A DNA stretch of 64,000 bases, from the NCBI RefSeq assembly GCF_004010195.1, contig NC_057755.1, positions 12,084,966 to 12,148,965 of the forward strand, in the 5' to 3' direction. A program made the position numbers and the translations under genes. Of this stretch, positions 1 through 64,000 are shown one piece after another. Each line of letters opens with the position of its first letter. Positions within the stretch are counted from its first letter, which is position 1. The notes beneath the pieces are model-generated. The model was not told the origin of the DNA and ran no database searches. It saw only the letters and a list, made by a program, of their open reading frames with translations. The stretch is from Chiloscyllium plagiosum (Eukaryota).

Positions 1-363
1 TAGGAACCCTCCAACCACAAGGGATGAACTCAGATTTCTCCAGTTTCCTCATTTCCCCTCCCCCCACCTTGTCTCAGACCCAACCCTCAAACTCAGCACC
101 ATCTTCCTAACCTGCAATCTTCTTCCTTACCTCTCTGCCCCTACCCCCACTCCGGCCTATCATCCTCACCTTAACCTCCTTCCACCTATCGCATTTCCAA
201 CGCTCCTCCCCCAAGTCCCTCCTCCCTACCTTTTAACTTAGCCTGCTGGACACACTTTCCTCATTCCTGAAGGACCAGTTCCAATGGCCGAAATGTCGAT
301 TCTCCTGCTCCTTGGATGCTGCCTGATCTGTTGCGCTTTTCCAGCAACACATTTTCAGCTCTG
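1..363 (+). mobile_element. Penelope-like element family A, 3' end/pLTR fragment (runs off window start)
   Basis: C-rich 3' region ending ...tctcctgctccttggatgctgcctgatctgttgcgcttttccagcaacacattttcagctctg, the same terminus as copies at 11689, 17835, 29881 and 61565, the last of which adjoins Penelope RT coding sequence. Confidence 0.75.
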
Positions 364-558
364 TGGTCATTTAATTCATTTTTGCTGCAGTGAAAGACAA
401 AAAAAAGGTCCTAGATATTTTATCTCACAATTCTTTCTATGCAGGCTTATTTGAGCCATTGTCTATTTCAAAATGAGATTAATCATCATTAGTATAACTC
501 AACTGGTTAACTAGAACCTTCTAGTTTCAATCTTCATGCACCATAGGAACTGCTCCTA

Positions 559-1111
559 ACAGGTCGAGGCAGCGGGCCGTGGAAGGGGTCGTTTGGGCCG
601 ACTGCCTGCCCCTCTTCCGCGGTTACGTTAGGGCCCGGGTGTCCTTGAAGAAGGAGCACGCGGTGTCCACCAACACCCCAGAGTTGTTCAGGGAGAGGTG
701 GGCACCGCAGGGAGTGGAGTGCATCATTTCTCCCTCCAACTCTATTTTGATTTAGTCCCTACCCTCCCCTTCACTGTTTTGATCACACAGCACTGCCCTT
801 TGATGTGAAGGGCAGTGTTTGTCACTGGCCACCCGGGTGTTTTCCTATCTTCCTGGTGGTGGAAATTGAATAAAGATTCGTGCACTTTGTGTCTTTCACT
901 GTGTCTCACATCTGCACACACACCATAAGAAAAAAATTAAAAAATAAACAGGAGCCGATTCGTGCACTTTGTGTCTTTCACTTTGTCTCACACCTGCACA
1001 CACACACCATGGGTGCTGGGGAAAAAATTAGCACTACCGCACTTAGGTGGTAGTGTGGGGGTTAAATTTAAAAAAAGAAACTCTAGGGATTATTTCCCCC
1101 TCCAAAAAAAA
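559..1111 (+). mobile_element. 5'-truncated Tx1/L1-clade LINE 3' end with 16-bp TSD
   Basis: Encodes RSRQRAVEGVVWADCLPLFRGYVRARVSLKKEHAVSTNTPELFRERWAPQGVECIISPSNSILI*, resembling a Tx1-type ORF2 C-terminus; AATAAA at 869-874; A-rich tail; TSD ataggaactgctccta at 543-558 and 1112-1127. Confidence 0.85.
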
Positions 1112-1459
1112 ATAGGAACTGCTCCTATTGTGCAATTGGGTGTTACAATGACAAACAGCTGGTTCACTCTGATTGGATGCATTAATTTGGGCTAAAAAAC
1201 ACCCTTCTCCCATTCTGATCCTGTGATCAGGGTCTGGGTATGTGTATGTGCCTTTATCAACTCAGCTGTCAGGGAACAACATACCTATTTCAAAGCAACA
1301 TCTTATGAAGTCTTTCAACGGGAATGGGAACATACCTGCTTCACCCTACACACAATGAAAAGAAATGTCAGGACTGAAACTTCAGTGTGTCACAGCCAAT
1401 AACCCCTTCATAGAGAGTTAACCAGAATCATGACTCACTGTCATGTTATCAATATCGGT

Positions 1460-1940
1460 GGCTGATCTAGCATTTATAGCCCCTCCCTAGATGCTGTTGT
1501 GAAGATGGTATGAGCTGTCTTCTTGAATTGCTGCAAGCATTTGTTGTGGATAGACCCACAACGCCACTGGGAGGGGAGTTTTAGGATTTTGACCCAGTGA
1601 CAAGAAAAGAATGGTGACATATTTCCAAATCTGGGTGGCAAATGGCTTAGATGGGAACTTGCAGGTGGTGATGTTCCAATGTATCTGCTGCCCTTGTCCT
1701 TCTGGGTGATTAGAAAACTTCTGTTGAAGCAGCTTTGGTAAGTTAGTGCAGAGGATCTTGTATATGCTACATGCTGCTGCCATTTTGTGCCAGTAGCAGT
1801 GAAAGATGCTGGATGTGGTGCCAGTGAAGCGAGCTATTTTGATCTTGATGCTATTCCACATCTTGAGTATTGTTGGAGCTGCATCCATCCTGGCAAGTGG
1901 GGAATATTCCATTACACTCATGGCTTGTGCCATGCAGGTG
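1460..1940 (-). mobile_element. Decayed LINE 3' fragment, second CR1/L2-group family (family B)
   Basis: SVMEYSPLARMDAAPTILK motif; shared 3' sequence (ttcttgaa.tgctgc, ggattttgacccagtgaca) with copies at 42545, 45590 and 51130. Confidence 0.7.
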
Positions 1941-2859
1941 TTCAGAAACTGTGGAGTCAGGAGGAGAGGAGAGAAGAATGGAAAGGAGAGAAGTGAAGAG
2001 GTAAGGGGAATAGATGGGGGAAAGAGGGGAAAACAGAAGCGAAGGTGTAAATAGGATGTGGTTACCTGCTTTCAGTTATGCAGAAACTGAACCCAGCTTT
2101 TTTAATTGACAAAGTGAAACTCAAAAATGCAGTTATCTCAGTTTTGCAGAAAGCTGAAGGTAAATATTATGAGTTCTGGGCTTTGTAACCATGGAGACCA
2201 TGGAACTAAATGCAGACTTCAAATTTTGAACTTTTCTCCAAAATATTTGCTAATGTTCCATTCCCACAGTCACCTGAGAGCCAATCTTGATTAAGTGCAA
2301 ATTGTGGTGTGAAACTGGACTAGAAGGATGACTAAATTCCAAGTTTAATGCCTATTCAATCTGGATTTGTTGATCTCAATTGGACTCTGGGCCCTTGGTG
2401 TGGGAGAGAGAAACAGACTGGACTTCCTAGTCGTCATCAATAACTTATAATCCCAACCGAGCATTGATATTTACAACAGGAGATGTTTTCCTCCAGTAGG
2501 GAGTTAAATATTTTTTATTGATTATTCACAGGAAATGATCATTGATAGCTCATTTATTATCCATTCCCAATTATCATGGAGAAAGTGATAGTGAGTTTCC
2601 TTCTCAAACTGCTGCTATGTGTTGTAGGGAGACAGACAATGCTGTTAGAGAGGGAGTTCCAGGATTTTAACGCAATGACACTGAAATTGGGGGGGGTGAT
2701 GTGGCTTGGCTTTCACTTCAGACTGCCAAGTGGCCACCTTGTGAGAAAATGAGACCACAACAAACATTTGAGCAGTGCAAATGAATGACCGCTTATATGT
2801 GTAAGTTCCTTGTACATTGATGAAACAACCATGCCACCAAAAAGAATTCCTTTTTCTTT

Positions 2860-3025
2860 TGGTCTGGCAGTATCTGTGGAGAGAGAAAAAAAACATTTTG
2901 AATCTAAAATGACTCTTCTTCAGAATTGAAACATTGTTTCTCTCTCCACAGATACTCCCTGCCGAGTTGAGTTTCTCCAGCGCTTTTTGTTTTGATTTTC
3001 AGATTTCCATCATCTGCAGTTTCTT
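2860..3025. mobile_element. Short Penelope-derived/MER6-like fold-back element (third family)
   Basis: agtatctgtggagagagaaa pairs with tttctctctccacagatact; ends tttcagatttccatcatctgcag; related pieces at 7075-7112 and 7606-7692 are split by a CR1 insertion. Confidence 0.5.
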
Positions 3026-3049
3026 TATTCCCTTTTTCTTTGGTCTATC

Positions 3050-4440
3050 ACTACATCTAGGTGCAGCCCACAGACCTTGCCACTAGGGTGAAGGCAGCTT
3101 GCTGACTGGTATGCCTTTGGTGGGTATACTGTGCAGGCTCAGGGCCTGGAAGGCCCTGGGCTAGTGGAAGATCTCTGTACGGAGACATTCTCCTTGGCCT
3201 GAATTGCTGCAAGCGATGAGCTCACTGGCAGAGGAGACTGGACTCTCCTGGCTTTGCGGTGCCTGTCTGCCTCTTCTCTTCCTCCTCCTCCTCCTTCTCT
3301 GTGTGGGTACCTGCTAGCCTGACTCTATCTTCTTGAAAGTACAGGGAATCTGGAGTGAGATGCCAGCCTTGTCCTCATTTTGCTTTGCCATTAATGCCAC
3401 GTACCCATGTCAGTGACTCACTGTAGGGTTGAGCACGTTGCCACTCAGCATTCTTCTTGACTTGGGTCTCCAAAACAGCTGCTGCCCTCTCCATACTTGG
3501 AGCAAACTGTTCTATGCCAAAGCTACCACAATAGATAGAAAATGTACTTCTCCATCTTTTGCTCCTGTCCAGTGAGTGACTGCGTGATATCCCTGTCTCT
3601 TTCTGCAAAATAATTGTATCCCTTGTGGTTATGTAGAGACATGTCTCTTGCCTGGGACTGAGCAAGTGTCTGGTCTCCTGCGGATCTTTGCGTGATGTGG
3701 GGTGTTTCTACTTCCATTGGTTGTGGACATGCTTCAATGATGTGTTCACTGGATTGAGTCCCCAGGTCTACACTAGCTCAGTCATACAGAGGGTGACAGT
3801 TGTTAGTGACAGTCTCTGAGCTGCTGGAGACTGAAGGTGAACTCCTCACCCTCTTTGGTTTCATAGACTTCTTCTTCCTTAGAGGTGATGGTGCTGTTGC
3901 TATGGTGCCCTCTTCTGATCCGCTGTCTGTTGGCCACCATATCTGGGGTAGACAGAGATTTAGATGGTAATGCAGCATTAACTCTTCCGGGGAGTAATGT
4001 ATGAGAGTGGCTGCACCTCTGAAAAGAGCATTCCCACTGCCATTCTGGGCTTGATTCTCTCCTGCCAATCAGAGAATACCTGCCTGCAGGCTGTTGTTGC
4101 TCCTGGTTTTCAGTAGGTGAAGGGGTGCCTAGGTGGCTCTTAATATACTACCCAAACCTTCAATCAGGTCAGGTGTTGACAGGGGTGAGGAAGTCCACAT
4201 ATCAGCTGCATGTGATTTGCTGTTTGTCTCATGATAAAATCTATTTGCATACAAAGTGAACTGAATAGCAGTTGATCGTGCCAGAACACTCATCACGGAC
4301 CATGGTGGCAGTGATACTAACCAAGATGTCTGCTTTTCACTCCAAAATGACAAAATCCTAGCCACTGATTTTGCATCTGACCAAAATATGAGATTCTCAG
4401 CTATTCTTAGCTTCCTGGAACCTCCAAATAGTTGTGGAAA
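3050..4440 (-). mobile_element. Highly decayed element, possibly Harbinger-associated Myb/SANT ORF remnant
   Basis: Broken low-complexity Ser/Glu-rich frames; recalled resemblance to decayed shark Harbinger accessory ORFs only, no diagnostic motif. Confidence 0.25.
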
Positions 4441-5574
4441 TTCTGTCCTGAATTAATTTGGCTAGGCATCCCAATTAATGATGAACATTCGAGCTTTGTA
4501 AGCTCTTCTGATTAACATTGTACAATGCTGACTATACATAATATGCAGGATTCCAGTAACCTGCCTTTCTTTGTACTGAAACATAGCCATCATCTGTTCC
4601 TTAACTGGGTTCTTTGACCATGAAATTATATATTTAATGTCTTACTTTAACAATGGCCTGAAACTACTGATGCTCTTGCATCAGTGTCCAAATTGAAATT
4701 GATTTTATGTCCGTCTAGAACTTCTGCACTCTAACAGTTTCCATTGGTAATTTCTCCCAAAAATGTCATTTTCAATCTCTAGAATGTGAAAAGCTTTAAA
4801 AGGTTTCTCTTTTACTTTCTAAGCTGGGAGTTATTTGTAGTGCCTACAGAGTTACTGGCCTCTCTTGTTTTTACAGGAAATGACCTCTGGGATAATCTTC
4901 ACATCGATGCAGCCTTTGCCTGCCACAATGAGAACATAGTGGTGTGATGCCTTGTCACTCTTTACACTACCCCTTTCTGTTTTCAGCAGGGTTCCACTCC
5001 TATGCCCCACAAACTGTGCACAATCAGTCACTTGCCCCCACAAGGTTTCCCTGTCATCTGAATTAAATGCTTGATTTTAACATTCTAACTTGTGCTTCCT
5101 TGGATAAACATACCACCTGTGTTAAAGACAAATCCTCCCTCAACTGCAGAAAGCAAGATAATCATTCTAAGATTCCAGTGGAAGTGTGGACCTGAATTAA
5201 ATTGTCTTGCTGGGCACCATGTTCATATTCATAGTCTGTATCAGTTGTGTTATGATCTGAGACCAGATTTGTCAATTTTATGTTATGATCGCTGACAAGA
5301 GCACCAAATTATGTTGCAATCTGATTAGGGACAAATAACCTTTAATATTAAGGCTGACAAAAAGGGTCTTACCAAGAGAATAAAGTCACAGGGTTCAACG
5401 GTTTTGAACAACCAATAAGGTATAGCAGTAATGTAATTTAGAATACATGTATAACACCCAGAATTAACATGTGGTAAACATGGACATAGACTGTGATCAA
5501 ACACCTCACAGCGCACATCAAATAGCAAATGTGATCAAGGCAAACCTCTCAGATTTCTTAGTAACTGTCCCTAG

Positions 5575-6380
5575 ACATATAGAATCATACAGTATAGAAA
5601 AGGCTCTTTGGCCTATCAAGTCTGTACCATTAAAAACATAATACCACCAACAGTAGTCCCACTTTCCCACAATAGGCCCATAGCCTTGAATGTTATGACA
5701 CTTCAAATGCTCATCCAAGTACTTTTTAAAGGTTTTGAGTTTTCCTGCCTTAACTACCCTCCTAGGAAGTTCATTCCAGGCCTCACAAGCCACTGGGTGA
5801 AAAGGGTCTCCTCAAATCCCCTCTAAATCTCCTGCCTTTCACGTTAAAATTATATCCCTTTATTATTGATCCTTCAATTAACGGGGACAGCTGCTTTCTA
5901 TTCAATATGCCCACACTCCTCATAATCTTATACACGTCTAGCAGGTCCTTCCTCAACCTTTACTGCTCCAAAGAAAACAGCCCAAACTTATCCAGCCTCT
6001 CTTCACAGCTAAAATGTTCCATCCTAGGCAACATCCTGGTGAATCTCCTTTGCAGCAGCTGCAGTGCAATTCACTTCCTCCTATACTGTGGTGACTAGAA
6101 CTGCACACCGTACTCCAGCTGCAACATAACCAAGATTCTGCCCCCCAAAATCAGTCTGTTCCTCTAAGCTTTCGAGTGTCCTGCCATTCATTGAGTACTC
6201 CCTTGTCTTGTTCCTTCTTGCAAAGGGCATCACCTCACATTTATCAAGGTTAGGTTCCATCTGCCAATTGATCTGGCCATTTGACCAAACTTGTTTATAT
6301 CTTACTGCACTTAACACCTTCCTCCTCACTGTCAACCATCCATCAATTTTGTCATCAGCAAACTTACATATCATTTGATG
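5575..6380 (-). mobile_element. CR1/HER1 LINE 3' fragment
   Basis: ICKFADD, WQMEPNLDKCEVMPF, WNELPRRVVKAG..TFKKYLDEHL; short tandem tail near 5580. Confidence 0.85.
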
Positions 6381-6586
6381 ATAAGTCATCAAATCTCATT
6401 TTTAAAAATTACCTCATGTGATGTGTGCGTCACTGGCTGGCCAGCATTGATTGTCCACTCCCTAGCTGCCTTGATGAACTGCGGCAATTCATTTGCTGTA
6501 GGTAAATGGGGAGGAAAATCCATTATTTTGACCTAGTGGCACTGAAGGAATGACAATATACTTGTGAATGCGAGTGTTAGCAGGAT

Positions 6587-6905
6587 CGGGTGGCATGGTG
6601 GCTCAGTGGTTAGCATTGCAGCCTCACAGCACCAGGGACCCAGATTCAATTCGAGCCTCGGGCGACTGTCTTGTGAAGTTTGCATGTTCTCCCCGTGTCT
6701 GTGTGGGTTTCCTCCAAGTGCTCCAGTTTCCTCCCACAGTCCAAAGATGTGCAGGTTATGTGAATTGGCCATGCTAAATTGCCCGTAGTGTTAGGTGCAT
6801 TAGTCAGAGGGAAATGGGTCTGGGTGGGTTATTCTTCGGAGGGTCGGTGTGGACTTGCTGGGCCGAAGGGCCTGTTTCCACACTGTAGCAAATTCAATCT
6901 AATCA
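6587..6905 (+). mobile_element. HE1-type tRNA-derived SINE
   Basis: A box tggctcagtgg, B-box-like ttcaattc, V-domain-like core gtgggtttcctcc..gtgctcc.gtttcctcccacagtccaaagatgtgc, CR1-like tail gggccgaagggcctgtttcc. Confidence 0.9.
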
Positions 6906-7112
6906 ATGATCAAGAGATGTTTCATTGTGATTTGGGCAAACTGCATAAGAGACAAAGTTCATGTGGATAATAGTTAATCCACTTTGGAAACAAAAACAGA
7001 TAGGTGGATTATTATTTGAATTGTTTTAAATTTGGAAGGGAAGCAGTGCAATGAGAACTTGGTGTCCTTATACACTGAAAGAAATGTGGATGCTGGAAAT
7101 CAGAAACAGAAG

Positions 7113-7605
7113 AAAGGGTTCAGAAAAGATTGACAAAGATGTTGCCAGGGTTGGAGGATTTGAGCTATAGGGAGAGGCTGAACAGGCTGCAGCTGTTTTC
7201 CCTGGAGCATCAGAGGCTGAGATGTAACCTCATAGAGGTTTATAAAATTATGCGGGTCATAGATAGGGTAAGTAATCAAGGTATTTTCCCTGTGGTGGGG
7301 GAGTCCAGAACGAGGGCATAGGTTTAGGGTGAGAGGGGAAAGATAGAAATGAGACCTAAGGATAAACATTTTCATGCAGAGGGTGGGGCTTGTATGGAAT
7401 GAGCTGCCAGAGGAAGTAGTGGAGGCTGGTACAATTACAACATTTAAAAGACATCTGGATCGGTATATAAGTAGGAAGGGTTTGGAGGAATATGGGCCAA
7501 AGCTGGTAAATGGGACAAGATTAATTTAGGATATCTGGGCAGCATGGATGAAGCGGACCAAAGGGTCTATTTCTGTGCTCTACTTCTCGATGATTTTATG
7601 ACTCT
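7113..7605 (+). mobile_element. CR1/HER1 LINE 3' end
   Basis: TKMLPGLEDLSYRERLNRLQLFSLEHQRLRCNLIEVYKIM; tail tgattttatgactcta. Confidence 0.9.
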
Positions 7606-7699
7606 AAAAGCAGAAATTGTTGGAAAAACTGTGGCAGCATCTAAGGAGAGAAATCAGAGTTATCATTTTTGATCCACTCATCCTTCTTCAAGGCTGTAA

Positions 7700-8015
7700 T
7701 GTGGCATGGTGGCTCAGTAGTTAGCACTGCTGCCTCGAAACACCAGGGACTCCGGTTCAATTCACACCTTGGGCGACTGTGCAAGCTCCACACAGACATT
7801 CTCCCCATTTCTGCATGGGTTTCCTCCGGATGCTCTGGTTTCTTCCCCCAATCTAAAAAGATGTGCAGGTCAGGTGAATTGGCCATGCTAAATTGCCAAG
7901 TCAGGGGTAAATGTAGGGTAAGGGAATGTGTCTAGGTGGGTTACTCTTTGGAGGGTCGGTGTCGATCTGTTGGGCCGAAGGGATTGTTTTCATACTGTTA
8001 GGGAATCTAATCTAA
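7700..8015 (+). mobile_element. HE1-type SINE
   Basis: Same head, core and tail as 6587; aatctaatcta tail. Confidence 0.9.
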
Positions 8016-8600
8016 AGCCAGGAATTAAGTGGTCCTAATTCAACCGAAACTGGGTGTTGCTGAGCAGGAGCGACTTTATTGCACTGTTGATGGCATTTTA
8101 CATCACTATACTGATTATCAAGAGTAAACTGATTGGGTGATAATTCAAGTTGGTCAAGTTGGAATTATCCTGCTTTTTATGTACAGGAGAATCTTTCACG
8201 TTTTCAGGTAGATGCCTGTGTGGTAGCTGTACTGTAATAGCTTGACTAGGGGTGCGGCAAGTTATGAAGCATTAGTCTTCAGTACTATTGCTGGAATTTA
8301 ATGTCATCAAGTCATACAACACAGAAATAGGCCCTTTGGCACACCATGTCTATACTGTTAACAAACACCAAATTATACTAATCCCATTTACCTGCACTTG
8401 GTATATAGCCTACTATGCTCTAGCATCAGAAGTGTGCTTCAGATATTTCTTCAACGTTGTGAGCATAGTTATTTCCAACATGCTTCCAGGCTGTACATTC
8501 CGTGTTTCTACCGCCCTCTGGATGAAGCTTTATTTCTCAGTTCCCCTCTTATCACCGATTCCTCACCTTAAACTTATGCCGTCTTGGTCTTAAACATCTT
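8000..8600 (-). mobile_element. LINE family B fragment plus CR1 3' end fragment
   Basis: ggtagctgtactgtaatagcttgactagggg (family B RT region) followed by CR1 tail acagaaataggccctttggc. Confidence 0.6.
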
Positions 8601-8702
8601 GACTGAAATATACAGCTACAATGTCTTTCCCCTTTGTATCTACAGATGAGATATTTATTTAAGACCTCATCATTGCATATGTTGGAGCACAGTAAAGGTA
8701 AA

Positions 8703-8915
8703 CTTGTCAGAGTCCCAGAGGACTATACGACTGCTCTCACAATAAAGCGAGACAATGTGATGGTGCTTTAACCTGAGGGTCACAATGTCTCAGGTGGGGA
8801 TGAAGTTGAGAAGGAGAGCCCTTCATGGACCTCAGCCAGCATGGGAATTAAACCCATTGTGTTTGCATTGCTCTACATCACAAACCAGACCTCCAACTGA
8901 ACTAACTGACCCCCT
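8703..8915 (-). mobile_element. tRNA-derived SINE, distinct from HE1
   Basis: Minus-strand head ggggtcagttagttcagttgg (A box) ... gggtttaattccc (B box); second copy at 59270-59430. Confidence 0.6.
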
Positions 8916-9580
8916 GGAGCACAGTACACAGTCCTTCTGTCTGTAGAATGTTGTGTAAACAGTCCGTCTAACTGTAGGATACGGTGTAGCACAATATATG
9001 AGCCCTGTGACTGTACAATATGATGTAGCACAGTACACAATCCCAGTGACTGTACAAGATGGTGTAACTCAGTACACATTCCCTTCCACTATACAATATG
9101 ATACACATGGTCTATAAGTCTTCTAACTGTAGAAGATGGTGTAGCACAATACACAGTCCTGGGAACTGCAGGATAGCACAGTACACAAAGCCTGTAACTG
9201 TAGGATGTGGTGGAGCACAGTACAGAGTCATATAACTGCAAGACATAGTGTAGTCCCTGTAACTGTAGGATATGCTGTAGCATAGTACAAAGATTTTCCA
9301 TGTGTAGTATATGGTGCAGCACAGTATACAGTCCCATAGCTGTGGGCTACAGTGTATCACAGTATACAACCCATATAACTACAGAATATGATGTAGTACA
9401 GCACAAAGTCCCTGTAACTGTAGGATATAGTGTCACGCAACACATGGTCCCTATAACTGCTGGATATAGCATAGTTCAGCATACAATCTCTGTGACTGTA
9501 TGATATGGTGCAGGACAGTACACAATCCCTGTAACTGTAGGATACAGTATAGCACATTATGCTATCCTTCTAACTGAAGG
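8915..9580. repeat. Degenerate minisatellite, ~37-39 bp unit
   Basis: Repeated tagcacagtacacagtccctgtaactgtaggatatggtg-like units. Confidence 0.85.
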
Positions 9581-9676
9581 CAGGAATGTGAATTTCAGTT
9601 ATGATCTTCTTTAGTGGTGGAGCACGCTCAAGAGTCCAGATGGCTTAGACCTGCTCCCTGCTTGTATGTTCGTATG

Positions 9677-9726
9677 TATAACACAGTACACAGATCCTAA
9701 CTATAGGATCTGTGTACTGTGTTATA
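9677..9726. repeat. Perfect 23-bp inverted repeat with 4-nt loop
   Basis: tataacacagtacacagatccta-acta-taggatctgtgtactgtgttata. Confidence 0.95.
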
Positions 9727-10044
9727 GTTTAATGGTAGGCTATGATGTAGCATAGTACGTGGTCACTGTTTCTGTGGCATTTAGTGTAACATTGCAATTT
9801 CCAAACAATACTGCATGACTACACTTCCTTTCACTGTTACCCACATGACCATATTGAGTGATAGATATCATTTGTTCAATTTCCTGACTCAGATAAGAAT
9901 AGAAAGAACATTTAGCCACATCCTGATAAAGCCTATTAAGTCTGCAGTCTATTCTTAAATCAAGTATTTTATTTGACTCTTTTCCATGCTTTGCTGTCCC
10001 TTTCCCATTGTCCTTACCATATTGTTCAAATGCAGGTCCAGTGG

Positions 10045-10635
10045 CCTTCTTCCGGGTGCTCCGGTTTCCTCCCAGAATCCAAAGATGTGCAGGTTAGGCG
10101 AATTAGCCATGCTAAATTGCCCATAGTGTTCAGGGTTGTGTAGGTTAGCTGCACTAGTCAGGGGTAAATGTAGAGTAATAGAGTGGGAGATTAGGTCTGG
10201 TTGGGTTACTCATTGGAGAATCGGTGTGGACTTATTGGGCCAAATGGCCTGTTTCCACACTATGGGGATTCTATGATTCTATAATTCTACGAAATAGCAT
10301 TTACCTTGTTACACTTTCCCCAAAAATGTAGATATACAGCTCAGTGGTTAGCACTGCTGCTTCACATACCAGGGACATGGCTTCGATTCCACCCTGAGGA
10401 AACTATCTGTATGGAGTTTGCATGTTCTCTCTGTGTCTGTGTCTGTGTGGGTTTCCTCCACGTGTTTCAGTTTCCTCCCACAGTCCAAAGATATGCAGGT
10501 TAGGTGGATTTCCCATAGTGTCCAGGAATGTGTAGGTTAAATGCAAGGTTACAGTGTTAGGGTAGGGTGTTTGGAGGGTCAGTGTGAACTTGTTGAGCCA
10601 AATAGCCTGCTTCCATATTGTAGGGATTCTATAAT
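10045..10635 (+). mobile_element. Two HE1-type SINE copies (5'-truncated 10045-10290; 10337-10635)
   Basis: HE1 core and tails (attctatgattcta). Confidence 0.85.
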
Positions 10636-11688
10636 ATACAGCTCCCACAGCTATACTTGAACAGTTTGACTGCAAAAATAATTCATTCTGGAGCATAGGT
10701 TTTCAATACTAAATCCAGGGCAAATCGGGGTGAATCAAATTGACCGGAGACTGGAATCTGTGAAGGTGGGGAACTGCGATTGATCATCATATTGACATGA
10801 CTGGCTGATGATGGACTTCTTTTATTGTGTCACTTGTTGCCATGTTATGAGTTTAGATTCAAAGCAGATTGATCGTGGAGGAAACAATGTCAAGAACAGC
10901 TTTTTGGCCTGGACATGAAAGCAAATTTCCATTAATACTGAATGCTGCTGTATGTGATAATCGTAGATGAACAAAATTGATTCTTTATCTATATTAGGTG
11001 AGGACTAATCTTTTATCTTCAAGTGTTCATGTACTATCAAGAGTTTCTCTGTGGTTGAGTTTCTAACTCCACCCTCACTGTCCTATTTATACTCAATGAT
11101 ATGCAACCACCTGACATCATCACAAGAATGCTGAAGCCATTACACAACTGAACTTTGTCTTTTGCACTGAACCTCACTCTCTAGTGATTGTTCACTCATC
11201 CACCACTGGATGTGGCAGGACTGCAGACCTTAGATCTTATTCACCAGGTTAAGAATTCATTTTTAGCATGCCTGATGCTGTTCCTGGCACATTCTCCTGC
11301 ACTCTCCATTGAACCAGGGTTGATCCCCTGGCTTGATGGTAATGGTTGAGTGGGGGATATGTCGGGCCATGAGGTTGCAGATTTTGTTGGGGTATAGTTC
11401 TGCTACTGCTGATGTTCTGCAGCACTTCATGAATTCACAGTTTGAGTTGCTACATCTGTTTGAAATATAATCCAATTTTACAGTGAGGTTGCCAGAAAAG
11501 ACAATGGAGGATATCCAAAATGTGAAGATGAAGTTTTGATTCCACAAGCACTGAGTGATGTCACTCAGAATGATATTAGAATCATACAGCATAGAAACAG
11601 GCCCTTTAGCCCACCATGTCTATACCAACCAACAAACATCAAACGACACTAATCCCATTTACTTGCACTTGCTCCATGGCATACTATG

Positions 11689-11890
11689 GAGAAAGTGAGG
11701 ACTGCAGATGCTGAAGATCAGAGTCGAGAGTGTGGTGCTGGAAAAACACAGCCAGTCAGGCAGCATCCAAGGAGCAGGAGAATAGATGTTTTGGGATTCC
11801 TGATGAAGGGCTTATGCCTGAAACGTCAATTCTCCTGCTCCTCGGATGTTGCCTGATCTGCTGTGCTTTTCCAGCACCACACTCTCGACT
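11689..11890. mobile_element. Penelope family A fold-back mini-insertion with TSD
   Basis: Inverted arms gagtcgagagtgtggtgctggaaaa / ttttccagcaccacactctcgactc; TSD ctccatggcatac at 11672-11684 and 11889-11901. Confidence 0.85.
11795..11835 (+). ncRNA. Minimal hammerhead ribozyme core (Penelope family A)
   Basis: CTGATGA(A)-gggc-ttat-gcct-GAAAC-GTC: conserved boxes, stem II, palindromic ACGT stem III, GUC cleavage triplet. Confidence 0.6.
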
Positions 11891-13109
11891 CCATGGCATA
11901 CCTTTCATTTTAAATATTCATCCAGATGCTTCTTAAATGTCATCTCCACTTACTCTCATGCAGCATGTTCCATATTTTTACTACCCTCTAGGTGAGAAAA
12001 TTCTTTCTCGGGTCTCCTCTAAACCATTTGCTCCTCATGTTAAACCTATGCCCTCCACTCTTAGACATGACTGCCGAAGGGAAAGGATTCTCACGACCTG
12101 CCCTGTCTTTGGCTCTCATAATTTTGTAAACCTCAATCAGAACCCCCTCAGCCTCCTCTGCTCCAAGGAAAACAAGCCTAGCCTTTCTGTCTTTCCCAAT
12201 AACTGAGCCGTTCCACTGCAGGCAGCATCCTGATGAATCTCCTCTGCATTCTGTCCAGTGCATTTGCATCCTTCTGATAGTGTAGTGACCAGAATTGCAC
12301 ATAATATTTAATCTGTCACATAACCAAAGTTATAACAAATATTCCTTGTCCTTTATTCTAGGTTCTGGCTAATGATAGGAAGCATTCTGTAAGCCTTCTT
12401 CACCACTATCTGTGCTGACACCTTCAGGGATAATATGACGGATGCATCTGCAGCTGGCTGATGGGTGATGATCAAGTTAAGTATGGCTTTCCCTTTTGTT
12501 GGATCCCTCACTGTCTGCGAGAAACCCAGTCTAACAGCAATGTTCTGACCAACTCAATCAGTAGTGCTGCTGCTAAGCCACTCTTGGCAGTTAACATTAA
12601 AATCTCCCACAATGTAATACATTCTGCACCCTTGCCATCCTCAGTGCTTTCTGCAAGTATTACTCAATGTGGAGGAGCAGTGATTCATCAGCAGGATGTT
12701 TCCTTGTTAATGTTTGACCTGATGTCAGTACGCGTCAAAGCTGATTGTTTAGGAGATCAAGGGTTACATGGGTTGAATAGCCTAATTCTGTTTCTATATC
12801 TTGTAGCAATTCCTTTCTGACTTTATACATTTTAAAGTCACTTCTGGCAACCATATCTTGCTGGTGGAATAGGCTACACCCCGGTAAGTTGATGGAGACA
12901 TTTTGGATATTGTTTGTAAGATTTGATTCAGTAAGTATGAGTATATCAGGCCAATATCTGTGGGATAGCTCTCCCAATTTTGACAAATTCCACTGATGAT
13001 CAGAAGGAGCTCTGTATAATGTCAATTTAGTGGAATGTACTTGTCATTCTCATTGATTTGGTCATTGCCAGATGATTCATCTGGGTTTATTCTTATTTGT
13101 CTGGCATTA

Positions 13110-13360
13110 GTTAATATTACTAAATGGCTTGCTCAGCCATGTCAGCAGGTACTTAAGAGTCAGACACATGGTTTTGTTACATACAGTTAAGAATGGCATG
13201 TCCCCTTCCAAAAGGACATGAATAAATCAGATGGGAGGTTTTTTTGGATAATTCAGTAGTTTCATAATCATTAAAGTAGTCTTCTTCAATATTGTTAGTT
13301 AATTAATTGAATGTAACTAGAATAAAAACCTGTCTCTGGATTTTTTGGCCAAGTTGCTGA
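13110..13360 (-). mobile_element. SacSINE1-like DeuSINE, decayed
   Basis: Reverse-complement similarity to the copy at 59820. Confidence 0.5.
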
Positions 13361-13509
13361 GTTACTCAGGAAGAATACACATGTACCAACAAAGGAAATG
13401 CTGCCCAATTTTAAAATGAAAAAGGGTGTGTTTGTGACTTAAAACTGATTCGGCAGCGGTGTACTTGCTGCTGCTCCTCGTAAGCCCTCCTTGGACTTAG
13501 TACAGGTTT

Positions 13510-14030
13510 TCTGCACTGAAAGTTGCCAAGACATCAGGAACAAATGAGATGCATCCAAGGTTATTGAGGGAAATGAGGGTGGAAATTGTGGAGACACTGG
13601 GCAGGATTTTTAATTCTTCTGCGGGTACAGAAGTGATGCTAGACAACTGGATAACAGTAACTTTTCCACTCTTATTCAAAACAAGGCTGTAAGGACCAGT
13701 CCATCAATTGCAGACCAGTCAGTTTAACTTTAGTGGTGGAGAAGCTGCTACAAATGACAATTTGGGGCAAAATTAACAGTCCTGTTTGGCCAATTGCAAA
13801 TTAATTAAGGAAAGCCAACAGTGATTTGTTAAAGACCAATCATATTTAGCCAATAGACAGGGCTAGTGAGGTTAATGTTACTGATGTGGTGTACAGAGAC
13901 TTCCAAAAAGCATTTTCCAAAGAGCCATGCAACAGACTGGTGAGAAAAGTTAGAGATTGTACAACAAACACATGGCAGCATGGTTACAAAATAGGCTAAA
14001 TGACAGGAAATAGATTAGTGGCAGAATTCT
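13510..14030 (+). mobile_element. CR1 LINE RT fragment, decayed
   Basis: agaccagtcagtttaac (RPVSLT), gacttccaaaaagcattt (DFQKAF). Confidence 0.7.
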
Positions 14031-15954
14031 TTGCTGAAAAGGTATTGGTGATGTAGATGGGCTTTTATTAAACTTGACATTTTCATAGCCACCTTTTCCT
14101 GAGCCTTTTATTCCAAATCAATTAAACCATTGTGCCATGGTCAGATTCTATAATGGGATTCTTTGTAAGTCAATATTAAAGCCAATGTTTTTCTTGACTG
14201 TACAAGACACAGATTCGAAATTTGATATGTGACACAAAACTTGTAAGCGCTGTGACCCATGAGGACAGTGACGGACTTTAAAGGTTGAAAATCACACAAC
14301 ACCAAGTTATAGTCCAATAGGTTTATTTGGAAGCACTAGCCTTCGAGCACTGCTCCTTCATCAGGTGATTGTGGAGAATAAGATTATAAGACTCAGAATT
14401 TTACAATGCAAAAGTTTACAATGTGATGTAACTGAAATTATTTATAGAAAAAGACCCAGATTGTTTGTTAAGTCCCTCATCTTTTAGAATGGTCATGATG
14501 GTTTCAGTTCTTTCATACGTAAATCACAAAACTTTTTTTAAAAATTACATTCTCAAGTGAACTTTAACAATTGGTGTCATGTCAACCCAGATAAGGTATT
14601 GAAGGTGTTAGCTCCCTGTGAGGCTGTCTGTGCCACAATGGTCAGACTGATTCTAATCTAAAAAACAGCTTTACAGAATCTTACATGGATTCATACAGTT
14701 TTTGAGCAAAGTAAAACGTAATTCTGAAAGTACAAATTCACCCCACAAACTTATATGTGTATGTTGCCATATCATCGACCACCAGTTCCGACGTGCCACA
14801 GCAAGGAACCGTAATGACCTCCTCAGGAGACAGACACATGCTGCAACCGACAGGGTACCCTTCGTTGTCCAGTATTTCCCGAAAACCTATGCCATGTTCT
14901 TCATGACCTGCAACACATTATCAATGAGGATGAGCACCTCGCCAAAATCTTCCCCATACCTCCACTACTTGTCTTTAAACAGCCACCAAACTTCAAACAG
15001 ATCATTGTTCATAGCAAACTGCCCAGCTTTCAGGACAATACCACGCAATCTTGTCACGGTAGACGCTGCAAGATGTGTCAGAATGTCGACACGGATACCA
15101 CCCTTACACGTGGGGACACCACCCACAATGTGCATGGCAGGTACTCATGCAATGCAGCCAATGTTGTCTACCTCATACATTGCAAGCAAGGATGCCCGGA
15201 GGCATAGTTCATTGGCGACAGCAAACAGAGGCTAAGGCAATGGATAAATTGACACTGCAGAACAATCAACAGACAGGAGGAGTGTTCCCTCCCAGTCAGA
15301 GAATACTTCAACTGTCTGGGATGTTCAACCTCGGAGCTTTGGGTGACCGTCCTCCAAGGCAGACTTCGAGACAGGCAACAACGAAACGTGGCCAAGTTCG
15401 GTACCCATGGGGATGCCCTCAACCAGGACCTTGGGTTCATGTCACACTACAGGTGACCCCATTGCACTATACACACACAGACAGATGGACACAGACAGAC
15501 AGACAGACACGCAGACACACACACTCACTCAGATCCTCTCTCATGCACTCGCACTCACACATACACTCCACACACACCTTCTCACAGAGTTAAACCCCTT
15601 TACACTTACACTCACATGCATAAACAGACCCTCTCACAGACACTCCTAAACTCTCCCACTGCCCACATCCCCCCGCATACACCCACATACACATATACAC
15701 AGACAGCCTCACAGGGAGCTAACACCTTCAATACATTATCTGAGCCGACATGACACCAATTGTTAAAGTTCACTTGAGAATGTAATTTTTTAAAACAGTT
15801 TTGCGATTTACATATGAAAGAACTGAAACTAACATGTTCATTCTAAAGATGGGAGACTTAACAAACAACCCGGGTCTTTTTCAATATATAATTTCAGTTA
15901 CATCACACTGTAAACTTTTGCTATAATTTCTGAGTCTTACAATCTTATTCTCCA

Positions 15955-15998
15955 CAATCATCTGATGAAGGAACAGCGCTCCGAAAGCTAGTGCTTCC
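15955..15998 (+). ncRNA. Minimal hammerhead ribozyme core (Penelope family B)
   Basis: CTGATGA(A)-ggaac-agc-gctcc-GAAA-GCTA; palindromic AGCT stem III; other copies read ggagc...gctcc. Confidence 0.55.
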
Positions 15999-16030
15999 AA
16001 ATAAATCTGTTGGATTATAACTTCCTGTTG

Positions 16031-16147
16031 AAAATGTGTTGCTGGAAAAGCGCAGCAGGTCAGGCAGCATCCAAGGAGCAGGAGAATCGATGCTTCGGGC
16101 ATGAGCCCTTCTTCAGGACTCCAGCATCTGCAGTCCTCACTTTCTCC
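16031..16147. mobile_element. Penelope family A fragment nested in family B pLTR
   Basis: Family A sequence with internal inversion; TSD tataactt(c/a)ctgttg at 16016-16030 and 16148-16162. Confidence 0.8.
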
Positions 16148-16802
16148 TATAACTTACTGTTGTGTGATTTTTAATTTTGTACACCCCAATCCAACACTGG
16201 CTTCTCCAAATCAAGACATTAAAACAACATAGTCAAGCTGATAGAGCGAGTAGACACGTGCTGCATTAAATTTACTGCAGAGAAACGTGAAGTAATTACT
16301 TTTTGTCAGAAGAATGTGGAGCCCAGTAGCCCAGAAATTCCTGTTTTCAATCTCAATTGGATTAAAAAATTATTCACTTATCTTGAGACAGTTTCTATTC
16401 CAGAGCTGCCTGGATGAGGGCCTTCTCTTGTGCATTTGTCCATGAAACCAGCAGTGGAGAAATCTACATAGAAACTACATCACCTTTTACAGCACTGAGT
16501 GCTGCTTTCTGATGATTAAATATCTAAGACACTATGAAAGACTGAGTGAAGGGCTGAGGTGAGAGGGGAGTTAGGGGATGGTTATGGACCAGGCCAAACC
16601 CCTTCAAAATCTTTCAAGAAAGAAGACTGGACTTTAACTTTCCTATTTGTTTTAAGCAGGTGTATGGTGGATATTCCAGGAGTGATGCAGTTGGCCCAGC
16701 CACTTAGTTTTAAACAAATCAGAATTTATTTATAAATGGCGTCATTTTAATTTAATTTCAATGTGTTATGATCAGTGTATATGATTGTCTCAGATACAGA
16801 TA

Positions 16803-17130
16803 GGGGTGGCACGGTGGCTCAATGATTAGCACTGCTGCCTCACAACACCTGGGACCCGGGTTCAATTCCCGCCTCGGGCAACTGTCAGTGTGGAGTTTGC
16901 ACATTCTCCCCGTGTCTGCGTGGGTTTCCTCTGGGTGCTCCAGTTTCCTCCCGCAGTCCAAAGATGTGCAAGTCAGGTGAATTGGCCATGCTAAAATTGC
17001 CTGTAATACTAGGTGCATTAATCAGGGGTAAATGTAGAGGAGTAGGACTGGGTAGATTGCTCTTCGAAGGGTCGGTGTGGACTTGTTGGGCTGAAGGGCC
17101 TGTTTCCCCACTGTAGGGAATCCAAAAAAA
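16803..17130 (+). mobile_element. HE1-type SINE at the Gmr1 RNase H/3'LTR junction
   Basis: Full head-core-tail. Confidence 0.9.
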
Positions 17131-17834
17131 AAGATTACAGATAACATAAACATTGAAATATTGTAATGCCAACATCAAGCTCAAAGTTTCCTTCTCCACT
17201 GTCAAATATTTCTGCAGATGGATGTTCAGTTTCCTGGAAAAATACCTGATAGGTCTTTCTATCTTCTCGTCGTCCTTCTGTAAGAGCACAGAACCGACAC
17301 CCACATCACTTGCATCGATAGCCATCTTGAATGGCTTTGAGTAATTAGGTGTGGCTAATACTGGGGCAGTCATTAACACAGTTTTCAGGCTGTCAAATGC
17401 CTTCTGACAGCCCACTGTCCACTGAAACTTCTTACCTTTCTTTAGCAATTCAATGAATGGAGCAGCCACACTGCTAAAATGTAGTACAAATTTTCAATAA
17501 AATCCATTCAGTGGCAGGAATCATACTACTGCTCTCTGTGTCGATGGTTTAGGAAATTTCCCGATTACCTTTGTTTCTGCATCCCATGGGGCCATTTGTC
17601 CATATCCAATAACATGGCCCAGGAAAGTGACTTGGACCTTGGCAAATTCACTTTAGTCAGGTTTATCATCAAGCCTGCCTTCCGAAGTTGATTGAACAAT
17701 TCTGATAAATGTTGCAAATGTTCCTTCCATGTGTGACTAAAAATCACCAGGTCATCAATGTAAGCTACACAACTAGGTAATCCGAAAATAACCTAATTGA
17801 TTAGTCTCTGAAATGTGGCTGGCACATTTTTCAT

Positions 17835-18038
17835 GGAGAAAGTGAGGTCTGCAGATGCTGGAGATCAAAGTTGAAACTTTATTGCTGGAAGCAGGTCAGG
17901 CAGCATCCAGGGAACAGGAGATTCGACGTTTCGGGCACAGGCCCTTCTTCCTGGCTTGTGAAGGGCCCGAAACGTCAAATCTCCTGTTCCCTGGATGCTG
18001 CCTGACCTGCTGTGCTGTTCCAGCAATAAAGTTTCAAC
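17835..18038. mobile_element. Penelope family A fold-back mini-insertion in Gmr1 RT
   Basis: Arms gttgaaactttattgctggaa / ttccagcaataaagtttcaac; 16-bp TSD ctggcacatttttcat at 17819-17834 and 18039-18054. Confidence 0.9.
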
Positions 18039-18136
18039 CTGGCACATTTTTCATACCAAACAGCATGACTTTAAACTGATACAGCCTATTTAGCGTTACA
18101 GAAGTCGCTCTTTCAGACAAAGTTACATGCCAGTAT

Positions 18137-18251
18137 TGAAAAGTGTGGTGCTAGAAAAGCACAGCATCCTCGGATGCCTGACCTGCTGTGCTTTCCCAGC
18201 ACCACACTTTTGGACTCTGCTCTCCAGCATCTGCAGTCCCTACTTGCTCTC
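18137..18251. mobile_element. Penelope family A short fold-back insertion in Gmr1 RT
   Basis: aaaagtgtggtgctagaaaagcacagca / tgctgtgctttcccagcaccacactttt plus family A terminus. Confidence 0.75.
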
Positions 18252-20115
18252 AGTACCTGCTAGTATCCTCTGAGCAAGTCCAACTTAGAAATATAAGTTG
18301 CTTTTTCTACCTTGTCAACATGGCCTTTCAAACATGGAATCAGAAATGCATCAGCCTTTGTGACTGCATTGACTTTGCAATAGACCACACTTAACTGTTG
18401 GGTACCATCTAGTTTTGGCACCATTACAATGGGTGAGCTCCAGTCACTGTAACTCACTTCGATTCAGTTGTCTTGGAACTTTCAATCTCCTTTTGAACCA
18501 ATGCTATCTTTAAAAGGTTATGCCTATAAGAATGTTGCTTAATCAGAACAGCATCTCCTATACCTACATCATCCATAATTAGGTGAGTACTTCCCAGCTT
18601 ATTTCCATTTGTCTCCCCATGTGATAGTAATACTCTTTTCAGGTCATTTCAATTTTCCTCTGGAAGGTAACTCAATAATTTATCCCAGTTTTTGACAGCT
18701 TCCTCATGGTCCAATTTAATTTGAGGAATGTCCAATTCAGAATCCTCTGAACTTAGTTCTTCACTCTGTGTTGTAACCAGTAACATAGTCTCCTTGGCTT
18801 TCCTTCACCATCACAATACCTTTTGAGCATATTCACATGACATGTGAGATTTCTTCCAGACTGGAGTCCTTATCAAATAGTTGACTTCACTCAATTTCCT
18901 TTCAACTTGAAAACGTCCACTAAACTTTTCTTTGAAAGGTTCACCTATCACTGGAAGTAATACCTTATCACCAATAGGAAAATTGTGAATTTTCGATTTA
19001 TTGTCTGCTTTCTGTTTCATTGTATGCTGTGATACTTTTAAATGCTGTCTATCCAATTCCCCCACTCTATTTAATCGTTCCCGAAAATTTGACACATAGT
19101 CCAAATATGTGGCCTCTGAATTATGACTTACCATTTCTCCTTAATCAACTTTATTGGTCCTGTCACTTCATGTCCAAAAACAAATTCAAATGCACTGAAT
19201 TTGGTTGATTCATTTGGTGCATCCCTGATCACATAAAGTACAACTGGAATTCCCTTATCCTAATCATCTGGATAGTTTTGACTATCATCCCTCAATATGG
19301 TCTTTAGTGTCTGATGCCATCTTTATAGTGCTCCTTGTGACTCTGGTTGCTACGCAGTAGATTTGAATTGTTTTATTCCTAAGCTGTCCATAACTTCCTT
19401 GAATCATGATGTGAAATTTGACTCTTGATCTGATTGTATCTCTGCGGGTGGTCTGTATCTTGTGAAAGATTTGAGTAACTTGTACAATCCTTTTAGCTGT
19501 GATATTCCTAATAGAATGGCCTCTTGAATTCTAGTGGACACATCCATTATTCTTAACAAATACTGATTCCCTTTTTTTTTGTTTTAGATACTGGTCCTAC
19601 AAAAATCAATTAACACTCTTGTAAAATGTTTCTCAAATGCAGGAATGGGGATTAAAGTTGCACGTTTGATTACTGCCTGTGGGTTTCCAATTACCTGACA
19701 TGAATGACAAGTCTGGCAAAATTCAATTACATCCTTGTGCAGTTCAGGCCAAAAAAAATGTCTTTGCATTTTAGCTTGAGTTTTTCTCACCCTTAAGTGA
19801 CCGTAAATGGTAGTTCATGCGTCACTTGTAACATCTCCTTCCTATAACCCACTGACGATATGACTTGATGAACGTCTGCCCATTTCTCATCTGCCCGAAT
19901 ATGTGATGGTCTCCATTTCCTCATTAAGACATCATTTTCAAGATAGCAGCAATCATGGAGACATTAAGATTCTTTTTCCGTGTATGCTTTTTATCCAATC
20001 ACTTTAAATTTTCATCTTTCTGCTGGAACTCAGTTAATTTATCTGAGCTAAAGATGTCTGCTGTATCATCTATCTGCTCCTGGTTTGTCGAAGGAATTGA
20101 CTGTAGTTGATCATC

Positions 20116-21663
20116 ATGGGCTCTAAAATTAGTAAAGACAAGTCACCAGGTAATGGTAACGATACGGGAAGGATCCCTGATAACATTCCTCCAGAAAGTC
20201 CATTGGGACGGATGTTGAAAAACTGGAAAGATAGTATTTATACTTGAACTAAGGACAAAAGGATTATGATAAAGTATTGCTTTTTGTATGGACTAAGGAA
20301 AGTATAAGACTCCCCTCAGTTTTTTGGCCAAACTATGGGTCAGATGAAGATTTGGACCTGCCAACTCCTCAATATCTATGTCAATGAAAAACAACCCTTT
20401 AGTCAGGAGGAGTCAGACTGCACCTCTTGATGGAAGGGCAGTCAGGACACGCAGGTGTTTCCTGTAGAAACTAAATAATGTCCCTGAGGTGGGACCCCCT
20501 CAGCCCCCCCTTTCCCACCCTCTTGGGACATTCTTGACAACTTACCCCCGCCTTATGACCCCCCCCGGAATCAACCCCCACAGGAAGACCCACAAAATGA
20601 TCAGGGACAAGGGGGACTACTTGGTGCCATGGGGGGTGTGGAAGAAGACACGGGGGAGAGGGAAGGGGAAAAGAAGGGGTCACGGGGTTCAGTGACATGG
20701 GGACAGTCTCAGCAAATGTCTGTACAAGTCTGTCTGCTTAGGGAAGTTCCGATAGGGGCGGGGGATATTGGGTTAGTGAGGGCATTTCAGAAAGAGATGA
20801 AATCCCTTATAGAGGATCCGGTGGGACGACCAGAACAGGTAGACCAATTTTTAGGACCCAGTCTGTATACTTGGACTTAGTTAATGGCCATCCTGAACAT
20901 TCTCTTTACTGGTGAGGAAAGAGGATTAATAAGGCGAGCTGCCTTAAGGTCTTGGGAATGCGAGAATCCCCCAGGTGGTGAGGCACCAGCAGCGGAGCAA
21001 AAATTCCCTCATGTTGATCCACAATGGGACAACAATAATGCAGAAGATCGTAACCGAATGAAAGATCTTAAAATCCTTATTATTAAGGGCATTAGAGAGG
21101 CAGTCCCGAAATCACAAAACCTATCGAAAGTATTTGAGAAAGATGAGACCTTCTTGGCCTTTTCACAGAGACTTCGAGATTCAATGAGAAAATACTCAGG
21201 GATGAATCCTGAGGACCCAATAGCGCAGGGCCTCCTAAAGTACACTTTGTGACTAAGGCATGGCCAGACATCCAGAAAAAAATTCAGAAAATAGATGGGT
21301 GGAGTGAGAAATCACTTGATGAATTGTTAAGAGAGGCACAGAAAGTGTTTGTGAAGAGAGAGGATGAGAAGCAAAAACAGGAGGCAAAAATGATGGTAGC
21401 CACGGTTGATGAAGTAGTCAAGAAAAGAATCGAACTGGTTGACTAGCAACTGGAGTGGAGGGTGGCAGCACGTAGAACATAGAGGAAGGGGTAGAAGACG
21501 AGGAGGACTTCTCATAGGTTCCAGTCGACAAGGACAAGGATAGAGGTGGGGACCCCAAAAAGCAGGGTGTTACCATTGTGGAAGGAAAGGGCACTTTAAA
21601 CGGGAGTGTCCTGAAATACAAAGGGAAGAAAAAACCATCCTGCTCATGAACTTTGATGAAGAC
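20116..21663 (+). pseudogene. gag: ERV gag (stops and frameshifts)
   Basis: MGSKISK myristoylation-type start; IPPESPLGRMLKNW; FWPNYGSDED; capsid (DQFLGPSLYTW, KFPHVDPQWD, QNLSKVFE); single CCHC knuckle CYHCGRKGHFKREC at 21568-21609. Confidence 0.9.
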
Positions 21664-21930
21664 GAGGGGTATCAGTGGTTCCTGACCCCAGGGACCCACT
21701 GGGAACCCTTGATAAATGTAGAGGTGGGCCCTTATAGAGAGGATGTAGTTTTCCTAATAGACATGGGGGCAGCGAGGTCATCCTTAAATTTTATACCCAG
21801 AAGTGTACAATTTACAGATCAGAAAATAATGGTTTCCGGAGTGAAGGGAGAAGGATTTACTGTCCTTGTATTTGAACCAATAACAGTTGAAAATAATGAA
21901 AGAAGAGTTGAAGGACAATTCTTATATATT

Positions 21931-21971
21931 AGAGGAAAGTGAGGACTTCAGATGCTGGAGATCTTATATGG
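21931..21971. mobile_element. 41-bp Penelope family A terminal insertion in ERV protease
   Basis: gaaagtgaggacttcagatgctggagatc; TSD aattcttatatatt at 21917-21930 and 21972-21985. Confidence 0.85.
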
Positions 21972-23475
21972 AATTCTTATATATTCCAGACATAGGGAGC
22001 AACTTGTCAGGAAGGGATTTAATCACACTTTTAGGACTAGGAATTGGAGTGTGCGACCGAAAAATAGTAATAAGAATGGCCATTTTGACCGAGGAACAGG
22101 AGGAACAAATAAACCCCACAGTATGGGCATGTGAAGGCAATTGAGGGCGATTACATATTCTCCCTCTAGAAATTAGCTTGAAAAAGGTGGGGGAGACGGT
22201 ATGCGAAAGACAATACCCCATCTCGACCCAGGGACGAAGGGGGTTACAACCTACGATTGAGAGGTTAATTAAGGACGGTCTGTTGGAACCCTGTATGTCC
22301 CCTTATAATACCCCTATTTTGCCAGTAACAAAAATCAGACAGTACCTATTGGTTGGTACAAGACTTGAGAACGCTTAACCGGATAGTACAGACTCATCAC
22401 CCTGTTGTTCCCAATCCTTATACCCTTTTGAGTAAGATTCAACATGACCGCAAGTGGTTCAGTGTGGTGGATCTAAAAGTCGCTTTTTTGGCATGTCCAC
22501 TGTCAGAAGGAAGTAGAAACATCTGCCTTTGAACAGGCAGATCCAAAAACGGGGCGAAAACAGCAGTATAGATGGACTGAGCTTCCACAGGGGTTCACGG
22601 AATCTCCAAACTTGTTTGGCCAGGTTTTAGAGCAAATTTTGGAAAAGTTTGTAAGTCCCCAAGGCACGACTTTACTGCAATATGTGGATGACCTATTGGT
22701 CATGGGAGAAAATGAGAGGGGAACCACAGAAGCAACTAACTAATTGCTAAACTTTCTGGGACAACAGGGATTGAGGGTCTCAAGGAATAAATTACAATAT
22801 GTAGAGAGAGAAGTGAAATATTTCGGACACTTGGTCAGTGAAGGGAAAAGGAAAATAAGCCCTGAAAGGATTGAAGGAATATTGGGAATGCCATTTCCTT
22901 GGACTAAGCGAGAATTAAGGAAATTCCTGGGGCTTACGGGGTATTGTAGGTTATGGATTGATTCGTACGCCCAAAAAACAAGGAAATTATACTTGAAATT
23001 GTTAGAGGAAGAACTGCAGTTGTTAAAGTGGACAGATGGAGAAAAGGAGTTAGTAGAAGAGTTGAAAAGAAGTTCATGCCCCTGTCCTTGCATTACCTTC
23101 CCTGGACAAACCCTTTCACTTGTTTGCCACCATGGATAAGGGAGCGGCCCTAGGGGTCCTAACCAGCGATGGGGGGTGATGAAACAACCGGTAGCATACT
23201 TGTCTAAATTGTTAGATCCAGTCTCCAGAGGGTGGCCAGAGTGAATGCAGGCAGTAGCAGCGACTGCGCTATTTGTGGAGGAAAGTCGGAAACTCACATT
23301 CGGGGGGGCCTTGATAGTAAGCACCCCGCATCAAGTACGGACTATAATGAACCAGAAGGCAGGGCGGTGGCTTACGGACTCTAGAATTCTAAAATACGAA
23401 GCAATTCTAATTGAGAGGGATGACCTTACATTGATCACAGACACTTGTCTGAATCCAGCTACCTTTCTCTGGAGA

Positions 23476-23884
23476 AAGTTAAAAATCACACAACACAAGG
23501 TTATAGTCAAACAGGTTTAATTGGAAGCACTAGCTAATTGATTGTCTGTTAAGCCTTTCATCTGTTAGAATATAGTGATAGTTTCACTTCTTTCATGTGT
23601 AAATCACAAAACCCTTTTTTTTAAAGTTGCATTCTCGGGTTAGCTGTTAACAATGGTGATAGCTAGACAATATGTTGAATTTTTCAATGTATAATTTCAG
23701 TTACATCACACTGCAAACTTTTGCTATAAATTCTGTGTTACGATCGAGCCCTCCACAATCACCTAATGAAGGAGCGTCGCTCCAAAAGCTAGTGTGCTTC
23801 CAATTAAACCTGTTGGACTATAACCTGGTGTTGTGTGATTTTTAACTTTGTACACCCCAGTCCAACACCGGCATCTCCAAATCA
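23476..23884. mobile_element. Penelope family B short insertion in ERV pol
   Basis: Inverted terminal segments (aaagttaaaaatcacaca / tgtgtgatttttaacttt); degenerate hammerhead ~23763-23792; TSD tttctctggaga at 23464-23475 and 23885-23896. Confidence 0.9.
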
Positions 23885-25068
23885 TTTCTCTGGAGAGGGG
23901 AGAATGAAGCTCCCTCAGACCCAGAATATGATTGACTCGACATTATAGAATATCAGACTAAAGTAAGAATGGACCTTAGAGATATCCCTCTACATGAAGG
24001 GGCTAGGCTGTTCATTGACGGGTCCTCCAGAGTGATTGAAGGTAAAAGTTACAATGGATATGCGGTAGTGGATGGAATAAAAGGGAGTGTTATTGAAGCT
24101 AATAGACTACCCAATGATTGGTCGGCATAGACTTGCGAACTTTATGCACGAGGAAGGGTCCTTAAGACCTTGGAAGGCAAAGAAGGAACTGTATCCCCAG
24201 ATTCTAAGTATGCCTTCGGGGTGGCACACACATTTGGGAAGATATGGCAGGAGAGGGGACTGATAAACAGTAGGGGTAAAGAACTGGCTCATGAGGAATT
24301 GGTAAAGCAAGTAATAGAATCCCTTTTGTTGCCAAGGGAAATAGCAATAGTCCACATAAATGGACATCAGCAGGGAAATGATCCCGAAGCAAAGGGAAAT
24401 AGATTGGCGGATGAAGTCGCTAAGGAGGCAGCTCTGAACCCTCAACCCACTACAATATATATTTTGGTACCGATGGTACAGGAACCTGGGGGGAGACCGA
24501 TATTTAGCGCTAAGGAAGAGAGAGAGTTAGAAGAACTGGGAGCTACGCAGACAGTAGAGATGCTACCTGATGGCCGGGAGATGCTAAGATAATGATGTGA
24601 GAAATTATGGCTGTCTTACACCAGGGGAGTCACTGGGGAGTGCAAGCAATGTGTGATTTGGTCTTAAGGAAATATGGATGCAAAGGGATCTATACGATAG
24701 CTCAACAGATATGTGAGGGATGTATAACATGCAAGAAAATCAACAAAAAGGTATTGAGGAAACAAGTCCCAGGAGGGGGAGAACCTGGGCTCCGACCATT
24801 TCAGAGCATTCAGGTAGATTATACTGAATTACCCCGAGTGGGAAGACTGAGGTATATGCTGGTAATGGTTGATCACCTATCTGGATGGGTGGAGACGTAT
24901 CCTTTAGCTACTGCCACTGCAATTGAGGTGTCCAAGATAATACTTGAACACATAATCCCCAGATACAGGATTGTGGAATGCATAGATTCAGATCAGGGAA
25001 CTCATTTCACTTTCAGGGTACTCCTGGGAGTCCCACATCCCTTGGCACCCACCTTCATCAGGAAAGGT

Positions 25069-25119
25069 GTTCCTTGGATGCTGCCTGACCTGCTGCGCAT
25101 TTCCAGCAACACATTTTCA
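25069..25119 (+). mobile_element. 51-bp Penelope family A insertion in ERV integrase
   Basis: Family A sequence; 24-bp TSD gcacccaccttcatcaggaaaggt at 25045-25068 and 25120-25143. Confidence 0.88.
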
Positions 25120-25700
25120 GCACCCACCTTCATCAGGAAAGGTTGAGAGAATGAACCAGACACTCAAGAAGCAGTTATCGAAATTAGTAATAGAAACCAG
25201 ACTCCCTTGGACTAAGTGTTTACCTATAGCCCTTTTGCGAGTGCGGACAGCCCCAAGGAAAGATATGGGGCTGTCCCCTTATGAGATATTGTTTATTCTG
25301 CCCTATCTAGGAATGAAAGGGGAACTGCCAACCCTGGAGACTAAAGATCTGTTCTTAAAAAAGTATATACTGGATTTGTCCTCATCTTTGTCTTTTCTTG
25401 GGAAACAGGGATTACTGGCATAGACTCCGCCCCTTGAATTCGCCATCCATCCCATCCAGCCGAGAGATTGGGTCCTAATTAAGTCATGGACAGAAACTAA
25501 ATTGCAACCGGATTGGGAGGGACCGTACCAGGCTCTTTTGACTCCTGAAACTGCGATACACACGGTGGAGAAAGGCTGGACTCACTACACCAGGATTAAA
25601 GGACCGATGGACTCCCCGATTAAGAAAGAAGCCTGGACGGCCGAATCGACGGGAGAACCACTGAAACTCAGACTCAAAAGACATTAAGTAACTAATTTTT

Positions 25701-26465
25701 ATGCGGACGCAGAATAGTTTCTTTTTGATATCTATATATTGTATTGCATGTTAAATCTCTCAGTCCTTCAATGATATTATAGGATGCTGGAATGTATGAT
25801 AGCCCTGTACCAGGATAACACTGCATGGAATGATAGGAATTGTACATCCCTATCTCTAATGTTCTCTCCCTTGTAGAAGACAGATTTGAAAGTTCCTCCC
25901 CCCCATTTTTGACCACAGTCGGGAATCACACATTGTGTATAAGCTAACAAGGTACAAATCGGTCTAGAGACTTGGGGGAGCTGAGTATAGATACTCAGAA
26001 TGGCACCGAAATGGACAAAGGAGGGAATTACTCAGCACTCCGGGGTCACCGGGTGGATCTCTGGTGGTACTGTGGAGGCAGAATATTGCGACCTACCCTA
26101 CCTCCTGACTGGAGAGGGATATGTGCAATTGTGCAATTGGCAATCCCATTCACCTTGGCATTTGAGAAGGAGAAGGTGGTAGTAACAAAGAATGAGAGGA
26201 GTAAAAGGTCGTTATTAGATCCTTCCTTTGATGATAGGATTTTTCTCGACTCTATAGGAGTTCCTAGAGGAGTCCCAGATGAGTTCAAGGCCCGCAACCA
26301 GATTGCAGCAGGTTTTGAATCGGCCCAATTTTAGTGGGTAACGGTCAACAAGAATGTGGACTGGATAAACTATATTTTTTACAACCAGCAAAGATTCATC
26401 AATTACACTAGAGATGCGGTCAAGGGTATTTCCGAGTAACTTGATGCAACCAGCAGAATGGCCTG
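25701..26465 (+). pseudogene. env: ERV env (SU shortened, TM with stops, runs into gap)
   Basis: DLWWYCGG..LPPDWRGICAIVQLAIPF; furin site RSKR 26197-26208; IGVPRGVPDEFKARNQIAAGFES..WVTVNKNVDWINYIFYNQQRFINYTRDAVKGI, resembling EnvP(b)1/HERV-IP-type TM. Confidence 0.9.
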
Positions 26466-26876
26466 NNNNNNNNNNNNNNNNNNNNNNNNNNNNNNNNNNN
26501 NNNNNNNNNNNNNNNNNNNNNNNNNNNNNNNNNNNNNNNNNNNNNNNNNNNNNNNNNNNNNNNNNNNNNNNNNNNNNNNNNNNNNNNNNNNNNNNNNNNN
26601 NNNNNNNNNNNNNNNNNNNNNNNNNNNNNNNNNNNNNNNNNNNNNNNNNNNNNNNNNNNNNNNNNNNNNNNNNNNNNNNNNNNNNNNNNNNNNNNNNNNN
26701 NNNNNNNNNNNNNNNNNNNNNNNNNNNNNNNNNNNNNNNNNNNNNNNNNNNNNNNNNNNNNNNNNNNNNNNNNNNNNNNNNNNNNNNNNNNNNNNNNNNN
26801 NNNNNNNNNNNNNNNNNNNNNNNNNNNNNNNNNNNNNNNNNNNNNNNNNNNNNNNNNNNNNNNNNNNNNNNNNNNN

Positions 26877-27400
26877 TAGGCTGCGCATGCAAATACTAAA
26901 CAGTGAGAAGCGAAAACAGGTAGAATTATCTCTGACTAATAGGGCAGAGTGACCGTGTAGCGGGATGTACCAGTAACAGGAGAATAGTGTGTCAGTTGCA
27001 GGAGGGATGTGGCCAACGGATGGAAATTAGTTTGGCAGGATGATCGCATGAAGACAGCAAACTATGCCAGGATAGTCACATATAAGGAATGAGATAAATA
27101 AGAGTAAGGGACGACAGGCTTGGAGTAATGGGAGAAGTAAACAGAGGCGGAGAGAAGCTAGACAAAGGTGAGGTGAAGCTAGAGCTTGTGAAGGCTACGT
27201 GATACAGCAAAAGTAACCAATGGAGTGAAAGGGGAGGACCGAGAGACACAGCTGAACAGCATAAATCAGAATGTAGCCCTCAGATCAGGGGGGGCTTACT
27301 CGTTAGGCACCCGTTCTTGCAAGTACATATCAATAAAATTCACTGCTTCAGAATTTGTCTCGGACTGGAATTTATTAATATGTGAGTTTTGTTTCTCACA
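26877..27400 (+). repeat. ERV 3' LTR (5' part lost in gap)
   Basis: TATA-like cataaat ~27260, AATAAA 27332-27337, terminal ...tctcaca, after which Gmr1 protease sequence resumes. Confidence 0.8.
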
Positions 27401-28458
27401 CGTTACCAGTACCTTTCCTGGCAATAGTCCTTCAGAGGTACATATCTCCTCATCTTTCAACATCAAAGGTTAAGAGGATCCTATATCTCTTTACCTACTG
27501 TTCCTGGCCTATGTGAGTAAACTTTACCTTTGCATGTATATGGTTTAAGAAGATCTGGCACTTCTTCCTTAACCAACCTCCAACCAGGTTGTACATTCTG
27601 GTGCAGCTTTCTAACATCCATGTTACTTTCCGTTACAACTCCAAAAAGATTCATGACCTTAGCCCATTTTCCTACATCTGGCTTCCCAGTGCTTTTCCTA
27701 ACTCACAAAATTGTTGTTTCATGTGGCCCACTTTATTGCAGTGAAAACACCAGAGATTTTTAACTTTTCTTTCCCCTCAAGGGTTTCCTTTTGACTCTGT
27801 AGTAAGTTCTCCTTATGATCTTCACTGAGATCTACCATTCCCTTTCCACAAGAGGATTTCTCTTTTCCCCAATTTCAATCCATCGTGGATTGAAATTGAT
27901 TTTGGAAGCCAACCTTTGATTTATGGACCAACTCAGGCATTTCAGCTGCTAAAATCATTGTTTTAACTCTCTGCTCTTCCACATAAGATCTCATTACTTC
28001 AGTAAGTGAATTTTGAACTCCTATCTAAGTCGCAAATTCTTAAGTTTAAACTCTCTTTTTTTTCCTTCCCTCCCTCTCCTTTTCTCTCTGTCTTCTCTCT
28101 CTCTTTCCTCTGCTTTTAATCGTAATTCAAACCATTTCATTTCTTTTGCCATTGCCACTAGTTTAAGTTGCTTCATTTTCAGAAAATTTAAATGCTGAGC
28201 TATTGCTGTAATTATCTCTCCCTTCCTTCCGGAAGGAGGCAGCAACTTCCAGCAGCTTGGCCTTATTCACCTTTGCCAAGGCCCCCGAAGTCACTTCTTC
28301 CACCGCCCAGAAAACTCTTGCTGACTGAAACAGTGATTGCTATCCCAAGCACTGTTTAAACCAACCAAATTAAACACCCAGAACAAAAGACAATAATTCC
28401 TACCACTCACTGCCTTCGAGTCGAGCAATCCTAATCCCAAATTAGAACTAGAAAACAA

Positions 28459-28477
28459 ATCCCGCAAAGAGTCCCCA
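28459..28477 (-). promoter_or_regulatory. Degenerate tRNA-Pro primer-binding site of the Gmr1-like element
   Basis: tggggactctttgcgggat vs canonical tgggggctcgtccgggat, 3 nt from the LTR end ...acaaca. Confidence 0.6.
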
Positions 28478-28515
28478 GTCTGTTGTGGCCCAGGCCAGAG
28501 CCCCTCAAAAAGTAG

Positions 28516-29875
28516 CAGATAGTGAAGGGGACTGTCAGAGAATACAGCAGAATATAGGTAGATCGGAGAGCTGAACAAGCTCCACAAATTTACTAACCCA
28601 TCCTTTTACGCCCTTATCCAGATGATTATAAAGATGACAAACAGTAGTGGCCCAAAACAGATCCTTGAGGTACACCACTATCCTTGATTGGCCCTACTCT
28701 TTCTCTTATCATTCTTTTATTCCTGATATACCTATAGAAAGCTTTGGGGTTTAGCTTGATCATATCTGCCAACATTTTCTCTTGTCCCCCTCTGGCTCTT
28801 CTTAACTCTCTCTTTAGGGTCTTTCCTGGCTAACTTGTAACTCTTAACCACCCTAACTGAACCTTCATGTCTCATTCTAACATAAGCCACCTTCTTCCTC
28901 TTGACAAGAGATTCAATTTCTTCAGTAAACCATGGCTCCATTGCTCGACCACTTCCTCCCTGCTTGACAGGTACATACTTATCAAGGACACGCAGTAGCT
29001 GTTCCTTGAATAAGCTCCACATTGCAATTGTGCCCATCCCCTGCAGTTTCCTTCCTCATCCTAAATCTTGCTGAATTGCATCATGATTGCCTTTCCCCCA
29101 GCAATAACTCTTGTCCTGCGGTATATACCTATCCTTTTCCATCACTAATGTAAACATAACCAAATTGTGCTCACTCTCACCAAAATGCTCACCTATCTCC
29201 AAATCTAACATCTGGCCAGGTTCATTACCCAGTGCCAAATCCAACATGGCTTCACCCCTTGTTGGCCTGTCAACATACTGTCAGGAAACCCTCCTGCACA
29301 CATTGGATAAAAACTGATCCAACTAAAGTACTCAAACTATAGTATTTCCAGTCAATATTTGGAAATTTAAAGTCCCACATAACAACTACCCTGTTACTCT
29401 CGCTCATATCCAGCATTATCTTTGCTATTCATTCCTCTACATCTCTGGAACTATTCAGAGGCCTATAGAAAACTCCCAACAGGGTGACCTCTCCTTTCCT
29501 GTTTCTAACCTCAGCCCATACTACCTCAGCAGACAAGTCCTCAAATGTAATGTTTCTGCCACTGTATTACCTTGACCAACAATGCCACACCTCCCCCTCT
29601 TTTACCATCATCTATGTTCTCACTGAAACATCTAAATCCCAGAACCTGCAACAACCATTCCTGTCCCTGCTCTATCCATGTCTCCGAAATGATCACAACA
29701 TCGAAGCCCCAGTTACCAACATATGCTGCACGTTCACCCATTTTGTTCCAGGTGCACCTGGCGTTGAAATAGACACACTTCCTGCTTGCCAGTGAACTCT
29801 TGTGACCTTGAAACTTCATTTCTGACCTCACTACTTTCAACCTCTTGGACACTGGAACTACAATTTAAGTTAAAA
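28516..29875 (-). mobile_element. CR1 LINE ORF2 N-terminal (APE endonuclease) fragment, truncating the Gmr1 5'LTR
   Basis: KCVYFNAR, DVVIISETW, RGGGVALLVK, LDLALGNEPGQ, EPWFTEEI. Confidence 0.85.
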
Positions 29876-29880
29876 ACTTT

Positions 29881-30010
29881 GAGGAGAAAGTGAGGTGTGA
29901 GATCAGAGCTGGAGATCAGAGCTGAAAATGTGTTGCTGGAAAAGCGCAGCAGGTCACGCAGCATCCAGGGAACAGGAGAATCGATGTTTCGGGCATAAGC
30001 CCTTCTTCAC
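29881..30010 (-). mobile_element. Penelope family A terminus
   Basis: gagaaagtgagg...ctggaaaagcgcagcagg...tttcgggcataagcccttcttca. Confidence 0.8.
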
Positions 30011-30399
30011 TGTCCTGTTTACCTGTGTCTTCACTTTCAAGGAGCTATGTACCTGACCCCAAGGTCCCTTTGTTCGGCAACACTCCCCAAACCTTACCAT
30101 TAAGTGTATAAGTCTTATATGCTCCTCAAATTAACCATAGAGGTCAGAAACCACTCCACCCAGGTCTTTAACCGATTTACAATTTGCACTTTTTCACACT
30201 ATTTAAACACCCACTACAACTTTCTCATCGCCCAAATCTCTATCTTCACAGTGACAGACTTCAGGTGGTTTCACCAATCTTTGTATATTTGTAAAAATAC
30301 ACTTTGCGATTGTGGAGGGTTTGTGAATTCCATGCCCATTCTCTGAGAACCTGCAGGAGGATCAGGATTGGGAGCTGAGTATTCAAGGATATACAGAAC

Positions 30400-33300
30400 A
30401 ACCTTGATTATCTTAATGAGACGGGCAGGGAGTGATGATACACCAAGAGATAGAAAAGATGTGTCGAAAAGGCAATGTTACAGTGATCATGGGGAATTCC
30501 AATATGTAGGTGGACAAGATGGCTTTTTGGAGCAGATTGTGGTAGACCTCAGTAGGGAACAGGCAATACTGAATTTAGTATTGTTCAATGAGGCAGACTT
30601 GATAAGGGAGCTTAAGCTTTAAGGGCAGCACAGTAGCACAATGGTTATCTCTGCTGCCTCACATCGCCAGAGACCTAGGTTCAATTCCTGCCTCAGGCAA
30701 CTGTCTGTGTGGAGTTTGCACTTTCTCCCTGTGTCTGCGTGGGTTTCCTCCAGGTACTCCAGTTTCCTCCCACAGTCCAAAAATGTGCAGGTTAGGTGAA
30801 TTGGCTGTGCTAAATTGCCTGTAGTGTTAGGTGAAGGTGGAAATGTAGGGGAATGGGTCTGGGTGGATTGCTCTTCGGCAGATCGGTGTGGACTTGCTGG
30901 GGCGAAGGGCCTGTTTCCACACCGTAAGTAATCTAACCTTAAGTCAAAGATGAAGGAACCCTAAGAGGCAGTGATCATTGTATGATTGAGTTTACTCTGC
31001 AATATGAGACAGAGAAGATAGAATCAGAGATAACAGTATTACAGCTGAATAGAGGCAACTACAGAGGTATGAGGGAGGAGCTGGGTAGAATTGATTGGGA
31101 GAGAAGCCTAGCGGGAAAAACAGTGGAACAGCAATAGACAATAGGTGCAGGAGTAGGCCATTTGGCCCTTCGAGCCAGAACCACCATTCATTATGATCAT
31201 GGCTGATCATCCACAATCAGTATCCTGTTCCTGCCTTATCCCCATAACCCTTGATTCCACTATCTTCAAGAGCTCTAGCCATCTCTTTCTTGAAAGTATC
31301 CAGAGACCTGGCTTTCACTACCTTCTGGGACAGAGCATTCCATATATCCACAACTCTCTGGGTGAAGAAGTTTCTCCTCAACTCTGTTCTAAATGACCTA
31401 CCCCTTGTTGTTAAACTGTGTTCTCTGGTTCTGGACTCACCCATCAGCACAAACATGCTTCCTGTCTCCAGAGTGTCCAATCCTTTAATAATCTTACATA
31501 TCTCAATCAGATCCCCTCTCATCCTTCTAAACTCAAGTGTATACAAGCCCAGTCATTCCAATCTTTCAACATATGATAGTCCTGCCATTCTGGGAATTGA
31601 CTACGTGAACCTATGCTGCACTCCCTCAATAGTCAGAATGTCCTTCTTCAAATTTGGAGACCAAAACTGCGCACAATACTCCAGGTGTGATCTCACCAGG
31701 GCCCTGTACAGCTACAGAAGGACCTCTTTGCTCCTATACTCAATTCCTCTTGATATGAAAGCCAGTATGCCATTAGATTTCTTCACTGCCTGCTGTACCT
31801 GCAAGCTTACTTTCATTGACTGACGTAAAGAACACCTAGATTTCCTTGTACTTCCCCTTTACCTAACTTGACTTCATTTAGATAGTAATCTGCCTTCCTA
31901 TTCTTGCCACCAAAGTGGATAACCACACATTTCCCTACATCTGTCATGCATTCGTCCACTCACCTAGCCTGTCCAAGTCACCCTGTATACTCATAACATC
32001 CTCCTCACATTTCACCCTGCCACCCAGCTTTGTGTCATCAGCAAGTTTGCTAATATTACTTTTAATACCTTCACCTATATCACTAATGTATATTGTAAAC
32101 AGTTGCGGTCCCAGCACCAAACTTTGTGGTACCCCACTGGTCACTGCCTGACATTCTGAAAAGGACCCATTTATCTCTACTTGTTTCCTGAGAGCCAGTC
32201 AATTTTCAATCCAAGTCAGCACCTTGCCCCCAATACCATGTACCCTAATTTTGCTCACTAATCTCCTATGTGGGACTTTATCAAAGGCTTTCTGAAAGTC
32301 CAGGTACATTACATCCACTGGCTCTCCCTTGTCCATCTTCATAGTTACATCCTCAAAAAATTCCAGTAGATTAGACAAGCATGATTTCGCCTTCATAAAT
32401 CCAATGGCAAGAGTTTCTGGGAGTAATTCAGGAGACACAGGATTCATCCCGAGGAAAAAGAAGCATGGTAGAGGGAGGATGATACAACCACGGCTGACTA
32501 AGGTCAGGGATAGCATCAAGGCAACAAACAAAGAATAGAATGTGGCGAAGGGCAATGAGAAACCAGAGGATTGGGAAGCTTACAAAGACCAGCAGAGGCA
32601 ACAAAAAAAAAGAGGGAGAAGATTAAATGTGAAGGTAAGCTAGCCAGTAAAATAAAGGAAGACTGTAAGAGTTTCTTTAGATATATAAAGGGCAAAGGTG
32701 GGCATTGGACCACTGGAAAATGACACTGGAGAGATAGTAGTGGAGTACAAAGAAATGGCTGAGGAACTGAATAATTACTTTGCAAATGTCTTCACATTGG
32801 AAAACATGAATAATATCCCAAAAATTCAAGAGAGTGAGTGGGCAGAGCTGATTATGGTAGCCATCGCCAAAGAGAAGGTGTCAGAAAAACTGAATGGCCT
32901 GAAGGTGGATAAATCATCTGGATTTTGAGGCAGCAATGAGCAGGTTAGACCAAGGAGAGCCAATGGATGTTATCAATCTGGACTTCAAGAAGGACTCCAA
33001 CAAGATGTCACACAGGAGGCTACTGAGTAAGATAAGGGCCCATGGTGTTAAAGGAATGGATAGAAGCTTGGCTGTCTGGCAGAAAGCAGAGAGTGGGGAT
33101 AAAAGGGTCCTTCTCAGGATAGCAGCCAGTGACAAGTGGTGTTCCGCAAAGCTCAGTGTTGGGACCACAACTTTTCACCTTATACATGAATGATCTAGAT
33201 GAACTGAGGGCATTCTGACTAAGATTGCAGACGATACAAAGATAGGCAGAGGGACAGGTAGCATTGAGGAGGCAGGGAGGCTACAGAAGCATTTGGACAG

Positions 33301-34150
33301 TTTAGGAGAGTGGGCAAAGAAGTGGCAGATGGAATACAACGTGGGAAAGTGTGAATTTATGCACTTTGGTAGGAAGAATAGGGGCAGGGACTATTTTCTA
33401 AATGGGGAGAAAATTCAGAAATCTGAAGTGCAAAGAGACTTGGGACTTCCAGTCCAGGTTTCTCTCAAGGTAAATTTGCAGGTTGAGTCAGTAGGCAAAT
33501 GCAATGATGACATTTGTTTTGAAAGGACTTGAATAGAAATGCAGGGATGTACTTGTGAGGCACTATAAGACTCTGGTCAGACCACATTTGGAGTACTGTG
33601 TGCAGTTTTGGGCCCCATATCTCAGGGGGGATGTAGAGGTGTTGGAGGGTGTTTGGAGGAGGTTCACGAGAATGGTCATAGAAATGAAAAGCTTAACATA
33701 TGAGGAATGTTCAAGGACTCTAGGTCTATGATTGACTCTAAGTCTAGGTTGATGGAGTTTAGAAGGATGGGGTGGGGGATCTAAATGAAATTTACAGAAT
33801 ACTAAATTACCTGAACAGTGTGGATATTGAGAAAATCTTTTGATTGATAGGAGAGGCTAGAACCTGAGGACACAGCCTTAGAGTAAAGGGAAGACCTTTT
33901 AGAATGGAGATAAAGAAATACTTCTTCAGCCAGAGAGTGGTGAATCTGTGGAATTCATTACCCCCGGGAGGCCAGGTCATGGAATGTATTTAAGTCTGAG
34001 ATAGATAGGTCCTTGATTGTCAAGGGGTTCAATGGTTATGGGGAGGAAGAGGGAGAATGGAATTGAGAAGTTTATCAGCCATGATAGAATGGCAGAGCAT
34101 TCTCGATGGGCTGAATGGCCTAATTTCTGCTCCTATGTCTTATGGTCTTA
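30400..34150 (+). mobile_element. CR1 LINE ORF2 remnant with nested HE1 (30623-30940, +) and nested opposite-strand CR1 (31135-32405, -)
   Basis: Host: ILNLVLFNE, EELNNYFANVF, WQMEYNVGKC, tail tatgtcttatggtctta; nested CR1: SCLSNLLEFFEDVT, LDFQKAFDKVPH, SGVPQ, KLADDTK. Confidence 0.85.
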
Positions 34151-35389
34151 CGATCTTATGGTTATTCTTTGACTCTGTTATTAGCAGTTACATTGTCATA
34201 GTTTCCTCCTGGGGATCAGGGTGGCAGCCCATCCAGTTATTGGCTTCTTTCTCAGTGATATCAAGGCACCTCTGATTTAATGAAAACAATCCCGAGGCCT
34301 ATCTCTCAGCCCATGTCATGGAAGTTCAGTTCCACATCTGTGCTTCTGACTCGCTGGGGTAGGGTAGGTGTCTGCCACCCCTGCAGAATCTGTCCTTGTT
34401 TATCAGGAGAGCAGAAAACAAGTATGAGCTGGTTATTCCCCATATGGGAATCACCTCCAGATTCCAGACCCTCTTCTACTATCATCTGCACACAGTCCGC
34501 TTGGAGTAACTGGCTCAGCTCAATCAGCTTAATCAGTAGGAGAGACTTGCTGATGTGTGGCCACTGGTCAAGCAGGGAATGAATCCTGAAGCTTTAACCT
34601 GTCATTTTGAAGTTGAGAAAGCATTGGTGTTATAGTCGAGGCCAGGCTGATGGTCAGTTTGCCTTCCGACCTGCTGTGGTTGATGTGGAAGCTTCACACA
34701 GACAGACTTATCAGCTGCTGACACAGCTTTGAGCAAACACTTCCTGAGTTTTCAAACTATTTCCTGTGCACTTTACAGCTTTGTATACAAATGTATCAAT
34801 GACTGATGAGGTTTGGCTCAATAATTAATATCTGACATCATCTGTTTAAGACAACTACAAATTCCTACGTTGTTTCAGTTCATACACCATTAAAATTCGG
34901 TTTCAATTTATTTTGAGGACCATCTGAGCCAAGGTATTCAGAGGAAAGCCTGAGGTGGCAGGCTGCAGAAGACCAGCCAACACCAACAACAATCTGAGCT
35001 GCTGGCTGTATAGATATCCGCAATGATGTCTCAACAGACTCTTCAGTGAGAGGAGACACCCCTTGGGCACGCCTCAAATACAGAGGAATCTGCCATAAGA
35101 CTGGTCAAAACAATAGGCCTCTGGCTGCTGGTGTTTTCAGACATGCTGAAGTAATGCAACAGTACCAAAAACAATTTATATTTATATAGCACCTTCACAC
35201 AGAAACATCCAAAGGCACAATATAAAACAAAATATGACAATGAGTCACATTTGGAGATATTAAGTCAGGTCACCAACAGTGAGTCCACTTTGATCAAATC
35301 TGTTGTTTGTGGGATCACTTCCCTCTGTCTTTCACCGCTTCTGCCATTTGTCATGCAAGTCATCCTGTTTTGTTACTTCTCCAATTTAT

Positions 35390-35930
35390 TATTTTTATTC
35401 TCTCACGGGCGCGACCATTACTGGCAAGGCCAGCATTTGTTGCCCTTGGAAAGAGTGACTGAAGAAGGAATTTCAGAAGGTAGTTAGGAGTCAACCGCAG
35501 GTCTACAGTAATATGTTGGTGAGACCAGGTATGGATGATCGATTTCCATTCCAAAAGGACTTCAGTGGTCTGGACATGTTTTTACAACACCTGACGATAG
35601 TTGTCATCATTATTGTGACGAGTTTTACATATTCCAGAATTTTAATTTAAATTTCACTAACTGCTATGGTGGAATCTGAACATATCCTAAACATGTAGAC
35701 CATCATGGTGGCTCAGTGGTTAGCATTGCTGCCTCACAACCCCAGGGATCTGGGTTCAATTCCTGCCTCGGGTGACTAACTGTGTGGAATTTGTCTGTGT
35801 CAGCATGGGTTTCCTCCCACAATCCAGTCAGGAGTAAATGTAGGGGAGGGGAAAGGGATTACTCTTCGGAGAGTTGGTGTGGATTTGTTGGGCCAAATAG
35901 CCTGTTTCCACACTGTAGCGATTCTATGAA
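35390..35930. mobile_element. DeuSINE-like fragment (-, 35390-35700) followed by HE1 SINE (+, 35703-35930)
   Basis: Similarity to the 59820 copy; HE1 head and tail. Confidence 0.65.
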
Positions 35931-35940
35931 TAGTCATAGT

Positions 35941-38690
35941 TTGGATAAAGGGGTTGTCTGTATTGGAGTCAAATTTATTGATAATACGAAGGAATGCAAG
36001 TTGGTGGGAGAATACATTGAGTCTGTAAAGAGGTACAGAAAGGAGAATGGAAAGGCAGCATATTATTTAAAAGGAGAAAAAACTGCAGATGAATATGGGT
36101 GTCCTTATACATGAAGAATAGAGGATAGAATGCAGGTACAGCATAGAGCTTTTGATTACTCATCCTGTGATGTTACCACTCTGTCACTGCCTCCTCTTCC
36201 TTTCTCTCTTCCTGTTTTTTCTCTCTCTTCTTGCTGTGATCCTTAATGTTTTGGCCTCAACAGAGAATTTTATAATCTCACCATACTCTGGGTGAAGAAA
36301 TTTCTCCTCGGTTTAGCCCCAAATGGTCTACCCTGTATGTTTAAACTGTGACCACTCCCCAATCATTGAGAACATTCTTCCCACATTTAGCCTGTCCAGT
36401 CCCATTAGAATTTTATAGGTTCCTAGGATATTTGCCCCTCATTTTCTAAATTCCAGTGAACATAGTCCTACTGATCTAGTGTCTCAAAATGACATACGAG
36501 TACTTGTTTAATCATTGCATTAATATGTTCTTCCTCTTTACAGACAGAGTGAAGGGTGAAATTAGAAATCATAAAATTAAAACATTTAGGAGCAGGCATA
36601 GCCCTTTCAGCCCCTTCAACCTGTCCTGCTACTCAAAAAGTTCACAGCTGATGTGAATGTGACCTGAACTCCACTTCTGCAGGGTCCCCATTATCTATGA
36701 CTCCCTTGTTGATCAGAAATCTGTCTCACTCAGTCTTGAACATCTCTAATAATTCAGCCTCCACAGCTCGCTGAGGAAGAGAACTCCAAAAATTGATGAC
36801 CCTCTGGGAGAGCAAATTCATTCTCAGTCATTCAATGGGGGACCCCCTTATTTTTAAACTGTTCCCCTTCATTCTAGATATCTCATGAGGATTATTCCCC
36901 CTCAGTATGTACCCTGTCATCAACCTCCTTATCAGTTTCTTATCATTTTCAATACGATCACCTTTCTAAACATCAATCAGCATTGGCTCAATTTTTTCTA
37001 ATTCAACTATCTCTTCATCTTGTGAACCTTCTCTGAGCTGCATCTGATAAAGGCATATCCCTCCTTACATAGGGAGACCAAAACTGAACACAGTGTCACA
37101 GATGTCGTCTGTCAGGGTCCCAGGTTCGATTCCAGCCTCAGGCGACTGTCTGTTGGAGTTTGCACGTTCTCCCTGTGTCTGCGTGGGTTTCATCCAGGTG
37201 GTCCGGTTTCCTCCCACCGTCCAAAGATGTGCAGGTTAGGTGAATTGGACATGCTAAATTGCCCGTAGTATTAGTCAGAGGGAAATGGGTCTAGGCAGGT
37301 TACTCTTTGGAGAGTCAGTGTGGACTGGTTGGGCCGAAGGGTCTGTTTCCACACTATTGGGAATCTAATTTTATACTCCAAAACCCTTACAATAAGGGTT
37401 CTATTTGCCTTCCTAATTATCTGCTGTACGTGCATTCTATCCTCTGTTCTTCATGTATAAGGACACCCACATCCTTCTGATTTGTAACATTCGGCGGTTT
37501 TTCTCCTTTTAAATAATATTCTCCTTTTCTATTCTCCTGTCTGTACCTCTACGGATTGTGTATTCTCCCACCAACTTGCTTTCCTACCTATCTTTTTATT
37601 ATCAGTAAATTTGACTCCAACACAATCAGCCCCTTTATCTAAGCCTTCTTTATTATTTATGATTAGCAAATGTTATAAATTCTATGTTTTAGGAATATAA
37701 GTTTTAGTTTGGGAATTTTTTTTAGAATGTAAGATAAATTAATTTACATGGGACCTTTCTAGGCTGTAGGGAATTTTGGAAGATTACAACTGAGGCATTT
37801 GTTAATATCCTAAGATGCAAGTCACCAGATTTGGGGAATTGACAGATTTCAGTCATTAGTTTTCTGAATAACTTGTTGATTGTGATTGTTTTTTACGTTC
37901 CTCTCTCCCTTTTGAACTTTGTAATCCTAAGATCTTTGGAGTGTTTCTAGTAACTTTGACAATGAAGACAGCTACAAAATATTCATTCAAAGCCTTTGCC
38001 ATTTTTTTGTTTCCAATGCTTAATTCCCCAATCATATCCTTTAACACACTTCAGCTATATGTTTGCTTTTTATAGAATATAGTACATTTCTTGCTAATAT
38101 TAATATTTCTTGATAGTTTTTCTTATACTCCAATACTGGCATTTTTAAAAGTTATTTACTGGTTTCTAAAATTTTCCCAACCTTCTGGGCAACTAATATT
38201 TGCAAAACTCTACATCTTTTCACTTAATTTCATTCTGTCCTGAACTTCCTTAGTTAGTGGGAAGAATTAAAAAAAACACATTATCTAAATGGAGAAAGGT
38301 TGCAGAGCTCAGAGCTGCAGAGACATCTGAGATCCTCGTGTATGAATCACTAAAGGTTAGTGTGCAGGTCCAACAAGTAATTAGGAAAGCAACTGGGAAT
38401 TAAATACAAAAGAATACATCGGTTAGACCTCATCTGGATGATTGTGTACAGCATCAATCACCTTATTTAAGGAGGGATATAAATGCATTGAAAGCAGTTT
38501 TTGGAATTCTCTTTCTGAAAAGAGTCCTTGAATATTTTTAAGGCACAGATGGATAGATCCTTGTTAAGCAAGGGGTGGATGGTCCTCTAGGGTAGGTAGG
38601 GGTGTGGATTTGAGATTATAATCAGATCAATCATGATCATATTGATAGTAGAGCAGGCTTAAGGTTGAATGGCTTACACCTGCTCCTAAT
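35941..38690. mobile_element. Cluster of old CR1 fragments on both strands, with HE1 at 37113-37370 (+)
   Basis: Recurrent CR1 RT and 3' motifs. Confidence 0.65.
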
Positions 38691-38842
38691 TCATATATTT
38701 TTAAGTTACCCAAGGAAGGTATATCCTTCCTATAAAACCTTCCTTCCCCAATGGAATTTTTTAAATTGAAAATTATCAAGATGAACCTTTCCTTTCAGGG
38801 CAAATTAAACACTGATGTTGGTATGTTACCATTCACTCTGAG

Positions 38843-40920
38843 TGCAAAGGCTGTGTGTCAAACCTGAGAGAATGGGTGAGATTCTGAATGATTACTTTGC
38901 ATCAGTGTTCACTGAGGAAAGGAACATGATGAATGTTGAAATTAGAGATAGAAGTTTGATTACTCTGGATCATGTTGACATAAGTAGGGAAGATGTGTTG
39001 GGTAGGCTAGATGTTATTAAGGTGGACAATTCCCAGGACCAGATGGGATCTATCTCAGGTTGCTGAGGGAGGCAAGAGAGGAAATAGCTGGGGCCCTGAC
39101 AGATATCTTTGTGGCATCCTCAAATACAAGTGAGGTGCCAGAGGACTGGAATGTTGTCCCCCTGTACAAGAAGGGTAGTAGGGATATTCCGGGTAACTAC
39201 AGACCAGTGAGCCTGACGTCGGTGGTGGGAAAGTTGTTGGATAAGGTAGTGAGGGATAAGATCTATTTATGTTTAGAAAAGAATAGGCTTATCAGTGATA
39301 GGCAACATGGTTGTGTGCGGGGGAGATCATGCCTTACCAACTTAACAGAGTTCTTTGAGGAAGTGACCAAGTTGTTCGATGAAGGAAGGGCTGTTGATGT
39401 CATATATGTGGATTTTAGTAAGGCGTTTGATAAGGTTCCCCATGGTAGACGATTGGAGAAAGTGAAGTCATATGGTGTGCAGGGTGTTCTAGCTAGGTGG
39501 ATAAAGAACTGGTTGAGCAACAGGAGACAGAGAGTAGTAGTTGAAGGGAGTTTCTCGAAATGGAGAAAGGTGACCAGTGGTGTTCCGCAGGGGTCAGTGT
39601 TGGGGCCACTGTTGTTTGTAATATAAATAAATGATCTGGAAGAGGGCACTGTTGGTATGATCAGCAAGTTTACGGGTGACACAAAGATTGGTGGAGTAGC
39701 AGAATGCATAAGGGACTATCAGAGAATACAGGAGGATATAGGCAGACTGGAGAGTTGGGCGGAAAAGTGGCAGATGGTTTTCAATCCAGGCAAATGCGAG
39801 ATGATGCATTTAGGCAAGACTAATTCTGGAGCGAATTATACAATGAATAGAAGAGCCTTGGGAAAAGTTGATAGGCAGAGAGATCTGGGAGTGCAGGTCC
39901 ATTGTACCCTGAAGGTTGCTGCACAGGTGGATAGAGTGGTCAAGAAGGCATATAGTATGCTTGTCTTCATTGGACGGGGTGTTGAGTATAAGAACTGACA
40001 AGTCATGTTAAAATTGTGCAAGACATTGGTTCGGCCACATTTAGAATTCTGTGTATAGTTCTGGTCGCCACATTATCAAAAGGGTGTGGATGCTTTGGAA
40101 AGGGTGCAGAGAAGGTTTACGAGGATCTTTCCTGGTATGGAAGGTGCTAGCTATGAAGAAAGTTAGGTAGGTTAGGTTTATTTTCATTAGAGAAAATGAG
40201 ATTGAGGGGGGACCTGATTGAAGTTTACAAAATCATGAATGGTATAGATAGGGTGGATAGAGTCAAGCTTTTTCCCAGGATGAAGAATTCAGTAACGAGT
40301 GATCATACTTTCAAGGTGAGAGGTGGAAAGTTTAAGGGGGATACACGCAGCAAGTACTTCACACAGAGGGTGGTGGGCGTTTGATTAGATTAGATTACTT
40401 TACAGTGTGGAAACAGGCCCTTCGGCCCAACAAGTCCACACCGACCCGCCGAAGCGCAACCCACCCATACCCCTACATTTACCCCTTACCTAACACTACG
40501 GACAATTTAACATGGCCAATTCACCTGACCTGCACATCTTTGGACTGTGGGAGGAAACCGGAGCACCCGGAGGAAACCCACGCAGACACGGGGAGAATGT
40601 GCAAACTCCACACAGTCAGTCGCCTGAGGCGGGAATTGAACCCGGGTCTCTGGCGCTGCGAGGCAGCAGTGCTAACCACTGTGCCACCGTGCCGCCCACT
40701 GACGGAACACATTGCCAGCAGAGGTGGTAGAGGCAGGCACGGTAGATTCATTTAAGATGTATCTGAATAAATGCATGAGTAGGTGGGGAGCAGAGGGATA
40801 CAGATGCTTAGGAATTGACCTACAGGTTTAGACAGTAGATTTGGATTGGTTCAGGCTTACAGGGCTGAAGGGCCTGTTCCTGGGCTGTAAGTTTTCTTTG
40901 TTCTTTGTTCTTTTGTTCTA
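38843..40920 (+). mobile_element. Well-preserved 5'-truncated CR1/HER1 LINE (RT domain) with HE1 inserted at 40382-40698 (-)
   Basis: GNYRPVSLTSVVGK, SCLTNLTEFF, DFSKAFDKVPH, SGVPQGSVLGPLLF, RLRGDLIEVYKIM; tail ttctttgttctttgttc. Confidence 0.95.
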
Positions 40921-41019
40921 AGTAGCTGTGGTAGCATGTGCTGTTTACCTATATGGTGTAGCTGAGGTTCTGGACAATGATGCTAGGGTCTCCAAATTCT
41001 TTTCATCACCAGATGACCT

Positions 41020-41870
41020 GGAATCACACAACATCAAGTTATAGTTCAACAAGTGGGTGGCATGGTGGCTCACTGGTTAACACTGCTACCTCACAGCACC
41101 AGGGACCTGGGTTTGATTCCCACCTCGGGCGACTGAATGTGTGGAGTTTGCACATTCTCCCGTGCCTGTGTGGGTTTCCTCCGTGTGCTCTGGTTTCCTC
41201 CCACAATCCAAAGATGTGCAGGTTAGGTGAATTGGCCATGCTAAACTGCCCATAGTGTTAGGTGAATTAGTCAGGTGCAAATATAGGGTAGGGGAATGGG
41301 TCTGGGTGGGTTACTCTTCGGAGGGTCAGTGTGGACTTGTTGTGCCGCAGGGCCTGTTTTGACACTGTAGGAATCTAATCTAAAGTTTATTTGGAAGCAC
41401 TAGCTTTCAGAGCGCTTCTCCTTCATCAGGTGATTTTGGAGTTTAAGATCATGCTCACAAAATTTATAGGCAAAGGAGTCTAGTGCCATGGAGATGTGAT
41501 ACAGTATGCGGTCTTAGATTAAAACTTTCATCTTTTATAATGGGATATACTTTACATATCAAAGAATATTTACATATTCTTTGATATGTAAATACTAGAA
41601 CTTCTTTTAAATTACATGCTCAGCTTTCTTTTTCTTATAGATATTTTTATTAGAAATTTAACATTTTTACAAGTTTACAAAAATAAACAAAACTCTCAGA
41701 TATAAACATTGATATACAATTAGCATGCTCAGCTTTCTGAACAATAGATGTGAAATCTGTTTGTGTCCCAAAGCTCTGTCAGACTGATAAACCCTCTATA
41801 GTTTTACAGAGTTTTACATGGACTCATGCAGTTGTTGAGCAAAATAAAAAGTAATTCTGCAACACTGCAA
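41020..41870 (-). mobile_element. Penelope family B pLTR split by HE1 (41054-41384, +) and a 94-bp LINE tail (41630-41723)
   Basis: aatcacacaacatcaagttatag...gtttatttggaagcactagc; hammerhead on minus strand ~41400-41430; TSD catgctcagctttct at 41615-41629 and 41724-41738. Confidence 0.8.
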
Positions 41871-42544
41871 CAAGTGTAACGCTGGTGAAACCAGAGCCAG
41901 GCTATTTGTATGTTAACAGCATAAACCCAGCAGTTTGATGTGACAGTTTGATAAATGTACCAGAATGGGTGATGACTAAACAACATCCCATTATACACTG
42001 TGACCACATCCAGGGCCGGTGTGTCAGTCCAAACAATGTCTTGCACAATCCATATTGACAGTTACACTCTCAATTCTGTATATGGTTCTCTTTTTAGAAT
42101 ATAAAAATACACATCAGAAATATTCCTAGCATGTCCAATTCCTACGACACAGAAGATAGGTTGTCAGTTATAGTTTGTCATTTGCTGGATGTTTTCCACA
42201 TGAATTCCTGTCTGTGTCTGGCTGTGCAATGAAATGATCTTTGTCTTACAGACAGTGTTCAACTGAACATAAAAAGCACACTATTTTTCTCTGGGTTTGC
42301 TTGTGGAATAATCTTTACATGATTGAGAAAAGTCCACCATTTGACAGAATTACACTCTTCCAATCTTTTACCTGACCTCCTCCCGGGATTAGGAGGCTAG
42401 AAATCAGACCCAATGCCAATCTGCCTGGTGTTAAGTAATGTAGAGAAGCAAATGTCTTGTCCACAGTGTGCAGTCTGTGGGCCTCCGTTGCAATGAACCA
42501 TCTTCCAATTATCACCTGTGTTGCAGGAGTCAGTGGTACAGTAT

Positions 42545-44320
42545 CGCTGGCTGGGCCAGTGTTTAATGCCTGTCACTAACTGCCCTTGAGAAAGTGGTGG
42601 TGAGCTGCATTCTTGAACTGCTGAAATCCACATGCTGTGGGTTGATCCACAATGCCTGTAAGGAGGGAATTCTAGGATTTTGACCCAGTGACAATGAAGG
42701 AACAGTGATTTTTTTTTCCCAAATAAGGATAGTGAGTGCTTTGAAGGCAAACTTGCAGCTGCTGGTGTTCCTAGGTATCTGCTGTTGACATGGGTTTGGA
42801 AGGTGCTGTTGAAGGATCTTTAGTGAATTTCTGTAGCACTTCTTATCGATGATACTTCTGCTTCTGAGTGTTGGTGGTGGAGGGAGTGGATGTTGTGCCA
42901 GTCAAGCAATCTGCTTTGTTTTGGGTGGTGTTGAGCTTTGAGTGTTGTTGGAACTGCATTCATCAATGCAAGTGGGGAATATTCCATCATATTCCTGACT
43001 TGTGCCTTATAAGTCCATAAGCCCATAAGACATAGGAGCAGAAATTACACCATTTAGTTTATTGAGTCTGCTCCACCATTCAATCATGACTGGTAGGTTT
43101 TTCAACCCCATTTTCCAGCTTTCTCCCCATAACCTTTGATCCCCTTGGCAATCAAGAACTTAACTATCTCTGTTTGAAATGTACTTAATGATCTGGCCTC
43201 CACAGCCTTCTATGACAATGAATTCCACAGATTCACCACTCTCTGGCTAAAGGAATTTCTCATTATCTCCGCTCTAAAAAGTCTTCTTTTACTCTAGGTC
43301 TATGCCATCGTCTCTCCTGCCAATGGAAACATTTCCCCAGTGTTCACTCTGTTCCAGACCGTTCAGTATTCTGAAAGTTTCAATCGATCCACCCCTCAGC
43401 TTTCTAATCTCCATCGAGTATAGTCCCAGAGTCCTTAAACATTCCTAATATGCAAAGCCTTTCATTCCTGGGATCATTCTCATGAACCTCCTCTGAACCT
43501 GCTCCAGGGTCAATACGTCTTTCCTGAAGCATGGAGCCCAAGATTGCTCAAAATTCTCTAAATGTGGTCAGACCAGAGCCTTATAAAACCTCAGAAGTGC
43601 ATGCTTGCTTTTATATTCTAGTCCTTTCGAGATGAATGGCAACATTATATTTGCCTACCAAACTATTGACTAAACCTGGACTAGGACTCCCAAGTCACTT
43701 TGCACTTCAGTCTTTTGAAAATTTAGAAAATAGTCCATGCCTCTATTCTTCCTATCAAAGTGCATTACCTCACACTTTCCCACATTGCATTTCATCTGCC
43801 ACTTCTTTGGCCACTCTCCGAACCTGTCTAAATCTTTCTGCAGCCTCCCTGCCACCTAAATACTACCTGCCCCTCCAGCTATCTTTGTATCATCTGCAAA
43901 CTTTGCCAGAATGCCCTCAGTTCCTTTATCCAGATCATTAATGTCAAAAGTGAAATGTTGTGGTCCCAACATCGACCCTTGTGGAACACCACTAGTCACT
44001 GGATTCCCTCCTCAGAAAGACCCTTTTATCCCCACTCTTTACCTTTGCCAGGCAGCCAATCTTCTATGCATGCCTTGTGGATGATGGATAAGCTTTGTGG
44101 AATCAGAAGCTGAGTTACTCACTTCTGACCTGCTGAGGTAGGCACTGTGTTTATATAGCAAATCCTGTTGAGTTTCGTGTCACTGGTAACCTGAAGCATG
44201 TTGATAGAGGGGGTTTCAAAAATGGTAACACCCCATCCAATGTCGTGGGGCGATGGTTATTGGAGATGGTCATTGCCTGGTATTTGTGTGGCTTGGATGT
44301 TACTTGCCAGTTGTCAGCCA
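42545..44320 (-). mobile_element. LINE family B 3' fragment with nested CR1 (43015-44070)
   Basis: YKAQVRNMMEYSPLA; WQVTSKPHKYQAMTISN; nested WQMKCNVGKCEVMHF. Confidence 0.8.
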
Positions 44321-44329
44321 GTAACTGAT

Positions 44330-44880
44330 TTGTGATCCTTTTGTGCTGTATGTATTCATGCAATCTGGTTTATGCTGCTTGTTTAGCAATGAGTGATCTA
44401 ATATGATCTAAAATGTATTATGTATATGTATATGAGTGCATTTATGCATAATCTGATATATGTTGTCCCTTAACGTATGAGTGTATATATGTGTGATCTA
44501 GTATGTGCTGTGTATACATGAGTGTGTATATGTGCAATCCAGTGTGTGTTATGTATACATATGTGGCTGTATGTATCTGTGATCTCATATGTGTTGTGTG
44601 TATATTTTTGTGAATGAGCATATGTATGACTCAGTATTGTGTATGTGATCTTGTATGTGCTGTGTGTACAACTGCATGTGCATTTGTTATCCAGCTTTTG
44701 CTTTTTATACATATGTCAGCATGTATATGTGATCCATTCTGCACTATGTATAAGTTTTTGAGCATGTATATGTGTGATTTGGTATGTAACGTGAATAGAT
44801 AATTGTGTGCATATATATGAAATCTAGAGTGTGGTATGTATCTGGATGGACATGAATGATTCAAGATGTGTTGTGTTTAT
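44330..44880. repeat. Degenerate TG/TA-rich minisatellite
   Basis: Recurrent atatgtgtgatct..tatgtg.tgtgt units. Confidence 0.7.
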
Positions 44881-44882
44881 AT

Positions 44883-45585
44883 CAAAGAACAAAGAACAAA
44901 CAGCAAAGAAAGTTTACAGCCCAGGAACAGGACCTTCAGCCCTCAAAGCCTGAGCCAATCCAAATCCATTGTCTAAACGTGTTGCCCATTTGCTAAGCAT
45001 CTGTATCCCTCTGCTCCCCATTTACTCACGCATCTATCCAGACGCATCTTAAATGAATCTACCGTGCCTGCCTCTACCACCTGCAACATGTTCCAAACGC
45101 CCACCACCCTCTGTGTGAAGTACTTGCCGCGTGTATCCCCCTTAAACTTTCCACTCTCACCTTGAAAGAGTGACCTTCACCCTGGGAAAAAGTTTGTCTC
45201 TATCCACCCTGTCTATACCCTTCATGATTTTGTAAACCTCAATCAGGTCCCCCCTCAATCTCCTTTTTTCTAATGAAAACAAACCTAACCTATTCAATCT
45301 ATCTTCACAGCTAGCACCTCCAATACCAGGCAACATCCTCGTAAACCTTCTCTGCATCCTCTCCAAAGCATTCACGTCCTTTTGGTAATGTGGCAACCAG
45401 AACTGTACACAGTATTCTAAAAGCGGCCGAACCAATGTCTTGTACAATGTTAACATGATTTGCCAACTCTTATACTCAATACCCCGTCCAATGAAGGCAA
45501 GCATACTTCTTGACCGCTCTATCCACCTGTGTACCTTCAAGGTACAATGGACTTGCATGCCCAGATCTCTCTGCCCATCAACTTA
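44883..45585 (-). mobile_element. CR1/HER1 3' end, same subfamily as 38843
   Basis: LYKTLVRPLLEYCVQFW, RRLRGDLIEVYKIM; aaagaac tail. Confidence 0.92.
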
Positions 45586-45589
45586 ATCT

Positions 45590-46035
45590 ACATGCATCCA
45601 CTCCCTCCACCACTGACACTCAGTAGCAGCAGTGTGTACTATCTATAAAATGCCCTGCAGAAATTGACCAAAGATCCTCAGACACCCCCTTCCAGACCAC
45701 ATCCATCTAGAAGGACAAGGGCAGCAGATATATGGGAACATCACCACCTTCAAGTAGCCCTCCAAGCCATTCATTATGCTAACTTGGAAATATATTGCTG
45801 TCCCTTCACTGTCACTGGGTCAAAATCCTGGAATTCCCTCCCTGCTGACCTATTGTGGGTCAATCCACAGCATATGGATCACAGCGTATAGACCAAAGCA
45901 TATGGACTACAGCGTATGGACTACAGGGTATGGACTACAGCGGTTGAAGAAGGCAGCTTACCTTCTCAAGGGCAACCAAGGATGGGCAATAAATGCTGGC
46001 CAGCCAACGATGCCCAGATTCAATTAAAAATAATG
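45590..46035 (+). mobile_element. LINE family B 3' end with short internal tandem (tatggactacag)
   Basis: gtcactgggtcaaaatcctggaattccctcc...gggcaataaatgctggcc. Confidence 0.8.
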
Positions 46036-46049
46036 AATAAATGAAAAGA

Positions 46050-46468
46050 ACTATTACTAATTAAATATTCCAATATACTAACATCCCATAAACACACCCT
46101 TTAGCAAAAATCAGCAAATGCAGGCACAGATTCTCATGCTGTTCTGCAGTTCAGGAGGAGAAAGACATCAAGAGAAAATTCCAAAAGAGTAACAGCCAAG
46201 AGACATTCATTGAAGCTTCCAACTCTTTTGAGACCCTCAATAGTTTCTAAGTAAAGCTGAACCTAACAACTGAAAAAAGCTAGGAAGCCTGGTGTGTGAA
46301 ATCTGGCCACACCCACACTGCTTCCATTGCTCCAACTTTAAGGATAACACCAAGGCCTCACCAGCTATTTACTCAAGTGGTCTTCAGGATGGGCACTTCT
46401 GCCATACAACCTCTCTTTAAAAAAAACCAAGACAAAATGACTTCTTGAAAGCCATACTATCGCCACAA
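46050..46468. repeat. Possible LTR remnant
   Basis: Non-LINE sequence ending ...gccatactatcgccaca; recalled resemblance to shark gypsy LTRs only, no partner in window. Confidence 0.3.
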
Positions 46469-46539
46469 CTAGTTGTTGCATATAAGAATCTGAAGTGCTC
46501 ATCTCTTCTGTAGTTTAAGTCCATTGTTGCTATGAGCTT

Positions 46540-48240
46540 ATTAAGTGAACTCACATGGTATCAGGGGTAAGCTGGCAAGATGGATACAGAACTGGCTTAG
46601 CAATAGGATTATTTGAAAGTGCTAGCTTTTGGAGCACTGCTCAGGTAACTAGTGGGGCAAGATCATAAGACACAGAACTTATAGCAAAAGATCATAGTGC
46701 CATGCAACTGATAGGATATATTGAACAAACCTAGATTGTTGTTGTCTTTCACCTTTACGAATAGGTTGCAGATATTAATTCATTAATATGTAAATCCAGA
46801 ACTTTTTTCAAGTCACATCCCAAGATAACTTAAGGTTTTATATTAAAAAAATGACATCTCAGCTCAGACAATAAAAAAAGGTATGAGGTTGGAATCTGTC
46901 CTTATTCCAATCTTGAATCAGACTGGTTAAATTTCCAAAGTAGAAATTTATAAATGTCACATGGATTGACTGCTTACATTGATTGTGTGCTTTTTGAACA
47001 AAGTAGAATGTATCTGTAAATACAATTCTGCAAAAACAAATTCACCCATAAACTTATATGTGGTGTGCATGCATGTAAGAGAGAGAGAGAGTGTATAAGT
47101 GTGTGTGTGTGTGTGTGTGGGGCAGGTGCCGGGGGTGGGGGGGGGTGCGGGGGGTGTGGAGAAGAGAGAAAGGGAGAAAGAGTGTGTGTGTGAGTGATAT
47201 GTGTGTGAGAGAGAGAGAGCAAGAGATAGTGGTGGAAAGATACTTTTTGGAATGGAAGGTTGTAAGTAGTGGTGTTCCACAACGATCAGTGCTGGGACCT
47301 CTGCTGGTTTCTGGTCGACTTAAATAAGTCAGAGGAAAATGTCGCTGCTCTAATTAATATGTTTGTGGACGATACAAAGATTGGTGGGGTTGTGGATAGT
47401 GAGGAGGATTGTCAGAAGATACATAAGTTGGAGGAATGGGAAGAAAATGGCAGATGGAGTTTAATCTGGACAAATGTGAAGTGATGCATTTTGGAAGGTC
47501 TGAAAATTCTATAGTGAATGGCAGAACCCTTAGAAGTATTGGTGTACAAAGGGATGTGTGTGTGCAGGTCCACAGATTGCTGAAGGTGGCAGTGCAGGTA
47601 GATAATTTAGTGAAAAAAGCCTATGACATGCTTGTCTTCATTCGAAGGGGCATTGATTATAAGGAAAGGCAAGTTATGCTGCAGCTTTATAGAACTTTAG
47701 TTAGGCCACACTTGGAATATTGCATACAGTTTTGGTCACCACACTACCAGGAGGTTCATAAGGTTACAGAAAAGGTTTACCAGGATGTTACCTAGTATGG
47801 GGAATTTTAGTAATGTAGATAAATTGGATAGAAGAAAAGGTCTGTTTTCACTGGAATGCAGAAGGTTGCAGGGCTACCTAATATAGATCGTGAATGACAT
47901 GGATAGAGTGAAAAGTAAGAGCTTTTTCCCAGAGTGGAGGGGTCAATTACTAGAGACACAGGTTCGAGGTGCAGGGAAAGAGGCTTAAAGGAGATGTGTG
48001 AGATAGGTTTTTCACAAAAATGGTGATGAGTGCCTGGAACACACTGCCAGAGAAGGTGGTGGAAGCAGACAGAACAGCAGCATTCAAGAAGCACCTGGGC
48101 AAGTTCATGAATAGGAAGGGAATAGGGGGATATGGATCCTGTAAGAGAAGACAGTATGGAAGAGCCAAATGTGTTTGCACAGGCTTGGAGGGCTGAAGGG
48201 CCTGTTCCTGTGCTGTACTGTACTGTTCTTTGTTCTATGT
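46540..48240 (+). mobile_element. CR1 RT/3' fragment with Penelope family B pLTR inserted (46607-47225, -)
   Basis: SGVPQRSVLGPLL, FVDDTKIGG, WQMEFNLDKCEVMHFG; insert carries tagcttttggagcactgctc and GT/GA repeats. Confidence 0.85.
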
Positions 48241-49659
48241 AGTATGGCTACTTGTGCCAGTAAATCAATGCCTATCCTGGGCATTTACATCTGAACTTAG
48301 TCTGTCTTACATTCACCAACTCCACCAACCTTTTTCTGTTATAGTTTTAATTCTAATGTTGTTTGTCTGTTTTGCAATCCATTTCCTGACTCATGTTTTA
48401 TCCTGCTTCGGCCTTGCTAACCCACTTGTAAATCTCCCCAACAGTATTTGTGAACAGCAGTTGTCCCAGCTGTCTTAACGTACATCCTTCCGAATCCCAG
48501 TGCGGGTCTGTATGGGGACATGAGAATTTGCGTGTGCGTTATTATTAAGTTCCAAAGTTTGTTGGAGTCCCTCTCACATCTCAGTATTTATCTGAGCGTT
48601 CCTTACAGTAAACACTTCCCTTGTTCTGAAGTGTGTGTGGCAGTTTGTATTGCTCCATAGATTAGCTCCATTACTTAAACGGACGATAATGATTTCGAAA
48701 TATAATGCGTTTCCAACAAAATTAATTTTCGCTTAAAACCAGACACTAGGGCAAGTCATCATTTACTGTGCAACTTCACTGCCAGGCTGAAGTGAGTCAG
48801 TAAACATTTCATTATTTTTAACGAATAGGATTTATTTATTTTTTAATTGGGGAGGCTAGGGGGATACCTAGAAGGGCATTTCATAACTTGCAACATTGTC
48901 TGATGTTTCCATTGCGTTACTGTTATTTCCTGCCCGCTCTGACGCACGGGGAGGTTGGCTTTGAGCTAAGTTCATACAGTTAGAACCAAAAACCCAGTCT
49001 TCACATCCCCGAGCTACAATCGCTGGTGTCGTGAGCACCATACGCCAATTCCAAGCAGGGAGTATTCGGACCAGTCTGTACAATGCACTGGATATTCACC
49101 CTGTGTTTGATCCTGTCGGCAGCCCTTTCTCTCCAGGGTAAGGAACCACCTGTTTTTCTTTGAATCTTATTTAAATTTAGTTGGGTAGTGATAACTTTTC
49201 CGCGGCTTAAATCCGTTTCCTTAAGGAATTCGTCATTCTAAGTAGCACATTTTTCTTTGGGAGAATTATTGCCACTGGAATTTCAGACTGAAATTTAAAT
49301 TAACGTGAAGTGCGTGGGTGGAAATGGCCCCATTAGAGGAAGGGGGTTGGGGCAGGGTTTGAGTGAAGATGAGGGACTTTCTCAGAATTCTGAGGACAGT
49401 GAGGGCTCCATGGATGGGCAGAGCACCAACTCTGCCACCCCTCATTGCCCAGGGAAAGGCAACCTTTCTCGTGTGACAGTCGCCGAGACAAGTTCCAACC
49501 CTGGCCAGACTCTCTGTCCAACTTCCTGTTCTCAGCAAAGACACTACTCACCCACACTGTCAGGATTTCTTACCCCATCACTCACTCTATGACAAAAAGT
49601 CCTTGCTTTTTGTACAAAATCACCTTCAATTAGTATCATCAAAATCTCCATGCTTCCAC

Positions 49660-50560
49660 CAGTTTTACCCCTTCAACATTTTGATAACCTCTGTCAAATC
49701 TCCTCTTTCTTCTGTCCAGGATAAACAGTCCTAATGTCTTTGTGTTCTTCATTCCTGGATCCATTATTGAAAATCTCCTCAGTACGCTCCCCACAGTGTT
49801 CACATCCTTCCTCTAGTGTGACGCCCAGAACTGTACACAATACTGTAACTAAGGTCTAGCCAGTTCTTATAACATTCAACATAACCTCCCTGCTTCTTCT
49901 CCATGTCCATATTAATAAAACCTAAGTTACTGTATAACTTATTAATCACCTTCTAATCTGTCTTGCCACCTTCCGTGACATCCATATATACAGCCTCTGC
50001 TTCTGCATCCCTTTTAGAGTGTGCCCTTTATTTTATACTGTCTCTCCTAATTCTTCCTACCAAAGTATGTCATGTAGAATCCCTACAGTGTGGAAACAGA
50101 TTATTCAGTCCATTGAGTCCACACCGACCCTCTGAAGAGCATCTCACCTAGACTTACACCATCCCCATAATCTACACATCCTTGGACACTATGGACAATT
50201 TAGCATGGCCAATCCACCTAACCTGCAGACCTTTGGATTGTGGGAGAAAACCAAAGCACCCAGAGGAAACACACATATGTGGAAAGAATGTGTAAACTCC
50301 ACACAATCACCCAGTGGTGGAATTGAACCCAGGTCCCAGGTCACTGAGCCACTGTGCCACACTAAGAATTCACCTAAGAATTCTCTGCATCAAACTTTAC
50401 CTTCCACTGGTCTGCCCATCCCACTAATCTGCCTATGTCCTGTTGCAGTCCTAGAATCTCGTGGTTGACAGTATCTCCCATTTTTGTGTCATTCGCAAAC
50501 TTTGACATTGTGTCTGTGGACCAAGATCTTGCTGGTGAATATATATCAAGTAAAGAAAGG
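49660..50560 (-). mobile_element. Old CR1 fragment with HE1 (50073-50360, -)
   Basis: cccagaactgtacacaatac (YCVQFW); HE1 reverse complement. Confidence 0.7.
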
Positions 50561-51389
50561 TCTTAGCAGAATCTGTAGATGGAAAAATGTCTTGAAAAGG
50601 ATAGAGAATTCCATATGTTTTATATCTGTAGAGTGATTGTCTTGATGTTGGGGTCTCTGACAGTGAGTGTTTCACCATAATTTGCAACCAGCTTTTGGCT
50701 TTGCTCTGCTATGTAATTCTTGAAATGTTCTCCATCACGGTAATATTTAGGAGCTTGATCAATGAACAGTGATGTTTATTCTGAAGTGAGCGCCTATTGC
50801 TTTGTCCAGATCCTGATCATCTCTGTCTGGTGTAATAAACTGACTTTTCTCTTACTCAATGTGGTTAGGTGCCCCGGTTGAAAGACGGAAGAATCTGAAA
50901 TCTAAAGGAAATCCACTGAGTGAACACCCAAGCCTGTAAGTCCAGAAAACTGCTGCTGGGGATGTGGTGGTGTGAGGATGGGGGCTGCAGCTAAGATATT
51001 TGGGAAGTCATTTGAGAGATGTACTCAGTGATGTGGCAGGTTTCCTTTGGTTGACTGAACCAATAGATGAATGTGGGATCTGCATGGGGCACACCTAACT
51101 CATATCCCATATTTCTTTTACACTACTTCATAGTATGTGGACGTTGCTGGCTGGGACAACATTTACTGTCCATCCCTAACTGCCCTTGAGAAGATGATGG
51201 TGAGCTGCCGTCTTGAACTGCTGCAGCCCATGTCCTATAGGAACACCAACAATGCTATCAGAAAGGGGGTGGCTATACTGTGTACATACAGGAATGTGGA
51301 TTTGAGATCACAATCAGATCAGCCAAGGCCTTACTAAATGGTGTGGCGGGCTCGAGGGGCATACTCCTGCTTCAAAAGCACAGCCTAAT

Positions 51390-52640
51390 TGAATCAGTCA
51401 GCATGACTTTTTGTGGGGCAGGCCATGTCTTACTAACTTGATTGAATTTTTCAAGGAGGTGACAAAGGTGATCCATGAGGTTGGAGCTGCAGATATTGTC
51501 TATGTGGATCTTAGTAAGGCCTTTGACAAACTCCCTCATGGTCGGCTAATTCAGAAGATTAAGATGCATGGGATCCATGGTGACCTGGTCGCATGTCTTC
51601 AGAATTGGCTGATCTATAGAAGGCAGAGGGTAGGGTTGGTAGGGTGTTTTCTGGCTGGGAGGTCCATGATCAGTGGTGTCTGCAGGGATCCATGCTACTT
51701 TTTATTATATATATAAATTACTTGGATGAAAATGTATTGGGGCGAATTAGGAAGTTTGCAGACAACACAAAAATCGATGCAGTTGTGAATGGTATAGAAG
51801 GTTGTCAAAGGATACAACGAGATATAGGTCAGTTGCAAATGTGGGCACAGAAATGCCAAATGGAGTTTAATCTGGGTAAGTGTGATGTGCTGCACTTTGG
51901 GAGATCAAATGTTAAGGAAACGTATACAGATTAATGGAAGGACACTGAACAGCATTGATGTGCAGAGGGGTCTTGGGGATCAAGTCCATATCTCCCTGAA
52001 AGTGGCCATGCAATTCGATAGGATAGTAAAGAAGGCGTATGGCAGGCTTACCTTTATTGATTGGGGAATTGAGTGCAAGCATCATGCTGTCATGTTGCAG
52101 CTTTATAAGACTTTGGTTAGGCCACACTTAGAGTACTGCGTTCAAGTCTGGTTTCCACATTACAGAAGGATGTGGAGTCTTTGGAGAGGGTGCAGAAGAG
52201 GTTTATCAGAGTGCTGTCTGGATTACAGGGTATGAGCTGTTAAGCGAAGCTAGAAAAACTCAAATTGTTTTTCTGGAGTGGTGGAGGCTAAGGGGGGAGA
52301 CTCGATAGATGCATAGATAGGGTTGACGGTCACAATCTTTTTCCCAGAGTTGAAATGCCGAATATTAGGGGGCACGCACTTAAGCTAAGAGGGGGTAAAT
52401 TCAAAGTACATGTGAGGGGCTAGTTTTTTACACAGAGAGTGATAGGAGTCTGGAACGCACTGCCAGAGATGGTGATAGGGGCAGATACCAGAAGGACATT
52501 TAAGAGACATTTAGATAAGCACATGAGTACGCAAGGACCATAGACAGGCAGAAGGGATTAGTTTAATTTGGTGTCAAGTTCAACACAACATCGTAGGCTG
52601 AAGGTCCCATTCCTGTGTTGTATAGTTCTGTGTTCCAAAT
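51390..52640 (+). mobile_element. CR1 RT/3' end
   Basis: PCLTNLIEFF, DLSKAFDKLPH, KFADNTK, LYKTLVRPHLEYC. Confidence 0.9.
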
Positions 52641-52776
52641 TGGTTTGTTGGTGGTCAGGTCTTGTGAATTTTCTTCCTGTCTCTGAATTGGGATGAGTGC
52701 ACTGTTTTTTCATGTTTTTTCACCAAACAGGATGATTTGAATAATTTGAGATGTCTTTGGCCCCATGGTTGTTAGT

Positions 52777-53021
52777 TCAGTCTCTGGGCAACTCGGTGAC
52801 AGCTGCTGTCATTTCTCCAGGTTGAGAAGAGCGTCTGAAATCCCGCTGCTGCCTCCGGGAGACGATCTGGCACCAGCTGCACTGCGTGAGGCTGAAGGAC
52901 CGCTGGCGGAGATTTCCGACCTCGGGGTATCTGGAGATGGTGTCTGGGTTTCCGGAGATGGGCCGGGCTTCTCTCCCCGGGACCGTCTCCCCCTCGCCTT
53001 CGGAGCAGATGGAGCCGAAGC
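52777..53021 (-). CDS. Candidate terminal coding exon of an unidentified host gene
   Basis: Acceptor tcttccttgtcgactctag; frame (S)FGSICSEGEGETVPGREARPISGNPDTISRYPEVGNLRQRSFSLTQCSWCQIVSRRQQRDFRRSSQPGEMTAAVTELPRD*; about 24 of the first 30 codons end in G/C; CpG retained. Confidence 0.6.
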
Positions 53022-53475
53022 CTAGAGTCGACAAGGAAGACTGCCCCTTGTTTGGGCACATTCATCTGAGTTGAAGATAACCCAAAACATAATATTCAAA
53101 CATTCCTCGACAAATTGCCACAACCGTTTATGAATGTGGATTAGAGTAAAATGCAACGCATTCAAAGAATTATTCAATAGTCGCAGCTCCAAATTGTCAC
53201 TGTATCAAATGCTGGGATTGTAAATGATGTGAGTTTTTCTTCTCGATTCTATCAAATGAACCTGTTTTGAGGCAAACCTGTGGATTGTAATAATCCTTGT
53301 TACCACTTTGTAGCAACCTCTCATTTCCAAAGCTTTATGCTGTTTAATTTCACTATGCCACCTTGTAGTACTTGGACATTTGTAATGGTAAACTGAATGG
53401 AAGAGTTAAACCATTATTGCCAGTTTGTGTAGTATTTTTGTGTTCTGTGTATTTTCTGATCAGGATTTCAAGTAT

Positions 53476-53763
53476 GTCGTGGTGGCTCAGTGGTTGGCAC
53501 TGCTGTCTCATAGCGCCAGGGACCTGGGTTCAATTCTTTGGGTGACTTTGTGTAGAGTTTATACAGTCTGTCTGGGTTTCCTCTGGGTGCTTAGGTTTCC
53601 TTCCACAGTCCAACCATGTGCATGTTAGGTGAATAGGGCATGCTAAATTGCCCATAGTGTTCATGGATCTGGGTGGGTTGTCTTTTGGTGGGTTGCCTTT
53701 CAGAGGCTTGGTTAAGACCTATTGGGCCAAATGGCCTGTTTCCACACTGTAGGGATTCTATGA
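53476..53763 (+). mobile_element. HE1-type SINE, diverged
   Basis: Head gtggtggctcagtggttggcactgctg, tail gggattctatg. Confidence 0.8.
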
Positions 53764-54589
53764 ACCCAATTTGTTGGCCCAGTGAGTACAGTGCAATCTG
53801 AGAGAGGGGCTGAGTGTTTCAACCTGCGCTCAGCTGTACATTGCACTGACTTCCCCAGCACTGGGTTCTTATTCCAGTATTTGAAGGTTCCTGGTTTTCC
53901 TGCTGAAACAGGCCTGGTGTTGGTGCCATCATCCCAGCAGGGGGCCACCAGAAAGATGATTTTCACCTCATCCTAAACCTAACATAGTCTGCCCACAAAC
54001 ACAAATCAAAGCAGAAACTGAGGGGATAGTTGGCAGTTTATGGAGGGCCTGTGGTCAGTAAGACACTCTCAGCTGGAGCTTGACTATGCAAGTTAGTGGA
54101 ATGTTTTGGAGGGGTTCCAGCCATGAGGCCAAGTGAGGTTTCACACCATATCTTACCCCACTCCTATGGCATCCCTTTCATCTGATTCTAGCCACACTTT
54201 AACTTGCTCTGTTTACAGAACTTGCTAGTCAGTGGTATCTGCCAAAAGACTAGTTCCTCTTGCACCCTTGCCATCTTTAAAAAAAGTGCACCCAGATGAG
54301 TGGCAGAAACACTGCATTTGGCATATAGTTGACACTACCTTGAGTGGCTGTTTAAGCTCCAGGCAATATCTGTCACCTGGCCTTAGATATATCTCATCTC
54401 ACTGCCTGCTCATCTTTCCCCATTCATATCTTGTCATTGTATGGAAGGGGAACATTCAGATCAGTCCAAACATAAGTTTTTATTGACAGCTGGCAAAAAA
54501 AAAAGAACAGAAAGGAAAGGAATCCAGGCTGCAGCTCACACCCTCAATGTCAACCAGAATCTGCATCTTGACTTTGAGAGTTCATGATG

Positions 54590-54872
54590 GATTAGATTAG
54601 ATTACTTACAGTGTGGAAACAGGCCCTTTGGCCCGCCGAAGTGCAACCCACCCAGACCCATTCTCCTACATTTACCTCCTCACCTAACACTAGGGGCAAT
54701 TTCGCATGGCCAATTCACCTAACCTGCACAGTTTTGGATTGTGGGAGGAAACCCACGCAGACACGGAGAGAATGTGCAAACTTCTCACAGAGAGTTGCCA
54801 GAGGCCGGAATTGAACCCGGGTCTCTGGCGCTGTGAGGCAGCAGTGCTAACCACTGTGCCACCATGCCGCCC
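54590..54872 (-). mobile_element. HE1-type SINE
   Basis: Reverse-complement head-core-tail. Confidence 0.9.
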
Positions 54873-54959
54873 TTCTTCTGCAGCCAGCTGGCATCTATTG
54901 GAACTGGATGTCAATCTGCCTGCCATGTAGTGCCTGCAGCAGCTAAGCTCAGTCACTTA

Positions 54960-55420
54960 CAAAGAAAGGAAAGCTTCCTCCAGTTCAATGTCCTCATCCT
55001 TTTCTTCAGACAAATGTTCCCATTCTCTCAGCTCCTCAGCATCCAGCACATCATCTCGTTGCCAGCTCTAATCATGCAGAACACAGCATGACAGGATAGT
55101 GTGGCACACGCTATCTGGATTATACTGAATGTTCCCATTTCCAACGCCCCCCCCACCTCTCCCCCAGACACATCCAAGCTGTGGAACTGTACCTTGGAAC
55201 TCCACCATGGCCCTGTTGCTGCATGAGCACCAAATTGGTGAACGTATGTGCCAGCTGAGTGACCAACACATTAGAAGGGAATGCCTGCTGCACTCTGATC
55301 TCCTTGCCATCCCAGAGCCACTTTAAACATTCCACTCTCCATTGCATTCATTAGACTCCATCATGACACTCCCCTTGTCCCACAGCAACTTTGGAAGTTC
55401 CAAAAATGATGAGATGCTTT
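54960..55420 (-). mobile_element. Harbinger/PIF transposase C-terminal remnant
   Basis: LLWDKG (cf. LLGDKGY), NRAMVE, IQYNPDSVCHTILSCCVLHD (cf. LQYSP.RV..I..CC.LHN), acidic tail. Confidence 0.55.
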
Positions 55421-56376
55421 TAGCCAGCATTCATCTCCTTTGAAGTAATTGCTGCTGCATTCTGCACCACTGAGGTGACAATGTTAGTTTAACCAGCTAA
55501 AATAATCTGGTGCACTCCATCTTTGACCAATATTTGATGCAGAAGAACATTCAGTATTTGTGCATTGCACTTGGCAAGGAGTTGTCTGTAAATGAAATGC
55601 AGCTAGATTTTGCAAATGGTTGCGTCTTGTATTTGTCCCTTCAATATCTAAACGTACAGCAGACATGGACCTTGTGCTTTGACCCATCAAAGTGACACCG
55701 TCTCCATCAACTCTCTGCCTCCCCCTTCCCCTCCAGCCCCCACTCCCAGCTGCCCAGGTCATTGTCCCAGCCACTTTCCAGTTGTATTGCGCATTTAGAG
55801 AAAGGCAAGTGATGGCAGGGAAGCAGGTTGTGGTGTACACTGTCAGCACCAGGCACCACCTGGTCACCCAGAGTCTCCATCTCTCCTTTGAAATTGTCCT
55901 AACTCGACAGCCTTTTTCTGCCCATCTGCCCAAAATTGAGATCCACTGTAATGAACTTCTTGCTATCCTCCATTAATGATGTCCACCCTGCTCCTCTGTG
56001 CTCCTCCTGCAGAGTCCATGGTGGTGGTCGCTGCAAATAAACCATCCCTTGTGTCGCCTACCAGACTTCTAATTCTGTTCTGTAAACCCCCCATTATACC
56101 TTGAGTTTTCCCTGTCACTGTCTTTGATCTCACTTCCACAAATTCATCTGCTTCCCTCACCCCAGCCTTGATTCCCCACCCCTTTTGACAGCAACATCCC
56201 CCACACCTCATTCAGGCATCCCTCTTGCTGCACTCTCTGTAACAAACAATGTACACCCCCCAGGTCCGTGCTCATTCCCTCCCTCTATTTCGATGAGCAG
56301 CCCCTTTCGATGGACCAGATTCTTTGTAACTCTAGACTGATGACACAATTCCCTGGACTGCTGCTGCTGACTGACC

Positions 56377-56757
56377 ATTTTTTTAAATTTCAAAAATATA
56401 TTTGATTCATAAAAAATATATGTTCATACATAATTATTAAAGCAGTTCAGTTCTGTACTGTAATATATGAAGAAAACAAAAAAAAATGCAGTTTGACTCT
56501 GTCCAACAAGGATATCTCTTACTTGTGTAAGATTATAATTACATATATTTGAGGCGCTGGGAGGGTCCGATAACTGAACAGATCCCATTTAACTTCAGCA
56601 GAAAGACCTCAGACAGTGGTCTTTCACCACTGCATCTTAATGACAGCTGTTCCAAGCTTGAGTGCATCCCTCAGCACGTAGTCTTGGATCTTGGAATCTG
56701 CCAGTCTGCAACATTCAGTCAGAGTCAACTCCTTGTTCTGGAAAACCAACAAGTTTT
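56377..56757 (-). mobile_element. Tx1/L1-clade LINE 3' end (second family)
   Basis: LLVFQNKELTLTECCRLADSKIQDYVLRDALKLG...KTTV*, AT-rich 3'UTR, A tail. Confidence 0.75.
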
Positions 56758-58672
56758 GGGCAGAACTACATAACTGACCATTATCCTGATTGCAGATTCC
56801 CTGGTTGTGACAACTTTACTGTGGCTAAGCCCCTGGACAGTGTGTGCACTGCATTCTTGATCAATGATACTGGGACCCCCTGACTGATAGTGGCCCATTT
56901 GAGTGGACTAAGAAAAAGCCCCCAATCCACATTAACACATTTGATTGCATACATTCTAATGTGTTGGCTGCACAGACAGCTGGCATATGCTGAATGTGTT
57001 AGATTGACATCTCATTGTGACACACAGCAAGACATCCCCTTTCCCCACCAGACTCAGTTTTATTGAGAAGCATAAGAAGAAGCCTGTCTGTGTGATGAAA
57101 TGCAATGCCCACCGCTCTCTAAAGGCACTGAGAGCATTGGTGGACACTGTTTGTTCCTTCTCCAAGGCACAAATGGAACTGCGGAAGAAAGAAGTTGAAT
57201 ATTAATGAGGTGTTTAACAAGTAATAATCGTCCTTAATTGGCAACTTGCCACTGCCTAGTGAGAAACCTGCCGTGCTACTTATGAAAAATACAAAAAAAG
57301 ATGGAATAGCATCCTCTTGACATTGAGATAGGCCTCACTAGATTTGCTGTCCGATTCTAACATAAGTCTCACCACAGCTCATGTCAGTCAGATGCCTTCT
57401 GTTCCTCACTGATCAGTCTCCCACTGATACGCTGAGCATTGCAGCATCTGGTTTGAGTCTCATTACGTCTAATTACTGGATAGGTAGCCCCAAGTTTGAA
57501 AGTACCAATGAGTGGCATCCACCCAGCTTCAGGGGAGGTGGGGTTTACTTACGGGTGGATGGGTTAGCTAATCAAGCTGCGAGGGTGTTTAGTTACCCTG
57601 CACTAAGCATGTTATGGGAGTTGGAGAAGGTGTATTCGTTACCCAATTCTAGGTGTGAGCAAGGGAACTGAGGGATCATAACCAAACTGCTGTTATCATG
57701 AGAGTAGAGGAAGTGTACTTTGTCCATTTCAACAGGAGTGCTCCATCTCCTTTTCTGTTTGCCACATGTTTACAATAGCAATATAATTACCAATGGTGTG
57801 CATGTGAAACATATGTGACCATGCAGTAGCAGATGTTTCTCATTGGTGGAACAACAGGTAGAGGGGGCTCTCAGACATTATCAAATGTCACAGTCAGAAT
57901 GGCATTGGGATCACAGAAGTAGCTGAAATTCTTTAAATTTTGGTTTCTTTTGTAAGTATTTTATATTGTAACAGCTTCACCTTATTCATGCATGGAACAT
58001 TGTTATTGGTTGAGACTAGCTTAGTCAGAGAATAAAACACCTCTTGGATGGTATCCATTGATGGTGACAGGGAGTTTAGGGGCATTTCATTGATTGTGAA
58101 ACTATGAGCCTGTGTTTTTATGTACACTCCTTACTGAAATGTTCATGTTAGTGTCCAGTGCTGTACTCAATCAGCTGTGAGACATGGCTTAACTCACAGA
58201 CAATGACTCTTTCCATGTATTATAACAGGCATTGACCAAGAACATTCTTTGAGGGGGATGCTGTAAGTGAAATTTTGCAACTTAAAGTCCTGTGAAGACT
58301 CTTTAGCACCCTCATTATCTTACCCTGACTGGCTGCCCCCACATCAAGTCACTTCACTACTTCATGCTCCTGATCTAATTGACTACCCTCCCTTGAATCC
58401 TGAATGCCATACCCAATTTTACACTACTGACCCACACTTCTACCCCACCATTCTTGCTGGGCCTGAGGCTCAGTGTGAGCAGCCACTCCATCTCTCCTGT
58501 TTAAAAAAGAAAACCACTGACCACAAATACAGCTCGACAAAACTGACTGGTGCACATAACCTTTAAATTCGCTGTGCCATTCTCACGAAGCCAGATATAA
58601 TTGCAAACTCTGTTATACTCATGAATATTTATAGTATGCAAATATAAGAACAAACAAGAATGCACCACAGTC

Positions 58673-58783
58673 AAGATTAGAGTGGTGCTGGAAAAGCACA
58701 GCAGGTCAGGCATCATCTGAGGGGAAGGAAAACCGACTTTTCAGTCATCATCTGAGGGGCAGGAAAAGCCCTTCATCAGGAAA
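58673..58783 (-). mobile_element. Penelope family A terminus
   Basis: gattagagtggtgctggaaaagcacagcagg...gcccttcatcaggaa. Confidence 0.8.
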
Positions 58784-58877
58784 CATTGTAGACACACTGC
58801 TGACTTTGTCACAATATGCCATCGGGAAATTGAAATTCCATTTCCCAAATTCAGACCCCGTACGCCATGTCACTCAC

Positions 58878-59164
58878 TCTTGAAGATTTCGTAAACTAAG
58901 CACCCCTCCTCCCCTCTATCCGTGACCGCCCAGGGAATAGAAGAACTTTCAATATGTCCAGCTGATCCGGGAAGGAGGCTGACATTGGTAGAGGGTGGAT
59001 CCTGTCTGTGGAATCTAGCTGAATTCATCTGAAGAAGTGGCCAGCACTGGGAATCCGTGTGGTGGTGATAAGTGGGTAGAGATTGTGGGGAAGTTCCACA
59101 CTCACTCCCCTCACCTTCGGTGAAACTCCTGTTTCCTCCAATCTGGCCAGAAATCACAGGCATA
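58878..59164 (-). CDS. Candidate coding exon (287 nt) upstream of the 53021-52777 exon
   Basis: Acceptor tcatttctctcag, donor gtgagt, open frame MPVISGQIGG...GEEGCLVYEIFK; phase-1 end matches the downstream exon. Confidence 0.55.
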
Positions 59165-59269
59165 CTGAGAGAAATGACAACTTACTTGTTAATTTATTTT
59201 TATGTACAATAAACATTTATACATGTACATATATTCCTTTATGCACGTACATTTCATTCGCAAGGTTGC

Positions 59270-59430
59270 AATAGTCCCATGGGGCTGCTCTCTCATTAGA
59301 GAAATGACTGGTGGTGGTTTAACCTGAGAGTCACCACACCTCAAGTGAGGGGAGAGGTTGAGAAGGAGAGTTTTTCGTGATAACTTCAGCCAGTGCGGGA
59401 TTTGAACCCATACTGTTAGCTTCACGCTGC
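59270..59430 (-). mobile_element. tRNA-derived SINE, same family as 8703
   Basis: ggtggtttaacctgagagtcaccacacctcaagtgaggggagaggttgagaagg. Confidence 0.6.
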
Positions 59431-59549
59431 ATTGGACGAAGTGATTTTGCACTTTATATAAATTATACGATTGAACAAAGTAAAACATCTCACTTCACTG
59501 GTGATTTATTAAATAAAATTTGACAGAGTTAAGTCAGACAATAACACAT

Positions 59550-60720
59550 TACCATAATAAATTAGAGCAGGAGTAGGCTATTCAGCTCTTTGAGCCTGTT
59601 CTGTCCTTCAGTATGACTCAGGCCAACGCTTTGCCCCATACCCCTGGATGTTTTAACCCTAAGAACTATATCCGACTCCCTGTTGAAATATTCAATGCTT
59701 TTGCCTCAATCACTTTCTGTGGCAGAAATTCCGCAGGCTCACCACTCTCTAGATGAAAATATTTCTCCTAATTTCAGTCCTAAATAACCTATCCCATATC
59801 CTTAGACTTCTCCTTAGATAGAGGAAGTGGTGGCCTAGTGGTGTTGTCCTCGGACTGTTAATCCAGAATCCCATGCCTGCAGTTGGTGGAATTTGAATTC
59901 AATAAAAATCTGAATGAAGAGCCTAGAGATGACCATAAATCCATTGTCAGGAAACCCATCGACTTCACCAATGTCTTTTAGGAAAGGAAACTGCCATCCT
60001 TACCTGGTCTGGATTACATGTAAGTCCACAATGTCATTAATTCTTAACTGCACGCTTGGCAATTAGGGATGGACAATAAATACTGGCCTAGCTGGCTGTG
60101 CCCTCATCCTGGGAATGAATAAAAACAACAATCCCTGGTTCTGGACCCCCCTAACATTGGGATTATCCTGTATTTACCCTGTCTAGACAAGTAGAATTTT
60201 ATAGGTTTCTATGAGACATCCCCCAATCCCCTGACCCCATTTTTTCTAAATTCCAGTGAATAACTGGTCCAGTATCTCTTCATTCATCAGTCCTGCTATC
60301 TCAGGAATCAGTCTGATAAACCTTCCTTGCACTCCCTCCACAGCCAGAACATGCTTTCTTTTATAAGGAGACCAAAGCTACACACGATCCTCCAGGTTTG
60401 GTCTCATCAAGACCCTGTACAATTGCAGCAAGACAACCCTGCAGCTGAATTGAATTGTCTCATTGTAAAGGTCAACATACCAGCTTTCTTTATCACCTAT
60501 TGCACCTCTATGCTTGCTTTCATCGACTGGTTTACAAGGCCAAATCTTGTTGGACCTCTCCATTTACATATTCCCATTCAGATACCAATATGGACAACCT
60601 CACATTTATCCACAAAAGGAGACCAAAACTACACACAAGACTCTGTCTCTCCAATGCTCTGTACAATTGTAGCAAAATATTCCTTCTCTTGCACTGGAAT
60701 CCTCAAGAAGCCTGATGAAA
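59550..60720 (-). mobile_element. CR1 3' fragment
   Basis: LQLYRVLMRPNLE; CR1 tail gagcaggagtaggctattcagc. Confidence 0.75.
59820..60125 (+). mobile_element. SacSINE1-like DeuSINE nested in CR1
   Basis: Head tggcctagtgg; Deu-domain-like gtcttttaggaaaggaaactgccatccttacctggtctgg; tail shared with LINE family B (caattagggatgg.caataaat). Confidence 0.7.
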
Positions 60721-60729
60721 GAGCTAGAT

Positions 60730-61170
60730 CTTAAGAAGCATCTTAGGTGAGGGTTTTCCGAGTCAAAGCCTCATGAATACGAAAGCCCAACAACTAATGG
60801 GAAGTGGTGATTAAACTAAGATATGTGTAGCCAACTCTGAGAAAATGAAGCCACTGAGTAATCTTAAAATAAAGATGAAAATTTGAAAATTGAGATTTAA
60901 CATAAGCCAGAGAGTTTAGTGATGGGGAATGGGACTCAGTGTGAGTAAGCACTCAGACAGCAGAGTTGTGGACAGCTCAGGTTTGTGGAGGGTGAAATGT
61001 GGAAGATCAACTATGACTGTGCTTCAGTAGTCAGTTATAGAGCTAACAAAGATATGAGCAAGGATTTCAGCAGCAGATGAGCTGAAGTAGAGGGTTACGT
61101 TGCAGAGGTGGAAGTAGGCTGTTGTACTGATGGAGAAGATATGTGGTCGGAAGCTTATTTTGGGGTCAAC
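60730..61170 (-). mobile_element. L2-clade LINE fragment
   Basis: Degenerate LPHFTLHK...NSAV*VLTHTESHSPIT (cf. L2 LQNSAAR.LT..HIT). Confidence 0.55.
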
Positions 61171-61564
61171 AATGATGGCAAGAAATAACCAAAAACATAA
61201 CTGGTCCTAAAGCTCCCGGATCAGCATTATCACATCACATCATAGACTCTGCAAAAGGCAGGAAGTGTTCACTGACAGCCCCTGTCCTTCTGACTGTCAT
61301 TTAAAGGTCAGACCACCACAAGCAATTTGTCTGGAAACATGCTGTGGCCCCCTCAGCACATCTCACTTTTAAATTTACAATCAGGAGTGCAATCTGTCAA
61401 TATTTCCTGTTCAACTTAGTGCAGACTTTTAACTCTTTGCAACTTGAAAACAATTACTAAGTTTCTTACATTTGAGGACAAGTGCTAAGGGCGGCCACTG
61501 AGAATGTTTGTCACTCACCCTTGCTGCTTTGGTGACTGAATTGTATCGCCAGGAATAAAGTCTA

Positions 61565-62234
61565 GATTAGAGTGGTGCTGGAAAAGCACAGCAGGTCAGG
61601 CAGCATCCGAGGAGCAGGAAAATTGACGTTTCGGTCAAGAGCCCTTCATCAGGAATAGAGGCAGGGTGCCTGCAGAGTGGAGAGGTAAATGAGAGGAGGG
61701 TGGGGTGGGGAGAAAGTAGCATAGAGTACAATAGGTGTATGGGAGTGGGGATGGAGGTGATAGGTCAGAGAGGAGGGTGGGGGAAGGTCCCGATGCTCCG
61801 AACAGTACCCTTCCACTGATGCTCTCATTCGTTTGGCTGAACTGGTCCTCACCCTTAACAATTTCTCCTTTGAATCCTCTCAATTCCTCCAGACCAAAGG
61901 GGTAGCCATGGGAACCCATATGGGCCCCAGCTATGCCTGTCTCTTTGTTGGCTACGTAGAACAGTCCACCTTCTGTAGTTACACCGGCACCACTCTCCAA
62001 CTCTTCCTCTACTACATCAATGACTGCATCAGCGCCACCTCATGCTCCCGTGAGGAGGTTGAGCAATTCATCAACTTTTGAATACCGAACAACCCAGATG
62101 GCCTCCTCCTTCAAAGACCGCAATTTCCCCTCAGACGTGGTTGGCGATGCTCTCCACCGCATCTCCTCCACTTCCCACTCCTCCAATCACCACCAGGACA
62201 GAACCCCACTGGTCCTCACCTACCACCCCACCAA
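61565..62234 (+). mobile_element. Penelope family A: inverted pLTR (61565-61790) followed by RT fragment
   Basis: AELVLTLNNFSFESSQFLQTKGVAMGTHMGPSYACLFVGYVE...YINDC; hammerhead on minus strand 61625-61653. Confidence 0.85.
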
Positions 62235-62448
62235 NNNNNNNNNNNNNNNNNNNNNNNNNNNNNNNNNNNNNNNNNNNNNNNNNNNNNNNNNNNNNNNNNN
62301 NNNNNNNNNNNNNNNNNNNNNNNNNNNNNNNNNNNNNNNNNNNNNNNNNNNNNNNNNNNNNNNNNNNNNNNNNNNNNNNNNNNNNNNNNNNNNNNNNNNN
62401 NNNNNNNNNNNNNNNNNNNNNNNNNNNNNNNNNNNNNNNNNNNNNNNN

Positions 62449-64000
62449 GGTTGGAGGGGTGGGGTCTGAGGGTGGAGGTGCGGGATGTGGACGAGATGCG
62501 TTGGAGGGCATCTTTAACCACGTGGGAAGGGAAATTGCGATCTCTAAAGAAGGAGGCCATCTGGTGGAACTGGTCCTCCTGGGAGCAGATACAGCAGAGG
62601 TGGAGGAATTGGGAATACGGGATGGCATTTTTGCAGGAGGCAGGGTGGGAAGAGGTGTAATCCAGGTAGCTGTGGGAGTCGGTGGGTTTGTAGAAAATGT
62701 CAGTGTCAAGTCGGTCGTCATTAATGGAGATGGAGAGGTCCAGGAAGGAGAGGGAGATGTCAGAGATGATCCATGTGAATTTAAGGTTGGGGTGGAATGT
62801 GTTGGTGAAGTTGATGAACTGCTCAACCTCCTCGCGGGAGCATGAGGTAGCGCCAATGCAGTCATCAATTGGCGGAAGAGGTGTGGAGTGGTGCTGGTGT
62901 AACTATGGAAGATGGACTGTTCTACGTAGCCAACAAAGAGACAGGCATAGCTGGGGCCCATACGTGTGCCCATGGCTACCCCTTTGATCTGGAGGAAGTG
63001 GGAGGATTCGAAGGAGAAATTGTTAAAGGTAAGGACCAGTTCAGCCAAATGAGTGAGAGTGACATTGGAAGGGTACTGTTGGGGACGTCGGGAGAGGAAG
63101 AAATGGAGGGCTTGGAGGCTTTGGTCATGGAAGATGAAGGTTTATGCGGAAAGTCAGGAGGGAAATTTGGCCAGTTGGATAGAAAACTGGCTAACCGGTC
63201 AAAGTCAGAGAGTGATGGTAGATGGTAAATATTCAGCCTCCGCAGGGATCAGTTCTGGGTCCTCTGCTGTTTGTAATTTTTATTAATGACTTGGAAGAGT
63301 GGGTGGGTAGTGAGGAGGGCTGTTGTCGGCTGCAAAGGGACTTAGATATGATGCAGAGCTGGGCTGAGGAGTGGCAGATGGAGTTCAACCCTGTCAAGTG
63401 TGAGGTTGTCCATTTTGGAAGGACAAATAAGAATGCTAGGCCTTTTCTCATTGGAACGGCGAAGGATGAGGGGTGACTTGATAGAGGTTTATAAGATGAT
63501 CAGAGGAATAGATAGAGTAGACAGTCAGAAACTTTTTCCCTGGGTACAACAGAGTGTTACAAGGGGACGTAAATTTAAGGTGAAGGGTGGAAGGTATAGG
63601 GGGGATGTCAGGGGTAGGTTCTTTACCCAGAGAGTGGTGGGGGCATGGAATGCGCTGCCTGTGGGAGTGGTAGAGTCAGAATCTTTGGTGACCTTTAAGC
63701 GGCAATTGGATAGGTACATGGATGGGTGCTTAAGCTAGGACAAATGTTCAGCACAACATCGTGGGCCGAAGGGCCTGTTCTGTGCTGTATTGTTCTATGT
63801 TCTATGTTCTATGTGTAGAGGGATTGGATATCCATGGTGAAGATGAGGTGTTGGAGGCCAGGGAAGCGGAAGTCTTGGAGGAGGTGGAGGGCGTGGGTGG
63901 TGTCTCGAAAGTATGTGGGGAGTTCCTGGACTAGGGGGGATAGGACAGTGTCAAGATAGGTGGAGATGAGTTCGGTGGGGCAGGAGCATGCTGAGACAAT
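62449..64000 (-). mobile_element. Penelope family A RT region interrupted by internally deleted CR1 (63140-63815, +)
   Basis: AELVLTFNNFSFESSHFLQIKGVAMGTRMGPSYACLFVGYVE; CR1 PQGSVLGPLLF, tail ttctatgttctatg. Confidence 0.85.

What the first reader, a model, noticed from the sequence alone, without database searches (positions are those of the whole stretch)
20090..27400. Near-complete HERV-I/EnvP(b)1-like endogenous retrovirus in a cartilaginous-fish genome
Seen: gag (MGxxxS start, single CCHC), PR, RT (YVDD), RNase H, IN with GPY, env with furin site and TM, and a 3'LTR. Knowledge: the TM string IGVPRGVPDEFKARNQIAAGFES...NKNVDWINYIFYNQQRF and the gag N-terminus resemble the HERV-I/HERV-IP group including human EnvP(b)1; HERV-I-related pol fragments are known from sharks. 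Inference: a provirus with all genes and an LTR may represent an uncharacterised lineage useful for testing deep codivergence versus cross-class transmission.
Basis: partly seen in the sequence, partly recalled or inferred. Interest (0 to 1): 0.72.

Follow-up and report, generated by a model that had tools for sequence, protein, structure and literature searches.

The report
Decayed shark provirus related to EnvP(b)1
This is a broken, truncated retrovirus fossil in what is likely a shark genome; its envelope gene groups with bird viruses and the primate gene EnvP(b)1 rather than with bony-fish viruses, likely the trace of an old jump from land vertebrates into sharks.

Summary
A real provirus lies at 20116-27400 (gag, pro, pol, env, one LTR), but it is not near-complete. 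There is no 5' LTR or leader, about 240 residues of Env (receptor-binding domain, CxxC) are absent, all genes are broken, and half of TM is an N run. It sits inside a Gypsy-type element.

Env trees put it among shark Envs, sister to bird Envs (100/98), next to primate EnvP(b)1. Teleost and most amphibian Envs fall outside, and amniote monophyly is rejected (AU p=0.0005; 0.002 with a mixture model). RT falls in a bird/squamate/shark/ray clade on the gamma-like side; joining epsilon-like viruses is rejected (p=7e-6), but RT does not resolve shark versus sauropsid order (p=0.34). No HERV-I/IP Pol was on hand, so that membership rests on Env.

Relatives occur in four shark genera and in rays. A lemon-shark fragment and gamma-related Chiloscyllium ERVs are already in print. 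What my searches did not find in print is the link to EnvP(b)1 and the bird-shark sister grouping. The scan had not noted it on other DNA.

Verdict: new member of a known kind; the family is more interesting than this locus.

The parts
16888..20095 (-). 3' part of a decayed Gypsy-type LTR retrotransposon with integrase upstream of RT and RNase H (Gmr1-like order; the name is recalled); abuts the provirus on the left; right edge approximate
   Evidence: Integrase_H2C2 E 1.2e-13 (19587-19814), RVT_1 E 4.9e-9 (17568-17792), RT_RNaseH_2 E 3.3e-29 (16888-17493); rve E 1.7e-6
20116..21660 (+). gag, broken by stops and frame changes; MGSKIS start, capsid, single CCHC knuckle near 21565-21615; same frame as pro at the junction
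   Evidence: 34-35% identical to a finch Gag-Pol relative
21661..22080 (+). protease region, active-site motif degenerate, interrupted by a short repeat insert; limits approximate
21930..21972 (.). short dispersed-repeat insert with a 14-nt flanking direct repeat
22081..23460 (+). reverse transcriptase and connection, YVDD at 22681-22692; several frame changes and stops
   Evidence: RVT_1 E 4.2e-11; best solved-structure hits are p80 RT/RNase H chains, E 6e-36; 72% to best relatives
23476..23885 (.). about 410-nt dispersed-repeat insert with a 12-nt flanking direct repeat
23886..24590 (+). end of connection and RNase H
   Evidence: RNase_H E 1.1e-11; 2 in-frame stops
24601..25687 (+). integrase with zinc finger, core and GPY-type C-terminal domain; interrupted by a short insert near 25070-25120 with a 24-nt direct repeat
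   Evidence: Integrase_H2C2, rve, MLVIN_C
25700..26465 (+). env remnant: perhaps the start of a signal peptide, then SU C-terminal part, furin site RSKR 26197-26208 and N-terminal half of TM; receptor-binding domain and CxxC absent
26466..26876 (.). run of 411 N covering the rest of TM, PPT and LTR start
26877..27400 (+). single (3') LTR-like stretch: CCAAT 27217, TATA-like ATAAAT 27261, AATAAA 27332, ends in CA
   Evidence: LTR status inferred from position and motifs, no second copy seen
27401..28480 (-). 5' part of what is likely the same Gypsy-type element (gag-like stretch, weak zinc knuckle, protease-like motif cut by the LTR end); far edge approximate
   Evidence: translation; zf-CCHC E 0.058 only; protease motif recalled

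Best explanation
It is a dead class I (gamma-like) provirus whose envelope belongs to the EnvP(b)1 clade, one decayed copy of a virus family found in several sharks that likely descends from a virus of land vertebrates which crossed into elasmobranchs and likely spread there by reinfection. Shown: gene order and motifs, lesions, missing 5' end and receptor-binding region, tree positions. Inferred history of the locus: (1) the virus integrated into the protease gene of an older Gypsy-type element; (2) a deletion later removed the 5' LTR and leader with adjacent host-element DNA, and another removed most of SU; (3) three repeats inserted into pro and pol, and stops and frameshifts accumulated. 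The locus would now make no viral protein; the remaining LTR could at most act as a promoter or polyadenylation site (untested). The ancestor would have worked like a simple gammaretrovirus: Gag and Pol in one frame and a furin-cleaved, disulfide-linked Env with an EnvP(b)1-type receptor-binding domain.
For: Env trees: shark + bird clade 100/98 and 99/95 under LG+C20, primates next, then a marsupial, with teleosts and amphibians outside. The tree with birds, primates and marsupial held together is rejected: AU p=0.00048 and 0.0023. SU C-terminal identity of shark P0004: sharks 65%, birds 62%, primates 51%, teleosts 37%, amphibians 35% (medians). P0030 is an EnvP(b)1-type protein (6W5Y, E 7e-93). 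A shark+bird Env profile hits 6W5Y at E 1.4e-13, and the predicted N-terminal domain of P0004 has 6W5Y as top fold match (Foldseek E 1e-5; VIA Z 8.4, rmsd 2.9, 115 aligned, rank 1 of 48,161). RT: in a 100/100 clade of birds, squamates, sharks and rays whose outer relatives are a gecko, turtle, lizard, other birds and mammals; union with epsilon-like rows rejected, p=7e-6. No teleost is among the named members of that RT clade. Multi-copy in sharks: Env clusters of 12, 33, 22 and 6 members, several 626-660 aa long. The stretch is held at shares 0.28-0.49 by 14 of 24 listed runs, 2 organism codes, 5 studies, one of which may be the source.
Against: RT does not reject sauropsid monophyly with elasmobranchs outside (p=0.34), and the branching inside that clade is weak. 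No HERV-I, HERV-IP or ChiRV1 Pol was available, so Pol is tied to that group only by its avian neighbours and by literature. The Env root is a set of fish and frog Envs of the same broad type, not an independent outgroup, and the grouping was tested after a first tree had been seen. No reptile Env was among the 120 listed hits. A caecilian Env (P0060) fell inside the shark group on a long branch and is closer to it (45%) than to teleost or frog Envs (31-33%); I left it out. Env and Pol recombine: two swallow Pols of the same RT group carry a different Env (about 22%). The query covers only 44-45% of tree columns. The structure model is poor overall (mean pLDDT 40), usable only around residues 28-165, and is of a relative, not of this locus. 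The three nearest Pol rows besides Scyliorhinus have unknown hosts.
Confidence: 0.72

Rival explanations
1. Deep codivergence: the lineage has been inherited with jawed vertebrates since sharks and bony vertebrates split, and was lost or not sampled in teleosts and most amphibians.
For: Present in three shark orders by Env and in skates and stingrays by Pol; shark Envs form one clade (95/88); RT does not reject sauropsid monophyly.
Against: Env rejects amniote monophyly. Shark-bird identity (62% SU-C, 82% TM) nearly equals shark-shark identity (65%, 86%). Inside sharks Scyliorhinus joins Heterodontus, not Mustelus, against host relationships (recalled). The elephant shark screen found only epsilon-like and snakehead-like lineages (Han 2015).
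Confidence: 0.1
2. Transfer the other way or in several directions: an aquatic reservoir (sharks, amphibians) gave rise separately to the bird, primate and marsupial viruses, or the Env moved by recombination independently of Pol.
For: The outer relatives of the Env clade are fish and frog Envs; a caecilian Env may belong inside; Env swapping is seen in the hits and reported by Chen et al..
Against: Needs three water-to-land jumps against one land-to-water jump on the Env tree; the outer relatives of the RT clade are almost all amniote viruses.
Confidence: 0.15
3. Contamination or mis-assembly that placed a bird or mammal provirus in a fish assembly.
For: Close bird relatives; an N run inside env; abrupt left junction.
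Against: Closest named relatives are sharks in both genes; the provirus carries inserts of repeats found in its own flanks; the stretch is held by runs of several studies.
Confidence: 0.03

Closest known systems
EnvP(b)1 / ERVPB1 (HERV-P(b); clusters with HERVIP Env, supergroup HERVIPADP, Vargiu 2016 PMC4724089; McCarthy 2020 PMC7683403)
   Same: Env remnant 55-56% identical to primate EnvP(b) proteins; same supported Env clade; shark relatives have CxxC, CX6CC and an N-terminal domain whose best sequence and fold match is the EnvP(b)1 RBD
   Different: EnvP(b)1 is an intact, conserved primate gene; this env is broken and lacks that domain. Bird Envs are closer to it than EnvP(b)1 is. McCarthy et al. 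report no related sequences in avian or piscine genomes (human nucleotide query).
Avian HERV-I-like elements / ChiRV1 / avigamma1 (Jern 2005 PMC1224870; Bolisetty 2012 PMC3482500)
   Same: Single zinc knuckle, same-frame gag-pro, GPY integrase tail; RT in a clade with many bird ERVs; galliform, anseriform and gull Envs are the sister group
   Different: Host class; ChiRV1 itself was not available to compare; many passerine Pols of the RT clade carry another Env
Lemon shark retroviral sequence (as described in Han 2015, PMC4422223; original 1997-98 papers recalled, not read)
   Same: Shark ERV related to human ERVs, already read as cross-species transfer
   Different: A single sequence, recalled as a short pol fragment; not compared here
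ERV-GA.a-Cpu and ERV-GA.a-Ara (Chen et al., bioRxiv 10.1101/2021.11.23.469661)
   Same: Gamma-related class I ERVs with gamma-type Env named for cartilaginous fish; 46 orthologous ERV groups reported in Chiloscyllium, the genus of the best Env hits
   Different: Sequences are in supplements I could not see, so identity with this family is open; the terms EnvP and HERV do not occur in the main text
Epsilonretroviruses (WEHV-1) and CmiERV lineages
   Same: Class I, fish hosts, same-frame gag-pol
   Different: RT grouping rejected; one knuckle rather than two (Jern 2005)

Membership tests
Class I gamma-like ERV | RT groups with gamma-like rather than epsilon-, beta- or spuma-like viruses | tested here: met
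   only one outgroup row (WEHV-1) is a named epsilonretrovirus, other group labels are mine
Class I gamma-like ERV | single NC zinc knuckle | tested here: met
   one zf-CCHC hit; three-frame reading shows no second
Class I gamma-like ERV | gag and pro in one frame | tested here: met
   knuckle and protease start lie in one stop-free stretch 21544-21942; decay could mask the original state
Class I gamma-like ERV | GPY/F motif in integrase tail | tested here: met
   WEGPY, MLVIN_C E 4.8e-8
Class I gamma-like ERV | gamma-type Env with CxxC in SU and CX6CC in TM | tested here: inconclusive
   CxxC region absent and CX6CC region is N in this locus; both present in 9 of 9 relatives checked
EnvP(b)1 / HERVIP Env clade | Env groups with EnvP(b)1 apart from other gamma-type Envs | tested here: met
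   98/95 clade, 87/86 under the mixture model; HERVIP Env itself not in the trees
EnvP(b)1 / HERVIP Env clade | EnvP(b)1-type receptor-binding domain | tested here: inconclusive
   absent from this locus; met in relative P0004 by sequence and predicted fold
HERV-I / HERV-IP group | Pol groups with HERV-I/HERV-IP Pol | not testable with these tools
   no named HERV-I/IP or mammalian in-clade Pol among the hits
HERV-I / HERV-IP group | primer-binding site tRNA and LTR type | not testable with these tools
   5' end missing; no repeat library on hand
Epsilonretrovirus-like | RT groups with WEHV-like viruses | tested here: not met
   AU p=7e-6
ERV-GA.a-Cpu | high identity to the published lineage sequence | not testable with these tools
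   preprint supplements closed; journal version not held
Intact provirus | two LTRs, PBS, four open genes | tested here: not met

The most novel reading that the evidence does not exclude
Sharks carry a multi-copy retrovirus family, some copies with full-length Env frames, whose Env is sister to a bird lineage and is the closest non-amniote kin of the primate fusogen EnvP(b)1, receptor-binding fold included. It records a land-to-sea jump from a sauropsid-type virus into elasmobranchs, followed by long circulation across shark orders, and this link has not been described.
Probability: 0.5. Interest if true: 0.62.

Novelty: new member of a known kind. Interest (0 to 1): 0.42.

Why it matters
Whether gamma-like retroviruses crossed between land vertebrates and cartilaginous fish has rested on one lemon-shark sequence, and a broad survey called the gamma-containing clade exclusive to amniotes (Xu 2018, PMC6001957). 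The family seen here gives genome-scale material in several sharks and rays and ties it to EnvP(b)1, whose relatives were reported absent from bird and fish genomes. That makes direction and timing of the transfer testable by phylogeny and orthology, and gives natural variants of the EnvP(b)1 receptor-binding domain for comparison. This particular locus is a poor witness: one LTR, no receptor-binding domain, every gene broken.

Tried and rejected
No own genome is held, so copy number, solo LTRs and LTR-pair dating could not be done. Read-level checks of the junctions, the env deletion and expression were not obtained and stay open. No RNA holder listed; this is no evidence on expression, and the six rows with shares under 0.2 were not used. 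Viral contigs held no relative of P0127 or of the flanking element. The metagenome scan gave 1 locus of 77 pattern matches (L001, 52% Pol identity) with an unrelated Env of about 23%, so the host and Env of the nearest unnamed Pols remain unknown. The env remnant alone had no meaningful hit among solved structures or Pfam. A search aimed at short protease-RT fragments named no HERV-I-group record among the 120 listed of 1896. No tRNA gene in the window; no Rfam match in 16000-23400; no atlas hit for the flanking gag-like stretch. The gag stop count (9) is inflated by off-frame stretches and was not used. Earlier scan notes: 0 windows by sequence; one unrelated primate note by words. Literature searches listed no paper tying shark ERVs to EnvP(b)1; most subscription papers are not in the library. 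Rejected: the TM string as a group marker; an accessory or unusually short Env as a novel design, since full-length relatives show a plain deletion.
Full report
OBSERVATION. The + strand carries gag (ATG 20116), pro, pol (stop 25687), env and an LTR-like stretch ending at 27400. Pfam confirms Gag_p30, one zf-CCHC, RVT_1, RNase_H, Integrase_H2C2, rve and MLVIN_C in that order (12 of 22 pieces sent had a hit, 9 of them proviral). The protease has no Pfam hit but is 54-63% identical to the matching part of a natural relative. YVDD, WEGPY, RSKR and the quoted TM string are present. Three inserts with exact 14-, 12- and 24-nt flanking repeats match dispersed repeats of the window; I did not test whether they are Penelope elements.

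The element is not near-complete. The LTR has no second copy in the window, and another element reaches to about 25 nt before the gag ATG. Env homology begins 93 nt after the pol stop, at about residue 242 of the 626-aa relative P0004, so the receptor-binding domain and CxxC are absent. A run of 411 N hides the rest of TM. Aligned stretches show about 12 in-frame stops in roughly 1450 codons of pol and env (5, 2 and 3, some possibly off-frame, plus 2) and several frame changes. As a rough inference this is some 5-7% neutral decay; it gives no date without a host rate and a second LTR.

SURROUNDINGS. Both flanks are minus-strand pieces of a Gypsy-type element. On the right lie a gag-like stretch, a weak knuckle (E 0.058) and a protease-like motif (recalled) cut by the LTR end. 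On the left lie integrase, RT and RNase H in that order. Integrase before RT is the Gmr1-like arrangement (recalled). The simplest history is integration into the protease gene, then a deletion of the 5' LTR, leader and some host-element DNA (inferred).

ENV RELATIVES. The remnant, read with X at stops, found 189 proteins among 776 candidates, 120 listed. Of the ten best, nine are named sharks (Chiloscyllium, Mustelus, Heterodontus, Scyliorhinus; 63-83%). Then come eight named birds (59-65%), a bilby (56%) and three primates (55-56%); teleosts and amphibians at near-full coverage reach about 45-51%. The macaque hit P0030 matches the EnvP(b)1 RBD structure 6W5Y at E 7e-93. With natural P0004 as query, TM barely separates primates (72%) from teleosts and amphibians (70%), but the SU C-terminal part does (sharks 65, birds 62, primates 51, teleosts 37, amphibians 35).

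ENV TREES. I built three: 69 of the 120 hits plus the query (quick), 36 (LG+G4) and 23 (LG+C20). Rows left out were redundant, unnamed or long-branched, among them caecilian P0060, which had fallen inside the shark group, and two distant shark Envs. All three give fish/frog Envs outside (marsupial, primates, (birds, sharks with the query)). Support for birds + sharks is 88, 100/98 and 99/95. Holding amniotes together is rejected (AU p=0.00048 and 0.0023). That split is what host codivergence predicts under any root; the test was run after a first tree had been seen. A profile of 14 shark, bird and one unnamed Env finds 6W5Y first (E 1.4e-13). The predicted model of P0004 is poor overall (pLDDT 40), but its N-terminal domain (mostly 45-75) has 6W5Y as top match in both searches.

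POL RELATIVES AND TREES. The RT piece is 72% identical to a Scyliorhinus protein and 69-72% to four unnamed ones, about 62% to snakes and mostly 52-64% to birds (126 of 788 candidates, 120 listed). It is closest to p80-type RT structures (E 6e-36; Pr125Pol chains 6e-13). A wider search supplied outgroups, and 20 of its and one search's rows were looked up for names, which identified WEHV-1 Pol. In trees of 119, 44 and 40 rows the query lies in a 100/100 clade of birds, squamates, sharks and rays, on the gamma-like side of the epsilon-like rows (100/98). Inside the clade the order is weak, and sauropsid monophyly is not rejected (p=0.34). No HERV-I/IP Pol turned up, so that membership is untested for Pol and Gag. 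Two swallow Pols of the same RT group carry a different Env, and a stickleback epsilon-like Pol carries a related one at 46%; Env and Pol histories need not agree.

REALITY OF THE LOCUS. No own genome is held. The IN-env stretch is held at shares 0.28-0.49 by 14 of 24 listed runs, under two organism codes and five studies, one of which may be the source. Together with the host-repeat inserts this argues against contamination. Junctions and expression were not checked at read level. That the host is a shark, probably near bamboo sharks, is inferred from the best hits, not shown.

MECHANISM. Shown: anatomy, lesions, tree positions. Inferred: a simple gamma-like virus with same-frame Gag-Pol and an EnvP(b)1-type Env entered elasmobranchs from land vertebrates, spread by reinfection (many env-bearing copies in several sharks), and left this copy, now dead. 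I put the identity as a decayed class I provirus with an EnvP(b)1-clade Env at about 0.9 and the land-to-sea reading at about 0.7.

WHAT IS KNOWN. Han 2015 (PMC4422223; part 1 of 2 of the text) cites a lemon-shark ERV related to human ERVs as cross-transmission and found only epsilon- and snakehead-like lineages in elephant shark. Xu 2018 (PMC6001957; passages) calls the gamma-containing clade exclusive to amniotes and finds frequent host switches. Chen et al. (bioRxiv 10.1101/2021.11.23.469661; parts 2-3 of 6 and passages) report gamma-related lineages ERV-GA.a-Cpu and ERV-GA.a-Ara and 46 orthologous groups in Chiloscyllium; their supplements, which I could not see, may hold this family. [quoted passage not shown] Vargiu 2016 (PMC4724089; passages) place ERVPB1 Env with HERVIP and note similarity to ChiRv1. 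Jern 2005 (PMC1224870; passages) gives the structural markers and mentions avian HERV-I-like elements as probable horizontal transfers. Bolisetty 2012, PMC11089739, PMC4133949, PMC10699275, PMC10741562 and PMC8556966 were seen as passages; the last three added nothing. The 1997-98 PCR surveys are recalled only. Searches listed no paper linking shark ERVs to EnvP(b)1; the library lacks most subscription journals.

VERDICT. New member of a known kind. The locus is a damaged copy. The family's bird-shark sister relation and its tie to EnvP(b)1 are the part worth following, and they can be studied without this locus. Interest 0.42.

Noticed in passing
window 16888-20095 and 27401-28480 (-): The provirus is nested in a Gypsy-type element with integrase upstream of RT (Gmr1-like order, name recalled). 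Only about 50 codons remain between its protease-like motif and its integrase start, which suggests that host-element DNA was lost with the 5' LTR; the expected length is recalled, not measured.
   Followed up: partly
P0004, P0020, P0010, P0021 clusters: Shark gene sets hold many annotated Env models of this clade, several 626-660 aa long and on different large contigs, so the family is multi-copy and some env frames are full length.
   Followed up: partly
P0060 (Rhinatrema): A caecilian Env is closer to the shark/bird clade (42-50%) than to teleost or frog Envs (31-33%); possibly a further cross-class member.
   Followed up: partly
P0127 and P0016 clusters: Members of the nearest unnamed Pol cluster and of a galliform Env cluster share the same longest-contig length (5081). 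This may be chance, or a hint that the nearest Pols are bird viruses; untested.
   Followed up: no
P0025 (Macrotis): A bilby Env of 481 aa belongs to the EnvP(b)1 clade as its deepest branch.
   Followed up: no
P0102, P0115: A second, very distant gamma-type Env lineage is shared by Scyliorhinus and Mustelus (long branch).
   Followed up: no
window 8917-9796 and 44433-44853: Degenerate tandem arrays with units of about 39 and 45 nt.
   Followed up: no
window 62235-62448: A second N run of 214 nt.
   Followed up: no
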